This document shows positions 1 to 64,000 of a stretch of DNA of 64,000 nucleotides, piece by piece. The stretch is from Octopus vulgaris (Eukaryota), in assembly GCA_951406725.2 (NCBI GenBank), contig OX597823.1, forward strand, positions 27,962,001-28,026,000, read 5' to 3'. The notes below the pieces were generated by a model. It saw only the letters and a program-made list of their open reading frames with translations. It ran no database searches and was not told the DNA's origin. How positions within the stretch are numbered: the stretch's first letter is position 1; every line of letters starts with the position of its first letter. The position numbers and the translations under genes are program-made.

Positions 1-63
1 TGCTAACTCTGTATAATCTTTGTTTCAGAAAATAATAAAGGCAGGCACTTAACCTACTCAAGA

Positions 64-310
64 AATGAAGAGGCATGCTATTATTGTGGTTATAAAGGTT
101 GAGCATAGCGATTGAGAAATATCTCGATTTTTAAGTTGTCAGATCTTTTGTCTATAAAGGAGTTAGAGACTGAAGATGGAAACGTATCACCAGTATCAAA
201 CCATAAAAAGCATTCTAAACGCTCTGAAATCATCAGAACACCTAAATTTATCCAGCAAGTTCACCAGATCGTTGATTACAATCCCAGAAATTCCATGAGG
301 TCAAATGCAA

Positions 311-311
<1 letters not shown>
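64..311 (+). pseudogene. Tc1/mariner-superfamily (maT/DD37D-like) transposase N-terminal fossil
   Basis: Frameshifted MKRHAIIVVIKVEHSD*EISRFL...VSPVSNHKKHSKRSEIIRTPKFIQQVHQIVDYNPRNSMRS. Homologous to the N-terminus of the element at 33600-35196. Truncated at (TA)n. Confidence 0.6.
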
Positions 312-368
<57 letters not shown>

Positions 369-371
<3 letters not shown>

Positions 372-525
372 ACAATGGTTGTGCGGTCAAGAAGTTCACT
401 TCGCAACCACATGGCTTGGATTTAGCTACTCTGCGCAGCACTTTGAGCAAGTGACTTCTGCTATAGGCCCGGGCCAAGCAATAATTTCTGAATGAACCTG
501 ACAAATGGAAATTATGTGGAAGCCC

Positions 526-602
<77 letters not shown>

Positions 603-852
603 TGTGTGTGTGTGCGTGTGCGTGTGTGTGTGTGTGTGTGCGTGTGTGTGTGTGTTTGTTTCCCCACCTCTTGACAACCGGTGTTGGATTATTTACGTTA
701 TCACAAACTGGCGGTTCGGCAAACGATGTGGATATAATAGATAGAATAAATACCTAAAATAAAAAAAAACAATACAAACTGAAGCCCAACCCCTCAAAGC
801 GGTGCTCCAGCATGACTGCAATCTGGTAACTGAGACTACGAAATAAATAAGA
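369..852 (+). mobile_element. tRNA-derived SINE family A (diverged), internal (TA)n(TG)n tract
   Basis: Colinear with the copies at 10179, 13853 and 44072: tRNA-like head, internal microsatellite, GCGGTGCTCCAGCATG tail. Confidence 0.75.
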
Positions 853-1304
853 ATATGTAATTATGAAAAAAAAAATCTTTTCTCATAATTAAAGATTAAA
901 CGAATTTGTAAGAATTCAAAAATATATTTAAGATTCGTTTATTTTATTCATGTATGAGAAATATTGCTTGCTATAAACACTGAAATATCACAACACAAAG
1001 ATATATTTTTACAACCAGAATTGTTAATTATCTTGTCTAATACAACACGGTTCTAATAAAACATTAATTGATTTTTCATTTTGTTAATTATTGAACTACT
1101 GAAGCACAGCCAGTGTTTAATTATCTCGGAAACGTTTCTAGTAATTTTGCTATTTATCACTTCTCATTCATCATAGTCATCAGTAAACTATTGAAGCTAC
1201 AAATGCTACAGATAGAGCCATCAATCACTAACCATCAATATTAACTATTAAAGCCACTAGTAACTGCTCTTATCCCAAAAACTGTTCTCGGACAAAACAT
1301 ATTG

Positions 1305-1690
1305 GTTTCAAATTTTGGTACAAGGCCAGCAGTATCTGGGGAGGAGATGAGTCGAATACATCGGCCCCAGTACTCAACTGGTATTTATTTTATCGACCCA
1401 GAAAGGATGAAAAGCAAAGTCGACCTCGGCGTAATTCAAACTTAGAACTTAAAGATAGACGAAATGCCGCTAAGCATTTTGCTCGGCGTGTTAACGATTC
1501 TGCCAGCTCATCGTCTTAATCAGTATTTAATATTGTTTTCAAATTTTGGCGCAAGGCCAGCAACTTTGGGAGAGGGGCAAGTCGATTACAACTTTGTTTT
1601 ATCGACCCTGAAAGGATGAAAGGCAAAAGTCAACCCCAGCTGCATTTGAACTCAGAACGTTAAGTCGGATGAAATGTTGCTTAGCACTTA
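1305..1690 (-). mobile_element. Two adjacent SINE family C copies
   Basis: Reverse complement of GTTCTGAGTTCAAAT...GTCGACTTTGCCTTTCATCCTTTCGGGGTCGATAAA...GTACCAG occurs twice. The central domain resembles Meta-type SINE domains (from recall, not searched). Confidence 0.75.
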
Positions 1691-2339
1691 ATCAGTATTA
1701 AATATTAAAACGACAACGAACCAATAAAAAAGCCTCTACGTTGTCATCGAACTTTTTCGAAGAAGTAGCTAAATCTCCCTCAAACCACACCTAATAGTCT
1801 TAGAAAAATTACATTGGTTAATGTAGTCCCAATGTCTTTGCACAAAGGAAAATGATGGAATAGTCACAACTCGAATACTTCTGATCACACACCTACTTAA
1901 TGTGGTTTAATCCAGGCCTAAGTAGCAACAATAGCTTCAACTGTTTTACTGTTATATACTATTGCTAGACGACTATAATGCCTATTATTTTAGACACCAA
2001 TACTAGCTGTTATAGCTACCAATTTTTACTAATATAAACACTAATACCTGCAATAACCATAACTATTGCTATAACCATCAATAACCACCAGTACAGCTTT
2101 CCTAAAATCATATTCATTTCAGAGTTACTCTTTTATATCATTCTAAATTTTTCAAGAGGAATTTGGTAAAAGCAGTTTTGTTTGTGGTTTTTACCAAATT
2201 TTACCTTTTTGCTTTCTCTTTTTCATTTCTCTTTTCTGTTTCTTTCGTTTTTTCTTTCCTCTCCTTCATTTTCGTTTTTCATTTTGTTTCTCTCCCCGCC
2301 TTTCATTAACAAGATACATTTTTGATCTTAATTTGATTG

Positions 2340-2950
2340 ACTTAAAATAGTCGAAGTGATGACACCCGTGCCTTACATTAGCAAAACTTTTCACTACACC
2401 TAGCATGCAAATCTTCTACCAAAATTGCTTGATTATGGACTTCGTCTGTCTCTTAAATGTTGGATCTACCAAGCTGCACTGACATGGCGTATATCGGTGG
2501 AAATCTCTGACTCATATGGTGTTCTTTTCTGTCGTTTCTCGTGTGACCCACAAGCAGCTTTTCCATCATAGTTTACTTAATATACAGTAACGAACTACGT
2601 GGCGCTGCATTAATCAACGTGTACTCGTATGCAGATGATACTACCCTTCATTCTACCCTCAGATTCTGAGCTCAAGTGTCATCGATATGCAGTCAAGACA
2701 CCTCACTCCACATCTACTCTAACACCAAGAACTGAGACCTCGAATACATCCTACAACAGAATCACATCAATTTTTGTTTCACCCCGAAACAAAACGAAGC
2801 AATCACTGTACATACCAAGAAAACAGGATACCCCCTCCCTCGCCTTAAACACCGACAGTACGTAATTAAATCGATGACGATCGTGTTGAATGATAGGTTT
2901 CACGTTACCTAGAACCTCTTCTAGCAAACAAACATCATCAGCATTATAAG
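2340..2950 (+). pseudogene. Decayed non-LTR (CR1/Jockey-group-like) reverse transcriptase fragment
   Basis: NVYSYADDTTLH (YADD motif) at about 2616-2651. Degenerate ISKTF (ISKAF-like) motif at about 2377. Confidence 0.55.
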
Positions 2951-3192
2951 GACTTCATGGGTACGATTCCTTTTTCTAAACTAAATCAAATACGAAACAA
3001 AGACGGCCACCAAAAAGGATTATAATCAATAACTATTATAACCAACCATAACAACAATGGCCATTCTTCCAGGAAGAAAAACTATTGTTTTCCAAGAGAC
3101 TTGAATGTAATTCTCTTGTATTTCATTTATTCTTTTGTGTAACAGACTATTTTTCACATTCGCTCATTGCTAACCCAACGCATAACATATTG

Positions 3193-3224
<32 letters not shown>

Positions 3225-4120
3225 GAAAGAAAGACAGAGAGAAAGAGAAAGAAAGAGATAGGGACCATGGAGTTAATAATCCAGAGCTGGCACAAAATAT
3301 AGCAGAGTGAATAGAGCCGTGTCATTTGCTGAAATTATCAAACCATAGAGAAATATGAACGAATGTATTTTTTTCTAGAAAAAATATGCTGTTTAATCTC
3401 TTTTCTTCTCATTCCACCTGTAGGATCTATCAAACCTATGATCAGAGATGCGTTCAGCATCATCACTATCCTGTATACTGGTAATGTCTTCTTTATCGTT
3501 CCATCGATCGAGCTGATAAAAAAATATTTGGACTTTTAAACTTCAGTAGTTTCTGATATAATCGAACTAGCAAACAAACTAAATCAACCAATGAAAAAGT
3601 AGCATCTAATTTTATGGCGGTTAAATATACAGGATGGAAAGAACAATGGACTACAAAGGCAGTGGAATGGCAAGACAGATAGAGCGTTGCGAAAACTACA
3701 TTGAGATACTGAGTTACGACCTGAGTTCAAATCCCGGGGAGACTGAGCGTCGGACAAAATAATTGAGGTTCTTAGTTATAACCCTTTCAATTCTGAGCTC
3801 AAATAACCTCGAAGAGCACTTTGCTTTTCATCCAACTGCGATCAATAAAATGAACCACCAGCTAAATAATGGACATTATGAAGTACAATAATTCACTATT
3901 TCTATAAATTAACCGATTTTATGTATTTTTTACTAGTTAAAATTTGCTCGTCCGAACTCTTTACCTGGTTAATCGAGCAATGCGGAACACATTACGCAAT
4001 GCAGTACAATGTATATTTTGTTTGAAAACCAAAAGATGGGATGGTCACTATGTGGGACGCATATAACGATTAGTCAGCTGAAATTGAAAAGAACAACGCC
4101 ACCTATAAACATCAAAAGCT

Positions 4121-4152
<32 letters not shown>

Positions 4153-4894
4153 AATAAACTCTTTAATATGTTTAATTCGATTATATCGACATTTTAATCT
4201 TTATATTTCTTCATTATGTAAATTAAATTGAAAAATAAATTACTGACCTTAATTACTCATAGACATATTTCGTATGAAACACTAATTAGAATTAGTAACA
4301 AAATTCTAATTAAAAATACTTATTTTGCGAAATAAAAAATATTAGCACGGTGACTTATAATATTTTAATTATTTCAACAAAACTGGGAGACAACTATGGA
4401 ATGTTTCAGTTTTATTAGACCTCGTCAGCGAACGTAGACACATCCCACTCTACCTGGTGAAATCGTGATCATATTTTCAATTAGGGCTGGATGATATTAT
4501 ACACCTGTTGTTATAAAAAAAAATTATCATTTTAAAACTTAAAAAAAAAAAATGACTGCTGTGAATTGTTTTGACACCATCCGCATGGAGAAGAGCAGTT
4601 AATGTAGTTTTAATAAATTAAGAAAAAAAGAATTTGAAAAATTTAATTAGAAACGCTACATTCCCAACTCGGTGGGCTCTCCTCTCATGGCCCTTGTTAT
4701 GCCTAATCCCTAAGGAACTGAACTAATTACTACATGCAGCCCTTCCTTTCTTTGAGCATCGATTCACTGGAATTCACTGTTAATACCTTTTCCTCAGGTA
4801 TTTTCATACAAAGGTTCAGGAGAAAAATTAATGACCTGCAAAGGTTATAGGCAGCTTTCATTCCTCCAGACCAAGTAAATACAACAGTTGTATC

Positions 4895-5042
4895 TGTTTA
4901 GGAAGAAGCTTGCTCTCAATCACATGGTTCCGGGTTCAGTCCCATTGAGTGGCACCTTGGTCAAATGTCCTCTACAACAGCCTCGGGTCGACCAAAGCCG
5001 TGTGAATGGACTTGGTAGACGGAAACTGAAAAGAAGCACGTC

Positions 5043-5091
<49 letters not shown>

Positions 5092-5250
5092 CCATCATCA
5101 TCGCTTGAAAACCGACGCTGGTGTGTTTACGTCCCCGTAACTTAGCGGTTCTGCAAACAAGACCGATAAAACAAGTACTAGGCTTACAAAGAATACGTCT
5201 AGCATGGCCATAGTCAACATGACTGAAACAAGTAAAAGAATAAAAAAAAA
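4895..5250 (+). mobile_element. SINE family A (5'-truncated, internally deleted)
   Basis: CACATGGTTCCGGGTTCAGTCCCA...GGAAACTGAAAAGAAGC-(TA)n-...TGACTGAAACAAGTAAAAGAATAAA. Confidence 0.8.
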
Positions 5251-6289
5251 AAATAAATGAATTGAGGTGGAAGTTAAGTTTCTTAAAGCTGTGAATAATC
5301 TATTGTTATACAAGAAATATTTAGCAAGAACCAGTTCTGGGTTTTGTTAGAACACATCATTAAGTCTCATCACAAGTGGGAAGGTTTACGGACGAGATCT
5401 AGCTTCAATTGACATGATATATACATATTGAGAGATGGTGATGCACTTTACCTTCTGTCAACTGGACAATTTCCTGCTCCTAATCAGTTATATATTACAT
5501 CTATGTTTATAATTTACTTCTATGTTGCAAATGTTCAAACTAATAATCGAATGCGTATTTGCCATATTTGAACAAACAGACCTCAGTACTTCTACAGAAC
5601 CTGACCTATGAGCACAGTAGCTACTTAAATATTTACATCGCACATATCTTCTCTTTTAACAACTGTGACACGCAACATTTCAATTTGGACATTTATTCAT
5701 GTTCTATGAAGATTATAATAATGTTAGTGCTTCTGAAATAGCAGCAGATCAACGTGAAACAGGTGATAACAACAGTAGACATCGTGCCACTGTTTTACGT
5801 AAACATGAACATTGTTTCCAGCGAATTAGTCAACTGAATCAAAATTATGATTCAATGCACATTGTTCTTTTGTTCCCAGGAGGAGAGAAAATTTGGGTGT
5901 AAATAAAACGATAACCAAATAGAATGTTATACATACAACCTGTTGCTGCGAATCAATAATTTTGAAATGCTTCGGTTCACTGTGAGACTATCCTAAGAGT
6001 ACATCGTCTGAAACCGGAAATGGTGGTGGTGGTGGGAGGTTTTCCAAATTCCTTGGAGCGTCGGATGAAATGATTTGCTGTGTTTGTTTAAGTTCTCTAC
6101 GATCTGAGTTCAAATCCTTAATGTTTCAGCCTTTCAGAATCGATTAAATAAAAACCTAGTCGAGTAATAAGGTCGATGTAACCGAATGCCAACATCTTGT
6201 GGGTGAACCTTTTACAGTGGAGCACCCAATCGTGGGGTCACCGATGATAAGTGAAGAGGTACACCAAGTGTAGTACACTGCTATCGCTT

Positions 6290-6540
6290 CAATAATATTT
6301 CTCTATAAATAAAGAGTCTTTTATAATCATTTCTCCACAGGAGATGATTGGAAGGTGTCCTTTCTGCAATATAGACACATATTTATCTGAGTTTATGTTT
6401 CTCTCACACTCCACCAGCTCTGAACAATCATTGCTACAAATTGTTCTCCAGACCACAACAGTATAGCTGCCGTGTTTCATTCCGTGTATTGTTACCAACC
6501 CAAAACGTACATGCATTCGCATCCTATCACCCACTCACAC
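6290..6540 (-). pseudogene. Tc1-like transposase fragment (second copy of the 7650-8641 family)
   Basis: MKHGSYTVVVWRTICSNDCSELVECERNINSDKYVSILQK. DNA is similar to 7960-8125. Confidence 0.7.
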
Positions 6541-7096
6541 AGATTTACCTTTCCTATTAAAAAAGGATAACGCAAATATAAAGACGACATTATCTTTAGC
6601 ATTTGGGAAAATGAATGTTAGCTCCAAAGGGCTCAGAAGAATCAGCAAGAAGAACAGAATGTCATCAAGACTAGATGAACATTTTTAAATGCCATCCTTG
6701 TAGCCGTTTTGGAGGATACGTTGTGCTTATAACCTCTTACATTGGAGATGAAGGAGTCAACAAAACATTTTCGGGATTTGGTAAGCAACGGTCTTCATAA
6801 TGGAAAGTCAGATTCGATTCTTAAACTTGCATGCAATCCAAACTAGTCTGAAATTGTTGTAGAATTTGAAGTGTATGTAAAGCCACAAGACCAGTTACTC
6901 ATGATATGCAGAATATTCCAAGTGAAGTTGAAGGAGTTGCTAAAGGAAATTATTTAGAAGAAGAATGTACATGGAGGCATAAGACAGCTGAGTTCAAGCG
7001 AGAAGAGTTTTACTGATAATCTTGGATCAACCAGAGGAACCTCAAATGGTGTTGTGCATAAGTGTATGAGTTGAGTGCAGATACACATAATCCAGC

Positions 7097-7154
<58 letters not shown>

Positions 7155-7400
7155 GAAAGAAAAAGATGAAAAACATAGATTTGTTTTGCAGGATTTAAGA
7201 GTATACCAGAGCCATGATAATAAAGATATACTTCAATTATGTTGAAAGAACAAAACCTTATTTTGTAAAAAATTGTATATCTTTATTATCATGGCTTTAA
7301 AATACCTTTAAATCCTGTAAAACAAATCTATATTTTTCATCTTATCTCTTTCTCTATAATATCCACCACGCGTGTTTCCCCACTAAAATATTTTCTACCT
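7155..7400. repeat. Fold-back insert (about 70-bp imperfect arms) between (GA)n and (TACA)n
   Basis: 7163-7231 is the reverse complement of 7275-7343. Confidence 0.85.
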
Positions 7401-7649
7401 TACATACAAAGATACATACACACATACATACATACATACATACATACATACATACATACATACATACATACATACATACATACATACACACATACACACA
7501 TACATACATACATACATACATACATACATACATACATACATACATACATCTACATATATATCTATACGACACTTTATAATCATTAAAATTTATTCAAATC
7601 TGAAATTATACATTCATATTATTTATTAATTGTTATAAGGTAAATATTT

Positions 7650-8641
7650 AATATTTAGTAGACATAACCTTTGCATTCTTCAATGCAAGGACCCTATTAG
7701 GCATGTTACTGATCAGATAACAAATATTCTCTTGTGGAATTTCTTGCCAAGATTTATGCAGTTATCTCAAAAGATCTGGTTTTGAAAAGGTTTTCTTGTT
7801 CTTCTTATGAAGTGTCCTCTCCACTATGTCCCAGAGGTGTTCAATAGGGTTAATAACTGGTGACTTACTTGGTCATGGAAACTTTTTAATGCCATTCTCA
7901 TTCAACAAATCTTGCGTCATTTTAACCGTGTAACAATGAGCCCCATATATAAATAAAGAGTATTTTTTAATCATTTCACCACTGGAGAAGATTGGAAGGA
8001 ATTCTTTCTGCATTATGATCACATATTTATCTGAGTTTATGTTTCCCTCTCACTCCAAGTGTTATGATCAACCATTGCTCCAGATTGCTCCCCAGACCAT
8101 CAAAGAGTAGCTGCCGTGTTTCATTGTTGGTTGTAATCTTTTCACATCAATTTCTTGATCACAGTCTCTAGACCCACACTCGAAATGCAGCAAAACTGGA
8201 CTCATCAGAGAATATGAGAGTGTCCCAAAATGCTAGTGGCCTCTCCACCATCTCGCTGGCCCAAACTTTTCTCCACTTGATATAGGCTGGTCAAAGAAGT
8301 GGCTTTCTTCTTGTTGCTCTGCTATAGTAACCAAGTTTGTGGAGATACTTGACACCTGTTCTGGAACTGACATAAACTTGTACTGCTATGTCAGAGGCCT
8401 TGCAACGAGGATTGTCCTCCACACTTCTCTTAGCAAAGAGAAGGGTCCTGTCAGAGGACCTTGGTTGATCTGGGTGAGGTGACGTGGACTCCTTCCCCTC
8501 TCTGGTGAGTTCCACAATCACTCTATTATCCGTAGAAAGCGGGATCCCAAGGTTTTCTATGATTTTACGCTTACTATTCCCAACTTCAGAACGGCCTTTT
8601 TCAAATTCAAAGAGTTCCAAGGCTTCTTTTGTACGTGGCAT
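7650..8641 (-). pseudogene. Tc1-family (DD34E) transposase pseudogene
   Basis: MPRTKE...[32 protein letters not shown] and WPSKSPVINPIEHLW motifs, with stops and frameshifts. Confidence 0.85.
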
Positions 8642-8936
8642 GATTAAGCAGTCACATACAGAACCTAAAACACAAAAATATCAATAAATAAAAAAAATGA
8701 AACCGTTACAAGTTAGAATAAACATGTTTTATGGGGTGTCTATTTACTTCCATCATGTCTACAGCTCTATCGTTTGCTTTTACTGTTTTGTTTTCATTGT
8801 TCTGTCTTTTACTGTTTTTACTTTTTTATTGTTTTTACTGTTTTGTTCTTATTGTCCTGTTCATGTTACCACTTTTACCCTCCACAAAATCTCCAAAATT
8901 TTATTTAATTTGCTTTGCGGGAAGGATTGTTTTAAC

Positions 8937-9000
8937 GAAGTCGCGTCTTGTCCTTACCATCGAAATGCGGAGTAGATGAAACAGGGACAGCTGAAGAAGG
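8937..9000 (+). ncRNA. Permuted (type II-like) hammerhead-like motif, copy 1
   Basis: GAAG-UCGC-GUC / helix I UUGUCCUU:AGGGACAG / CUGAAGA. Lies within a dispersed repeat (about 8780-9135) that ends at a TA-rich tract. Confidence 0.4.
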
Positions 9001-9177
9001 GTAATATTCCTTGTGATGTATGTCTTGTACTCTGTTATTTTCGTTGTTTGAAAAAAAGTTCGTTTCTAGGTTTTTGTTTTTATATTTTCGTTTCTCATTG
9101 TGTTCCACGTTTTTTTCATGTCCTGTAGGTATCTACATATATGTATGTATATATGCATATATTTATATATTATTTAT

Positions 9178-9237
<60 letters not shown>

Positions 9238-9532
9238 TGTATGTATGTATGTATGTATGTATGTATGTATTACAAACACACAAACACGCTTTCTCAATTT
9301 TCCTATAAATTGTTCCACCCATCAAAAGCAAACCCTGCCAGAAACTTTGTATAAAAGGGTTCGAAACTAAATAAAACCCTGTTCAATGACGACAAGTAAG
9401 CTGACACTTTGAAGTCACTGCCAACCTTTTCCTTAAAAAAATTAAGGAAAATTGTATCCTACAAAAACTAGTGTAATTTTTCATATTTAATGTTCAACTG
9501 TTTTTACAATTTTACATAAAAACAAATATTAA

Positions 9533-9639
<107 letters not shown>

Positions 9640-9723
9640 ATTGGTGTGTTTGTTTTTATGTACATATATGTACACACACATGCATATTCATATGTATACC
9701 TACATATGCATTGGTATAACAGC

Positions 9724-9771
<48 letters not shown>

Positions 9772-10178
9772 TTATACATACATAGATACATACGTACATA
9801 CATACGTTCATACATACACACGTACACATCCATTCATACATACATACATATATATGTACAAGTACATGCCCTTTATGCATTCATCCTCTTTATATTCTGA
9901 GCTCCAATACTTCTGGAGTTAACCATTGTTTTTCAACTCTCCCAATTCAATAAAATTCAACTAATATATCTATCAATAATGTATTGCATTTGATTCCATC
10001 AATTATAAAATCCTTAGCTTTTTGCCAATATATAAAAAAACCAATATTTGTTCCACTTAGTATAAGAATCACAATCCTTTATAATTCTTTTGTTTTCAAT
10101 TATTTTTTCAAATAAGTTAAAAAAAAATTCGCCTAATAATCGATATAGATCAATAGGAATACATTTCTTGTTCATATC

Positions 10179-10605
10179 AGGAGTGGCTGTGTGATAAGTA
10201 GCTTGCTTACCAACCACATGGTCCCGGTTTCGGTACCATTGCGTGGCACCTTGGGCAAGTGTCTTCTACTATAGGTTCGGGCCGACCAAAGCCTTGTGAG
10301 TGGGTTTGGAAGACGGAAACTGAAAGAAGCCCGTCGTATATATGTATACGTTTATATATATATGTGCATGTGCGTGTGTGTGTGTTTGTGTGTATGTGTG
10401 TGTGTTTGCCCCCCCCCCCAACATCGCTTGACATGCGATGCTGGTGTGTTTACGTCCCCGTAACTTAGCGGTTCTGCAAAAACAACCGATAAAATAAGTA
10501 ACAGGCTTACAAAGAATAAGTGCTGGGGTCGATTTGCTCGACTAAAAGGTGGTACTCCAGCATGGCCGCAGTCAAATCACTGAAACAAGTAAAAGAATAA
10601 AAGAA
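10179..10605 (+). mobile_element. SINE family A, near full length
   Basis: Box A-like GTGGCTGTGTGATAAG, box B-like GGTTTCGGTACC, internal TA/TG tract, A-rich tail. Confidence 0.85.
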
Positions 10606-11000
10606 TATCAGTGATACATTATTGTTGCTGATATTTTTCTTGTTGTGTTTATCATTGTTTAGCCCTTGGTCAGCCCTAGGTAAGTAGATTCTTGATCAAA
10701 GTTTCTTTCAGCCTTGGTTATCCGTCTTCTCTTGTCAAATGCATTTCTTTCTTTTGTGGACCGTAGAATGTATTTTTGGAGAAGGATTTAGCTGCTATTT
10801 CTTGCAGTTTAAATGATCTCCACTGAAGTTTCTTCTTCGTTGTTGACTCATACGTGATGCATATTTACAGCTGGATGGACTGGATCCACTGGAAGATGTC
10901 TCATCCATTGAAACGACAGTTTGTCGCTGTTTGGATATACACCAAAACATCCCTGTCACTCATTTAGTAGCAGCAGCCGCCGCAGCAGTGGCACTGGCAG

Positions 11001-11082
11001 TCTTCTTCTTCTTCTTCTTCTTCTCCTTCTTCTTCTTCTTCTTCTTCTTCTTCTTCTTCTTCTTCTTCTTCTTCTTCTTCTT

Positions 11083-11113
<31 letters not shown>

Positions 11114-11155
11114 TTATTATTATTATTATTATTATTATTAGTAGTAGTAGTAGTA
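11001..11155. repeat. Compound (CTT)n(ATT)n(AGT)n microsatellite
   Basis: Direct reading. Confidence 0.95.
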
Positions 11156-11506
11156 ATTTTTGTTGTTGAACATCAGGTCATCTCTGATAATGAAGGAGAC
11201 AAAATCGGTGTTCCAAACATGACCATTGCATCTTTTCTTTCAAGTACCAAGTAACTATGACAACATCATTTAACGTGACCTTCCTCTTCATAAAGACTGT
11301 TTTAAGACTGTGATTTCAGTGAGATTTAGCTACTGTTTCAAGCAAGTTGATCGACCATAAAGTGTCTATAACATGGGTCAGTGTTTAGTTCTGGCCATTA
11401 TTGTTATTGACGAGCATCAAATGAACCGTCATTGAGAAGACATATTAACAAAGCAATCCAGCCATGACCACCCACACGCTTCCTATGTACAGTAAACCCA
11501 AATCCA

Positions 11507-11912
11507 GGATCTTTTCACTTTGACCAGTAGATTTTTAAAATAATTTCTATGTAACTAAACACTTTAAACTTCGTATACTGGTAGTGTGTTACATAAAACA
11601 TCTTTTTCTCTTGGCTTTCTTGAGAAAATCCTGTAGTTTGTAAGCTATTTGTGGATTAATATGACACCGCCAGAAAATGTTGTTGACAAAATACGGCAGA
11701 TATTGTATTCACCTCAATAGACGTCATTGATTGGTTGAAATTGCCGAAATGCAAGAAATTAAACAACAAATAGCTTACAAACTACAGAATTTTCTCAAGA
11801 AAGCCAAGAGAAAAAGATATTTTATGTAACACACTACCAGTATACGAAGTTTAAAAGTGTTTAGTTACAAAGAAAATATTTTTAAAATCTGCCGGTCAAA
11901 GTGAAAAGATCC
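11507..11912. mobile_element. MITE with about 144-bp TIRs and 8-bp TSD (Merlin- or Mutator-type)
   Basis: TIRs GGATCTTTTCACTTTGACC...GGTCAAAGTGAAAAGATCC. TSD CAAATCCA at 11499-11506 and 11913-11920. Confidence 0.9.
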
Positions 11913-12039
11913 CAAATCCACATTTGCCAAAATTTTTTTTTTAAGAAGTGTATGATTTGAAGAAATTTGGCTGCTATTCGAGCTACCACGTAGAAGCTCT
12001 CTCCCATTTTTCTTTCGTGACTGTAATACATAACATTGG

Positions 12040-12475
12040 CGACTATAACAGATTTGTATTGGTGGCTGTAATAGAGAGAATTAGCAGCTCTAAGAGACTG
12101 TACTAGTGGCAGTGATAATACCGGTGGTGATTGCAATAGTTTGTATATGCGGTCATAATAGTATCGGTGGCTATAATCGTTAGTACTATTAGAATAGTAG
12201 ATAGCATTGGTGACTAATTATAGAGAGTATCAGCAGTTGTAATAGATACTATTGATAGGTATAATAGTTAATAATGGTAGCTATGATCGTTATTATTAAT
12301 GGCTATAATAATTGCTATTACTAGCTGTGATAGTATTCGAGGCTGTAATAGTATTTATGGCTGTAGCATAGAGTACTGATGGCGTTAACAGATAGTATCG
12401 CTAGCTATAATAGTTAGTGTTTGGTGGCTATAAAAGTTATTGTTAGTGGCAGTAATTGATTATATTGGTGACTGT
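12040..12475 (+). repeat. Cryptic degenerate minisatellite (GGTGGCTATAATAG-like core)
   Basis: More than 10 variants of RGTRGCTRTAATAG at roughly 20-30 nt spacing. Reverse-complement versions occur at about 1190-1265 and 1940-2100. Confidence 0.6.
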
Positions 12476-12949
12476 GTCACAAGGATCCTGCTTAAGGATT
12501 ATATCAGGGATATATGTGTCTGTGGAATACTAAGTTTCTTACAAACCGAAGTCAATGTGCAGGTGGTACGGTTGATGAAACAGGTGAATATTTAGCGTCG
12601 AAGCCGATGGAGAATCATTTACTTGTTATTCTCTTAAAATCCAGGATCTGTGCGAATGTTGGTCGCTTTTCAGAGAAAATATTCTTGAGGTATCTCAGGT
12701 CAGGGCCAACAACTGTATTTAACTGATGGTCATCTAATTACAGGGTAGTGCTGAACTACAGATCAAACGGATGTTACGCTAGTAACAAATCTTGGCGAGC
12801 AATCCAGATTTGAGAACATGAATTATGTTGGCAAATAACCATTATTGCGGCTTGTTAAAATTCGTTAATGCTGTGTTGTAAATATATTGTGCGATTTCCT
12901 CCAGAATGCAATTCATGAACATATGAAATAGAATCCAGCCAGATTCAGC

Positions 12950-13560
12950 ACATGTTCGTTGTTTGAGAGGGATCTACACCATTTTCAGTTGATCAACAAG
13001 GAAACAGCTGTCGTCAGTGCTGATGACAGGAAGGATGGCGGGATAGCTACAACTTTGTCGCTCGCGATTGGACAGTTGTCTGATAGATTCTTGAAGTGTG
13101 CGAACTTCGTGGAATCCAGTTTTCTGAAGTTTTTCATGTGATTTAACCTGGTTTAGACCGGAAGTTCGATTGGCTTGCTCATTCTCTCTCTCATCTCCTC
13201 GTTCTCAAAATGTCATGCTTTACTATGTTTCCTGTCTTATACCTTAATTAGTTGCCTCTGCCTTGTTGAACCATTAGGTGAGCTTCTTTTCCTTCAGTCG
13301 TTCGTACACTTCAAACGGTTTGATTATGGCAGCTTTGACTTGAAGTTCGATTGGCTTGCTCGTTCTGAATTCAGCACAACACTCTCAAACTTCTCTCAGT
13401 TCCACAGTGACGTAGACAAGCTGACAAATTTTATTCAATTTGATTACCTCCACCTTCGACAAGGACTTCAATGCTTCAGAATTTTCCTCGATGAGCGCAG
13501 TGAATTGACAGAATCACTTAGATTTTGGATCCAATTACTCGCTGTATTTGTTCCAATTCT
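12950..13560 (-). pseudogene. Possible highly decayed Ty3/gypsy gag fragment
   Basis: Broken frames give PFEVYERLKEKKL and TRQRQLIKV*DRKHSK, reminiscent of gag PYxxLK...RxxQLL...DRKPS. Weak. Confidence 0.25.
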
Positions 13561-13852
13561 CTTCACTCTGTGTTCAAATACCACCGAGGTCATCTTTTCA
13601 TCCTTTCGGGGGTATATAATCAAGTACCAACGCAGGGCGGTGAATTCGAGGAACTTTTAGAGGATCGGGAAAGAAACCCTTTCGTATTTGTTCCGGTTCT
13701 CCGCGTTCTCACAGTAACGCCAGATACGACACTGTTGCCAAGTATCGATCCAAGTCGGCAACCTTACCTTTGGATGAAGTTGGTGTTGTGGAGAGAGGAA
13801 ACTTGCATGTATCTTAAACTGCTAGACTTCCTTTAAAAAATGTTGCTCAGGT

Positions 13853-14264
13853 CTCTTTACTCTTTTTTACTCTTTTACTTGTTTCAGTCATTTGACTGCG
13901 GCCATGCTGGAGCACCACCTTTAATCGAGCAACTCGACTCCGGGACTTATTCTTTTGTAAGCCCAGTACTTATTCTATCGGTCTCTTTTGCCGAACCGTA
14001 ACGGGGACATAAACACACCAGCATCGGTTGTCAAGCAATGCTAGGGGGATAAACAGAGACACACAAACACACACACGCATATATATATATATACATATAT
14101 ACGACGGGCTTCTTTCAGTTTCCGTCTACCAAATCCACTCACAAGGCTTTGGTCGGCCCGAGGCTATAGCAGAAGACACTTGCCCAAGATGCCACGCAGT
14201 GGGACTGAACCCGGAACCATGTGGTTGGTAAACAAGCTACTTACCACACAGCCACTCCTGCGCC
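13853..14264 (-). mobile_element. SINE family A, full length
   Basis: Reverse complement begins GGCGCAGGAGTGGCTGTGTGGTAAG. Box B-like GGTTCAGTCCC. Tail AGTAAAAGAGTAAAAAAGAG. Confidence 0.9.
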
Positions 14265-15430
14265 TATGTATCTGTGTATATATGTGCAGAAGTATGTTCA
14301 ACTTTGGGCGATGGAGGTCATCTTTCTCGAGGAAACACTACTAGAAGCCAGTGGTACTTTTTTCCTTCCAGTGACTTAAAAACAATTCCTTACTTCGACT
14401 GTGTACAGGCACTATTGTTCAAAATGAGATGGGAGCTTCCCTGTCGATCTTCTCCTTGACTTATGACAGTTTCGAGCTATTAAAAACTCAATTTCACTTT
14501 CTTCGACACAATTACAATTAGGGTCGACAGCGTTAAAGCTATTACAGTCTTTTGTCTTCATCACGCTGTTGTACTACTTTTTCCTCACGAGGATCAAGTC
14601 CAGTTGTTAATATTATACAAGCTCTCTTGCGCTCATATCTCACCAGCTCACTTCTGAGATTGTGTGTTAGCATAGATAAAACTGTGTTCCCGAAGAGAGC
14701 GTCCCATTAATTCTCCTTTGCGCTTGGTGAGGTCATGGAATGAGTACAGTACGTCTTCTGAACCAACTCGAGTCGTTGAAATCAAGCGATTATAATTCGC
14801 CACTGTTCCGCCATTTCAAAGATTCACATAAAACGTTCTCAACATCCTCTTTGCCCACGGAGTTATGAAATGAGTTGCCCACTCTGCTGCTTCTGATAAG
14901 GCTTTCAAACCTAACAACTTAGACACGATCTCTATGGAGGATTAACCTCAATAGTGTTATCCTCATCTCCTGGCTAAACATGAATTGAATTCCACCCAGC
15001 TCCCTGTTTGCTCTATCTCTTTCAGTCTCTCTTCCTCTCTCTCTCACTCCCTTTACCTTTCGATGGATAATGTTAATAAGTGGATTTCTTCTGTTTCTTA
15101 TAACATCAGCTCACCGTCAAGGTACGTATGTCGGTCATCTTGGATCCCTAGGATGTGTATCTCGTGGTTACTTACTCTCGGTGCCTGATATGTATATCAA
15201 GGTAAGAATCAAATCGTCTATATATTGAAGGTTGATAATGCCTTTATATTCTTACAACTCAATCGAAGTTCTGAGTTGAAATCCCGCTGAGATCAACTCT
15301 GCCTTTATGAGATCGATAAAATAATCACATCTCAAGTGTTGAGATAGATTCAGTAGAGCGTGTCAATTACTCTGTTGAAAACTTGGTGAACCTTAACCAA
15401 TCAATGTAAGACATTATTATTTCTGTTTCA

Positions 15431-15638
15431 AGGCGGTGAGCTGACAGAAACGTTAGCACGCCGGGCGGAATGCTTAGCGGTATTTCGTCCGTTCTGAGTT
15501 CAAATTTCGACGAGGTCGACTTTGCCTTTCATCCTTTCGGGGTCGATAAATTAAGTACCAGTTGCATGCTGGGATCAATCTAATCGACTAGCCCCTCTCT
15601 CCGAAAACTTTCGGGGCTTGTGCCGAGAGTAGAAAAGA
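15431..15638 (+). mobile_element. SINE family C
   Basis: GGCGGTGAGCTGACAGAAACGTTAGCACGCC...GAGTTCAAATT...CCTTTCATCCTTTCGGGGTCGATAAA. Confidence 0.85.
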
Positions 15639-16049
15639 TTATTTCTGTTTCAGATCATAGACCTTCCATACTGAAAGTGACTCTTCTGTTTTGACGGAGA
15701 AATCAATGTTTTAAATGGTTTAAAAGGAGAGTTTTGGGTTCAATAATGATCATCGATAATATATAGTGCGTATATAATATGAAGCATTTGTCGTAATATA
15801 GTTTCAATAATTGTTTTCTGTGAGTTTAGTTCTTATGCGAGGAAGGTAATCATCCGTGTCAGTTTTAAATAATCAATGGACCTTGATTATACAACTGTGA
15901 AATCTCCCTAAAAAACATCACAACATATTTAACAGAGAGACCACACACACACACACCTATTGAATATTTATGCAGTTTTTCCTATTTAGTTGTAGAAGCA
16001 GAAAGTCTCCTTACATAATATTCATTTATGAGTATGTATATGTTTGTAT

Positions 16050-16425
16050 GTATGGTTCCGAGTTCAGTCCCACTGCGTGACATCTTGGGCATGTGTTTTC
16101 TACTATAGCCTTGGGCCGACCAAAGATTTGTGAGTGGATTCAGTGGACAGAAACTGAAAGAAGCCCGTGATATATATATATATGTATATCTCTTTATGTG
16201 TGTATGTCTTTGTGTCTGTGTTGTCTGTGTTTGACCTCCCCCCGCATCGCTTAACAGCCGATATTGGTGTGTTTACGTCCCCGTAACTTAGCGGTTGGGC
16301 AAAAAGGACCGATAGAATAAATCTAGGCTTACAAAGAATAAGTCATGTGGTCGGTTTGTTCGAATAAAGGCGGGGCTCCAGCGTGGCCGCAGTCAAATGA
16401 CTGAAACAACTAAAAGAATAAAAGG
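16050..16425 (+). mobile_element. SINE family A (5'-truncated)
   Basis: Colinear with other family A copies. Confidence 0.8.
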
Positions 16426-16494
<69 letters not shown>

Positions 16495-16634
16495 AGGTGA
16501 GGACCAAAATCCCTCAAGGGATGTCAAATATCCAAGTCTACCGGCACAGTCTAAGCAAAGAATATATATAAAAATATATACATATTTACATTATTTACAT
16601 TTGACGGATATTTGTCCTCATCTTGTTTGTTGTT

Positions 16635-16680
16635 AACACAACGTTTCGCCTGATATACCCTTCAGTCTTCATCAGGTGCC
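16635..16680 (-). ncRNA. Minimal type I hammerhead ribozyme
   Basis: GGCAC-CUGAUGA-A-GACUGAAGGGUAUAUCAGGC-GAAAC-GUU-GUGUU. Helix I is 5 bp with two G-U pairs, helix II is CUGA:UCAG, helix III is the loopless palindrome AACGUU. Confidence 0.75.
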
Positions 16681-16788
16681 TTGTGGAAATTTCGAACCTC
16701 GGTTCTCATTCCTAAGGTATTTTTCGATGTTGTTGTTGTTGTTATTATTACTTTTATTATTATTATTATGATTATTATTATTATTATT

Positions 16789-18936
<2,148 letters not shown>

Positions 18937-18962
18937 TGGTCACTGCCAGGAAACAAACTCGG

Positions 18963-19054
<92 letters not shown>

Positions 19055-19406
19055 AATAATTGAGATTCAGTTGAATTAGGTACTTAAATTGAGGCACCAG
19101 TCAATCCGGTATTATCCGCATAGGTCGAAGTAAGGTGAATAAAATCAAAATAAGCAACAGGATATCAAGTATTGATGCAATACGACCGTTTCAAGCGGTC
19201 CATTTAATTGAACAATGCAATGATTAACTCAATTTAAATGCAAGTGTATATATATCTATAGTCATAGGATATAGGTAAATAGGTGAGCTCACAGGAAAAA
19301 AAACTCGTAGTGTATATCTAGTCTGCTTCTCTCATCTCTATATTCCCCTCTATACCCAATACTTAGATGCATACTAAAAAGTGAAAAACACATATTCGAC
19401 CGAGGT

Positions 19407-19462
<56 letters not shown>

Positions 19463-20076
19463 TGCACACACACACACATACACACACACAAACGATGAAA
19501 AATGGCGACTGTATGCTCTAGGAATATAAATTTATAAACATAATAAAGAGACGGCATGGGCAAGATTTATGATAATGATAAAAACAGTTGCCATTTCAGT
19601 GACACAACAAGATAATGCGAAGCATCTAGTTCAGCATCTGCTTTGTCTTTTACTTCCAACATGATTCTTTTATTGTGGAAGAAGACAGACGCCTCACCGC
19701 CCCCAAAACGGTTCCTCGAGGGAAAGTAAAAGTTACCATGATTGATGTCGTTGTTGTTCATGCGGTTATTGGTCTAACACTGAACTAGATGGCCTCACCC
19801 TATAGAAAAAAATATACATATATACACATGCAAACACACAAGTACACATACACATACACAGACAGACTCACACATTCATACACACGCATACATTTGGGTA
19901 TATATGTTTGTATATGCACATATTTATGTACACATACGTACGCATACATAGGTACACACACATGTATGTATATATATATAGTTAATCCAAACATGAAAGC
20001 ACAAAAAAACACAACGCGAGGACGTGGAACAAATATAGTATTATTAGACGCTCACGAAAGAAGGGAAGAGGGCGGG

Positions 20077-20109
20077 TTTAACGTTTCGAGCGGAGCTCTT
20101 CGTCGGAAA
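20077..20109 (-). ncRNA. Minimal hammerhead-like motif, U4C variant, in a 200-bp insert (19981-20179) between TA and CA tracts
   Basis: UUU-CCGACGA-A-GAGC-UCC-GCUC-GAAAC-GUU-AAA. Confidence 0.6.
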
Positions 20110-20515
20110 TATAGGAGAAGGAAAGAGCCAGAGAAGGGAAGACAGAGGAAAAAAAATCGCTAACGGTACACATGCGGTCACACAAACACACACACACACA
20201 CACACACACATATGTATATATGTATGTATGTATGTAAGTATGTATGTATGTGCACATCTTAAACGAAAAATAAAAAAAAACTATCTGTATTCATCGAAAT
20301 GACTTAACAGCCATATAAAATCGGTGGCCAGTAGAAACACTTTGAAGTACTTTGTACTGTAAATAACTGACCCTATGTAAGTGATCTTTCAACTTCGAGG
20401 TGACTGTCACAAAAACACCTAAAGACCTAAGAACGAGACGAAAAAATAATGAGAAGATTTTAGAACTTCTAAAGTAAAAGACTGAATTTTATGCGCTCGC
20501 TACTCTCACCTTCAA

Positions 20516-21130
20516 GGGCAGCGAGTTGGCAGAAACGTTAGTACGCCGAGCGAAATATTTAGCGATATTTCGTCTGCCGTGACGTTCTGAGTTCAAATTC
20601 CGCCGAGGTCGACTTTGCCTTTCATCCTTTCGGGGTCGATAAATTAAGTACCAATTACGCACTGGGGTCGATGTAATCGACTTAATCCCCTTGTCTGTCC
20701 TTGTTTGTCATCTCTGTGTTTAGCCCCTTGTGAGTAGTAAAGAAATAGGTATTTCGTCTGCCGTGACGTTCTGAGTTCAAATTCCGCCGAGGTCGACTTT
20801 GCCTTTCATTCTTTCGGGGTCGATAAATTAAGTACCAGTTACGCACTGGGGTCGATATATTCGATTTAATCCGTTTGTCTGCCCTTGTTTGTCCTCTCTG
20901 TGTTTAGCCCCTTGTGGGCAATAAAGAAATAAGAAACGCTAGCAAGCCGGGCGAAATACTTAGTGGTATTTCGTCTGTCTTTATGTTCTGAGTTCAAATT
21001 GCGCCGACGTCGACTTAACCTTTCATCCTTTTGGGGTCGGTAAATTAAACACCAGTTGCGTACTGAGGTCGATCTAATCGACTGGCCCCGTCCCCCAAAA
21101 TTTCGGGCCTTGTGCCTAGAGTAGAAAAGG
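20516..21130 (+). mobile_element. SINE family C tandem trimer
   Basis: GTTCTGAGTTCAAATT...CCTTTCATCCTTTCGGGGTCG-like core repeated three times (about 20584, 20768, 20985). Confidence 0.85.
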
Positions 21131-21691
21131 TTACTCTCACCTTCCGTGCATGAGTTTAGTTTTAAAATAAAATTGTTTTACTCTCATGTAGTGTGGATTT
21201 GAAGAACAACATGGAGGCCACGGGCAACATTTCATCTCTGTCTCACCTTTTTGCCTGTGTCTCTCTCCCTTTATGTATGTAAGCACATATAATTCTGAAA
21301 GGGAATGAGAAATAAAAACGTTTACCCTATTAGGGCAAACGTTTTTAATTCTCATTCCCTTTCAGAATTACAACTATTAGTGGTTTGGTGTTCAACTGCT
21401 GTTTCTAGTGAGTCAGATGTCCTATTATGGTCCTCTCTTATGTGTTTAAATGTACACTGTATTTTTCTATGAATAATATATAGTCTATTGACTAAATTTT
21501 CTTTCTCGCTAGATCACTGGTAGCAAAGAATTTTTCTAAAATTTTTTTGGTACCCTAAAATTTATCAATTAATGATAAAAGGTTTTTTGGCTAATTTTGA
21601 AAGAAAACAGCGCGTGCGTGGTGGATTTTGAAAAGTTATAACATATAAACACGAGGCATGGTCTTTATCGCGCGCGCGCACACACACACAC

Positions 21692-21729
<38 letters not shown>

Positions 21730-22266
21730 ATACACACACATATATATAGAGAGAGGGAGATGGAAATACATGCATTATTGTTACACATTTATGTACACAT
21801 ACACATGTATGTATGCAATATGTCTGTTATAACCACACACACACACACACACACACACGTACACACACGCACAGGTACACACACACACACACATGAATAG
21901 AAAGTAAAGGAGAAAGAAGAGATGAAGTTGATATTTTACAGAGTAGAAGATAAAAATGTCAAGGTATGAAGTTATGAAATATCTGCCTTTCTCGAGAGCC
22001 ATACAAAAAAACATGTTTACATATTTCCTTGTTAAATGTTTTTTAATGCGTTTTACTAGTACACACACTGGAAAACACTATCTTGCTTTTTTTTTGCCTT
22101 TTGTTTGTTTGTTTTTGCTAGCAAATCAATCATAATTATTTTATGTGTATATCAGAGCGATCAGGAGTTCATGCTTGAGCTGATGTTAACCAAATGATAT
22201 TTAAGGATTTGACCAAAGTAGGACACCAAAGAACATAATTCGTCTTTGAATAAAGGATTAACAAGA

Positions 22267-22660
22267 GGCGCGGGCGTGGCTGTGTGGTAAGAAGCTTGCT
22301 TCTGAACCACATGGTTCAGGGTTCAGTCCCACAGCGAGACACCTTGGGTAAACGTCTTCTACTATAGCCTCAGGCCTACCAAAGCCTTATGAGTGGATTT
22401 GGTAGACGGAGACCGAAAGAAGCCTATTGCATATATATGTATATATTTGTGTGCGTCTTTGTGTCTGTGTTCGTCCCCGCCATCGACGCTTGACAACTGG
22501 TATTGATGTGTTTACGTTCCCGTAACATAGCGGTTCGGCAAAATGGACCGATAGAATAAGTATCAGGCCTACAAAGAATAAGTCCTGGGGGTCTATTTGT
22601 TCGACTAAAGACGGTGCTCCAGCATGGTCACAATCTGAAACAAGTAAAAGAATAAGTAAA
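22267..22660 (+). mobile_element. SINE family A, full length
   Basis: GGCGCGGGCGTGGCTGTGTGGTAAG head through GAAACAAGTAAAAGAATAAG tail. Confidence 0.85.
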
Positions 22661-23435
22661 AAAAAAAAAACTATAACTTTAATGATTAATTTCGATCAAG
22701 AAATTTCATCACAGAAAAATCTTTACATCGGTCAAATTTTCTTAGCTCTGATATGTACTGGTAAGGCTATCATTTGCTGAAAAGGTCCAATAACACGGAA
22801 ACATATCTCAAGTTTTCATCCTTGCAAGGGATTATGCTCACTCCGCACTGCATGTTCTCTATTTACTTTTTAAAAAATAATTCTAATATTTAGGTTTCGC
22901 AGTTGACTCCCTCATCTCTCTTTGTTTCAAATTAATCGTTGAAACTAACAAATTTTGATTCCAGTTGAAATATGCACAAGAGAAATTTGAACCCGGAAAA
23001 AGGCTCTTCACAGAAGTTTGTCATGCAGTATTCCCGCCTCCTCACTTCTGGTATAATCTCATTTTAATTAATGTAACATTATTTTAGCTAACCCCATTAA
23101 GTACATTAGCCTTCTCTTAACTCTCCTAATGCAAGCCTCACATAAACTTTTTTGTAAAGGAAATCTGATCTGTCTAATAATTAGATAGATCAAAGTTTAC
23201 TTTCTTCCGATAAATCTCACACGCCTACCAATTCGATAATTCAATAAATCAATTTTTTTTTTCAATTCCATCTCCAGATAACTGATGTTTTCGTTCATTC
23301 CATCAACTTAATGGAACAAAATTAATATTCGGAAATTTTCTGAAATTTCATTTCCTACTAAATACAGTAACGATCGTTCGCATATATTTATTACTGTTGC
23401 CGTTCTAGTCGTCGTTGATGATGATGATGATGATA

Positions 23436-23472
<37 letters not shown>

Positions 23473-23645
23473 CGACGACAACGTTGATGATGGGGGATGC
23501 TGCTGCCACTGCTGCTGATGATAGTGATGAGGATTGTGGTGCTGGCTGTGATGTTGTTTAGTTCTAAGTTAACCCTCATTGAGCAGCCTTAGGATTAAAT
23601 ACATACAAATCCTCACTATGGCAACTGATCCCTTTTCTTCTTCAA

Positions 23646-23868
23646 CCCATTAAGTCCCACTGTCCTATAATTAGGACACTAAATGAGAACCTTAAATAAG
23701 CTACATCACATTGTCTCAGTGTCCTATTTATAGGACACCGAGTATTTCCATTTCTACTTGAAATAAAAGAGTTTTAATAATTATTTTTTTCATTTTAACC
23801 TATTTTCAATCATTTGTAAAAATTTTAAAGTAATATTCAGAAATTTAAATACTCCGGGGCTTAAAGGG
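23646..23868. mobile_element. piggyBac-type MITE
   Basis: TCAA|CCCATTAAGTCCC...GGGGCTTAAAGGG|TTAA. Two internal palindromes TGTCCTAWWWWTAGGACA. Confidence 0.75.
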
Positions 23869-24329
23869 TTAAGCTGGTAAAATTCAATTTCAGAAAGGTT
23901 TGGCTGCTCTGTCTATATCTATGAAGGCCATCAATCACTTAATGATCCTCTGTATTCAGCGATGCACAATCCACAATCCTTACCAACCACTACCCTCACC
24001 AATCCACCGTGGTGTAAAAACCTCTCAGCTAAAGCTCAAATCTTCACGTCAAATACTGAGCACTATCACTGCTCTGCACACGAGTCATTTGGCAATCATT
24101 TAATGAAGCATGGCGAATATTCAACAACCCAGTGCTGCTTACTTCCAGTTTTTACCCCATAGCCATAAGCAATTAAGAAAGAAATCTTCACTTAAATGTT
24201 TCACTCGTAGTTAGAAATTGAACTGGGGCCTCCAGATCAAGTGAAATTTTACTTCGATGCTACAACGCTGTAGAAACCGCTGAGCGCCAGATGCAGTTGT
24301 TCTTAGATGCCACATGTTTGAGACACTGC

Positions 24330-24430
24330 TTCAAGTGTTTTATAGATGTGTTGCTGTCTGCTGGGACTGACGTATCTATGAACAAACATGTTTTGTCACC
24401 GTCATTTTTAACCGCTGTATCTGATTATCG
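24330..24430 (-). pseudogene. Decayed RLE endonuclease fragment (R4-type)
   Basis: SDTAVKNDGDKTCLFIDTSVPADSNTSIK resembles the RLE (R/K)PD...CxxIDxxxP motif. Confidence 0.5.
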
Positions 24431-24910
24431 TTTTTGAAATTTGAATAGATTTTAAACTCCTTTCAGACAAATGGCTGTGGAATACCAAGTACAAAACACC
24501 ACTTAAAAAAAGAAAAAAAAGAAAGAAAAAGAAACGAACAAATTTATCTGACAACCCAATATTTTAGCCACATTGTCTGAGACATAGCAGCCAGTGTCGA
24601 TATAAGATTACGAACCAGCGCCCAGTTGGTTGCCTGCCGTTCCACCAATACGGCTATTTCCACCCACATTTAAATATACATCTTCCAGTAAACATCTAAC
24701 CATACTCTCATCCAAAAACTTATAGAAAATTCTGAAACTTTAAATTTACATGCTTCCAGTCATTGCTGTTCTATAAATCTTAGTCTATTTGGCTTCGCGC
24801 CAAAACAAATGCAGAAACGTTTAGACATTTTAAAGTGCAAATAGAAGTACAGTGAACAAACATTTTCTTATTAACTGCAAGAAGCTGTTTTCTCTTCAGA
24901 GACTGTAAAT

Positions 24911-24968
<58 letters not shown>

Positions 24969-24984
24969 GTAATAATTATCGCAT

Positions 24985-25288
24985 AGGTATGTTATAAGGA
25001 AGAAAGAAAAGTCGATAGGTATGACAGGTTAGCTTGGGAGGTAAAGCAGTTGTGGTCGATGAAGAGGGTGGTAGTGGTGCCAATAACTGTCGGAGCCCTG
25101 GGAACAGTGAGTAAAAATCTCGAGAAGTACATAGAACAAATAGGGGCTGCAATAAGGGTGGAGCACTTGCAGAAAACTTGGAACCTTTGAATACATCGGA
25201 AGGTGCTCAAAAAATAAGAGGTGTTACCTTAGTTCACTGGTGGTGAACAGCTGACACCATAGTACATCTCCAGCGTTAGAAGCCGTGC

Positions 25289-25290
<2 letters not shown>
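24985..25290 (+). mobile_element. 5'-truncated R4/Dong 3' end between (AAT)n tracts
   Basis: KEERKVDRYDRLAWEVKQLWSMKRVVVVPITVGALGTVSKNLEKYIEQIG...LQK. A second 3'-UTR stub lies at about 25607-25655. Confidence 0.8.
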
Positions 25291-25346
<56 letters not shown>

Positions 25347-25347
25347 T

Positions 25348-25610
25348 TCTGAGACCTCCTTCGGTTACGACACTCACCATAGAACTGCACCTAGAAAGCT
25401 ACCCTCCCAGGCACAATTCCGGGCAAGGTTGTTTATGGAAGACCAGCAGTCGCCCACGCCACCAGTGTTATTCAAGGGAAAGGCAAGGGCCGATACAGCT
25501 TGGCACCTGTGACATTGCAACTCATTTCTACAACTGACTGAACTGGAGCAACGTGAAATAAAGTGTCTTGCTCAAGAACAAAACACGCAGCCCGGTCCGG
25601 GATTCGAACA
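25348..25610 (-). mobile_element. tRNA-derived SINE family D (5'-truncated)
   Basis: Reverse complement has box B GTTCGAATCCC followed by CTTGAGCAAGACACTTTATTTCACGTTGCTCCAG. The same domain appears at 51570-51610. Confidence 0.7.
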
Positions 25611-25654
25611 GCTGACACCGTAGAACATCTCCAGCATTAGAAGCTGTGCAAAGC

Positions 25655-25707
<53 letters not shown>

Positions 25708-25711
25708 TAAT

Positions 25712-25791
<80 letters not shown>

Positions 25792-26734
25792 CTGTTTCTA
25801 ACATAAGCACAGTTTCATAAATTTGATAGGAGGGCGTTAGTTAATTACATCAACCTTAGTGCTTGAATGATAATGGGGTAGATATAATGAACTATTCCAT
25901 CACCCACCCCCTCCACTTCCAGTGTAGAAAAATATTTTTGTTCGTATTAAAAGTGATGCTTTCGGGATCGATAAAATATGTAGCAGTTATACACTGGGGG
26001 TCAATATAATCGACTAACCCACTTCCACGAACTCGGTGGCCTTCTCCCAGAATTTGAAACCATTATTAAAAGTGAGGACTTGATAGAATGGTGTCAGACT
26101 AAATTCTTTTCAGTATTTTGTTCCTGCTCTTTCCGTTCTGCATTCAAATACCTCATGGTTTATCTTCGCCTTTCATCCCTAAAATCGATAAAATACCATT
26201 TTCTTATGCGTTCTGATCACATTTGACATTCGCAATACCTGATAATAATGCCCACAACACAAAACAGAACATTATAACAGCACGGAAACAGAATGAACCG
26301 TAGAGTGTACGAAACGAAAATATTGATCATCTTTATGAAAATTTAATCGGTGAAAACGTATTTGGAACAGACTTACAAATAATTTTGAAGATAGCTTTAA
26401 CTGCAATGATATTCGTACTGAGAAAATTACGTAGAATCGTTCAAAACGAAATTATTTTAAAGTTAATCTTGCCACAGAACAGAAGTTTTACATCTGTTAG
26501 AATCTTCACTCATATAAAAAAAAAAAGTTATATTTTACAGCTACCAGTTAAGGATATTGTAGCTGTAACTTATAACTGGGATGGCTAAAGTATTAATACC
26601 TATTATTTTGTTTTTAGCATTGCGCTCTGTTTTTAGTATTGATCTAACTTGTCTATAGTATTCTTTCCTTATTTTCTCTTTCATTTGTGTGCGTTGTATC
26701 ATATCTGGTTCATGGATTCCTAAATATTTGTATG

Positions 26735-26806
<72 letters not shown>

Positions 26807-26815
26807 ATTTTCATT

Positions 26816-26935
26816 GCTTACGGCCATATCACGTTGAAAGCACCGGTTCTCGTCCGATCACCGAAGTTAAGCAACGTCTAGCCTAGTTAGTACTTAGATG
26901 GGTGACCGCTTGGGAAACCTAAGTGCTGTTAGCGT
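26816..26935 (+). rRNA. 5S rRNA gene copy, probably a pseudogene
   Basis: 120 nt GCTTACGGCCATATCACGTTGAAAGCACCGGTTCTCGTCCGATCACCGAAGTTAAGCAACG...AGTACTTAGATGGGTGACCGCTTGGGAAACCTAAGTGCTGTTAGCGT. Helix mismatches, AGTACTTAGATGG where 5S normally has AGTACTTGGATGG, and no oligo-T terminator. Confidence 0.92.
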
Positions 26936-26946
26936 CACACATTTAA

Positions 26947-27242
26947 GCGTAGGAGTGGCTGTGTGGTAAGTAGCTTGCTTACCAACCACATGGTTCCGGT
27001 TCAGTCCCACTGCGTGGCACCTTGGGCAAGCGTCTTCGGGCCGACCAAAGCCTTGTGAGTTGATTTGGTAGACAGAAACTGAAAGAAGCCCGTCGTATAT
27101 ATGTATATATATATATATTCAGCAAAAGAGACCGATAGAATAAATACTAGGCTTACAAAGACTAAGTCCTGGGGTCGATTTACTCGACTAAAGGCTGTGC
27201 TCCAGCATGGCCACAGTCAAATGACTGAAACAAGTGAAAAGT
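26947..27242 (+). mobile_element. SINE family A (internally deleted), 11 nt downstream of 5S
   Basis: GCGTAGGAGTGGCTGTGTGGTAAGTAGC head. Confidence 0.85.
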
Positions 27243-27889
27243 ATAGTGTCTTTACGTTCTGAGTTCAAATTCTGCAGAGGTCGATTTGTCTTTGATTCTT
27301 TCGGTATCTTTAAATTAAGCACTAGTTGAGTCCTGGAATCAATAGAATCGATTAGCCCAACACCCAATGCTTCATACCTTGTGCCTATGACGGAAAAAGG
27401 TCATCCTCCTACTCCTCCTTCTCATCATCATCATCACTATAATCATCATCACTCATAGTCATAATATTCTGAATGCTCTGAACGTGAACCTCTTTATCAC
27501 CACCACCACCACCACCACCACCACCACCACCACCACCACCACCATCATCAGTAGATTATTATTATCATCAGATTTCTCGACATCACTGGCAGCGGTGACG
27601 ATGCCATGTTCCTCACCACCAAAGAACAACTCTCATCGCCACAGACGATATCACCGACGTCCCACAATCCTTACCCCTCCAACCACAACCACCACCACCA
27701 CCACCACCGCATTCTGCTTCGTATTCATCTCTGTTTCTACGATGCATCCACTTCATCCATCCTCATCTTTTTATATTACTTTTCAAAAAACAAAACAAAA
27801 ACCCCCAAAAAACAAAAGAAATTTTAAAGTATGTTTCTATGATGGAATCAGCTGAAATAACAAAAAAATATTAAAAGGATAGCACCGCT

Positions 27890-30460
<2,571 letters not shown>

Positions 30461-30889
30461 CGCGTGTCGGTCGCGGTTGGTCGGATGGTTGAGCTTGCAT
30501 GCTTATTTTCCTAGTTTTATTGTCGAATTTCTACTCATCAGGATGAGTCAGTTTCTAAACTTGAAGCAAGGCTCCTTCACTGGAATTTAGGCAACATCAA
30601 AAAGGTAGTCATATATGTATTTATGTATGCACGTCTCTATGTATATATGTGTACATGTGTGCATATACATAGGGATGTGCACATGAATACATGGTTGCAG
30701 GTATGGATGTCTCTGCATATCTGGGTCTTATTACATTCCAAGCTTCTGGAATGTTTTACATATTTTGACAGTAACTTCGACGTATTTGTTATTTCTTGAT
30801 AAGGCGTGTTCATTCTGGTTCTGCGAAACCAATATTCTCAAGACTGGTGCTGACACAGTCACATCACTGGACGCCCTAATAATCCTTTC

Positions 30890-31090
30890 TTCTAAAGGCA
30901 CAAGGCCCAAAACTTTTGGTGAGGGGTTAAGTCGATTACATCGGCCCCAGTACTCAACTGGTACTTAATTTATCGACTCCCAAAAGAGTAAAAAGGCAAT
31001 GTCGACCTCGGCGGGATTTGAACTCAGAACATAGCGGCAGGCAAAAACCCCACTAAGCAATTCGTCCGGCGTGCTAAGGATTCTGCCAAC
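30890..31090 (-). mobile_element. SINE family C
   Basis: Reverse complement of the 15431 copy. Confidence 0.8.
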
Positions 31091-32224
31091 CGGGCACCTT
31101 CGGGACGCTCTGATAATAATAACATGAAACCTACAGCTTAAGTCCCTATGGAGTAACTGCAAATTTCTCATCAGTCTGGCCAAAGTCTTTTTCGTTGATT
31201 CTGATGCCATTTGGCGTGCGACTGATTTCAACTGGTGTGGAGTATTTCTTTTGCTGTTCTCAGATTATTATATTTGGTATGTTCCGCTTGCATTTTATTG
31301 AAGTCTTTGGGATATTTCACGAATATTCTTTCATATAATTTGTGTAATTATCCCTTCCGCACTACTATAGGTTCTTACATTTGTAGGCTCAGGATTTCCC
31401 TTTCTACACATTTTCTTCTATAATTTTCTAGCCATGTCATCAACCCTCATCGGTAACTAACAATAAAACATTTTCGGACAACTTTTTATGTTGTGGGAAA
31501 CATCCTCGGTGTTAATTTCACACTCTTCATTGGTTGTCACATTTAGGTGCATCTTCTGTATCTCTATCTTTCGTGTACCAGAGTGGTTTTGAAAGGAGGA
31601 GAGGGTGTGCTTCTTGTAAAAGCATACATATCTGTCGTCACTTCACGATGAATTACTTTGATTATCTGCTTCTGGTACACTGAAATTTTCTGGGAAGATG
31701 GCCAAACATGATCTTTTGCTGGTATGTACACAGCCTCTCTTCTGATGGCCTGTTGTGGCAGAATTCTCCAACTTCAATTCATATGCTCGGTCAAGAGTCA
31801 GAGAATATTTTCTAATTAACTCCTTTACAACTCTCGTGATGTTATCTGGTTCATGTACGCAAGATAATACATGGCTGGGTTTCAACAATTGATGGTTTGC
31901 TGTTGTCAAAGGGATATGATGCGACACTCAAAAGCTGTTTGAATTAATAGTAAGCTTTTAGGGTTTGCCATCGTTTTAAGTAGAGACGGTGCATATCATT
32001 GTTGATGCGAATATTTCTGATACATGTTAACAATTTTCAGGTTTTATCACCAATCGCTAGGTTTCATCTAGTTTCCAATCAAATAGCTTAGATTTTGGCA
32101 TGAGTGCAGCATCAGTAAATACATTGGAGGTTGTGAAGGAAGTTCTGAGAACCATGTTTTCTTTATCCTGGTGTTATCCACGGTTTCGCATTCCTCTTAC
32201 AGGCTTGCATCTTAAAAGGTGTAG

Positions 32225-32403
32225 GAGGAGGAAAAGAAGAAGAGGAAGACGAAAGAGGAGACGACGACAACGACGACGATGACAATGATGATGATGATGA
32301 TGATGATGATGATGCAGAAGAAGACGAAGAAGAAGAAGAAGAAGAAGAAGAAGAAGAAGAAGACGAAGAAGAAGAAGAAGAAGAAGAAGAAGGATGAGGA
32401 GAA

Positions 32404-32450
<47 letters not shown>

Positions 32451-32500
32451 AGAAGAAGAAGAAGAAGAAGAAGAAAAAGAAGAAGAAGAAGAAGAAGGTG
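32225..32500. repeat. Compound (GAC)(GAT)n(GAA)n microsatellite
   Basis: Direct reading. Confidence 0.95.
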
Positions 32501-33181
32501 ATGGTACATGAGTATTAAAACATAGAAGCGAAGCGGACAATAATATGTGAATGACCGTTAAGAATTAAAGATTGATTTGGCCATTAATTTTGAGGAACGT
32601 TATTGTGTTATATAACTTGAGATCATTGAAGCATGAAAGCAAAGAGGAGTGAAGAGAGACAAATTGTGTGACGACATCGGCATGAAGGCCATATCACGTC
32701 ATGGTTATATTTTCGGCCATTCTTAGTCAGGTGTTCTTTCTCAGAAATGTTTGTATATGTTACCAGGTGTGGGTCAATATAAAGGTCCTCACCCGTTAAC
32801 GAAAACAAAAAAGACCCCAACCTGCTGGGTGTTAACAACTGTATAGAAAACGATTATGAAAAAAAAAAAAATGGCGCAAACGAACCTGGGTGGGTGGGGA
32901 GAGGTTTTCGGAAAATTCACAAGATCTGATTTTTCCCTCATAACTTTCAGGAAAATGGATATAAATTGATTTTTCTTACGGAACCCTACGTTTTAGGCTA
33001 TGGAGAATCCGTTTCTGGTAAATATTGTTTGTAAAATTTCAATTTTTCAAAAAAAAATCCCCGAACTCCCTCCCCACCCAATTCTACAGCCTTGGCCTTC
33101 AAACAGGCTACCCACATGCTAGAAATATCAAGAAAATCTCACAAAAAATCTTACAAAACTATCTCTAACACAATTTTGCTA

Positions 33182-33259
<78 letters not shown>

Positions 33260-33340
33260 GGTCCCGGGTTGAGTCGGGGTTAACCACAGTAAATAAGGTA
33301 CTCAATACATAGCAGAGTAAATTAATTTATTTTATAGAAG

Positions 33341-33392
33341 GAGCTTCTACAGGACTAGAACTGTTTCATTCAAAGAAATCATCAGGAAGCTC
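33341..33392 (-). ncRNA. Type I hammerhead ribozyme (minus-strand twin)
   Basis: GAGCUUC-CUGAUGA-UUUCUUUGAAU-GAAA-CAG-UUCUAGUC-CUG-UA-GAAGCUC. Confidence 0.85.
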
Positions 33393-33449
33393 AGGAGCTT
33401 CCTGATGATTTCTTTTGAATGAAACAGTTCTAGTCCTGTAGAAGCTCCT
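33393..33449 (+). ncRNA. Type I hammerhead ribozyme, canonical core
   Basis: Helix I AGGAGCUUC:GAAGCUCCU (9 bp), CUGAUGA, helix II UUC:GAA, GAAA, helix III ACAG:CUGU. GUA cleavage triplet at 33438-33440. Confidence 0.88.
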
Positions 33450-33454
33450 TCTAT

Positions 33455-33505
<51 letters not shown>

Positions 33506-33549
33506 TATATATATTATATATTACACACACACACACAGACACAGACACA

Positions 33550-33595
<46 letters not shown>

Positions 33596-33599
33596 ATGC

Positions 33600-35193
33600 A
33601 CATGCGCATTGTTTGTTTTTGATTTTGTCGACTACACAGTATAGTAGGGGCAGTAGGACACCGTCTGTGAAAAAACACCACCATGACGCAATTCACTCTG
33701 CCAGAAATTTGGAAACGATTTGCTGTCATTCATCATCATCATTGTTCGACCGTGGTCGAGACAATGAAATTTACCATGCTACGCCAGACTTCACGGTCCA
33801 TCATGGCATTACAGAGGTCCTGTTGTTGGATGCCCGTATCCCTGGAGATTACATCAGGGTAGGAGAGTGTGCGCCCCCTGGTATTGCGAGTAGATGGCTT
33901 CCAGAGGAGAAGAGTAGAAATTACTTCTTTTTCAGTTCTACAACAATGTCCAGCAAACTGGACTCTCCTACCTTTCACAAGAGATGACACAGGTGGTAGT
34001 TTCCCATATATTTGCATTTTGGTTGGATGGCGCTTCCACGAGAGATTTTGAGCTCTCATAAGGAGGCGAGTGTAGGTTCTATCCAACCGCCTCTCAAGCT
34101 TCTTTGATAACGTCCAGGTTTCTGAGCCATATAGTAGAATTGGTTCGACTGTGGCTTTGAATATTTCAAGTTTGAAGTCTCTACTTAGATTTGATAACCA
34201 GATCTTATGCATGTCATTACAGGCTGACCAGGCCATACCCTTTCTAGTTAGAAAGTCTTTTCCAGATGATGATATGTATGACCCAAGATATTTATAATCA
34301 GAAACCATATTTAAGGGCGCATTGTTGAGAGTATGGATGATGCAATCACTGTTGGACAGGCACTTGTTTATGTATTCAGTTTTGGCCTCATTGAGGTAAA
34401 GACCTACACAATTTGAGGCTTGTTCAAGAGATTGTAAAAGAGACTGGGCATTGGAGAGAGAATCACTGTACTGTTTGGCATTCGCACCAGAAATTCCGAT
34501 ACGAACATTTCAGAGTATTCGGGCGTCAAACAGAGGATAGTGCAATCTGAGAACATGTTCCGTGAGTGATAAAATCAAACATCCAGTCAGCATCATGGTG
34601 TTTGGAGTGATCACTAGTGATGGCGATGTTATGCCTCCATTCATCCTCCCACACTGCCTCACATTCAACACGGAAGCCTACATCAAGTATCTGGAGCAGG
34701 TAGTGCTGCCCTGGGAGAAGAGGGTGGCTGCTGGAAGACCCTCTGTCTAAGGACTCTGCACCTCAAGCAGGAGAATCCAGTCATTGCTGTCAGACAATTT
34801 CTGCGAACATATCACCCCTAACATCTGGCAATCTAAATCCCCCGCCTGCAACCCCTTTGATTATTATGTGTGAGGTGTAGTTGAGCGAGGGATCAGCAAG
34901 ACTACTTTTAATACCAAAGATGAACTGAAGGCAAGGATTATGGCAGCATTCACCAACTTAAACAAGGAGACCGTCCAGAAGAGTTGCAGGAGATTCCGAA
35001 GTCGTCTGGAAGCCGTGGTTGAAACCGATGGCGATTTTATTGAATAAATTTACTGTTTAGTATTTCAAGATATTTTAATGTAATTTTGGTAAATATATCT
35101 GTTAAAATGAGATGTCAGTGTTATTTTCGTAATTATTATTTTTGTTACTATAATGTTATTTTTGCGTAATTTAGACAATTCATTCACCGCGTC

Positions 35194-35196
<3 letters not shown>
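33600..35196 (+). mobile_element. maT/DD37D-like Tc1/mariner transposon fossil interrupted by an RTE insertion
   Basis: MTQFTLPEIWKRFAV|LFGIRTRNSDTNIS joins across the RTE. Also KHPVSIMVFGVITSDG, DSAP, WQSKSPACNPFDYYV* and LEAVVETDGDFIE*. Ends ...CCTG|TA. Confidence 0.85.
33727..34465 (-). mobile_element. 5'-truncated RTE-clade LINE (RT C-terminal part)
   Basis: Open frame ...VGLYLNEAKTEY...YKYLGSYIS...VEPILLYGSETWTL...AMMDREVWR, with a (TGA)n tail and CTGT on both flanks. Confidence 0.9.
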
Positions 35197-35230
<34 letters not shown>

Positions 35231-35237
<7 letters not shown>

Positions 35238-35593
35238 AAAGGGCTTAGTAAAATAAATTACTTTGCCGCATACTGAACTCATTAGAAATAGCAGCTAAAA
35301 AACTTTTTTAAAAACCATTTCTAATACTAAAGAAAATCTCTCTCGTATAGTAACTCAACTTTCGTGAGTTGAGTTGACCAAACACTATACGAGAGATTTT
35401 CTTTAAGTATTAGAAATGGTTTTTAAAAAGTATTTTAGCTGCTATTTCTAATGAGTTCATATGCAAAGTAATTTATTTTACTAAGCCTTTATATATTGTA
35501 ATATTTGAATTCGCCTTAAATGGTCCCTTTGCATACTGAACACTTGGTGAAATTAATTAATAATTAATTAATTTTACCCTCAATTGTTGAAAT
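35231..35593. repeat. Fold-back insert in (TA)n, about 120-bp arms plus unique tail
   Basis: 35231-35351 is the reverse complement of 35384-35496. The spacer holds a small hairpin AACTCAACT:AGTTGAGTT. Confidence 0.85.
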
Positions 35594-35600
35594 TATATAT

Positions 35601-35709
<109 letters not shown>

Positions 35710-35799
35710 AAATGCTTATATGTGCATGTATGAATACGCATGTATGAGTATCAATATGCTCATGTGTTTATGGATTTTGTTGCGCATTTATCTCTCTAT

Positions 35800-35866
<67 letters not shown>

Positions 35867-37274
35867 TACAAGTATGTCACAAAGCACAGGCATAACCCAC
35901 AACCATTCAGGCATACGTATATTTTACATTCGTTTCGTATTCGTTCTTCGCTCATTTTCTTTCAACATTGCGTTTATTTAATAGTATTATCACCTCACCG
36001 CCACCCTTTCAAAAAAAATCTTTTTGCCATTCAACTATTAATGATATTGGCAGCAATTGCTCTGATGGTAGCCTGAGAATTGATGGAATATCGGTGGCTG
36101 AGAGCTATTTCACAGATAAAATGGAGTATTTGAATGAAAAAAAAAATAACAGCAACATAAAAATTGAAAATAACAACCGAACGATAGTTTGTTTCTAAAT
36201 GACTGATAACGAAAAGATTAAATGAAACCAACTTCGAATAAAATGATTTCTTACTGTGAAAAGAACGAGGTTAATTGCGAGCCAACGGCATGCTGAAAGC
36301 AGCAGCCGAATTTCCCTCCACTTGGACAATACTTAGAAGATGGGAGAAATATACGGGTTAAGGTGGATCAGGTTTGTTTGAACCATGCTAAGCACATGAC
36401 AGTACTATCATCTCAGGGAGTAATTCCTTCGTGTGGTTGTTCAATCAGGGCTGAAGAGAGGTTGAAGGAAAGAGGTAATATATATTACTGGTATGTCTGT
36501 GTTAATACGACCCGATGAGGGAACTTCTTCGTGTTCGTCTCATTTGAAAAAATAAAAAAGAAGCAAAGAATTCTTCTTCAAATGTCACCCAGTTGTTTCA
36601 AAAGAAAAAAAAGATATGTTGCAAAATATGGGGATGGTCGCAGCTGGAATAACTTTGATCATAGGTCTGCTTAAACAGGGATGACTAGAGACTGAATATT
36701 GAATACAGGTAGCAGTTACTATTTATTAACAGAGGAAGGATGGAATGGAAAAACATATTTATGGAAAACCCTAATAATTTGTTTTGTCGTTTTATACTAG
36801 CTGTTGTTGTTATTGATGCTGTCTTAACTGCTTGCCTGGATGGGACAAAGAAGGCTTTTGTAGCTTTGGGTGAAACATACAGAGATTGTCGTTGGTTTTG
36901 TTGCTCTTGTTACAAGCGTTATTGTGGTCCATTTCTATTTACAATTTCGGTTTACGCTTTGCCCTTATCCTCTGTTTCAAAATTGACTGGTATGGTGTTA
37001 TATGTTCTCCATCTCTCAATAAAGGAGATCTCACTTAAAGTATCTACAAAACTGTCTCCATCTCCTAGAATAGAACAAGGAAAGCACCCATGATTGTAGT
37101 AAAACACTGGCAAATTATCTTTTTCCTCTTTTTCTGGTGGACTGGGGGAACCCTTCGACTGTGTTGCGAGCATAATTCTACCAAGCTCAGGTTTTCCTTT
37201 TAGTAAAAATGCTGCACGTCTTTTAGTTTTTACTAGGAAAGTAGGAAAGTAATGGCTATGCATGGATGCCTTTA

Positions 37275-37910
37275 TACTAGAAGTAACGTAGCAAGACTAT
37301 ACCAACTTAGGAAGCAAGGGTGAAGAGGACTGTTTGGAATAGATGATTGTGTTGTGAAGGAGATCAAGTCCTTGCATGCCTATCTGAAGAATAGTAATGA
37401 AAGAATGTTGCAGGCTGCACTTAAGGAGAAGTTGATGAATGACAATGGAAAGACCCCCACCCACTTAAGAGTACAATTTGAGGACTAACAGGGAAAAAAA
37501 CATCAACTGGAAAGAGAAAGTTTTACATGGAGAGTGTTTTCAATAAACAGCGAATGAAGCTGATGAAGAATCCTGGAGCTGGTTTAGATATGACTCTTTA
37601 AAGAAGGAAACGGAAGAATTGATTTTTGATGTTCAAAAACACGCTTTACGTAATATCAATTGTAGCATTGATAAGGCAGCCGAATCACCGTTGTGTTGGT
37701 CGTATGTGGAAATAATCTGAGACATATATATAATTAGTGGATGCTCCAAACTAGCCCGAAAGGAATAAAAAACAAAACAAAAATGCCATGATAAAGTAGC
37801 AGTGCAAATATACTGGGTGTGTGTGTGTGTGCAAGAAGTATGGACTTGAATGTTTCAGCAAGTGGTATGAGCACTGATCTTTATCTGTAGCAGAGAATAG
37901 GACATATCAA
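37275..37910 (+). pseudogene. Decayed R4/Dong RT thumb and zinc-knuckle region, ending at (AAT)n
   Basis: RSNVARLYQLRKQG*RGL, WKEKVLHG, SWSWF...LKKETEELIF, IISGCSKLA, HDKVA, CKKYGL...KWYEH. Confidence 0.8.
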
Positions 37911-37959
37911 TATAATGATAATAATGATAATAATAATAATAATAATAATAGTAATAATG

Positions 37960-38046
<87 letters not shown>

Positions 38047-38598
38047 TTCCTTTATAATAAATATGCTATCTAACTGAAGCACAAGGACAATAGTTTTGAG
38101 GAATTACTCTTTACCACTGACCCCAGTACTTTTCTAAGATTTCCTTTTACCGACTCCTTAGAGGCAACATTGTTCTCAGTAAGATCTGAACTCGAAACGA
38201 AAAAACACCGAAATGTATTTCTCCCCGACGTGCTAAACGATTCGTTGCTATTAACTATTGCGTGCGATAAATATGTTACTAATTTATCGATCAGTGATTA
38301 GTCATTCTAGTCTTTCATAAATAATATTTCCTCTTACATATTCTCCAGAAGCTGTTGTTGAAACTTGAACAAATGAGGGAGGCTCTGCGTCGTCACTGAT
38401 TCTGCTTGAATCAACAACTAAATCTCCCTCAAATCACCGTTAAAAACACGAAATACACGTTTGATAATAGCTATCGACGCATTGCCTCAAATAAAGTCTG
38501 GATGGCCATGGCTGGGATACTAGCTAGAAGGTCTTGCGAGATTACATAACAATAACAACAATATATTGTAATTACATATCAATATTTCCCATGTTAAT

Positions 38599-38785
38599 GG
38601 CGGTGAGCTGGCCGAATCGTTATCAAAATATTTTGTGGCATTTCGACCATCTTTACGTTCTGAGTTCAAAAGCCGCCGAGGTCAGGTTTACTTTTCATTC
38701 TTTCGGGTTTGATAAAACAAGTACCAGTTGAGTACTGGGGTCAATGTAATCGATTTATCCTCTACCCGATCTTGCTGGCCTTGTG
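38599..38785 (+). mobile_element. SINE family C (diverged)
   Basis: GGCGGTGAGCTGGC head and central domain. Confidence 0.7.
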
Positions 38786-40330
38786 CCAATATTTGAAATC
38801 AATATTTTCTTTGTTACCGGGCGACACCTTACTAGCTAAACTTGTCCGCTGTATAGGTTCTTCAAGCACAAAAGGGTCGTGTCTATGTGACCCTTTCATT
38901 TCCACATAGAAAATCATTTACTTGTTAATCTATTCTTTCATGATTGGAAATAGTTTCGCCAAATCCTTTTCCATTTATCAATACTACTAGCTTTCTAATT
39001 GTGTTTCTATACAGCTTTGTCTCTTTTTCTTCTCTTATAAAATCTGATTGGTTACCGTTTCTTACAATTTGTCGGTCTTTTCTACAACTATTTAGAATTT
39101 CATTTGAATATATTTGGAAATCATCCAATATCTTGTTCTAATAGTGTCCGCATCCTCCAACAATAAGTATATTTATTCTGTTGTTCCAGCAGTTTTTCCC
39201 TCAGTAAAATCGCTTCTGTTTTTAAAGGAATCGAATGATTTTAACTGAAATTCTGTATATTTTGTTAAATATAAATTTGCATTGCAAATCTAAATTTTGT
39301 TTTGTGTATTTGCGAAGTTTTTCTTTTTTTTTTCTGTTATATTTGTAATGTTTTCACCCAATATAATTTTCCTAACTAAATACTGTCTTGCATTTTTAAA
39401 ATTCGTAAATTTTTGTTACTTTCACTAAATTGTCTTCGCCATACTTTTACATTCATAAATATAAAATGCTAAGAGATAACTTGGACAGTGAATCTAATAA
39501 AAAAGTGGTTTTTAAGGTTTTAATAAATGGAAAATAATAGCAGACTTGAGATACCTGATTGATATATAGTAGAAATACGCTCCATAATTATTCAAAACCG
39601 CAAGACTGTGGCAAATATTGAACTAATAATACTAACAGACCTTATTTCAGAAGAAAAGACTGAGAAATAGGAATAAGATCTGTGTATCGTATGGTATCAC
39701 TCAGAGTGCATCTCCTAAAAACAAAAACAAAACAAAAAAAACAGAGACTGAAATAAATGCATCAACGACAAAACGAAGCGGAAATCGTGTTGTAGATCTA
39801 GGAGCGAATTTCTCAAGAGACACCCACTTTTGGAAGAGTTTCTATGTAAGCTCAGAACTGCTGGTCATGCGTACCTCTACAATGTGACCTTGTGGAGAAA
39901 CACTGAACAAAAAGAAATTGATGCATTGATGTTATCCCCAATATTGAGAATGATGCGGCTATCATCAGGAAGTGTAACCTCTTGGACTCGTGACCTTTAC
40001 ATCACAATTTGAAGCTTATGCTTTTGTTGCCTAAAAGCATGAGATAGTCACAAAACATGTCTTCGTGAAAAGGGTCAGTACAGCACCTAAAGACCTACCA
40101 TGTGATGGAAATTATCGATTATGTTGCATTACTGCAGATATCCTAAAATATTATTAAGGTATTACCTTCCAATGCGTTATATTGTTCCTAAAGCATAATC
40201 CGATGATATCGGTTGGAAAAACTGATTTGTGATAAATTTAGAGATATTTGTGATATTGACTATATCCATACGCTTCAGCGTAAGTTATGAGTGTAGAACG
40301 GGGTCTATTACACGTGTGTAATAGGCCGTG

Positions 40331-40718
40331 TATTCTTTTATTCTTTTATTTGTTTCAGTCATTTGAATGCGGCCATGCTGGAGTACCGCCTTTAGTTGAA
40401 CATACTGACCCCAGGACTTATTCTTTGTAAGTCTAGTACTTACTCTATCGGCCTCCTTTGCCGAACCGCTACGTTACGGGGACGTAAGCACACCAACATC
40501 GGTTGCCAAGCGATAGGGGCGGGCAAACACAGACACACAAACACACACACACATATATACGACGGGCTTCTTTCAGTTTCCGTCTACCAAATCCATTCAC
40601 AAGGCTTTGGTCGGCCTGAGGCAATAGTAGAAGACACTTGCTCAAAGTGCCACGCAGTGGGACTGAACCCGGAACCATGTGGTTGGTAAGCAAGCTACTC
40701 ACTACACAGTCACTCCTG
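40331..40718 (-). mobile_element. SINE family A
   Basis: Nearly the same as 13853-14264. Confidence 0.88.
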
Positions 40719-41294
40719 GTTGTTTAAAATACAAAAGAAAAAATATATGAAGGTACAGAGGTCACCTATCCTACAGGTATATTTATTTTTCTCAGTAAGT
40801 GAGAAATAGATTTTCGAGTATTTGAGCTTACATATTCTATCTCTTCTTTCCGGATAATAGCTAAATATTTGAACCGATAATCATTAGTGAACTTTGTCCT
40901 GTTGCTAAATATTCAAATATTAATCTCGAATACCTGGTAGGGTTTCACATAAAGAACGGGATGTAGAAACGAACAGTTTACAAATTTCGTTTGTTTGTGG
41001 AGCAGCGAAAATATACGGGTTTTTTCTAAAGTTCAACATGTTTACTGTTCGTTGTTTTGTTGACTAAAGTTTAGCTGTGGGGCTTTGTTACCCAGCTCTT
41101 TCTGTATTGGTTGAATTAAAAAAATTCAAAAAGATATTATACATATATGTACGTATATCCAGTGGCGGACTGGGTCTAAAAATATTTGTGAGTGGATTTG
41201 GCTGGATTTGGGCAAGTGTCTTCTACTATAGCCTCGGGCCGACCCAAAAACCTTGTGAGTGGATTTGGTAGACGGAAACTGAAAGAAGCCCGTC

Positions 41295-41327
<33 letters not shown>

Positions 41328-41330
<3 letters not shown>

Positions 41331-41710
41331 AAGCACTCCGTCGGTTACGACGACGAGGGTTCCGGTTGATCCGAATCAACGGAACAGCCTGCTCGTGAAA
41401 TTAGCGTGTAAGTGGCTGAGCACTCCACATACACGTGTACCCTTAACGTAGTTCTCGGGGATATTCAGCGTGACACAGAGAGTGACAAGGCCGGCCCTTT
41501 GAAATACAGGTACAACAGAAACAGGAAGTAAGAGTGAGAGAAAGTTGTGGTGAAAGAGTACAGCAGGGATCACCACCATCCCCTGCCGGAGCCTCGTGGA
41601 GCTTTTAGGTGTTTTCGCTCAATAAACACTCACAATGCCCGGTCTGGGAATCGAAACCGCGATCCTATGACCGCGAGGCCGCTGCCCTAACCACTGGGCC
41701 ATTGCGCCTC

Positions 41711-41711
<1 letters not shown>
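41328..41711 (-). mobile_element. tRNA-derived SINE family B
   Basis: Reverse complement starts GGAGGCGCAATGGCCCAGTGGTTAGGGCAGCGG...GGTTTCGATTCCC. Near-identical to the 55869 and 57132 copies. Confidence 0.9.
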
Positions 41712-41788
<77 letters not shown>

Positions 41789-41874
41789 TATATATACATA
41801 TATATATATATACATATATATATACATATATATATATTTAAAAAAAGGAGATGTCGAACACGAGTGGTGATATA

Positions 41875-42159
41875 TAAAAAAGGAAATGAAGAAAATGCTG
41901 ACAAATAATTGAAGTAATTTAAGTAATTTAATTAGGTGAAAGTTCTTTTTACCGGTTGCGCATTTGTTATGCTTATCAAAATATAAAAGAGAGATTAGAG
42001 TCTGTCTCTTATATGTGACACATATAAGAGACAGACTCTAATCTCTCTTTTATATTTTGATAAGCATAACAAATGCGCAACCGGTAAAAAGAACTTTCAC
42101 CTAATTAAATTACTTAAATTACTTCAATTATTTGTCAGCATTTTCTTCATTTCCTTTTT

Positions 42160-42161
<2 letters not shown>
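41875..42161. repeat. Perfect palindrome, 143-bp arms, 1-nt loop (42018), in (TA)n
   Basis: Centre ...CTCTTATATGTG-A-CACATATAAGAG. No mismatch seen by eye between the arms. Confidence 0.92.
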
Positions 42162-42203
<42 letters not shown>

Positions 42204-43134
42204 CATATATATACATATATATATGTATGTATATATATATCTGTATGTATGTATGTATAGGCTTGTGTGTCTGTGTTTGTCCTCCCACCTCGCTTGACAG
42301 TTGATGTTGGTGCGTTTACGTCTCCGTAACGTAGCGGTTCGGCAAAAGAGACCGATAGAATAAGTACTAGGCTTACAAAGAATAAGTTCTGCGATCGATT
42401 TGCTCAACTAAAGGTGATGCTCCAGCATGGCCGCAGTCAAATGATTGAAACAAATAAAAGAATATATATATATTTGTATATGCATATATATATACAAACA
42501 CGCACATATTCACACATACATATGTATACACCTACACTCACACATCCACACACACACAAACATGTACATACATTCATAGCCACCAACACACGTATGTCTG
42601 TATGATTGTGCTTGTTTTGTGTGTACGCAGTGAGATGCATGTGCATATGTAGTTATGTATGTGTGCGTGTGTGTGTATTTGTTTGTGTGTGTTTGTGTGT
42701 GTGTGTGTGAGTGACTGAATGAAGAAGTATTCAAATTTGTAATTCACTTAATCCGATTATAAACTCCAGTCAATAAATCTGAGCTGTTAAATATGTTACC
42801 CAACTCCTACAGCTATAGAAGCCGTCGTACATTTGATCATCAAACATCTTTAACCAGAGATCAGGTTTCGAATTTTGTTGAAAAGCGTGCATAGAAAACA
42901 AGACATTTCAACCACATTCATTCGTTCTGTTTCGTACATCGAGGTCTCTATCGGCCAGCGTGTCTGTCTTTTTTTGAGGCTCAAGAATGAGATTTGAGGG
43001 TATCTGGCTGCCTTTTCTAGTAACTCGAGTGACCACGTCCTACAATAATAGCCAAAGTGGCTGAGAGTATGGGATGTGAAGGGGGGAAGATATGGAGAAA
43101 AATGGAAGGAAAATGAAAGACAGGATTTGATTGG

Positions 43135-43144
43135 ATAGATAGAT

Positions 43145-43183
<39 letters not shown>

Positions 43184-43350
43184 TACATAGCAAGATAGAT
43201 AAATAGATATATTGATAAATAGATAGATTGATAAATAGATAGATTGATAAATAGATAGATTGATAAATAGATAGATGGGTCGATGGCTAGATAAATAGAT
43301 AGAAAGATAAATAAATTGTTAGATAAATAGATAGATAAATAGATAGAGAA
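43135..43350. repeat. (GATA)n/(GA)n with derived 16-mer GATTGATAAATAGATA
   Basis: Direct reading. Confidence 0.9.
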
Positions 43351-44071
43351 GGAATAAAGTGAAGCGGTGAGAAGAGAGAGTATGTACCCGGTTACAGCGC
43401 TTGTATCAATTGAATCCGATTATTACAAATGGTTTAGTGGATGTGTGGCGAGAAGATGTGGAGACAAACGGCAGATTGAAACCAACTGCATTGTATCTGC
43501 TGCAAATGCACATCTGCGATTAATGTACATATTCTTTACCCAATCCTTATTTTATTGCATGTCAGCTTACTGCACCCGCAAAATTAACTTTAAATCTGAT
43601 TCTTAAATCACGCCAACTCGTTAACTTTGCTGACTATCTCCTTCAGAGTAAGACGGTGAATGATGATCGTGGTGGTGGTTGTTGGTGGTGCTGGCAGTAA
43701 TTTGGTATGGAATACCAGACTTCAGTAAATTTTGGCTCCAACGGAGCGGTATCAACTTTAATCTATGACAAATGTAATCTGTGATGTTGATCAAGGCAGC
43801 TTACAGTCACTGTTGATCATCCATCAAATGTATAGATGCGAAAGCGTAAAATCATTTGTTTCTCTCGGTCACTACGTTCAGCTTTCAACGATCCAGTCTT
43901 TCCAGCTGTAGAAAGATACCACGTTGTGGAATGGTTCAAAACTGCAAGAAAGCGTGCCGTAGCTCTTAGGTGGTTCAGGGGTCCTGATGAAAGCGCTAAA
44001 TCTGATTCAGTTTTCAATTTATGAATTGCATCACGATTATAACCCAGGGTATATTAAAAAATTAATGAATA

Positions 44072-44472
44072 GGCGTAGGAGTGGCTGTGTGGTAAGTAGC
44101 TTGCTTACGAACCACATGGTCCGGGTTCAGTACCACAGCGTGGTACCTTGGGCAAGTGTCTTCTACTATAGCCTCGGGCCGACCAAAGTCTTGTGAGTGG
44201 ATTTGGTAGACGGAAACTGAAAGAAGCCCGTCATATATATGCATATATATGTGTGTGTGTGTATAAGTTTGTGTGTCTGTGTTTGTCCCTCCAAACATCG
44301 CTTGACAACCGATGCTGGTGTGTTTACGTCCCCGTAACTTAGCAGTTCGGCAAAAGCGAACGACAGATTAAGTACTAGGCTTACAAAGAATAAGTCCTGG
44401 GGTCGATTTGCTCGACTAAAGGTGGTACTCCAGCATGGCCACAGTCAAATGACTGAAATGAGTAAAAGAGTA
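44072..44472 (+). mobile_element. SINE family A, full length; an older copy follows at about 44503-44925
   Basis: GGCGTAGGAGTGGCTGTGTGGTAAG head to AGTAAAAGAG tail. Confidence 0.9.
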
Positions 44473-44665
44473 GAAGATGCTAAAGAATGATTTACAAGCC
44501 TAGGGGCTGGCATGGCCATGATGTTAAGAAGTTTGTTTCGCAACCCCTTGTTTTCAGGTTCGATCCTATTGCTGGGCACCTTGGGCAAGTGTCATTTACT
44601 ATCGCTCTGGGTTTAACAATGCCCTGAATTTAATTTCGTAGATGGAAACTGTGTGAAAGCCTATC

Positions 44666-44729
<64 letters not shown>

Positions 44730-45486
44730 CTTTGTGTTAATTCCCACACTGCTTGCCAACCGGTATTGGTTTGTTTACATCTCCGTTACTTAGCAACTCG
44801 GCGAAAGAGCTGGATAGATTAAATGTTAACCTTAAAAAGAATAATTATTAGAGTCAATTTACCCGACTAAACACTTTTAAGGTGGTGCCCTACCACGACT
44901 GGATTTCAAAGATTAAAACAGGCAAAAAAAAAAAACAAACAAACAAAAAAAAAAGCAGGAAAGGAAAATAACATAAATAGCTCAAAGCCAGACATTTTGA
45001 GGGAGAAGTAGACTTGAGATTAAAACGCTCCTTATTTTTTTTTTTTATTCATCTGGGATGGATAAAAGCCAAATCAGACTCCAGGAAAGGATGAAAGTCG
45101 AACTTACCGTGGACCGAACTCATAATTCATTAAATTTTGAAATGATTTCTCACGTTGAAAGCGCAGAAAGAACGTTCAATATGGGTTCCGTGACCCTTTT
45201 TAATGAGAATGCTGCCAGTATTGTAAAGTTTTAATGTCGGGTTTGAAGGAGAAAAATAAATCCTGCAAGAGAACAGGAAGATAATGCCAAAGAATTGGCA
45301 AATAACGTATCATGTGTCATTAGTCACGTGTCTAGTTATGCACAGGGCTCTGTCAGACGACCTAAAATATACTTTACAATTAAATATCCTCTGAAAATTG
45401 ATCAGATTTTACTTAATTTCACAACACACAAACTGGGAACCGTTGGCATGGAGACTACCTCATTTACTCGTGTGACTCGATTCGTA

Positions 45487-45613
45487 GAAACGGTAAGTGA
45501 CCTTACCGGCATCACCGGCATTACTCCAGCTACCACTGACACTTATTTGACCTCATCAAAAAGAAATGCTAATAGTGGCTGGAGTGATGCCAATGGGGGT
45601 CACTTACCATTTC
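45487..45613. repeat. Imperfect GC-richer hairpin
   Basis: GAAACGGTAAGTGACC:GGTCACTTACCATTTC and GGCATTACTCCAGCTAC:GTGGCTGGAGTGATGCC. Confidence 0.8.
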
Positions 45614-46032
45614 GACATATCGCTCACTGACACGATTTCCTTATATTTCGAGGTAATAACAAAGGAAGCACAGCACAATAAAGGCTACTAAAAAGAGACA
45701 CACAGGCATTTTCTAAATACCGAAAGAAGGGGACACCGTTCAAACCAAAATCCAAGAATAATTAACCCTCTCCAAGAATGAAACTACAGAAATGTCACAT
45801 AAGTACAATATTGGACCTTTGTGATCTCATACTGAAATTTCTTTTATACTGTTAGCATTTTACTTTTTCTGTCACTGGTTCACTGCCGTGCTGGAGCACT
45901 ACATTGTGGTCGAACAAGTAGACCTTAGTTCATTATTCTAAGCCTGGTACTTATTCGTCGATCGCGTTTACCGAACCACTAGTTTATGACCATCGATTAC
46001 CAAATGGTGAGAACATGCACAAAGACCTCCAC

Positions 46033-46071
<39 letters not shown>

Positions 46072-46086
46072 CATACATACATACAT

Positions 46087-46118
<32 letters not shown>

Positions 46119-46172
46119 CATACATACATACATTATATATATATATATATATATACATACATACATACATAC

Positions 46173-46208
<36 letters not shown>

Positions 46209-46381
46209 CATACATACATACATACATACATACATTATATATATATATATAAACAATTGCATCAAACTCCCTCATGCACCAAATGTCAATTCCTTAAAAG
46301 CATTCATGCAGTAAAATTATGTAGAAACACCAAATGGCGGTGCCCCAGCATGGCCACAGCTCATGTGAAACTAGATCAAAT

Positions 46382-46425
<44 letters not shown>

Positions 46426-46603
46426 TATATACATACTTATATGTACATACCTACATATATATTTATAGATACATGCATATATGGGTACAGGACGTCAAAA
46501 AGAAAACGTGAACAAAATGAAAAACGATAATATAAAAAAACGAACTTTTTGGGGACAATGAAAGAAACAAATAGAAAATCGAGACAATTAACATAAAGAA
46601 CAA

Positions 46604-46671
46604 TCCCTTCATCAGTTGTCCCTCTGCTTTATCTACTCCACGTTTCGAAGGTAGGGATAAGATGCGATTTC
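46604..46671 (-). ncRNA. Permuted (type II-like) hammerhead-like motif, copy 2
   Basis: GAAA-U-CGC-AUC / helix I UUAUCCCU:AGGGACAA / CUGAUGA. Lies within repeat 46483-46800, homologous to 8780-9135. Confidence 0.5.
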
Positions 46672-47715
46672 GTTAAAACTCCTTCCCGCAAAGCAAACTA
46701 AATAAAATTTGGGATTTTTGCGGAGGGTTAAAGTGGTTACAAACACAAGACAGTAAGAACAAAACAGTAAAAACAAACGGTGAGGGTTGATAAGCCATAC
46801 CGAGGACCTAGTGGCTAAAGACATCATCAGGACGAACCACGTCCGGTTTCGGCCCCTACTCTTCTACCGTTTTTGACGAGGCGTCCCCTCCTTTCAGAGG
46901 TGTCTTCAGCACTGGTGTTGAGTACATTTCTTCTTCCTCCTTTTTTGATTTTGTTTTTTGGTTTCTTCGATGCAGCGTCAACGAATGTCAGCAGGCGAAT
47001 GACCATCCTACCAAATTTCCCTTTAAATACTCCCCGGTTGGCTCCAGTAGCCAGCACCAGCTAGTTGTCAGGTGACACTGTCTAAACTTCAACTGACCAA
47101 TGGAAGGGAAGGGCGCGTAATTTTAGCCCGCGCCCTCTTTAAACCTGCTTTCCAGCAGTGTCGCGTTTGTTTCTGTTCTACAAATTGAGAGTGTGGAAAA
47201 TATATATAATTATAAAAGGGAGTAAACCACAGAGTGTGGAAGAACCAACCCGCCTAAGAGTTTACTGCATTCAATTGATGTTAGTGAAGCTACGTGGCTT
47301 CAGGATTAGGCTGTTCCAATCACGTTCGTAAGGTTGACGAGTCCAATTTCGAGACCAGAGTAAACTGCCACCAGTTCATTAATTCTGCTTAATGCCAATT
47401 TAATCTACAGTAAATTGACAACCTTATTAATTAGTGATGTTACACATAGAAAATAACTACAAAATTGGACCCCGGTACATAAATCAGATGCAACATGAAA
47501 AGCAAAAAAACCCCAAAAGGTCAGCAGTGAAGACAGTGCTCCAGCTGAGCGATTGCAATAATGAATAAAATAAACGAGAAAGATATAAGGAAATATAAAA
47601 AAAGATAGAAGTATTGATTTTTGTTTTGTTTCGTACTAGTCTGACAGTGCAGAGACTTGGGTTGGGGTTTTGGAATGTTTCTTACAAACGCAAACACAAA
47701 CACAGACAGATACAC

Positions 47716-47804
<89 letters not shown>

Positions 47805-47861
47805 TGTTATTGTTTGTGCAGAATAGCTTTATAACACATTCATTTAATGTATATATATATA

Positions 47862-47946
<85 letters not shown>

Positions 47947-48968
47947 TCATACATATCTATCTATCTATCTATCTATGTAAATACATACATGCATATACAC
48001 ACACACATATATATATATACACACATATACATCTCTCTCTCCCTCCCTCTCCACACATATATGTGTATATGTAAATCTATCTATATATGCACATACACTC
48101 ATACATACACACAAACACGCACACACAAACACACACACGCAGTACAGAGGTATACACATGCACACACACACGCAGTACAGAGGTATACACATGCACACAC
48201 ACACACACCCATAATTCCACTACACTCACGTAATTTTCTCTTTATCTTCCCAATTTTCTTCCGTTCTTTATTCCCGACAGCCTCCTCCACATACAACTCC
48301 ACTTCCAATTACCAAACACCACCACCACCACCACCACCACCACCACCACCACCACCACCACCACCACCACCACCACCACCACCACCACCACCACCACCAC
48401 CACCAACACCACCACCCACTCACTCATTTTATTACAACAATTCCGCCATTACCGCAGTTCAACCATATGTATTTGCAGTATTTCACAACAGTTTGTTATC
48501 CAAGGAGATGGTAAGAATGGAATAGATAAATTAGTTCTTTCTGAAATACTAGCATATGCAATGCAGCTCGGCTACAAGATAGCCATCGGTATTCATCGCT
48601 ATGAACTAAAAAGAAAACATAATCAATATATTGATAACGGTTGCTGCAATACTGTGGTTTTAATACAAACTTTAACACCAGAATCTCACTTCAAATGAAT
48701 TGTAGGGAGTTACACATGAAGAACGAACATGGCAATATTTCATTACCAATAAACAACTAGAAAAATAAATAAATAAATAAATAGGTGCAGGCGTGGGAGT
48801 GTGGTCAAGAAGCGTGCTTCCCCTTATCATGTGGTCTTTGGTTCGTTTCACTGTGCAGCACCCTCTGTTTTATAGCTCCGGGCCGACCAAAGCTTTATAA
48901 GTGGATTGAATAGAAGAAAACTGCAAAAAGTCCAATGCACACGCACACACACACACACACACACACAT

Positions 48969-49255
48969 AGTGGGTTAGAAAAACAGAGAGATCTAATGAA
49001 TACAAATTAATTTATCAATTAATCAACATATTCAGCAACAATTGTTTCATTGAAACAATCGTTGGTTAACATGTTGATAAATTAATTTGTATCCCTTAAA
49101 TCTCTCTGTTTTCTAACTCAATAAAAATGTTTGATATCTTAATATATTGTATATAAGATATTCACTGAAGGATTTTCTCTTCAAAATTTAATGTATTGAA
49201 CCAGTGTATCTTTGATAAATATCCCTATAAGAGGTTTGAATATCTTCATTGGAAC
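48969..49255. repeat. Fold-back insert between (CA)n and (TA)n centred on a half-hammerhead
   Basis: Arms about 48973-49049 and 49051-49120. Centre AACAATTGTTTCA-T-TGAAACAATCGTT. Confidence 0.8.
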
Positions 49256-49260
49256 TATAT

Positions 49261-49331
<71 letters not shown>

Positions 49332-49733
49332 ATTAATAAGAAGAATGACCACTAAAGTGGATTCCTAATATGCTTAAGATAGACGTCAAATTGCCTTACC
49401 ACGAATCATGTGCTCTCAAGAAAATTCTCAGCAAAAGCGTCAGAAAGTAAAAATGAGCAAGACCAATGAAAATATACCAAATAAAACGATTCCCTAAGTA
49501 TTTTGCATAATGCTAACGCATGATGCAAATATCTGCAACTCTTCAGCGTAGCCTATCGCGTTACAAACATATTTCATAGAACTATAGAGAGAAACGTTCA
49601 CCCGAAAGAAAACGCGAGTACAGTTCTGCAAATTATACTTGGGGGTATCTTTCAGATGTCTTCATTTTGGCGCGCTGATGCCGGAAATAAACCTGCAGAT
49701 AATAAATTACCGTAGCTATACCCTCATTACTTA

Positions 49734-49810
<77 letters not shown>

Positions 49811-49900
49811 AGAGTTTACGAAAAAAAAAACAAAAGACGAAGACAGGTGGTGTACAAAACAAACAGATGTATTAGTATAACGCTCAGGAATAGAAAAAGT

Positions 49901-49936
49901 CTTTTACGTTTCGAGCCTACGCTCTTCTACAGAAAG
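49901..49936 (-). ncRNA. Minimal hammerhead-like motif, A6U variant, in insert 49808-50026 within (TA)n
   Basis: CUUU-CUGUAGA-A-GAGC-GUAG-GCUC-GAAAC-GUA-AAAG. Confidence 0.6.
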
Positions 49937-50026
49937 GGACACAGAAAAAACAAGGAGAGAAAAAAAGGAGAAAAAAAAACAAGGAGAGAAAAAAATGTGT
50001 GTAGTGGCTAACGATCTATCATGGCG

Positions 50027-50058
<32 letters not shown>

Positions 50059-50254
50059 AAGAAAAGAAGAAATAGAGTCAAAGGGAAGAGGGTAATTCTA
50101 AGGGTGAAAGAGCTCTATTTTGTACTCTAGTACGTTCTTAACGGAATATACCTCAACTATATATATGTATAGTAGTGTTCAATACCGGCCGAGGTCAAAT
50201 TTGCTTGTCATATTGCTAAATCAACATTAGTGTAACTGATGGAAATGATGCTCA

Positions 50255-50380
50255 TGACGATGATGAAGATGATAATGATGATGATGGCAATGATATTGAT
50301 AGTAGTGGAGGTAGTTATGACGTCATTGTTGATGGAAACTATTGCGATAATGGTAAGCTAGTGAAGATGAAGATGATGAC

Positions 50381-50420
<40 letters not shown>

Positions 50421-50451
50421 GTGCTGGTGATGTTGATGATGATGCTGACGG

Positions 50452-50485
<34 letters not shown>

Positions 50486-50692
50486 GATGATTATGATGAA
50501 GGTGATTATGATGATGGTGAAGATGTTGATGATGATGATAATGATGGTGATGTCGATGATGATGATGATAATGATGATGATGATGATGATGATATTGATG
50601 ATGATGATGATGATGATGATGAAGATGGTGATGATGACGATGATGATGATGATGCTGATGATGCTGATGTTGATGATGATGATGATGATTGA
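50255..50692. repeat. Interrupted (GAT)n, about 440 bp
   Basis: Direct reading. The poly-His, poly-Met and poly-Ser ORFs are by-products. Confidence 0.95.
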
Positions 50693-50980
50693 TAGTAGTG
50701 AATAAACTGACAAAGTACCAGTAAACTACGGAGGCCGTTATCATCCTTTCCTGATGTGTCTGGCCGTGTGTCCCAGCATATAAGCCGACGCTTCACTGCC
50801 TTTGAAGGGAGGCTGAATTAACTAAATAATGCCTGAAATTTATGTTGGTGCCTAACCGTCCTTGCAGCTGCTCAGCAACAAAAAAATATGCATGCCTAGA
50901 TTTAAGATACATGCGGACACACCCACACATATACATATCTAAATACATACATACACCCATATATACGTGTGTGTGTATCT

Positions 50981-51014
<34 letters not shown>

Positions 51015-51015
51015 C

Positions 51016-51052
<37 letters not shown>

Positions 51053-51142
51053 CAGTGACGTCAAGTAAGTCCGTATGAAAAGCACATGCATTAGAAAAGT
51101 TTTAGTGGTTTAGTAAATTTGAGGAGGTACATCAAAGAATGG

Positions 51143-51808
51143 TGGAGGCGCAATGGCCCCGTGGTTAGGGCAGCGGACTCGCGGTCGTAGGATCGAGGCG
51201 TTGTGAGTGTTATCGAGCGAAAACACATAAAAAAAGCTCTACGAGGCTCTGGCAAGAGTTGGTGGCGATCCCTGCTGTGCTCTTTCGCCACAACTTTCTC
51301 TCACTCTTTCTTCTGTTGGCCTGCTCGCTTAGCCAGCGGGGTGGCGTCATTTGAAGGCTAAAACAATGCAAAGCGCATTGTGACCAGCGATGTGTAGCAA
51401 CATCTGATAGCCTGGCCGGTCACGGTGATCACGGTGACACCAAAGGATGAGGAAAGAAGCGAAATCGGCTTATACACGCACACACATATGTGAAGGCGCT
51501 TGTCTTAGTGGTTAGGGTGTTTGGCATGCGATCGTAGGGTCGTGAGTTCGATTCCCGGCGGCGCGTTGTGTCGTTGAGCATGACACTCTAATTCACATTG
51601 CTCCAGTCCACGCAGTTAGCCAAAATGTGCAGTACCTGCATCTCAAAGGGCCGGCCTCAACACATTCTTTGTGACGCTAAATCTCGCTGAAAAGTAAGTG
51701 AAGGGGTAAGTGTGTCTGTGGAGTGCTCAGCCACTTGCACGTTAATCTCACAAGCAAGCTGTTCCGTTCATCGGACTAACTGGAACCCTCGTCGTAAGCG
51801 ACGGAGTA

Positions 51809-51811
<3 letters not shown>
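51143..51811 (+). mobile_element. Two SINE family B-related chimeric copies
   Basis: 51143-51435 has a B head with a different tail. 51492-51811 has a D-like central domain with the B tail GGAACCCTCGTCGTAAGCGACGGAGT. Confidence 0.75.
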
Positions 51812-51843
<32 letters not shown>

Positions 51844-51848
<5 letters not shown>

Positions 51849-52149
51849 ATTGCAGTGTGGAAGGTGTTTATAAGCCATTTAAGAAACACACAAAACCGTT
51901 AGATTCACTTCAACATTTAAATTTAATTTGTCAAAATTCGTGCTGCACGATGTAGCACAAAGCTTTGTCAGTGAACAGGTCGCGGTCTCAAAGCGACGAA
52001 AATATTTTGACAAATTAAATTTAAATGTTGAAGTGAATCTAACGGTTTTGTGTGTTTCTTAAATGTCTTATAAACACCTTGCATGCTGCAATTATTTTTG
52101 TTCCAGCACGATCTCAGATCAAGTCACTCGCTATGCAAGTACATCTCCG

Positions 52150-52151
<2 letters not shown>
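51844..52151. mobile_element. Fold-back insert in (TA)n (about 90-bp arms) containing a variant hammerhead
   Basis: 51848-51937 is the reverse complement of 52004-52093. Unique tail to 52151. Confidence 0.8.
51964..52014 (+). ncRNA. Type I hammerhead with G3:C8 core swap
   Basis: UUUGUCA-GUGAACA-G-GUCGC-GGUCUCAAA-GCGAC-GAAA-AUA-UUU-UGACAAA. Confidence 0.7.
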
Positions 52152-52213
<62 letters not shown>

Positions 52214-52939
52214 GCATACACATGACTTCGTTTATTGGTTGTTTCATTCTGCTGCAAGGGAGAAAATCGTACTGCTAGGAGTTTATTTTGCTTTTTTTTT
52301 AAACCTTTAATATGTTAATTTTAAATGCAATGCATTGAAGAATATTATATAATCTTCAAACACTCATTTAATTAAATTCACGGTTTTCGTTTCAACTATA
52401 AACTCCTTAGTATTCATGTATAGAAGCCGCTATTTCGCTTAAGTGAATCTCTTCTGTACGAAATATATAAGGATTTCTAAATTACATTGCACCTTTCACA
52501 TTACACAAGCAGAAAACATTTAAGAAAGTAAAAAAGGGGGAAAAGATATTTGATGGGAACATTTCACTAGGAGTAAATTATTTTGCTCGTGGTTCATTAC
52601 TTGTATAGAAATAGAAGTTAACTTAATTTCAAATTTACGCTCAGAAGGAGATATTGGCTGGAGCTGAACCAATTAATTTGCTCCCTGTGAAAATAAACTA
52701 TTTCAGTTTCTGAAGCAATCATAGCTGCAGTTATTTAGTGAGCAGTATTTCAGATGCGCTGTTATAAGGAGAATGTGTTTTATTCTAGTTGTTTAAAGTG
52801 ATATATCTAGTGCACGTGCACCTACTGCGTACAGGCCTGGATGGCAAGTTAAGTATGTATGCATATTATAACACACACAGATACACGTCCGCGTACACGC
52901 ACACACACACACACACACACGCGTACACATACACAGGCA

Positions 52940-53333
52940 TTCTTTTATTCTTTTCTTTTATCTATTTCAGTCATTCGAGTGCGATCATGCAAATCGACCC
53001 CGGGACTTATTCTTTGTAAGCCTACTACTTATTCGATCGGTCGCTTTTGCCGAATCGCTAGGTGATGGGAACGTAAACACACCAACATCGGTTGTCAAGC
53101 GATGGCGGAGGGACAAACACTCACACACAAACATACACACACACACAAACATACACACACACACACATATACGACGGGCTTCTTTCAGTTTCTGTCTATC
53201 AAATCAACTCACAAGGTTTTGGTCGGCCCGAGGCTATAGTAAAAGAGATTTACCCAAGGTGCCAAGCAGTGGAACTGAATCCGAGACCATGTGATTGGTA
53301 AGCAAGCTAATTACCACACAGCCACTCCTGCAT
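52940..53333 (-). mobile_element. SINE family A
   Basis: Colinear with 13853-14264. Confidence 0.85.
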
Positions 53334-53979
53334 CTATAATTATTATATTATATATATAAACATATAAACATATATAATACATATATTATATACGTGTTGG
53401 TTGTTTGTGACTGTACGCTGCTGCATAGGCACCGCAAGCAAACGAGGGCATGGCATTTATTTCTAAGTCATACTCGCTTGCTACGGATTGTATATATGCA
53501 TTTATACTTTCGTGTATACGCTTGCATACAATGTATTTTATAAATACCCCTTAAGTATATGCATATCATATTACATATATCGGATGTTTTCTGTTTGGCT
53601 TTCACTTTCAAGTTCCTTTAATAATTTTGTTCGAATTCATTTCAAATTTGGTGTATTGATGTATACTAATTATGGAAATCGAATTCATTTTTGCCGTAAG
53701 TTAATACATAAAAAGTTAATAGCTTTTAAAGTTTGCAAATTTTGGGTAATTTTAGCTAAGCGTAAGCCGAAGACACATCGGTGCCTATTTAACGAGCCGA
53801 ACTGCTACCTGTTTAAAGTTACCGTACCTATATACAAAATTTGCATTTTGAATTTTCGCTGCAAAAATGTATTATTCTTTCAAATTTGGTATATCGATGT
53901 TATTTTTCACGTAGAATCTGATTTTGTTATTCAGTTGTCCGAAAAAAACTTTAGAAGACTGCTGACTAAAAGAATGTTA

Positions 53980-54325
<346 letters not shown>

Positions 54326-54343
54326 ATATTATCCAAACATATG

Positions 54344-54381
<38 letters not shown>

Positions 54382-54717
54382 AATACATACATACATATAT
54401 ATATACATATATATAATTATACATATATATAATTATACACATATATATATATATATATATACATATATATTTATAATTATATATATATATACATACATAT
54501 TTATAATTATATATATATATATACATATATATTTTTAATTATATATGTATATATATACATATATATTTATAATTATATATATATATATATATATACATAT
54601 ATATTTATAATTATATATATATATATATATAAATAATTAAGATTTAGCAGAAATAACAGCGTGGCCCAAGGTCCGAGGTTCGTGCATTTGTACTACCTAC
54701 CTACCTACCTACATAAT

Positions 54718-54759
<42 letters not shown>

Positions 54760-55245
54760 GTATATAAGTAAATGTTCAAGTGTTGGGTATGATGTCCTTT
54801 GATTTATTTTAATCCTTCAGTTATTTAAAGCTTTTCCGGGGGTCCTGCAATCGCCTACATTATTGATTCTCATAGTAATAGAGTCAATGATATCTTCGCA
54901 AATATTTTCTCATTATTTGTTTGCTCTGTATTAAAATTATTTTCACACTGATGGCTGCCATGATTTGGTGCAAAATGAATCAGATGCCACGCAGATTTCA
55001 ACATGATGGGTTGGAGCTCTCCATCATAGTAACGCGTGCTGAGGTAGGAGAGGCTGTAATGCCAGTCCAGAAACCGGTCCTCATGAGTCCTAATACTTGA
55101 ATGTATGCTGAGAGATTGTCCTAAACCGTTTGCCTTCGGACGGTTGATTTCTGTAGTTATTATCAGTGTCTTTTGGCGATTTAAATGAGAGTTTTGACTG
55201 TTATTTCCAACAGGTAGACATACCTAGTATGTCCTTTGACTAATT

Positions 55246-55306
<61 letters not shown>

Positions 55307-55307
55307 G

Positions 55308-55357
55308 CAAAAACTGTCTGATGAACGGCAACGAGAAACTCAGAGTAACAGATTTTG
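55308..55357 (+). ncRNA. Type I hammerhead ribozyme at the 5' edge of a 149-bp insert (55307-55455) in (TA)n
   Basis: CAAAA-A-CUGU-CUGAUGA-A-CG-GCAA-CG-A-GAAA-CUC-A-GAG-UA-ACAG-A-UUUUG. Confidence 0.85.
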
Positions 55358-55453
55358 TTGAATTTTCTGCTGCTTAAAATAAAGCATATTACTCTACTAC
55401 TGGTATTTGAGTACTCTTTTTTCCACCTTGTTTCACATTTATGTGTTTACTCC

Positions 55454-55498
<45 letters not shown>

Positions 55499-55529
55499 GT
55501 ATGTATGTATACATGTATATATACACATA

Positions 55530-55576
<47 letters not shown>

Positions 55577-55868
55577 AGTGTAGAAAAACAGTATTGGTTT
55601 TGTATCGAGGTGGTCACTTAATAGCACCTTCCTTTGTTTGAGGAGTAAACTAAGGAGCTCGTTATAACAGTCACGAGCGGACCACTGTACAGTGGACGTT
55701 AACCCTTAAATGCATGGATATTGGAAGAACACAAGAGAAAGGTGAACCAAAATGTAACGCGGTTGCCATGATATCAAAATTGGTGGAGTATCTGGAGTAC
55801 CCTTCAGGCATAAGAATATTGACGACTAGCAAGCGTTTGGGAGCCATACTGTGTGTATACCCTTAGAT

Positions 55869-56258
55869 GTGAAGGCGCAATGGCCCAGTGGTTAGGGCAG
55901 CGGACTCGCGGTCGTAGGATCGCGGTTTCGATTCCCAGACCGGGCGTTGTGAGTGTTTATTGAGCGAAAACACCTAAAGCTTCACAAGGCACCGGCAGGG
56001 ATGGTGGTGATCCCTGCTGTACTCTTTCACCACAACTTTCTCTCACTCTTACTTCCTGTTTCTGTTGTACCTGTATTTCAAGGGGCCGGCCTTGTCACTC
56101 TCTGTGTCACGCTGAATATCCCCGAGAACTACGTTAAGGGTACACGTGTCTGTGGAGTGCTCAGCCACTTACATGTTAATTTCACGAGCAGGCTGTTCCG
56201 TTGATCGGATCAATCGGAACCCTCGTCGTCGTTACCGACGGAGTGCTTCCTTCCTTCC
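55869..56258 (+). mobile_element. SINE family B, full length with 11-bp TSD
   Basis: TSD TACCCTTAGAT at 55858-55868 and 56259-56269. (TTCC)3 tail. Confidence 0.93.
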
Positions 56259-56599
56259 TACCCTTAGATAACTATGAATAGAATTAGAAACTATCAGGAA
56301 AATTACAGAAAAATTTGGGTGTCCTGAAGCTGATCCACAGATTAATTACTGAAGAAAAGAGACAAAGTTCTTAGTAGGATAAGGGAAAAATGATTGTGAG
56401 GACTAGCATTAATGGGTTAGGATTACAATGGTTCTGCTCCGAAAACTAGGGAATGTTTCTTACGTGTATAAACTTAGAAAAGTAGAACAAGCCATCAACT
56501 AGAAAAATTTGACAGGAGACAGAAAACATGATTACTGCTTTCGAGGAAATATCTGCAATTAAATAAAGAGATGATGGTAAAATTGTTAGACAAGAATCA

Positions 56600-57060
56600 T
56601 GCAGTGTTGTATACTGATGGAATATTGTACCAAAAATAAATAAATAAACAACTAACTGAATAAAAAAACAAGTAGAAATAATAATGAAAAACGCTAAAGT
56701 AATTTACTAGTTGGACGCCGAGTGGTTTCGGATAGAGTAATAATGAGGAAACTACATGTAAAAACCTTTCGATAACAAAATTAAAGAGGTATACATTCGT
56801 ATATATATAAGTCACAAGGATAAGCAGATAGAAGAATTCTACCAGCAAATTCAAAATGTAATTAAATACACCAAAACTAGAGAAACAATTATAACGGCAG
56901 ATTTTAATGGAAGATTCGGCAGAAAGAGAAACTGACAGTACAACAAATCAATATAAATGAGGTGAAAGAAAAGAGCTGACTGACTGATTCATTTTTATCT
57001 GAGAAACAATTAATAACCGGCATCACCCGACTCCAGCAACAAACATGAAAGTTATATACG
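56600..57060 (+). pseudogene. Decayed APE endonuclease of an RTE-like LINE
   Basis: IEEFYQQIQNVIKYTKTRETIITADFNGRFG (GDFN-type motif). Confidence 0.6.
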
Positions 57061-57131
57061 TAGAAGAGCTCAGGAATAAGATAAGCTATATATTAGTAAA
57101 TAATATAGAGCAATATATTGCTGTGTATGAT

Positions 57132-57518
57132 GGATAGAAGCACTCCGTTGGTTACGACGATGAGGGTTCCGGTTGATCCGATCAACGGAACAGCCTGCTT
57201 GTGAAATTAACGTATAAGTGGCTGAGCACTCCACAGACACGTGCACCCTTAACATAGTTCTCGGGGATATTCAGCGTGACACAGAGAGTGACAAGGCCGG
57301 CCCCTTGAAATACAGGTACAACAGAAACAGGAAGTAAGAGTGAGAGAAAGTTGTGGTGAAAGAGTACAGCAGGGATCACCACCATCCCCTGCCAGAGCCT
57401 CGTGGAGCTTTTAGGTGTTTTCGCTCAATAAACACTCACAACGCCCGGTCTGGGAATCGAAACCGCGATCCTATGACCGCGAGTCCGCTGCCCTAACCAC
57501 TGGGCCATTGCGCCTCCA
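57132..57518 (-). mobile_element. SINE family B, full length with 11-bp TSD
   Basis: TSD CTGTGTATGAT at 57121-57131 and 57519-57529. Confidence 0.93.
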
Positions 57519-57661
57519 CTGTGTATGATAACAGTGTGTGCAGGAACCTAATCAACGTGTAACTTCTAAAGTACAAGGTATCCACCGCAAGTTTGAGCCT
57601 ATGTAGCGGTAATATGTAGCAAATAATATATTTCGCCTTTACAATTGAAGCTATGCGTTGT

Positions 57662-57975
57662 GGCACTCCGTCAATTACGACGACAAAGGTTCCAGTTGAT
57701 ACGATCAACGAACCAGCCTGCTCTTGAAATTAACGTGCCAAGTGACTGAGCACGCCACAGTCATGCGTATCCTTCACGTAGTTCTCGGGAAGATTCAGCG
57801 TGAAACAGTGTGTGAGAAGGCTGGCCCTTTAAAATACAGGTACAACAGAAACAGGAAGAAGGAGTGAGAGAAAGTTGTGGTGAAAGAAAACAGTTGGGTT
57901 CGCCACCAACCACTACAGGAGCCTCGTGGAGCTTTTAGGTGTTTTCGCTCAATAAACACTCACAACACCCAGTTT
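57662..57975 (-). mobile_element. SINE family B (older, 5'-truncated)
   Basis: Diverged copy of 57137-57450. Confidence 0.8.
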
Positions 57976-58506
57976 GGGTTTCCGCCTACCAAATCAACTC
58001 ACAAGGCTTTGGTCGGGTCGACGCTATAGTAGAAGACACTTGCTCAAGTTACCCGGAACCATATGGTTGGGAAGCAAGCTACTTTATATCATAAAATTTG
58101 CCATAAAGGCATTACAAAGAATAGCTTGCGGGCTGGATATATACATTGATGAGGTGAATGATGAAATAAGGATGATATTGATGAGAGAAGACAAAAAATG
58201 CCCGCCGATTTTCTGCTTCTCTAAGACATTGTTCGTTTTTTTTCAACAGAATAAACAAAACGAGGTATTGAACCTCTCACAACAGTTTTGGCAATTATTG
58301 GACTTAATAGTCCATTACAAATATTAACATGCAAAAATATTCAATATACAATCAACACTAGTCCATTTACAAATGAGGCGCTGGGCCTCTTACACTTTAT
58401 AACAGTGAGGCTTATCAACTTCTTGTCAAAGGGGAGATGAGGAATTATGTACATTATTTACATTATTTACAATTGACGGATATTTGTCCTCATCTTGTTT
58501 CTTGTT

Positions 58507-58552
58507 AACACAGCGTTTCGGCTGATATACCTCCCAGCTTTCATCAGGTGTC
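58507..58552 (-). ncRNA. Minimal type I hammerhead, cleavage triplet mutated (GCU)
   Basis: GACAC-CUGAUGA-AA-GCUG-GGAGGUAUAU-CAGC-C-GAAAC-GCU-GUGUU. Confidence 0.7.
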
Positions 58553-58598
58553 TTGGGGAAATTTCGAACCTGGGTTCCATTCCTAAGGTATTTTTCGA

Positions 58599-58650
<52 letters not shown>

Positions 58651-58653
<3 letters not shown>

Positions 58654-58870
58654 TAGTTTTATTTTTATAGCGTGCTTTCACTTCACTACCGAGCGCAGCT
58701 CTGTGTGCCTTGGGTATGTGCTGTGATTTGTTGTGATGCTCTGATGGTTATTGTATGGAAAGTGTTCTGCGTAGGATGTGTGCAGTGCCTAGTAGTGCAA
58801 TTTTCTGTACGTTAGCTAATTTATTAGGGTTCATTGCTGTATCCAAGTCTATATTTATGTTATTTTCCTT
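58651..58870 (-). mobile_element. R4/Dong deletion derivative (same family as 17480-18632)
   Basis: 3' end matches 17480-17638 and is joined at GTA microhomology (about 58807) to sequence matching 17977-18040. Confidence 0.85.
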
Positions 58871-58892
58871 ATTATTATTATTATTATTATTA

Positions 58893-58927
<35 letters not shown>

Positions 58928-59524
58928 GTTATTGTTGTTGAAGTTGTTGTTGTTGTTGTTGTTGTTATTATTATTATTATTATTATTATTTAGATCACTA
59001 CCTGGAATCGAACTCGGAATCTTGGGGTTAGTAGACTGCGCTCTTAACCAATATGCTCTTAACCACCGGCATATGATATCTCCGCCACACCATCATCTCC
59101 ACCACCACCACCACCACGAACCCCACCATCACAACCACCATAACCACCACCATTACACCACCACCACCACCATCTCCACGACGACCACCACCATCACCGA
59201 CACAATCTCCACATGGAAAGATTACCAATAATATTGACTGCCAGTCTTTCATTAGACTGTCAAAGAGATTGTAGGTTGAGTTCTGTGGATGTCTTCAGGT
59301 CAGAAATAATCTGAATATTAATGGTAAAATTATTTATCCATTAATCATTAAAATGGTGATGATGATGATGTTCACGATGATGATAATCATCATCACCATC
59401 ATCAGCATCACTGCTACCCCTGTCGTCTTTATTATCCTAATCATATTCTACATTTTTCTTTTCCCCCTTATTCCTATTTCTTACATGCCACAAAGTCACG
59501 AAACCAAAGACGTCTCCTCCTCTT

Positions 59525-59582
<58 letters not shown>

Positions 59583-59711
59583 GCGCACAAACACACACAC
59601 ATACGCACACAGACATGTACACATGCAACACAATAACATTGAGATCTTGATATCCCTGTGAAGGGCATTAATAGCATATGTATGCTAGGATTACTACAAT
59701 GACGGACAGAA

Positions 59712-59960
59712 ATTTATTTCTTTATTGCCCGCAGGGGGCTAAACATAGATGGGACAAACAAGGACAGACATGGGGTTTCAGTTGATTACATCGACCCCAG
59801 TGCGTAAATGATACTTAATTTATCGACCCCGAAAGGATGAAAAGCAAAATCGACCACGTCGGAATTTGAACTCAGAATGTAACGCTAGACGAAACACCGC
59901 TAAGCATTTCGCCCGGCGTGCTAAAGATTCTTATTTCTTTATTGCCCATAAGGGGCTAAA
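59712..59960 (-). mobile_element. SINE family C (long-tail variant)
   Basis: Reverse complement of the 20750-20960 unit. Confidence 0.8.
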
Positions 59961-60448
59961 CAGAGAACCGGAACCACTCTACATAAAGAGCCAATCCGTT
60001 TCCCGCAATACAGGCAAATTCCTCTCAGTGAACATATAGAAAAATGTGCAGATAACATCAAACCAAATTTCACAGTCTTCCGTTTCTACCAGTGCAAAGA
60101 CACCGTCTCACAACTAGAACGTTTAAATAAAGAAACTTTTTTCATTGAAAATTACAGAACACGTCTTAATATGCACGCATAACCAACTTTTATCTTTTTA
60201 CATATTTCAATTCACGATTACATCACTGTACATAAATCCCCTCACTAAACAAGGTTTTCGAAACTTGTCTTTGTCTGTACACATATATATTCCCCACACA
60301 TTACCGAAAGCTGAACAGTTATCTCCCTTACCCACAACAATAACAATAATAACGATAACCAATTACCTCCCTTTATTTATCTACGTGTGAAGTCATTCAC
60401 TCGTGAATTTCATCGCACACACTATGTAAGTGTGCGTATTTTCCTTTA

Positions 60449-60526
<78 letters not shown>

Positions 60527-60581
60527 TGTGTGCGCGTGTGTGTGTGTATGTATGTGTATATATATATATATATATGTATGT

Positions 60582-60644
<63 letters not shown>

Positions 60645-60895
60645 ACTATTCGGTGTGTGGTAAAGTGAAGTTTCTTACTTTACCATATTTTTATAAATTA
60701 ATACTTCAAATATACCGTAAATGGTCTTTACATACCGCTATGTTATATCTACTGATTATGGTCTTTTGTAATGTAGTAATGTTCTCATTCTTCTACTAAA
60801 GAGATGCGTAAGAAGCAGTTGTAATGAGCTGACAATTATTAATACTGCTTGGTCGAATTTATTAACAATTAATTAATTCTACCCCCTTTTTTGAT

Positions 60896-60952
<57 letters not shown>

Positions 60953-61326
60953 TATATATGTTCCCACAGACACACACATAGATGATATATATGCGTATAT
61001 TATATATATATTATATGCATGTGTATTATATATGTATAAATATAAATATGTTTCTTAGTTAAACAAGGATTCTGATAGTATCGGATACTTAAAAAGATAT
61101 GCACCAGGTAGAGTTTTATAAACCGGTGATTCCGGTTTATGTTTGCTGAGTATCAAATAGGATATTTCGGTTTTGTACGCAAAGAAAACCAGCCATATGA
61201 GTATTTAGCGCATAGGGGCTAGTTCAAATTCCGCGTTACATTGAATAGTACGTTGTTTGGTATACTGTGAATCCCTATGGGGTATTATAATCAAATGAAT
61301 ATTAACAGATGATGGATAATTGTCAG

Positions 61327-61412
61327 CTCATTACAGCTGTTTCTAAACGCATCTTTCTTGTAGAAGAATGAGAACATTACTCCATTACAGAAAACAGTAA
61401 TCATTAGATGAG
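61327..61412 (-). ncRNA. Hammerhead-like motif, G5A variant with long helix II; more degenerate paralogues at about 60740-60835 (+) and 61540-61605 (+)
   Basis: CUCAU-CUAAUGA-[57 nt]-GAAAC-AGCU-GUA-AUGAG. Palindromic helix III ACAGCUGU. Confidence 0.55.
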
Positions 61413-62325
61413 ACGTAATTCTACAAGCAAAAGAAGATCTCAAGAATACAACAGGGTTGTGGCTGAAGTCTGTCTAAAGTTGACCTCAACTTCAGCCGCG
61501 TTCGTGCTGTATTCTTTCGCTTTTTGTTTGTTTTTAAAACTATGTTATATCTACTGATATTCTTTGTAAGTAATGTTCTCATTCTTCTATTAAGAATGCG
61601 TAAGAACATTTTTTACATTTAGCTCTGAAATTTATTTCATTTCGTTGATTATAAAACAATGATGCCGAAGAGAAATCTTGATGTCGATAAATGACACGGA
61701 AAATCGTAGATTTAGTGTTGTAGCTTAATGGAGTCCTCGATTTGCACAGCAATGCTTGGTTCTCAGAGCAGTGATTTCTAGTTGCTCCCACACTGTGTTA
61801 ACTATTGATATCAAAGCAAAACTAAGCAATTTTCAAAATGTGCCTTATAGACAGCACATTTATGCTCAATATTTTTGTAGCGATATAGAATCCCAGAACT
61901 TTAATATTTTTTATTCTACAACTTATGTCTTTTAACTTGAAATGATATTTCAAACAAAAATATTTTGAATGCTTTGATTTATTAAGTATACAGAAATAAT
62001 TTTATTCTCAAACGCCTGATAATGCTAATACAATCGCATGAACAGGATAAATTATCCATATATTGCATCGTAAGTTGAATTTATTAAGTGTTTTTTCCCC
62101 TGAGTATGATAAATCATACGCTGCGAATCGAAGCGTTCATTTCAGAATATTATAGAATTCATATTTGACGCACAATTGTACTTATTGTTTTGCCTTTTTT
62201 TTTTACTTTATTTGCTGTATTTGCTAGTAAATATATTTAAGGGTCTATTAAGAATTGCAAAATAAATACATTTTTTACATTTAGCTCTGAAAAGTTTATA
62301 AGTGTTTCATTTCGTTTTCAAAACA

Positions 62326-64000
62326 ATGATGCCGAAGAGAAATCTTGATGTCGAAAGGGACGCAGATGAACTATTGAACGTCATCGAAGCAAGTGAGCAT
62401 TCCGAATTATTGGCGGCTGAAATTGAGGATGCACAAGAACTTGGATTTGTTTTGCGTGCTCCAATTGATGGCCTAGATTCTGATAAAGATGATGCAGGCA
62501 ATGATTGCGAAGAGGCACCAGCAAATCGTAGAGACATTGGTCTTGGTGTGCTTTCATAAAGCGCAGAAATTTGACTGCGAAACCAAGATTAGAACAGAAA
62601 TCTTTCTGATAGTTTTCCGTGAAAAAAGTGTGGAAGTGCAGCAAAAACTTTGTGTACATGGGCTTCTAAAGCATTAAAAACACTTCCAAAACAGCTGAGT
62701 ACTAGGTAAACGAATTAAAACCTGGAATTATAAAGAACATAAAGGGAAATGAAAGTAAGCTTTTTGACATCTTCAAATAATGCTTTACTGAAGAAATGAT
62801 GGAACACATATACAAAGAAACAGCTGAATAAGCATCCGAAAAAGGAGGTACATAATTTACTTCGTCTGCTGAAAAATCTTTACAAATATTTTGGAGTCCT
62901 TTTATTGTAAGGATATGAGAAAGCTCCATTTAAAAAATGTATTAGGAGACTCATCTAGAAGCAAATAACTTTCTAGTAAGCCATTCTATGAGTAGAAATA
63001 CATTTGAAAAGATTCACCAATATATACACTTCAACGATAACATGACAATCGATCTTTGTGGCAATCTTAATATAATTAGGCCTCTCCTAGACCATCTAAG
63101 TGGGAAATTCTGTGTGTTTATTCTACCGATAGATAAAAACTTTCTCTCTTGATGAAGCACTGGAGCCTTACTACGGGTACCATGGAATGAAGCAGTTTAC
63201 AAGAGAAAAGCCTATCAATTATGGATTTAAGTTTTCGTATCAACAACAACAGAAGGGTAGTATTTGATTAAATTTTATGTGTGTACTGATGCAGGGGACA
63301 AGTGGCAGGATCTTCAGTAACAGAAAGACTTTATTTAGGTTTTGTATGTCAGGGTGCTTGAATCTTATGGACAATTATTTCACTTCTTTATCCTTGATAC
63401 AGTCTCTGTTAAGTACGAGTCTTTTGTTGGAAGTCTCAGGAAAGATCGAATTGAGCCGACACTTTTAAAGAACCGAAGTAATGCTCAGTGAGGTGCATAT
63501 TGGGCAGCTGAAGATCGAACAAATGGAATTACTCTTGTTAGGTGGAACAATAATAACCAAGTTACTTAAGAAAATTACAATTGTAAATCTCACAACGAGA
63601 GATATTCAGCAACAGTACTTTGGAGTAAAGATTGGTTGCCAACATAACATGGCAGTCCTGGTTTAGGACGAATGTTGTTGTAATTGTTCGAAAATGTAAG
63701 GACACAGATCGTGTCGTATAGCCAGCTGGAGACGATGTCTCCTGGGGCTAAATTACAGCAACATTCGTCCTAAACCAGGACTGCTATTTTATGGTGGCAG
63801 GCAATCTTTACTCCAAGTTACTTTAGTTCCAAATAATTGAAAAGAAAAAAGCTTTGCTTGAAGTCAGAAGTTGTAAGCGATGGAAGAAAACCGAAAGAAA
63901 ATAGGTTACTGTTCCACAACCCAATATCGCTAAGTTATACAACAGACGAATGGGGAGGGAATCGATCTTTCTCATAAAATGAGGGAACATTACAGAAATA
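62326..64000 (+). pseudogene. piggyBac-type transposase pseudogene (runs off the window)
   Basis: FTEEMMEHIYKET, MSRNTFEKIHQYIHFNDN, IRPLLDHL, SLDEALEPYYGYHGMKQFTREKPINYGFKF, MDNYFTS, VPQPNIAKLYN. Many stops and frameshifts. Confidence 0.9.
63614..63822. repeat. Inverted-repeat insert (about 70-bp arms) inside the piggyBac ORF
   Basis: TTGGAGTAAAGATTG...GGACGAATGTTGTTGTAATT pairs with AATTACAGCAACATTCGTCC...CAATCTTTACTCCAA. Confidence 0.85.

Follow-up and report, generated by a model that had tools for sequence, protein, structure and literature searches.

Inverted 5'-truncated copies with a tail at either end are standard for Penelope-like retroelements (PLEs; PMC8557442). For the Hydra clade of these elements, Craig et al. 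2021 (PMC8557442) describe a single ORF combining reverse transcriptase (RT) with a C-terminal GIY-YIG domain, a hammerhead in the pLTR, a (TA)n target and a protein signature of an RWK-type motif, DKT, a CxCX5C linker, CxxC and CxH without CCHH. Described Hydra elements are mostly shorter than 3 kb in all, PLE tails of 30-40 nt are described, and no transcription start is given for the clade in the accessible portion of that account. The Penelope elements of the rotifer Adineta vaga (Arkhipova et al. 2013, PMC3846280) carry head-to-head inverted pLTRs with a palindromic joint, an optional tail on one pLTR and putative TATA and Inr elements; their authors favour antisense self-priming and leave the question open. 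In PAc, a Poseidon PLE of Anolis and thus of another clade (Frangieh et al. 2024, PMC11167929), priming on two strands and at two sites has been obtained in vitro: both strands of an AT-rich target are nicked and extended, two internal start sites, with an AC-rich stem-loop at the start site, define the tail, and uncleaved RNA is the main template. The main text on PAc analyses neither inverted products nor the RNA 5' end.

Hammerheads of PLEs are type I motifs in the pLTR in which a G-C pair at positions 10.1-11.1 is highly conserved; their activity in vitro is low, and opposite-strand pairs 100-700 bp apart are known from Schistosoma (PMC4209133). Natural hammerhead variants with U10.1-U11.1 have also been reported (PMC3088659). 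For the D. virilis Penelope, a start site within the pLTR and a TATA-less internal promoter are described (PMC2377424). Two further systems are close in outcome. In L1 twin priming, a second priming from the other DNA end gives end-joined inverted cDNAs that represent non-overlapping parts of one RNA, and an extra cap-derived G marks full-length 5' junctions (PMC11702581). Non-LTR retrozymes are short, non-coding, type I hammerhead elements derived from PLE pLTRs and arranged as head-to-tail tandem repeats (bioRxiv 10.64898/2026.07.22.740005).

The locus described here lies in a 64,000-nucleotide stretch of the Octopus vulgaris genome (the window), where a stub of 203 bp (33257-33459) sits inside (TA)n and reads in the order (TA)n, tail, hammerhead, joint, hammerhead, (TA)n. 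The left target microsatellite (33180-33256) adjoins a unique 71-nt tail found on one arm only (33257-33327, minus strand), which continues the left arm and in the full element runs toward the ORF start. The left arm with its hammerhead occupies 33328-33391 on the minus strand, 33391 being position 0, that is, the first base of helix I and the putative transcription start. It is preceded by a G at 33392 (minus strand) that is not parental (parents have T, C or A at this place), followed across the joint by a two-base filler (33393-33394), a second non-parental G at 33395 (plus strand) and the tailless hammerhead arm (33396-33459, plus strand), which ends at an AT-rich tailless start site; both of the extra Gs that terminate the arms may be copies of an mRNA cap. 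The right target microsatellite, (AT)n at 33458-33521, adjoins the stub. In this copy, therefore, the minus strand holds tail and hammerhead and the plus strand the tailless hammerhead. As originally predicted, the palindromic arms (33328-33392 and 33395-33460, 65 and 66 nt, centred on A33393-G33394) are exact reverse complements except for a single T. This T lies in loop II, the same short arm recurs in L033 and L081, and the difference may be a homopolymer slip or a minor variant. The original prediction had confined the feature to the palindrome; the tail to 33257, the (TA)n at both ends, the parent element and the meaning of the centre were all found on follow-up.

At about 70 nt the tail is longer than the 30-40 described for PLEs (PMC8557442). 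It contains, by eye, a hairpin of 4 bp with an AC-rich loop (33263-33278, minus strand), 6 nt from the tail end and adjoining an 8-bp palindrome, which resembles the AC-rich stem-loop at the PAc start site. No other pieces of the family were found elsewhere in the window. A 256-aa frame at 33742-34509 (minus strand), 280 bp from the stub, is like the end of a LINE reverse transcriptase, matches in Pfam only DUF6451 (E 0.007) and shows no link with the stub. A single 5S rRNA copy (26816-26934, plus strand; 102 bits) follows a (TTA)n run and directly precedes a SINE-like repeat, and a 184-bp SINE-like unit is tandemly duplicated at 20566-20931 with 93% matches.

The two motifs had been described as canonical hammerheads, one per strand. 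Both are complete, with a helix I of 7-9 bp, a 4-bp helix III and a GUA site on each strand, and the window yielded exactly two hammerhead matches in a descriptor search, compared with 0.067 per window over 30 shuffles. In the plus-strand motif a 9-bp helix I (33393-33401/33441-33449) encloses CUGAUGA (33402-33408), a 12-nt helix II region, GAAA (33421-33424) and the 4-bp helix III, with cleavage predicted after 33440; in the minus-strand motif helix I has 7 bp and the predicted cut falls between 33348 and 33347. In the parent, helix I has 6 bp (33396-33401/33441-33446 in the right arm), the extra 1 bp on the minus and 3 bp on the plus strand being contributed by junction bases. The core CUGANGA/GAAA/UH and the open helix I place the motifs in type I. 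The word canonical did not hold, since positions 10.1-11.1 form U·U and not the usual G-C pair, ahead of a 3-bp helix II, and no Rfam hammerhead model was matched at its gathering score or at E<=10 (only microRNA hairpin models appeared, below their gathering scores). Compared with the PLE hammerheads of PMC4209133, those of the octopus likewise are type I motifs in the pLTR and occur in opposite-strand pairs, but they have a 4-bp helix III, an 8-nt loop and U10.1·U11.1 in place of the conserved G-C, and the two motifs touch; they are also unlike the motif listed for Hydra-1_oBim (PMC8557442, supplement). The U·U is present in all 304 arms aligned, in which the core is 98-100% invariant and only N7, loop II and loop III vary by more than 10% inside the motif, a count biased toward conservation because the anchors were allowed 4 mismatches. 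This pattern fits selection on the fold in the parent.

Folding predictions bear out the expectation that the hairpin would outcompete the ribozyme. In isolated motifs helix I forms with P 0.996-0.998 and helices II and III weakly (P 0.01-0.35), whereas a whole-element transcript is predicted to adopt the long hairpin (-117 to -120 kcal/mol), with the hammerhead helices at P 0.00 on both strands. In a read-through transcript of the stub both hammerheads are thus predicted to be shut by the long hairpin. In the parent RNA helix I is predicted to form weakly (P 0.005-0.25); the putative RNA begins with the 6-bp helix I itself, and so the usual extended helix I cannot form there. In the subfamily L288-L317, an A at loop III position 33 lengthens the loop III palindrome from 4 to 6 nt, which could favour dimers. 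A second stub type (L035, L038, L054, L055, L060 and others) has one hammerhead with helix I extended to about 22 bp; it accounts for 20 of 43 pattern matches, L060 holding two in tandem, and with its ribozyme predicted to be unblocked it could be the most active form in read-through transcripts.

The parent element was reached through copies without an inverted partner, which run upstream into a common region rich in simple repeats; in one of them RT and GIY-YIG frames of the same orientation lie 3.1 kb upstream. Among 20 ORF loci taken from 150 scored genome matches to the parent protein (mostly long frames), 18 carry the hammerhead downstream in the orientation of the ORF, at a distance of 2.0-3.8 kb, and each of the 20 has one within the 9.9 kb extracted. 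In L149, which is complete from pLTR to pLTR, the 713-aa ORF (RT and C-terminal GIY-YIG) starts 183 nt after helix I, whereas the PAc start codon lies inside its hammerhead (PMC11167929); the left arm and tail of the window locus are 96% identical to the pLTR of L149 over 141 nt. The parent protein has RWR at 38, DKT at 116, CxCX5C at 567, CxxC at 667 and CxH at 695, no CCHH and one Cys before YIG. The ORF has no direct RT or GIY-YIG match in Pfam, and its homologues carry PF01541, PF00078 and PF26215. RT and GIY-YIG in one ORF between pLTRs, together with an inverted 5'-truncated copy bearing a one-sided tail, are the characters of an EN+ PLE. The parent is assigned to the Hydra clade by its motifs and its insertion into (TA)n. 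It shares with the described members the ORF, the protein motifs, the pLTR hammerhead, the target, the inverted truncated copy and the tail at either end (PMC8557442), and it differs in a 3' region of 2.0-3.8 kb, where those elements are mostly under 3 kb in all. This region (L116, L148-L167) is made up of simple repeats (TG/TA) in which SINE and LINE fragments are nested.

We regard it as almost certain that the locus is a PLE stub. The two back-to-back hammerheads are the remnant of one Penelope-type insertion and not a purpose-built switch. Two other assignments were rejected: a non-LTR retrozyme, since head-to-tail tandem hammerhead units are missing and a single dispersed head-to-head stub is found where retrozymes are tandem repeats; and a MITE or foldback DNA transposon, since one end has a unique tail, the joints vary and the parent is a retroelement. 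Target duplication cannot be read because the target is (TA)n.

The window locus is one ordinary copy among thousands. Exact tail motifs number 3,962 in the genome (exact pattern count), helix I 3' arms 7,150 by a pattern that does not exclude uncut context and whose first 100 matches are all preceded by TA, and 673 loci show two hammerhead cores on a perfect AGCT-centred palindrome. When the genome was searched with the plus arm, 603 candidates came up, of which 40 were scored; all 40 are 100% identical over the 66 nt and 39 have an inverted partner. This supports, at the level of the family, the youth that had been proposed from the near-identical arms, and the fold-back point is roughly shared by other copies. 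Ninety tail copies were sampled as they follow along the genome: the initial 30, and 60 out of the 62 after them, two tandem-array members being skipped. Eighty of the tails end exactly, 7 stop 2 nt short and 3 are unscored; (TA)n or (CA)n follows the tail in all 90. Seventy-one of these copies are short; 60 of the 71 short tail arms have an inverted partner, and among the 90 no short copy carries the tail on both arms. Of 62 tailless arms sampled, 61 end between +61 and +75. L109 and L110 (G000:C1 57.29-57.31 Mb) belong to an 8.1-kb tandem array with a unit of stub plus a gag-like zinc-knuckle frame. Among contigs assembled from sequencing runs, the family occurs in runs labelled as five organisms, and none of the runs that contain the stretch is registered as RNA.

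The joints among these copies speak to what the palindrome is. The window's own joint occurs in 10 of 43 pattern matches, and in the 9 of these with loci the tail is on the left in 5 and on the right in 4. The high copy number of the family, the recurrence of an exact joint and the predicted blocking of both motifs by the hairpin could be read as a self-propagating non-autonomous element or an antisense switch over two ribozymes. This is very improbable, since there are dozens of different joints, the stub lacks a TATA box, and copying one master would not place the tail on either side of the same joint; a special two-ribozyme arrangement is not supported, and the palindrome is a by-product of PLE insertion. 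Still less credible is an assembly or library fold-back artefact. The palindrome is short and lies between long microsatellites, and its centre is spanned by no contig, which proves nothing either way; against this, the arms have different outer ends, the same joint is found at 9 other places, inverted ends also occur kilobases apart, and contigs of two other runs (X15 and X16) contain arm-arm joints.

How two inverted arms come to be joined is best judged from long copies. Both ends could be inspected in 10 long inverted copies, and every one of these has a single tail, on the ORF-bearing (direct) arm in 3 and on the short inverted arm in 7. The arms are very unequal, the inverted arm joining the ORF arm far from symmetry, and fillers lie between the arms in L105, L079 and L198. 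For the A. vaga Penelopes it has been proposed that one cDNA (or antisense RNA) folds back and self-primes (PMC3846280), to which later centre deletions would have to be added here. The 673 perfect palindromes on a self-complementary AGCT agree with this, as does the concordance of the arms. Arms of short stubs agree at all scored diagnostic sites (20/20, 24/24 and 32/32; random 0.36-0.52), and in 49 of the first 50 AGCT-palindrome loci; discordant arms were noted only in L040, L077 and L084, by eye and outside the scored set. However, concordance does not separate the models, because both predict it when activity is confined to a single source locus or subfamily at any one time. Fold-back must start both arms at one point, yet the long copies join a short inverted end to mid-ORF; it cannot put a tail on the copied arm if the first arm has none, as in 7 of 10; and unpaired arms also stop at position 0 with a G. 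Single-cDNA fold-back is therefore improbable. Unequal arms with the tail only on the short arm cannot come from it, whereas two primings at fixed sites can give them, and two separately primed cDNAs are very probably the origin of the arms.

Where the cDNAs ended is indicated by the inner ends of the arms. Counted from local alignments between -139 and +50 of position 0 (n=125, omitting 7 ends beyond +50 and 20 long arms), with bases common to both arms entering twice, 54 ends fall at -1 to +2 (binomial P 6e-56 vs uniform), 39 at +3 to +12, 20 at +13 to +42 and 9 upstream, and 3 of the 125 are close to the cleavage site (+45). Upstream of the helix I 3' strand the uncut sequence is retained in each of 30 samples. 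From the pile-up at position 0 and the uncut sequence upstream it follows that the templates were uncleaved and that copying stopped at position 0. The commonest joint, that of the 673 perfect palindromes, cannot tell an end at 0 from one at +2. In 91 arms that read through this position a TATA box begins at -29 in 86 and at -30 in 2 and is absent in 3, although variation affects 13 of 31 upstream columns.

Of 24 informative ends, meaning ends neither parental nor in a perfect palindrome, 18 have G immediately ahead of position 0 (P 4e-7 vs 0.25); for most of the 18 the G can also be read from the opposite arm. Across the genome, 493 arms have a G at -1 that is not preceded by G, and all 30 sampled were junctions, compared with 6 of 30 in each sample of the arms with A (375) or C/T (1,340) at -1, the rest belonging to other subfamilies. 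The parents seen never have G at this place. Direct joins of (TA)n, G and position 0 occur in L230, L247 and L250, with one G each, and L239 has three G ends, one of them on an arm that extends across the tail as far as the ORF. The A at -1 of one subfamily is at odds with a pyrimidine-purine start at 0, and the TATA-less promoter of the D. virilis Penelope (PMC2377424) is a further point against such a start. Taken together, the sequences make it likely that position 0 is a capped transcription start. The G could also arise by re-annealing on helix I, because the base after the helix I 3' strand is C, and such re-annealing of cDNA ends does occur, as the 20 of 43 matches with long helix I show; RT adding an untemplated C may be another source.

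Two ways to the same centre were rejected: a parvovirus-like flip of the centre loop, as these joints lack one base of the perfect palindrome on each side, and a splice acceptor at position 0-1, as AG is kept at the joints and AAG or ATAG subfamily contexts leave the stop unchanged. Assembled contigs cannot reveal RNA starts or cuts, and a contig piece of run X3 that begins at -1 is a merge of two upstream variants (depth 55+73 vs 122) and, with the summed depth so similar, counts neither for nor against a start at -1. The same run shows loose ends at C runs on L149 (1610-1622) that are likely products of strand invasion, not real RNA ends; they resemble what we take to be a template-switch adapter.

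The chief competitor to a capped start accepts the stub and the twin priming and has copying halt for structural reasons, or dissociate, where it meets the border of helix I at position 0, the G having another source than the cap. The stop does coincide with the outer pair of helix I, the long-helix-I products show that cDNA ends anneal there, and some unpaired ends (L034, L225) carry AGG and not a single G. Such a stop would leave a TATA box fixed at -29 without indels across subfamilies unexplained; long arms cross position 0 unhindered in 12 of 12 cases, helix I of the parent RNA is predicted to be weak, and the three direct target joins carry one G only. We consider it unlikely, if less so than fold-back. 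For a capped start the passage of the long arms is expected if they were primed at the downstream pLTR. The short templates would then be mRNA 5' ends or short RNAs from solo pLTR promoters, and in L239 an mRNA 5' end at least once. L239 (760-1640, minus strand; G000:C1 near 65.713 Mb) joins three arms, one with the tail, one that carries the ORF but is internally deleted and one tailless, and all three start with G and position 0, which suggests a template jump after run-off.

The scheme that we favour is as follows. Transcription would be driven by the pLTR's TATA promoter and begin with the first base of helix I. The endonuclease would cut (TA)n and both DNA ends would prime, one at the tail end (about +134) and the other at the tailless site (about +65), two fixed ends that are seen in the genome copies. 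Both cDNAs would cross the uncut ribozyme and stop at position 0, the stop being that seen in the arm ends, often with an additional C placed opposite what is probably a cap. The variety of junctions would reflect linkage of the two cDNA 3' ends through short homology or filler, presumably by end-joining. The second hammerhead would be a by-product of twin copying of the same sense RNA. As a whole, we find it probable that the stub arose from two cDNAs that ran off uncleaved sense RNA and were linked by the ends corresponding to the cap. Such an origin recalls L1 twin priming in the second priming from the other DNA end, the end-joined inverted cDNAs and the extra G, and differs from it in that both cDNAs copy the same 65 nt, which yields a palindrome. 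The features shared with the A. vaga Penelopes are the head-to-head inverted pLTRs, the palindromic joint, the optional one-sided tail and the putative TATA, and the copies described here point to sense and probably capped RNA and two primings where self-priming from antisense was favoured there. With PAc the family has in common the AT-rich target, an AC-rich stem-loop at the start site, two internal sites that set the tail, an uncleaved template and, very probably, extension of both DNA strands, and with the retrozymes a short, non-coding unit with a type I hammerhead from PLE pLTRs.

Head-to-head stubs with a one-sided tail are already published, and the locus is an ordinary product of a known kind of element. 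In the openly accessible literature searched, no start site at helix I and no cap-derived G at PLE joints were found. Apparently new, then, are the ending of the arms at the first base of helix I and not at the cleavage site, the TATA box 29 nt upstream and the extra G.

The value of these observations is mechanistic, the origin of PLE head-to-head repeats and the role of the hammerhead being stated open questions in PMC3846280, PMC8557442 and PMC11167929. The chances seem to us even that a capped mRNA driven by the TATA box begins with the hammerhead as its first 51 nt, so positioned that the cut would remove the mRNA's own cap, and that the mini-palindromes are fossils of a dimeric enzyme twin-priming on uncut sense RNA. 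If true, this would settle how Penelope head-to-head repeats form, from a sense template by twin priming and not by antisense self-priming, and PLE promoters would become mappable from genome sequence alone. A ribozyme cut 45 nt into the mRNA would detach the cap, which might switch the RNA among translation, decay and copying. In addition, the hundreds of near-perfect hairpins of about 60 bp that such insertions leave behind may feed double-stranded RNA into silencing of the family.

What the first reader, a model, noticed from the sequence alone, without database searches (positions are those of the whole stretch)
51964..52014. Apparent natural G3:C8 compensatory swap in a hammerhead core
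Seen: 7-bp helix I, 5-bp helix II and GAAA are correctly placed, but CUGANGA reads GUGAACA. Established: positions 3 and 8 form a tertiary Watson-Crick pair in the active fold, and double swaps rescue activity. Inference: a double change at exactly these positions argues for selection on the ribozyme fold. Helix III is the weak palindrome AAAUAUUU with a UUU triplet, suggesting dimer-dependent or slow cleavage.
Basis: partly seen in the sequence, partly recalled or inferred. Interest (0 to 1): 0.82.

Follow-up and report, generated by a model that had tools for sequence, protein, structure and literature searches.

The report
Swapped-core hammerhead in Penelope retroelement
A jumping-gene family with thousands of copies in this animal genome carries a hammerhead-type RNA motif in which two normally fixed, paired core letters have traded places, a swap kept in two related families while other relatives keep the usual pair; it likely still cuts itself slowly as a pair of molecules, but cutting is untested.

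Summary
[quoted passage not shown] G3:C8 is the family norm (6,805 of 7,523 pattern matches; 44 of 49 copies picked without regard to the core) and is shared by an older sister family. Other relatives carry C3:G8 (two lineages) or U3·G8. Across five lineages the other core bases, the helices and a self-pairing helix III are kept while flanking DNA is only 56-70% alike, which argues for selection on the fold. Against strong activity: 1 of 93 pieces starts at the predicted cut, the extra G is reported to be harmful in a viroid hammerhead, and C8 often mutates to G. This window's copy is a truncated insertion whose inverted arm buries the motif. I found natural U3-A8 but no natural G3-C8 in the papers I could search; two key papers were not held. 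The scan noted the same family before on other pieces of this genome, and G3:C8 elsewhere. A new variant of a known kind; cleavage untested.

The parts
51811..51843 (.). (TA)n microsatellite, left flank (insertion target)
51843..51937 (-). Inverted 5' piece of the insertion: reverse copy of 52004-52098, without the ribozyme core; typical PLE inverted arrangement
   Evidence: 95 nt, 5 mismatches; matches the family element in reverse
51938..51947 (-). Short second inverted piece (reverse of the element's first bases) at the junction
   Evidence: read from the sequence; similar junctions in other copies
51949..52152 (+). Main copy: 5'-truncated pLTR of a C-terminal-endonuclease Penelope-like element (family A)
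   Evidence: 96% identical to copy L004 over 206 nt; same repeat lies downstream of RT/GIY-YIG remnants on the same strand in 13 of 25 loci
51964..51970 (+). Hammerhead helix I, 5' strand (pairs with 52008-52014)
51971..51977 (+). Core positions 3-9 with G3 (51971) and C8 (51976) in place of C3 and G8
   Evidence: family counts
51978..51978 (+). Extra G between A9 and G10.1, shared by all five lineages compared
51979..51997 (+). Helix II (5 pairs) with a 9-nt loop
   Evidence: pair probability 0.99 in the main copy alone
51998..52007 (+). GAAA (G12-A15.1), palindromic helix III stretch 52001-52006, U17 at 52007; predicted cut after 52007
   Evidence: self-duplex -0.2 kcal/mol for the 6-mer, -2.0 for the 8-mer
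52008..52014 (+). Helix I, 3' strand; 52010 is G in a large subfamily, which keeps pairing as U·G
52063..52152 (+). Remnant of the start of the PLE reading frame (ATG at 52063; frame shifted in this copy), including the 'tail' 52099-52152 between the family's two 3' ends
   Evidence: N-terminus resembles that of the PLE in L249; 3' ends cluster at two places
52152..52210 (.). (TA)n microsatellite, right flank

Best explanation
This is a minimal type I hammerhead motif in the terminal repeat of a Penelope-like retroelement, with the core pair swapped to G3:C8 in two related families; in master transcripts it likely still self-cleaves, slowly and only as a dimer or with help from the element's protein. 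Shown: the position in the pLTR just before the start codon, the family-wide swap, and the pairing of positions 3 and 8 in all five lineages compared. Inferred: G3:C8 descends from C3:G8 and was kept because the 3-8 pair places the 2'-OH of residue 8 at the cut; two motifs pair through the AAUAUU palindrome to form helix III; cleavage is weak, so uncut RNA is the usual template for new insertions. This window's copy is a truncated insertion and is predicted to be unable to fold, because its inverted arm pairs with helix I and the cut site.
For: Family norm: G3:C8 6,805 matches against 434 G3:non-C8 and 284 non-G3; 44 of 49 copies picked only on sequence 3' of the cut; no variant at 3% or more at 51971 or 51976 in runs of four other organism labels. 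PLE link: 13 of 25 loci found with the endonuclease end carry the motif downstream on the same strand; L243 shows inverted piece, RT/EN and 3' pLTR. Older family B keeps G3:C8 (11 of 17 readable cores) although N7, loop II, helix II length and loop III differ. Family C1 has C3:G8 (22 of 30), C2 has U3·G8 (15 of 18 readable), and the PLE in L249 has C3:G8 at the same place. The other core bases are constant over these five lineages while DNA 3' of the motif is 56-70% alike. Helices change in pairs (helix I A-U in A against G-C in C1; helix II G-C against A-U) and helix III stays self-pairing with different letters. Lab C3G/G8C partly restores cleavage, also in a PLE hammerhead that cuts only with its protein (PMC11167929, passages; PMC8495972).
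Against: No activity data. Of 93 pieces picked on sequence 3' of the cut, 1 starts at the cut, and it is a fold-back junction at helix I, so insertions show no trace of cleavage (as also reported for the canonical PAc ribozyme). G at the inserted position is reported as strongly harmful in the CChMVd hammerhead (review PMC3705267) and lies outside the published PLE consensus 'H', though the C3:G8 relatives share it. G3:G8 occurs 236 times, over ten times the control C, and some insertions carry it in both arms, so a broken pair does not block insertion. Family C2 spread with only a U·G wobble. The protein tree does not resolve the order of A, C1 and L249, so polarity rests on C3:G8 being the general state. 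Five lineages give one origin of the swap, not repeated origins.
Confidence: 0.6

Rival explanations
1. The fold is selected but cleavage is negligible: the motif serves as a structure in the 5' leader (binding site for the PLE protein, RNA dimerisation, or translation control before the ATG at 52063), and the 3-8 pair matters for shape only.
For: No insertion starts at the cut; swap, inserted G and U17 each lower rates in model hammerheads; in PAc, ribozyme mutants do not affect insertion in vitro and no reads end at the cut (PMC11167929); the motif lies between a likely start of transcription and the ATG.
Against: The catalytic bases G12, A13, A14, G5, A6 and the UH site are kept in all five lineages, more than a binding surface would obviously need; dimeric PLE hammerheads do cleave weakly in vitro (PMC4209133).
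Confidence: 0.27
2. The ribozyme died in one master element; G3 and C8 were two neutral changes carried to high copy number by a successful master, and their pairing is coincidence.
For: A single origin of the swap; it had to pass through a non-pairing or wobble state; C8 to G is frequent and G3:G8 copies inserted; Naiad PLEs spread without canonical hammerheads (PMC8557442).
Against: Families A and B (66% alike between single copies, 81% between majority lines) both keep G3:C8, every other core base, both helices and a palindromic helix III while loops and N7 changed; the large helix I variant keeps pairing; G8 copies form no clade.
Confidence: 0.11
3. The motif is a chance look-alike, or G3 and C8 reflect amino-acid changes in an overlapping reading frame.
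For: No Rfam hammerhead match; one frame runs open through the motif in some copies.
Against: The true N-terminus begins 56 nt after the cut and matches that of L249; loop II is 9, 8, 5 or 4 nt in different subfamilies, which breaks any shared frame; canonical hammerheads sit at the homologous place in C1 and L249; chance rate 0.02 per window.
Confidence: 0.02

Closest known systems
Minimal type I hammerheads in the pLTRs of metazoan Penelope-like elements (Cervera and de la Pena 2014, PMC4209133; read: parts 1-2 of 4 of the text, part 2 of supplement file 2 and search passages of part 1)
   Same: In the pLTR of an RT plus GIY-YIG element; helix II of 5-6 pairs; one nucleotide between A9 and G10.1; G10.1-C11.1; short palindromic helix III; U17 common; mostly dispersed single motifs from truncated copies.
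   Different: G3:C8 instead of C3:G8. That paper reports U3-A8 (Schistosoma) and lists one U3·G8 row (Saccoglossus); none of the rows I saw has G3. The inserted base is G, whereas their consensus has H (one listed row, Nasonia, has G).
Engineered C3G/G8C hammerheads (PAc of Anolis, PMC11167929, passages; review PMC8495972, passages, citing Martick and Scott 2006, which was not held)
   Same: Same two bases; single changes abolish cleavage, the double change partly restores it; PAc hammerhead also lies around the ORF start and uncut RNA is the insertion template.
   Different: Those are lab mutants of C3:G8 ribozymes; here the swap is natural, fixed in two families and present in thousands of copies.
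Natural U3-A8 core variants (Perreault et al. 2011, PMC3088659, section 8 read)
   Same: Natural covariation of the 3-8 pair.
   Different: U3-A8 keeps pyrimidine-3 and purine-8; G3:C8 needs two transversions and reverses that order.
Neptune/Nematis-type PLEs (Craig et al. 2021, PMC8557442, passages)
   Same: C-terminal GIY-YIG, CX2-5CxxC linker (here CX3CxxC), inverted 5' pieces, tail at one end, (TA)n targets.
   Different: Clade not placed against reference RTs; tail about 55 nt against the 30-40 bp given there.
Animal non-LTR retrozymes (listing and abstract only for PMC7229834; passages of bioRxiv 10.64898/2026.07.22.740005)
   Same: Short HHR-bearing repeats derived from or tied to PLE pLTRs.
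   Different: Here copies are dispersed truncations linked to a coding PLE, not head-to-tail arrays.

Membership tests
Hammerhead ribozyme (type I) | Core U4 G5 A6 A9, G12 A13 A14, A15.1-U16.1, H17 in the right order around helices I and II | tested here: met
Hammerhead ribozyme (type I) | C3 and G8 by identity | tested here: not met
   G3 and C8, family-wide
Hammerhead ribozyme (type I) | Positions 3 and 8 able to pair | tested here: met
   G-C in A and B, C-G in C1 and L249, U-G in C2; 16 of 16 chosen rows pair (rows picked by me, five lineages only)
Hammerhead ribozyme (type I) | Stable helix III in the monomer | tested here: not met
   1-2 pairs with a short loop; unpaired in predicted folds; possible only between two motifs
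Hammerhead ribozyme (type I) | Match to an Rfam hammerhead model | tested here: not met
Hammerhead ribozyme (type I) | Self-cleavage 3' of H17 | not testable with these tools
   indirect test negative: 1 of 93 pieces starts at the cut; RNA-guess runs were contigs only
PLE minimal hammerhead | Located in the pLTR of a PLE | tested here: met
PLE minimal hammerhead | Nucleotide between 9 and 10.1, G10.1-C11.1, palindromic 15-16 region | tested here: met
   the inserted base is G, not the consensus H
Penelope-like element, C-terminal EN+ | RT followed by GIY-YIG endonuclease | tested here: met
   RT and EN motifs in degenerate copies; 36-52% identity to six library proteins; Pfam GIY-YIG E 3e-4 and RVT_1 E 0.016, both below the curated cut-offs, 2 of 5 fragments; no intact frame found
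Penelope-like element, C-terminal EN+ | pLTR holding the ORF start, inverted 5' pieces, tail, microsatellite targets | tested here: met
Penelope-like element, C-terminal EN+ | Full copy with both 5' and 3' pLTR in tandem | tested here: inconclusive
   none among 8 long loci examined; seen in the relative L249, where the ORF start recurs after the 3' hammerhead
Neptune or Nematis clade | CX2-5CxxC linker before the endonuclease | tested here: met
   CX3CxxC in family A
Neptune or Nematis clade | RT placement among named clade references | not tested
   no named references held; tree of unnamed relatives only
Animal retrozyme | Head-to-tail arrays of short HHR-bearing units without coding capacity | tested here: not met
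   one copy in the window; dispersed matches; close same-strand neighbours checked were duplications with flanks

The most novel reading that the evidence does not exclude
A naturally evolved, catalytically active G3:C8 hammerhead, fixed through two successive retroelement families and about 7,000 copies, in one genome that also holds C3:G8 and U3·G8 sister families on the same scaffold. The swap and the inserted G would act as a selected brake that lets most capped pLTR RNA stay uncut for insertion, and the set would be a ready natural series for testing what PLE hammerheads are for.
Probability: 0.35. Interest if true: 0.72.

Novelty: new variant of a known kind. Interest (0 to 1): 0.56.

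Why it matters
The 3-8 pair is part of the hammerhead active site and C3/G8 are treated as fixed in search descriptors, so a G3:C8 family is invisible to the usual searches (no Rfam match here; the published PLE descriptors use CUGANGA or the U3-A8 form). If active, it widens the natural core and means hammerhead counts in animal genomes are too low. The role of hammerheads in Penelope-like elements is an open question; three core states on one scaffold, each from a family that spread, make it testable whether cleavage rate or only fold is under selection.

Tried and rejected
Rfam at two thresholds: no hammerhead. Type III reading using the long inverted repeat as helix III: rejected, no core follows the upstream hairpin. 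Naiad parent, suggested by unrelated GIY-YIG and RT pieces near L002, L010 and L015: rejected, the linked element has a C-terminal endonuclease. Close pairs of matches as full-length elements: L061, L062 and L063 held no PLE frame, and L061/L062 and L089/L090 were duplications or a secondary composite repeat; L094-L097 were fetched but not examined for frames. Coding constraint: rejected (see rivals). G3:G8 as a subfamily or ancestral intermediate: not supported, 32 such copies are spread over all backgrounds in a poorly resolved tree. Intron reading of the branch-point-like and AG signal 15 nt before helix I: open; an excess of G before the first base favours a transcription start instead. 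Searches used wrong coordinates and gave nothing. One search stopped with an error after two of the pairwise identities; redid them on single copies. The alignment is shifted 3' of loop II, so only the 3-8 pair was counted. Not held: Lunse 2017, Przybilski 2007, Martick 2006, Nelson 2008, Hammann 2012.

Full report
Observation. The bases at 51964-52014 form helix I (7 pairs), the core G3-U4-G5-A6-A7-C8-A9, an extra G at 51978, helix II (5 pairs, 9-nt loop), GAAA, the palindrome AAUAUU and U17 at 52007. A descriptor with positions 3, 7 and 8 free finds only this site in the window, against 0.02 hits per shuffled window. Rfam has no hammerhead match at either threshold. The motif lies within a 95-nt inverted repeat, between two (TA)n runs.

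A repeat family. The window lies in G000, 2.8 Gb in 227 contigs; from recall its repeats look like a cephalopod's, which I did not test. A pattern with the seven core positions free gave 1,279 matches and 0 for the reversed control; of the first 100 listed, 98 have G3, 95 have C8 and 94 both (counted by eye). With a shorter scaffold there are 6,805 G3:C8 matches, 434 G3 with another base at 8 and 284 with another base at 3: 6,805 of 7,523. These counts include inverted arms, related families and a secondary composite repeat. Among copies picked only on a 23-mer 3' of the cut, 44 of 49 readable cores are G3:C8. In contigs of four runs with four other organism labels, no variant reached 3% at 51971 or 51976, while A52010G, which keeps helix I as U·G, stood at 16-42%.

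The parent element. Longer copies run upstream through about 700 nt of microsatellite-rich DNA into a GIY-YIG remnant. Of 25 loci found with that remnant (one is the query's own), 13 carry the motif on the same strand within the 1.5-kb flank held; 9 of the 13 are G3:C8, 2 G3:G8, 1 G3:U8 and 1 C3:C8. The fragments show RT motifs, a CX3CxxC linker and a C-terminal endonuclease; Pfam hits were weak and below cut-off; six library proteins match at 36-52%. L243 has an inverted 5' piece, RT/EN and the 3' repeat. Copies end at two places about 55 nt apart and several show target duplications or (TA)n flanks. This is the anatomy of a C-terminal-endonuclease PLE of Neptune or Nematis type (PMC8557442, passages). 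I found no intact frame and no copy with both pLTRs among 8 long loci. A related PLE on a metagenome contig (L249, about 47% identical in RT/EN) has a canonical C3:G8 minimal hammerhead right behind its frame, followed by the frame's start. Its N-terminus resembles the peptides read after the motif in families A and B, which puts the start codon at 52063, 56 nt after the cut; this copy's frame is shifted. The motif is therefore in the leader, not in coding sequence.

Sister families. The searches for non-G3 or G8 cores turned up three more families, homologous also 3' of the motif. I then collected each by DNA 3' of the core. Family B: 11 of 17 readable cores G3:C8 (the script counted 10; L401 was misparsed; 13 of 30 loci had no readable core), with N7 = C, six pairs in helix II and a shorter palindrome. 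Family C1: C3:G8 in 22 of 30, linked to its own RT/EN. Family C2: U3·G8 in 15 of 18 readable, 12 of 30 unreadable. Each set includes its query and holds the best matches only. Median distance from the family majority was 4% (A), 13% (B), 5% (C1) and 17% (C2), so B and C2 are older. A tree of 47 copies that I chose, built without the core, separates A+B from C1+C2 with 99/99 support, midpoint-rooted. DNA 3' of the motif is 56-70% alike between single copies of the five lineages, yet U4, G5, A6, A9, the extra G, G10.1-C11.1, GAAA and U16.1 are constant, 3 and 8 always pair (16 chosen rows, five independent lineages at most), helix pairs change on both sides, and the helix III stretch is self-pairing in each with different letters (perfect in A, B and L249, with G·U in C1, with a tandem G·A in C2; read). 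This is the real support for selection on the fold. The protein tree leaves A, C1 and L249 unresolved; that G3:C8 is derived is inferred from C3:G8 being the general state. The path of the swap is unknown.

Does it cut? In print, C3G or G8C alone abolishes cleavage and the double change partly restores it, also in the PAc PLE hammerhead, which cuts only with its protein and whose uncut RNA is the insertion template (PMC11167929; PMC8495972). PLE minimal hammerheads are inactive as monomers and weak as dimers (PMC4209133). Against activity: a review reports G at the inserted position as strongly harmful in CChMVd (PMC3705267). Of 93 pieces (main copies and arms, from 99 of the first 100 of 4,072 matches), 58 start at or before helix I, 22 are arms of one secondary composite repeat, 13 start further in, and just one starts at the cut, at a helix I fold-back. 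Many copies start about 15 nt before helix I; of 44 junctions reading N-A-G before the first ATG-like triplet and not continuing upstream, 22 have N = G (some rows are arms or duplicates). I infer a start of transcription there with a copied cap G, so most short copies would come from capped, uncut pLTR RNA. C8 changes to G unusually often: 236 matches against about 13 G in the first 100 of 129 changes at a control C; these copies form no clade and some carry G8 in both arms. I cannot explain this; it shows that a broken pair does not stop insertion, while no G8 subfamily of A was seen.

This copy. Folded as the main copy alone, helices I and II form (pair probabilities mostly 0.7-0.84 and 0.99); with the inverted arm, helix I has probability 0 and the hammerhead fold lies 10.7 kcal/mol above the minimum. 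The arm lacks the core, so no partner is supplied. The copy is most likely inert.

What is known. Natural U3-A8 is reported (PMC3088659 section 8; PMC4209133) and one U3·G8 row is listed. Searches for natural G3-C8 returned only engineered cases (also PMC3884650). This is weak evidence of absence: the library lacks most subscription papers, Lunse 2017, Przybilski 2007, Martick 2006, Nelson 2008 and Hammann 2012 were not held, one supplement of PMC4209133 was not searchable, and I did not open the supplements of PMC3088659 or PMC8557442. Earlier notes of this scan describe the same family on three other pieces of this genome and G3:C8 motifs in other genomes, including a phage; I looked them up after forming my reading and did not check the other-genome cases.

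Verdict. A real, family-wide and old G3:C8 variant of the PLE minimal hammerhead. It works like a dimer-type PLE hammerhead by anatomy; it fails strict membership on C3/G8 identity and monomer helix III, and cleavage is untested. New variant of a known kind; interest 0.56.

Noticed in passing
G000, family A position 8 (window 51976): C8 to G is over ten times as frequent as C to G at a control C of helix I (236 matches against about 17 expected); the copies are scattered over subfamilies, some with G8 in both arms. Cause unknown.
   Followed up: partly
window 51947-51951 and homologous junctions: Many copies start at the A or G of an AG just before 51949-51950, and half of the N-A-G junctions have an extra G, like a copied cap; upstream in longer copies lies a branch-point-like and pyrimidine-rich stretch, so an intron end is the other reading.
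   Followed up: partly
L365, L384 and other family C2 loci: An older sister family has U3·G8 as its norm (15 of 18 readable) and a tandem G·A in helix III: a second non-canonical core in the same genome.
   Followed up: partly
L061, L062, L033, L040-L042 and others: One palindromic family-A insertion has been amplified as part of a larger composite repeat with identical junctions, dozens of times on contig C1 alone; L061 and L062 show it in 2-kb inverted duplications around a 107-bp tandem repeat.
   Followed up: no
window 26816-26934: A single 5S rRNA copy (Rfam RF00001, 102 bits), probably a dispersed copy or pseudogene.
   Followed up: no
window 51481-51810: A SINE-like repeat with a tRNA-like head directly left of the insertion; parts recur at 41335-41513, 55867-56244 and 57142-57319; ARAGORN finds no tRNA.
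   Followed up: partly
window 33742-34509 (-): A 256-residue open frame that looks like the RT end of a LINE (resemblance recalled, not searched).
   Followed up: no
window 20566-20931: Two head-to-tail copies of a 184-bp repeat, 93% alike.
   Followed up: no
L002, L015, L010 flanks: GIY-YIG and RT pieces of another, Naiad-like PLE near family-A copies (clade name recalled from motifs).
   Followed up: no

Follow-up and report, generated by a model that had tools for sequence, protein, structure and literature searches.

The systems closest to the insert described here are the Penelope-like elements of the Hydra clade, for which Craig et al., 2021 give RWK, DKT, CxCX5C, CxxC and CxH as the diagnostic protein motifs, and of which nearly all the families they describe insert in (TA)n (PMC8557442). 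Solo terminal repeats (pLTRs), inverted pLTRs and tails on one side only have already been described. In the account of Cervera and de la Pena, the hammerheads of pLTRs are mostly single dispersed motifs from truncated elements, their monomers inactive and their dimers weak (PMC4209133), and stems II of 2 bp are reported to be common in natural hammerheads (PMC3088659). For PAc, the Poseidon element of Anolis carolinensis, Frangieh et al., 2024 showed in vitro that two tail ends are internal start sites of reverse transcription (PMC11167929). The reports on the Hydra clade and on PAc treat the in vivo role of Penelope hammerheads as still open (PMC8557442, PMC11167929).

Here we compare these systems with a 149-bp insert of Octopus vulgaris that an earlier, sequence-only reading had taken for a minimal, retrozyme-sized element beginning exactly at a canonical hammerhead. 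The insert lies in a stretch of 64,000 nucleotides of contig OX597823.1, which is called the window throughout. Its parts and its targets are listed in Table 1.

Table 1. Coordinates of the insert, its parts and its flanking targets in the window
Feature	Position	Strand	Basis
Solo 5'-truncated terminal fragment (pLTR end and tail) of a probable Hydra-type Penelope-like retrotransposon; element 1-149	55307..55455	+	148/149 bases identical to the pLTR of L045
Type I hammerhead motif, helix I 55307-55317 with 55348-55358	55307..55358	+	Sequence, pair probabilities, folds, descriptor scan
Catalytic core CUGAUGA and GAAA around a 2-bp helix II (GCAA loop) with an A·A closing mismatch	55318..55338	+	Sequence
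4-bp self-complementary helix III with a 1-nt centre; cut predicted after 55347	55338..55347	+	Pairing calculations
Optional 71-nt tail between fixed 3' ends 78 and 149 (putative reverse-transcription start sites)	55385..55455	+	3' ends of 98 copies
Left target, (CT)13 then (TA)14	55254..55306		Sequence
Right target, (TA)n tract	55456..55531		Sequence

Results

The insert and its hammerhead motif

The window carries a single copy of the insert, whose outline had been read correctly from the sequence alone: 149 bp at 55307-55455, with a TA-rich tract on either side. The final TA of the left tract is a 2-nt microhomology that also fits element positions -2/-1, and no target-site duplication is readable around the insert inside the (TA)n microsatellite. 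The 3' border lies 108 nt beyond the predicted cut of the hammerhead and coincides with one of the element's fixed 3' ends. No part of the parent gene was found inside the 64-kb window. About 30 kb past the right end of the window, the family has a long inverted copy (L056, G000:C10:28054500-28062000) that includes part of the gene.

Only one hammerhead is present in the insert. It has the type I core, CUGANGA / GAAA / UH, with three helices, of which helix III forms only between two molecules. The core strand CUGAUGA occupies 55318-55324 and GAAA 55335-55338. Two of the helices that had been proposed for the motif were confirmed, namely a helix II of 2 bp capped by a GCAA tetraloop (55326-55333), with an unpaired A on each side (55325 and 55334), and a near-palindromic helix III, ACUC-A-GAGU (55338-55346). 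Since H17 is A55347, the cut is predicted after 55347 (element A41), where it had been placed before. Helix I pairs 55314-55317 with 55348-55351 and, beyond an A·A mismatch, 55307-55312 with 55353-55358, at pair probabilities of 0.82-0.99 with the exception of the first U-A pair (0.42). The claim that the insert begins at helix I holds in so far as a helix I strand runs from 55307, but in full-length copies the helix continues for another 4-5 bp upstream (positions -6 to -1), so that its true base lies outside the insert. Likewise, 'canonical' describes the core and the three helices but not position 10.1-11.1, which is A·A in the insert instead of the G-C pair of most hammerheads, and Rfam at the gathering score returned no hammerhead match in the window, only a 5S rRNA elsewhere. 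The latter, at 26816-26934 (+), scores 102 bits and stands right after a (TTA)n tract, as an isolated copy or a 5S-derived repeat.

A relaxed type I descriptor gave three matches in the window, whereas 300 dinucleotide shuffles averaged 0.01 (three of them had any), and the 34-nt hammerhead core has 3,674 exact copies in the genome, where the reversed control has none; we therefore do not regard the motif as a product of chance. The existence of homologous copies is thereby established. Folding says less. The whole 149-nt RNA shows no stability excess over shuffles (z = +1.02) and its minimum-energy fold is without helix I, and the first 54 nt alone fold into helices I and II. Within one molecule helix III has a pair probability of at most 0.001; its self-duplex has an energy of -7.4 kcal/mol. 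Two 58-nt copies cofold to a double hammerhead at -21.6 kcal/mol, as against -19.4 kcal/mol for two monomers. Given that this gain of 2.2 kcal/mol is not above that of shuffles, 294 of 300 being as good, and that the double-hammerhead fold is absent in 78- and 149-nt constructs, folding is compatible with activity and is not evidence for it. With its single motif, the copy in the window is predicted neither to cut alone nor to make a circle.

Older subfamilies have A·G or A-U in place of the A·A and carry U4C/U7C changes in the core. In L007-L030, U4C is present in many copies, some of which also have U7C and an A-U pair closing helix II; these variant counts are drawn from overlapping loci and are not copy numbers. 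No compensatory changes could be demonstrated across the subfamilies, which are too similar.

Such variation bears on whether the motif has decayed into a non-cutting hammerhead that is kept as a protein-binding stem-loop, its catalytic look being residual. The A·A at 10.1-11.1, the 2-bp helix II and the lack of a visible loop-loop contact would all agree with decay, but natural hammerheads are reported to include stems II of 2 bp and of 1 bp, one of the latter active, as well as U·U at 10.1-11.1 (PMC3088659), and the supplement of the Hydra-clade study gives U·U at this place for many Hydra hammerheads (PMC8557442). The U4C of older subfamilies fits decay too, whereas in the youngest subfamily, which is intact, the canonical core is complete. 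Mutation of the hammerhead is reported to have left in vitro insertion of the lizard element unaffected, and no reads ended at the cut (PMC11167929), to which the octopus family adds that its 5' ends are not heaped at the cut. Although we doubt that the motif has lost its activity, the idea retains some plausibility; it concerns function only and is compatible with the solo-pLTR explanation of the insert.

The window contains other motifs of related interest. Between (TA)n tracts at 33257-33459 lies a head-to-head insertion of another hammerhead family, with cores at 33385 (-) and 33402 (+), a helix I of 6 bp and a helix III of 4 bp with an 8-nt loop. Its long arm has a tail and its short arm none, the tail region being 77% like that of the insert's family over 48 nt. 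Two related minimal hammerhead-like motifs, at about 16620-16690 (-) and 58495-58560 (-), stand beside trinucleotide repeats and have a longer helix II and a very short, palindromic helix III. At about 4400-4440 (-), a core-like CUGACGA...GAAA motif failed the descriptor. At 20566-20931 there are two copies of a 184-bp unit, found as a three-copy array in L029, that is a common interspersed or satellite-like repeat.

The parent element and its protein

When the genome (2.8 Gb, microsatellite-rich) was searched with the DNA of the insert, 40 scored candidates out of 381 gave 58 matches, many of them adjoined by a short inverted copy. Several longer copies run upstream into a common AT-rich region of 1 kb (3' UTR) and the endonuclease end of an open frame. 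In a search with this frame, in which 150 matches were scored from 18,506 candidates, 23 of the 150 protein matches fall in a 727-codon open frame, which is complete in 10 of 12 fetched loci. The arrangement is clearest in L045, a partial tandem with a unit of 3,356 bp in which the 3' UTR (about 1 kb) is followed by the 149 bp and these by the next frame, with its first ATG at element position 217, the sequence past 149 being the 5' region of the gene. The lone difference between the window copy and the pLTR of L045 is at position 92. The family is young, its intact copies being about 99% alike.

The protein has 711 aa, with YRDDG at 344. Relatives of about its length number at least 1,074, and the best 120 are 43-58% identical to it. 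Its predicted structure (modelled from 116 sequences, pLDDT 93) has telomerase reverse transcriptase 3du5 as its best Foldseek match (E 5.2e-10), and a wide structure search was also led by reverse transcriptase folds, which cover the first 480 residues only. Pfam assigned no family to the 711-aa protein, and a profile search of the sequences of solved structures gave nothing meaningful. For residues 595-617, which have no direct Pfam match, the aligned stretch of a bivalve homologue (P0002) is one that Pfam assigns to GIY-YIG, and the C-terminal part scores 0.95 to GIY-YIG clusters in the Atlas, as a feature match. We therefore call the C-terminal endonuclease a putative GIY-YIG enzyme, on the strength of the aligned homologue with its Pfam match and of the Atlas lead.

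The element has the traits of the Penelope-like class: a single frame with a telomerase-like reverse transcriptase, partial tandems (pLTRs), inverted 5'-truncated copies and a tail on one end. It also has those of the Hydra clade, namely insertion in (TA)n, a hammerhead in the pLTR and the full motif set, RWK, DKT, CxCX5C, CxxC and CxH being at positions 35, 113, 562, 667 and 695. Judged by these motifs and by comparison by eye, it appears to be a new family of this clade. An initial assignment to the Neptune clade, made from the Cys-rich linker, was dropped for Hydra once the motifs were checked.

Full copies contain a candidate 75-nt GT..AG intron with a branch-site-like motif after position 96 (L045:5800-5874), just past the long 3' end (149), although its splice signals are weak; an intron in the 5' region is a trait of some Penelope-like clades. 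No data set listed as containing the sequence is recorded as RNA. No splice joint matching the candidate was seen in the contigs of eight presumed RNA runs, which cannot show absence, and unspliced contigs span the 3' end of the candidate intron. The tail-to-TA junction is seen in the contigs of all eight runs, which cannot show starts, ends or circles, and summed depth is high over positions 70-150, a value not readable as expression.

Copies in the genome and their 3' ends

We classified 98 of the first 100 listed among the 3,674 exact cores; they lie in 63 insertions. Their 3' ends are at about 78 in 52 copies and at about 149 in 38, both ends being followed by TA repeats, while four run into the gene and four end otherwise. 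In head-to-head pairs the tail is on exactly one arm in 29 of 31 (p 4.6e-7 against 0.5). The TA junction of the window copy is common to 61 copies. Of the 30 of these that were examined, 23 end at 78, five at 149 (the window copy included) and two otherwise, so that 'minimal element' was a misnomer: most of the examined copies that begin in the same way have only 78 bp.

These data bear directly on whether the insert could be a stand-alone minimal retrozyme, a 149-nt unit that is transcribed, self-cleaved, circularised and re-inserted as such. Its length is near the 150-450 bp given for animal retrozymes (PMC7229834), it has a hammerhead, and its exact span is that of all five copies just mentioned; but that hammerhead is the only one and the borders do not run from cut to cut. 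A preprint derives animal retrozymes from pLTRs (bioRxiv 10.64898/2026.07.22.740005), which would allow such an origin, but the insert is not independent of a coding element, 148 of its 149 bases being those of the pLTR of an intact coding copy. Past position 149, moreover, comes the 5' region of the gene and no return to position 1. The search for tandem copies that had been suggested as a check went against the proposal: same-strand cores among the 98 sampled are spaced at 2,794-3,365 bp, and none of these copies, out of 3,674, is part of a short tandem. Given also that 5' ends are not heaped at the cut, as set out below, we hold the stand-alone retrozyme to be largely refuted and very improbable. 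What survives of the original proposal is a mobile, hammerhead-bearing (TA)n insert with a near-palindromic helix III and many homologues; it belongs to a coding element of 3.36 kb.

A 5' hot spot in terminal copies

In 43 of 94 terminal arms (29 of the 63 insertions) the 5' stop falls at -8 to +12, a zone around the CTAG palindrome at the helix I base; 5' ends near -183, an alignment artefact of a subfamily indel, were counted as long arms. Among arms chosen without requiring the core, a set that overlaps the loci of the DNA search, 20 of 30 stop at -10 to +14 and one at the cut. Gene-crossing arms differ. We obtained 26 of them from 25 of 30 loci, the other five loci being dropped for lack of a gene-linked pLTR; 21 of the 26 run through the -8 to +12 region, where no arm stops (Fisher's test, p 2.4e-5 counted by arm and 7.2e-5 by insertion). 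Four of the remaining five stop at 73-80. Gene-crossing arms starting at 73-80, by the short 3' end (78) and so near exact unit length, are those of L046, L055, L188 and L194. We found no description of the contrast between terminal and gene-crossing arms in the literature searched, which covered few subscription journals.

There is no pile-up of 5' ends at the cut (position 42) either among core-less partner arms (0 of 7) or in the set of 30, samples that are biased to core-bearing insertions and to arms covering 46-119. Cleavage products were considered as templates and rejected, 5' ends not being heaped at position 42.

Random truncation alone does not explain so sharp a hot spot. The wall, seen in 29 of 63 insertions and in 0 of 21 gene-crossing arms, could mark a SINE-like class in which pLTR copies, solo or palindromic, have an internal promoter near -8 and are copied anew, in trans, by the element's protein, so that short copies beget short ones. 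An internal promoter is reported for the Penelope pLTR of D. virilis (PMC2377424), and in a rotifer the pLTRs suffice for mobilisation in trans. That identical palindromic junctions recur is also in keeping with such a class, but junctions range from -8 to +12 and one 5' junction occurs with both 3' ends, as expected of independent events. Furthermore, the position-92 variant of the window copy is found in the long, gene-linked L001, L003 and L006, and since gene-linked copies have it in common, no short master is needed. We consider a self-perpetuating short class unlikely.

Two RNA templates would account for the contrast, if one started near -8 and the other (a tandem read-through or a circle) lacked that end; a joining preference limited to early cDNA synthesis would fit it too. 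In one version of the former, short copies would be run-off cDNAs primed in the 5' pLTR of an uncut linear transcript starting near -8, and gene-bearing copies would come from a unit-length circle, formed by dimeric cleavage at the two end hammerheads and subsequent ligation, with the loss of that 5' end. Stops at -8 to +12 in 43 of 94 terminal arms but in 0 of 21 gene-crossing arms would thereby be explained. As a whole the scheme is speculative and probably wrong in this form; if true, the two templates would be genomic evidence that a Penelope hammerhead, here with a helix II of just 2 bp closed by A·A, is at work in vivo.

Discussion

We believe that the insert is very probably a solo terminal-repeat (pLTR) fragment, derived from a young Penelope-like family that bears the motifs of the Hydra clade. 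Reverse transcription that began at the element's fixed 3' end and halted shortly beyond the hammerhead is its likely source. It is likely an ordinary by-product of element copying and not an independent circular-RNA element.

We propose the following model for its origin. By analogy with Poseidon (PMC11167929), the protein of the element would nick (TA)n, and cDNA synthesis would be primed from within the element RNA, at site 149 (or 78). Synthesis would terminate near the base of helix I. In solo copies such as that of the window, the end of the cDNA would be joined to the target through the common TA, and in hairpin-like copies it would be joined to a second cDNA through the CTAG palindrome. 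The role of the hammerhead would sit in the parent element, where two copies might pair through helix III and cut as a double hammerhead, a reaction that is probably weak or protein-helped.

The single locus matters little: it belongs to a known class of retrotransposon and is one terminal fragment among thousands. As a test system the family is useful, being young and abundant, with 3' ends at two exact positions and 5' ends that cluster sharply, and the contrast between terminal and gene-crossing arms offers a cheap test of the proposed circular intermediate.

With the animal non-LTR retrozymes the insert shares small size, absence of coding, a type I hammerhead and kinship to pLTRs (PMC7229834; bioRxiv 10.64898/2026.07.22.740005). 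In contrast, those are described as tandem cut-to-cut units giving circles (PMC7229834), and the insert is a single pLTR fragment with ends defined by the element. It resembles the pLTR motifs of Cervera and de la Pena, which likewise occur mostly as single dispersed motifs from truncated elements, and also as close opposite-strand pairs, with a palindromic helix III that implies action as a dimer; their consensus, however, has a long helix II with G10.1-C11.1 and a short helix I, as opposed to the minimal helix II and long helix I found here (PMC4209133). PAc, as characterised by Frangieh et al., 2024, resembles the octopus family in its two fixed 3' ends with an optional tail, its AT-rich targets and a hammerhead near the junction of pLTR and ORF (PMC11167929). 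It belongs to a different clade, its tail is 30-40 nt long compared with 71 nt here, and its 3' ends lie inside the frame, whereas both lie upstream of it here. The candidate 75-nt intron has the same length as the intron reported for the Penelope element of D. virilis (PMC2377424).

The nearest likeness is to the Hydra clade as presented by Craig et al., 2021. Its members are generally shorter than 3 kb, compared with the 3,356 bp of the present element with its 3' UTR of about 1 kb, and Hydra-1_Obim, at 2,507 bp, is a separate family with a different hammerhead and a protein that is, by eye, alike and not identical (PMC8557442). In the supplement of that study, the hammerhead of Hydra-2_aMil agrees with that of the insert in its 4-bp proximal helix I and in its helix III strands, which enclose a 1-nt centre, and the hammerhead of Penelope-3_HM shares helix III including the central A (PMC8557442). 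A near-palindromic helix III has thus been described before. Helix II, 2 bp long and closed by A·A, is shorter than any in the published table, in which the Hydra rows have 3-7 bp (PMC8557442). To judge from this comparison of motifs, only the shrunken helix II with its A·A closure appears to be unusual in the hammerhead of the insert, and the remainder matches published Hydra hammerheads.
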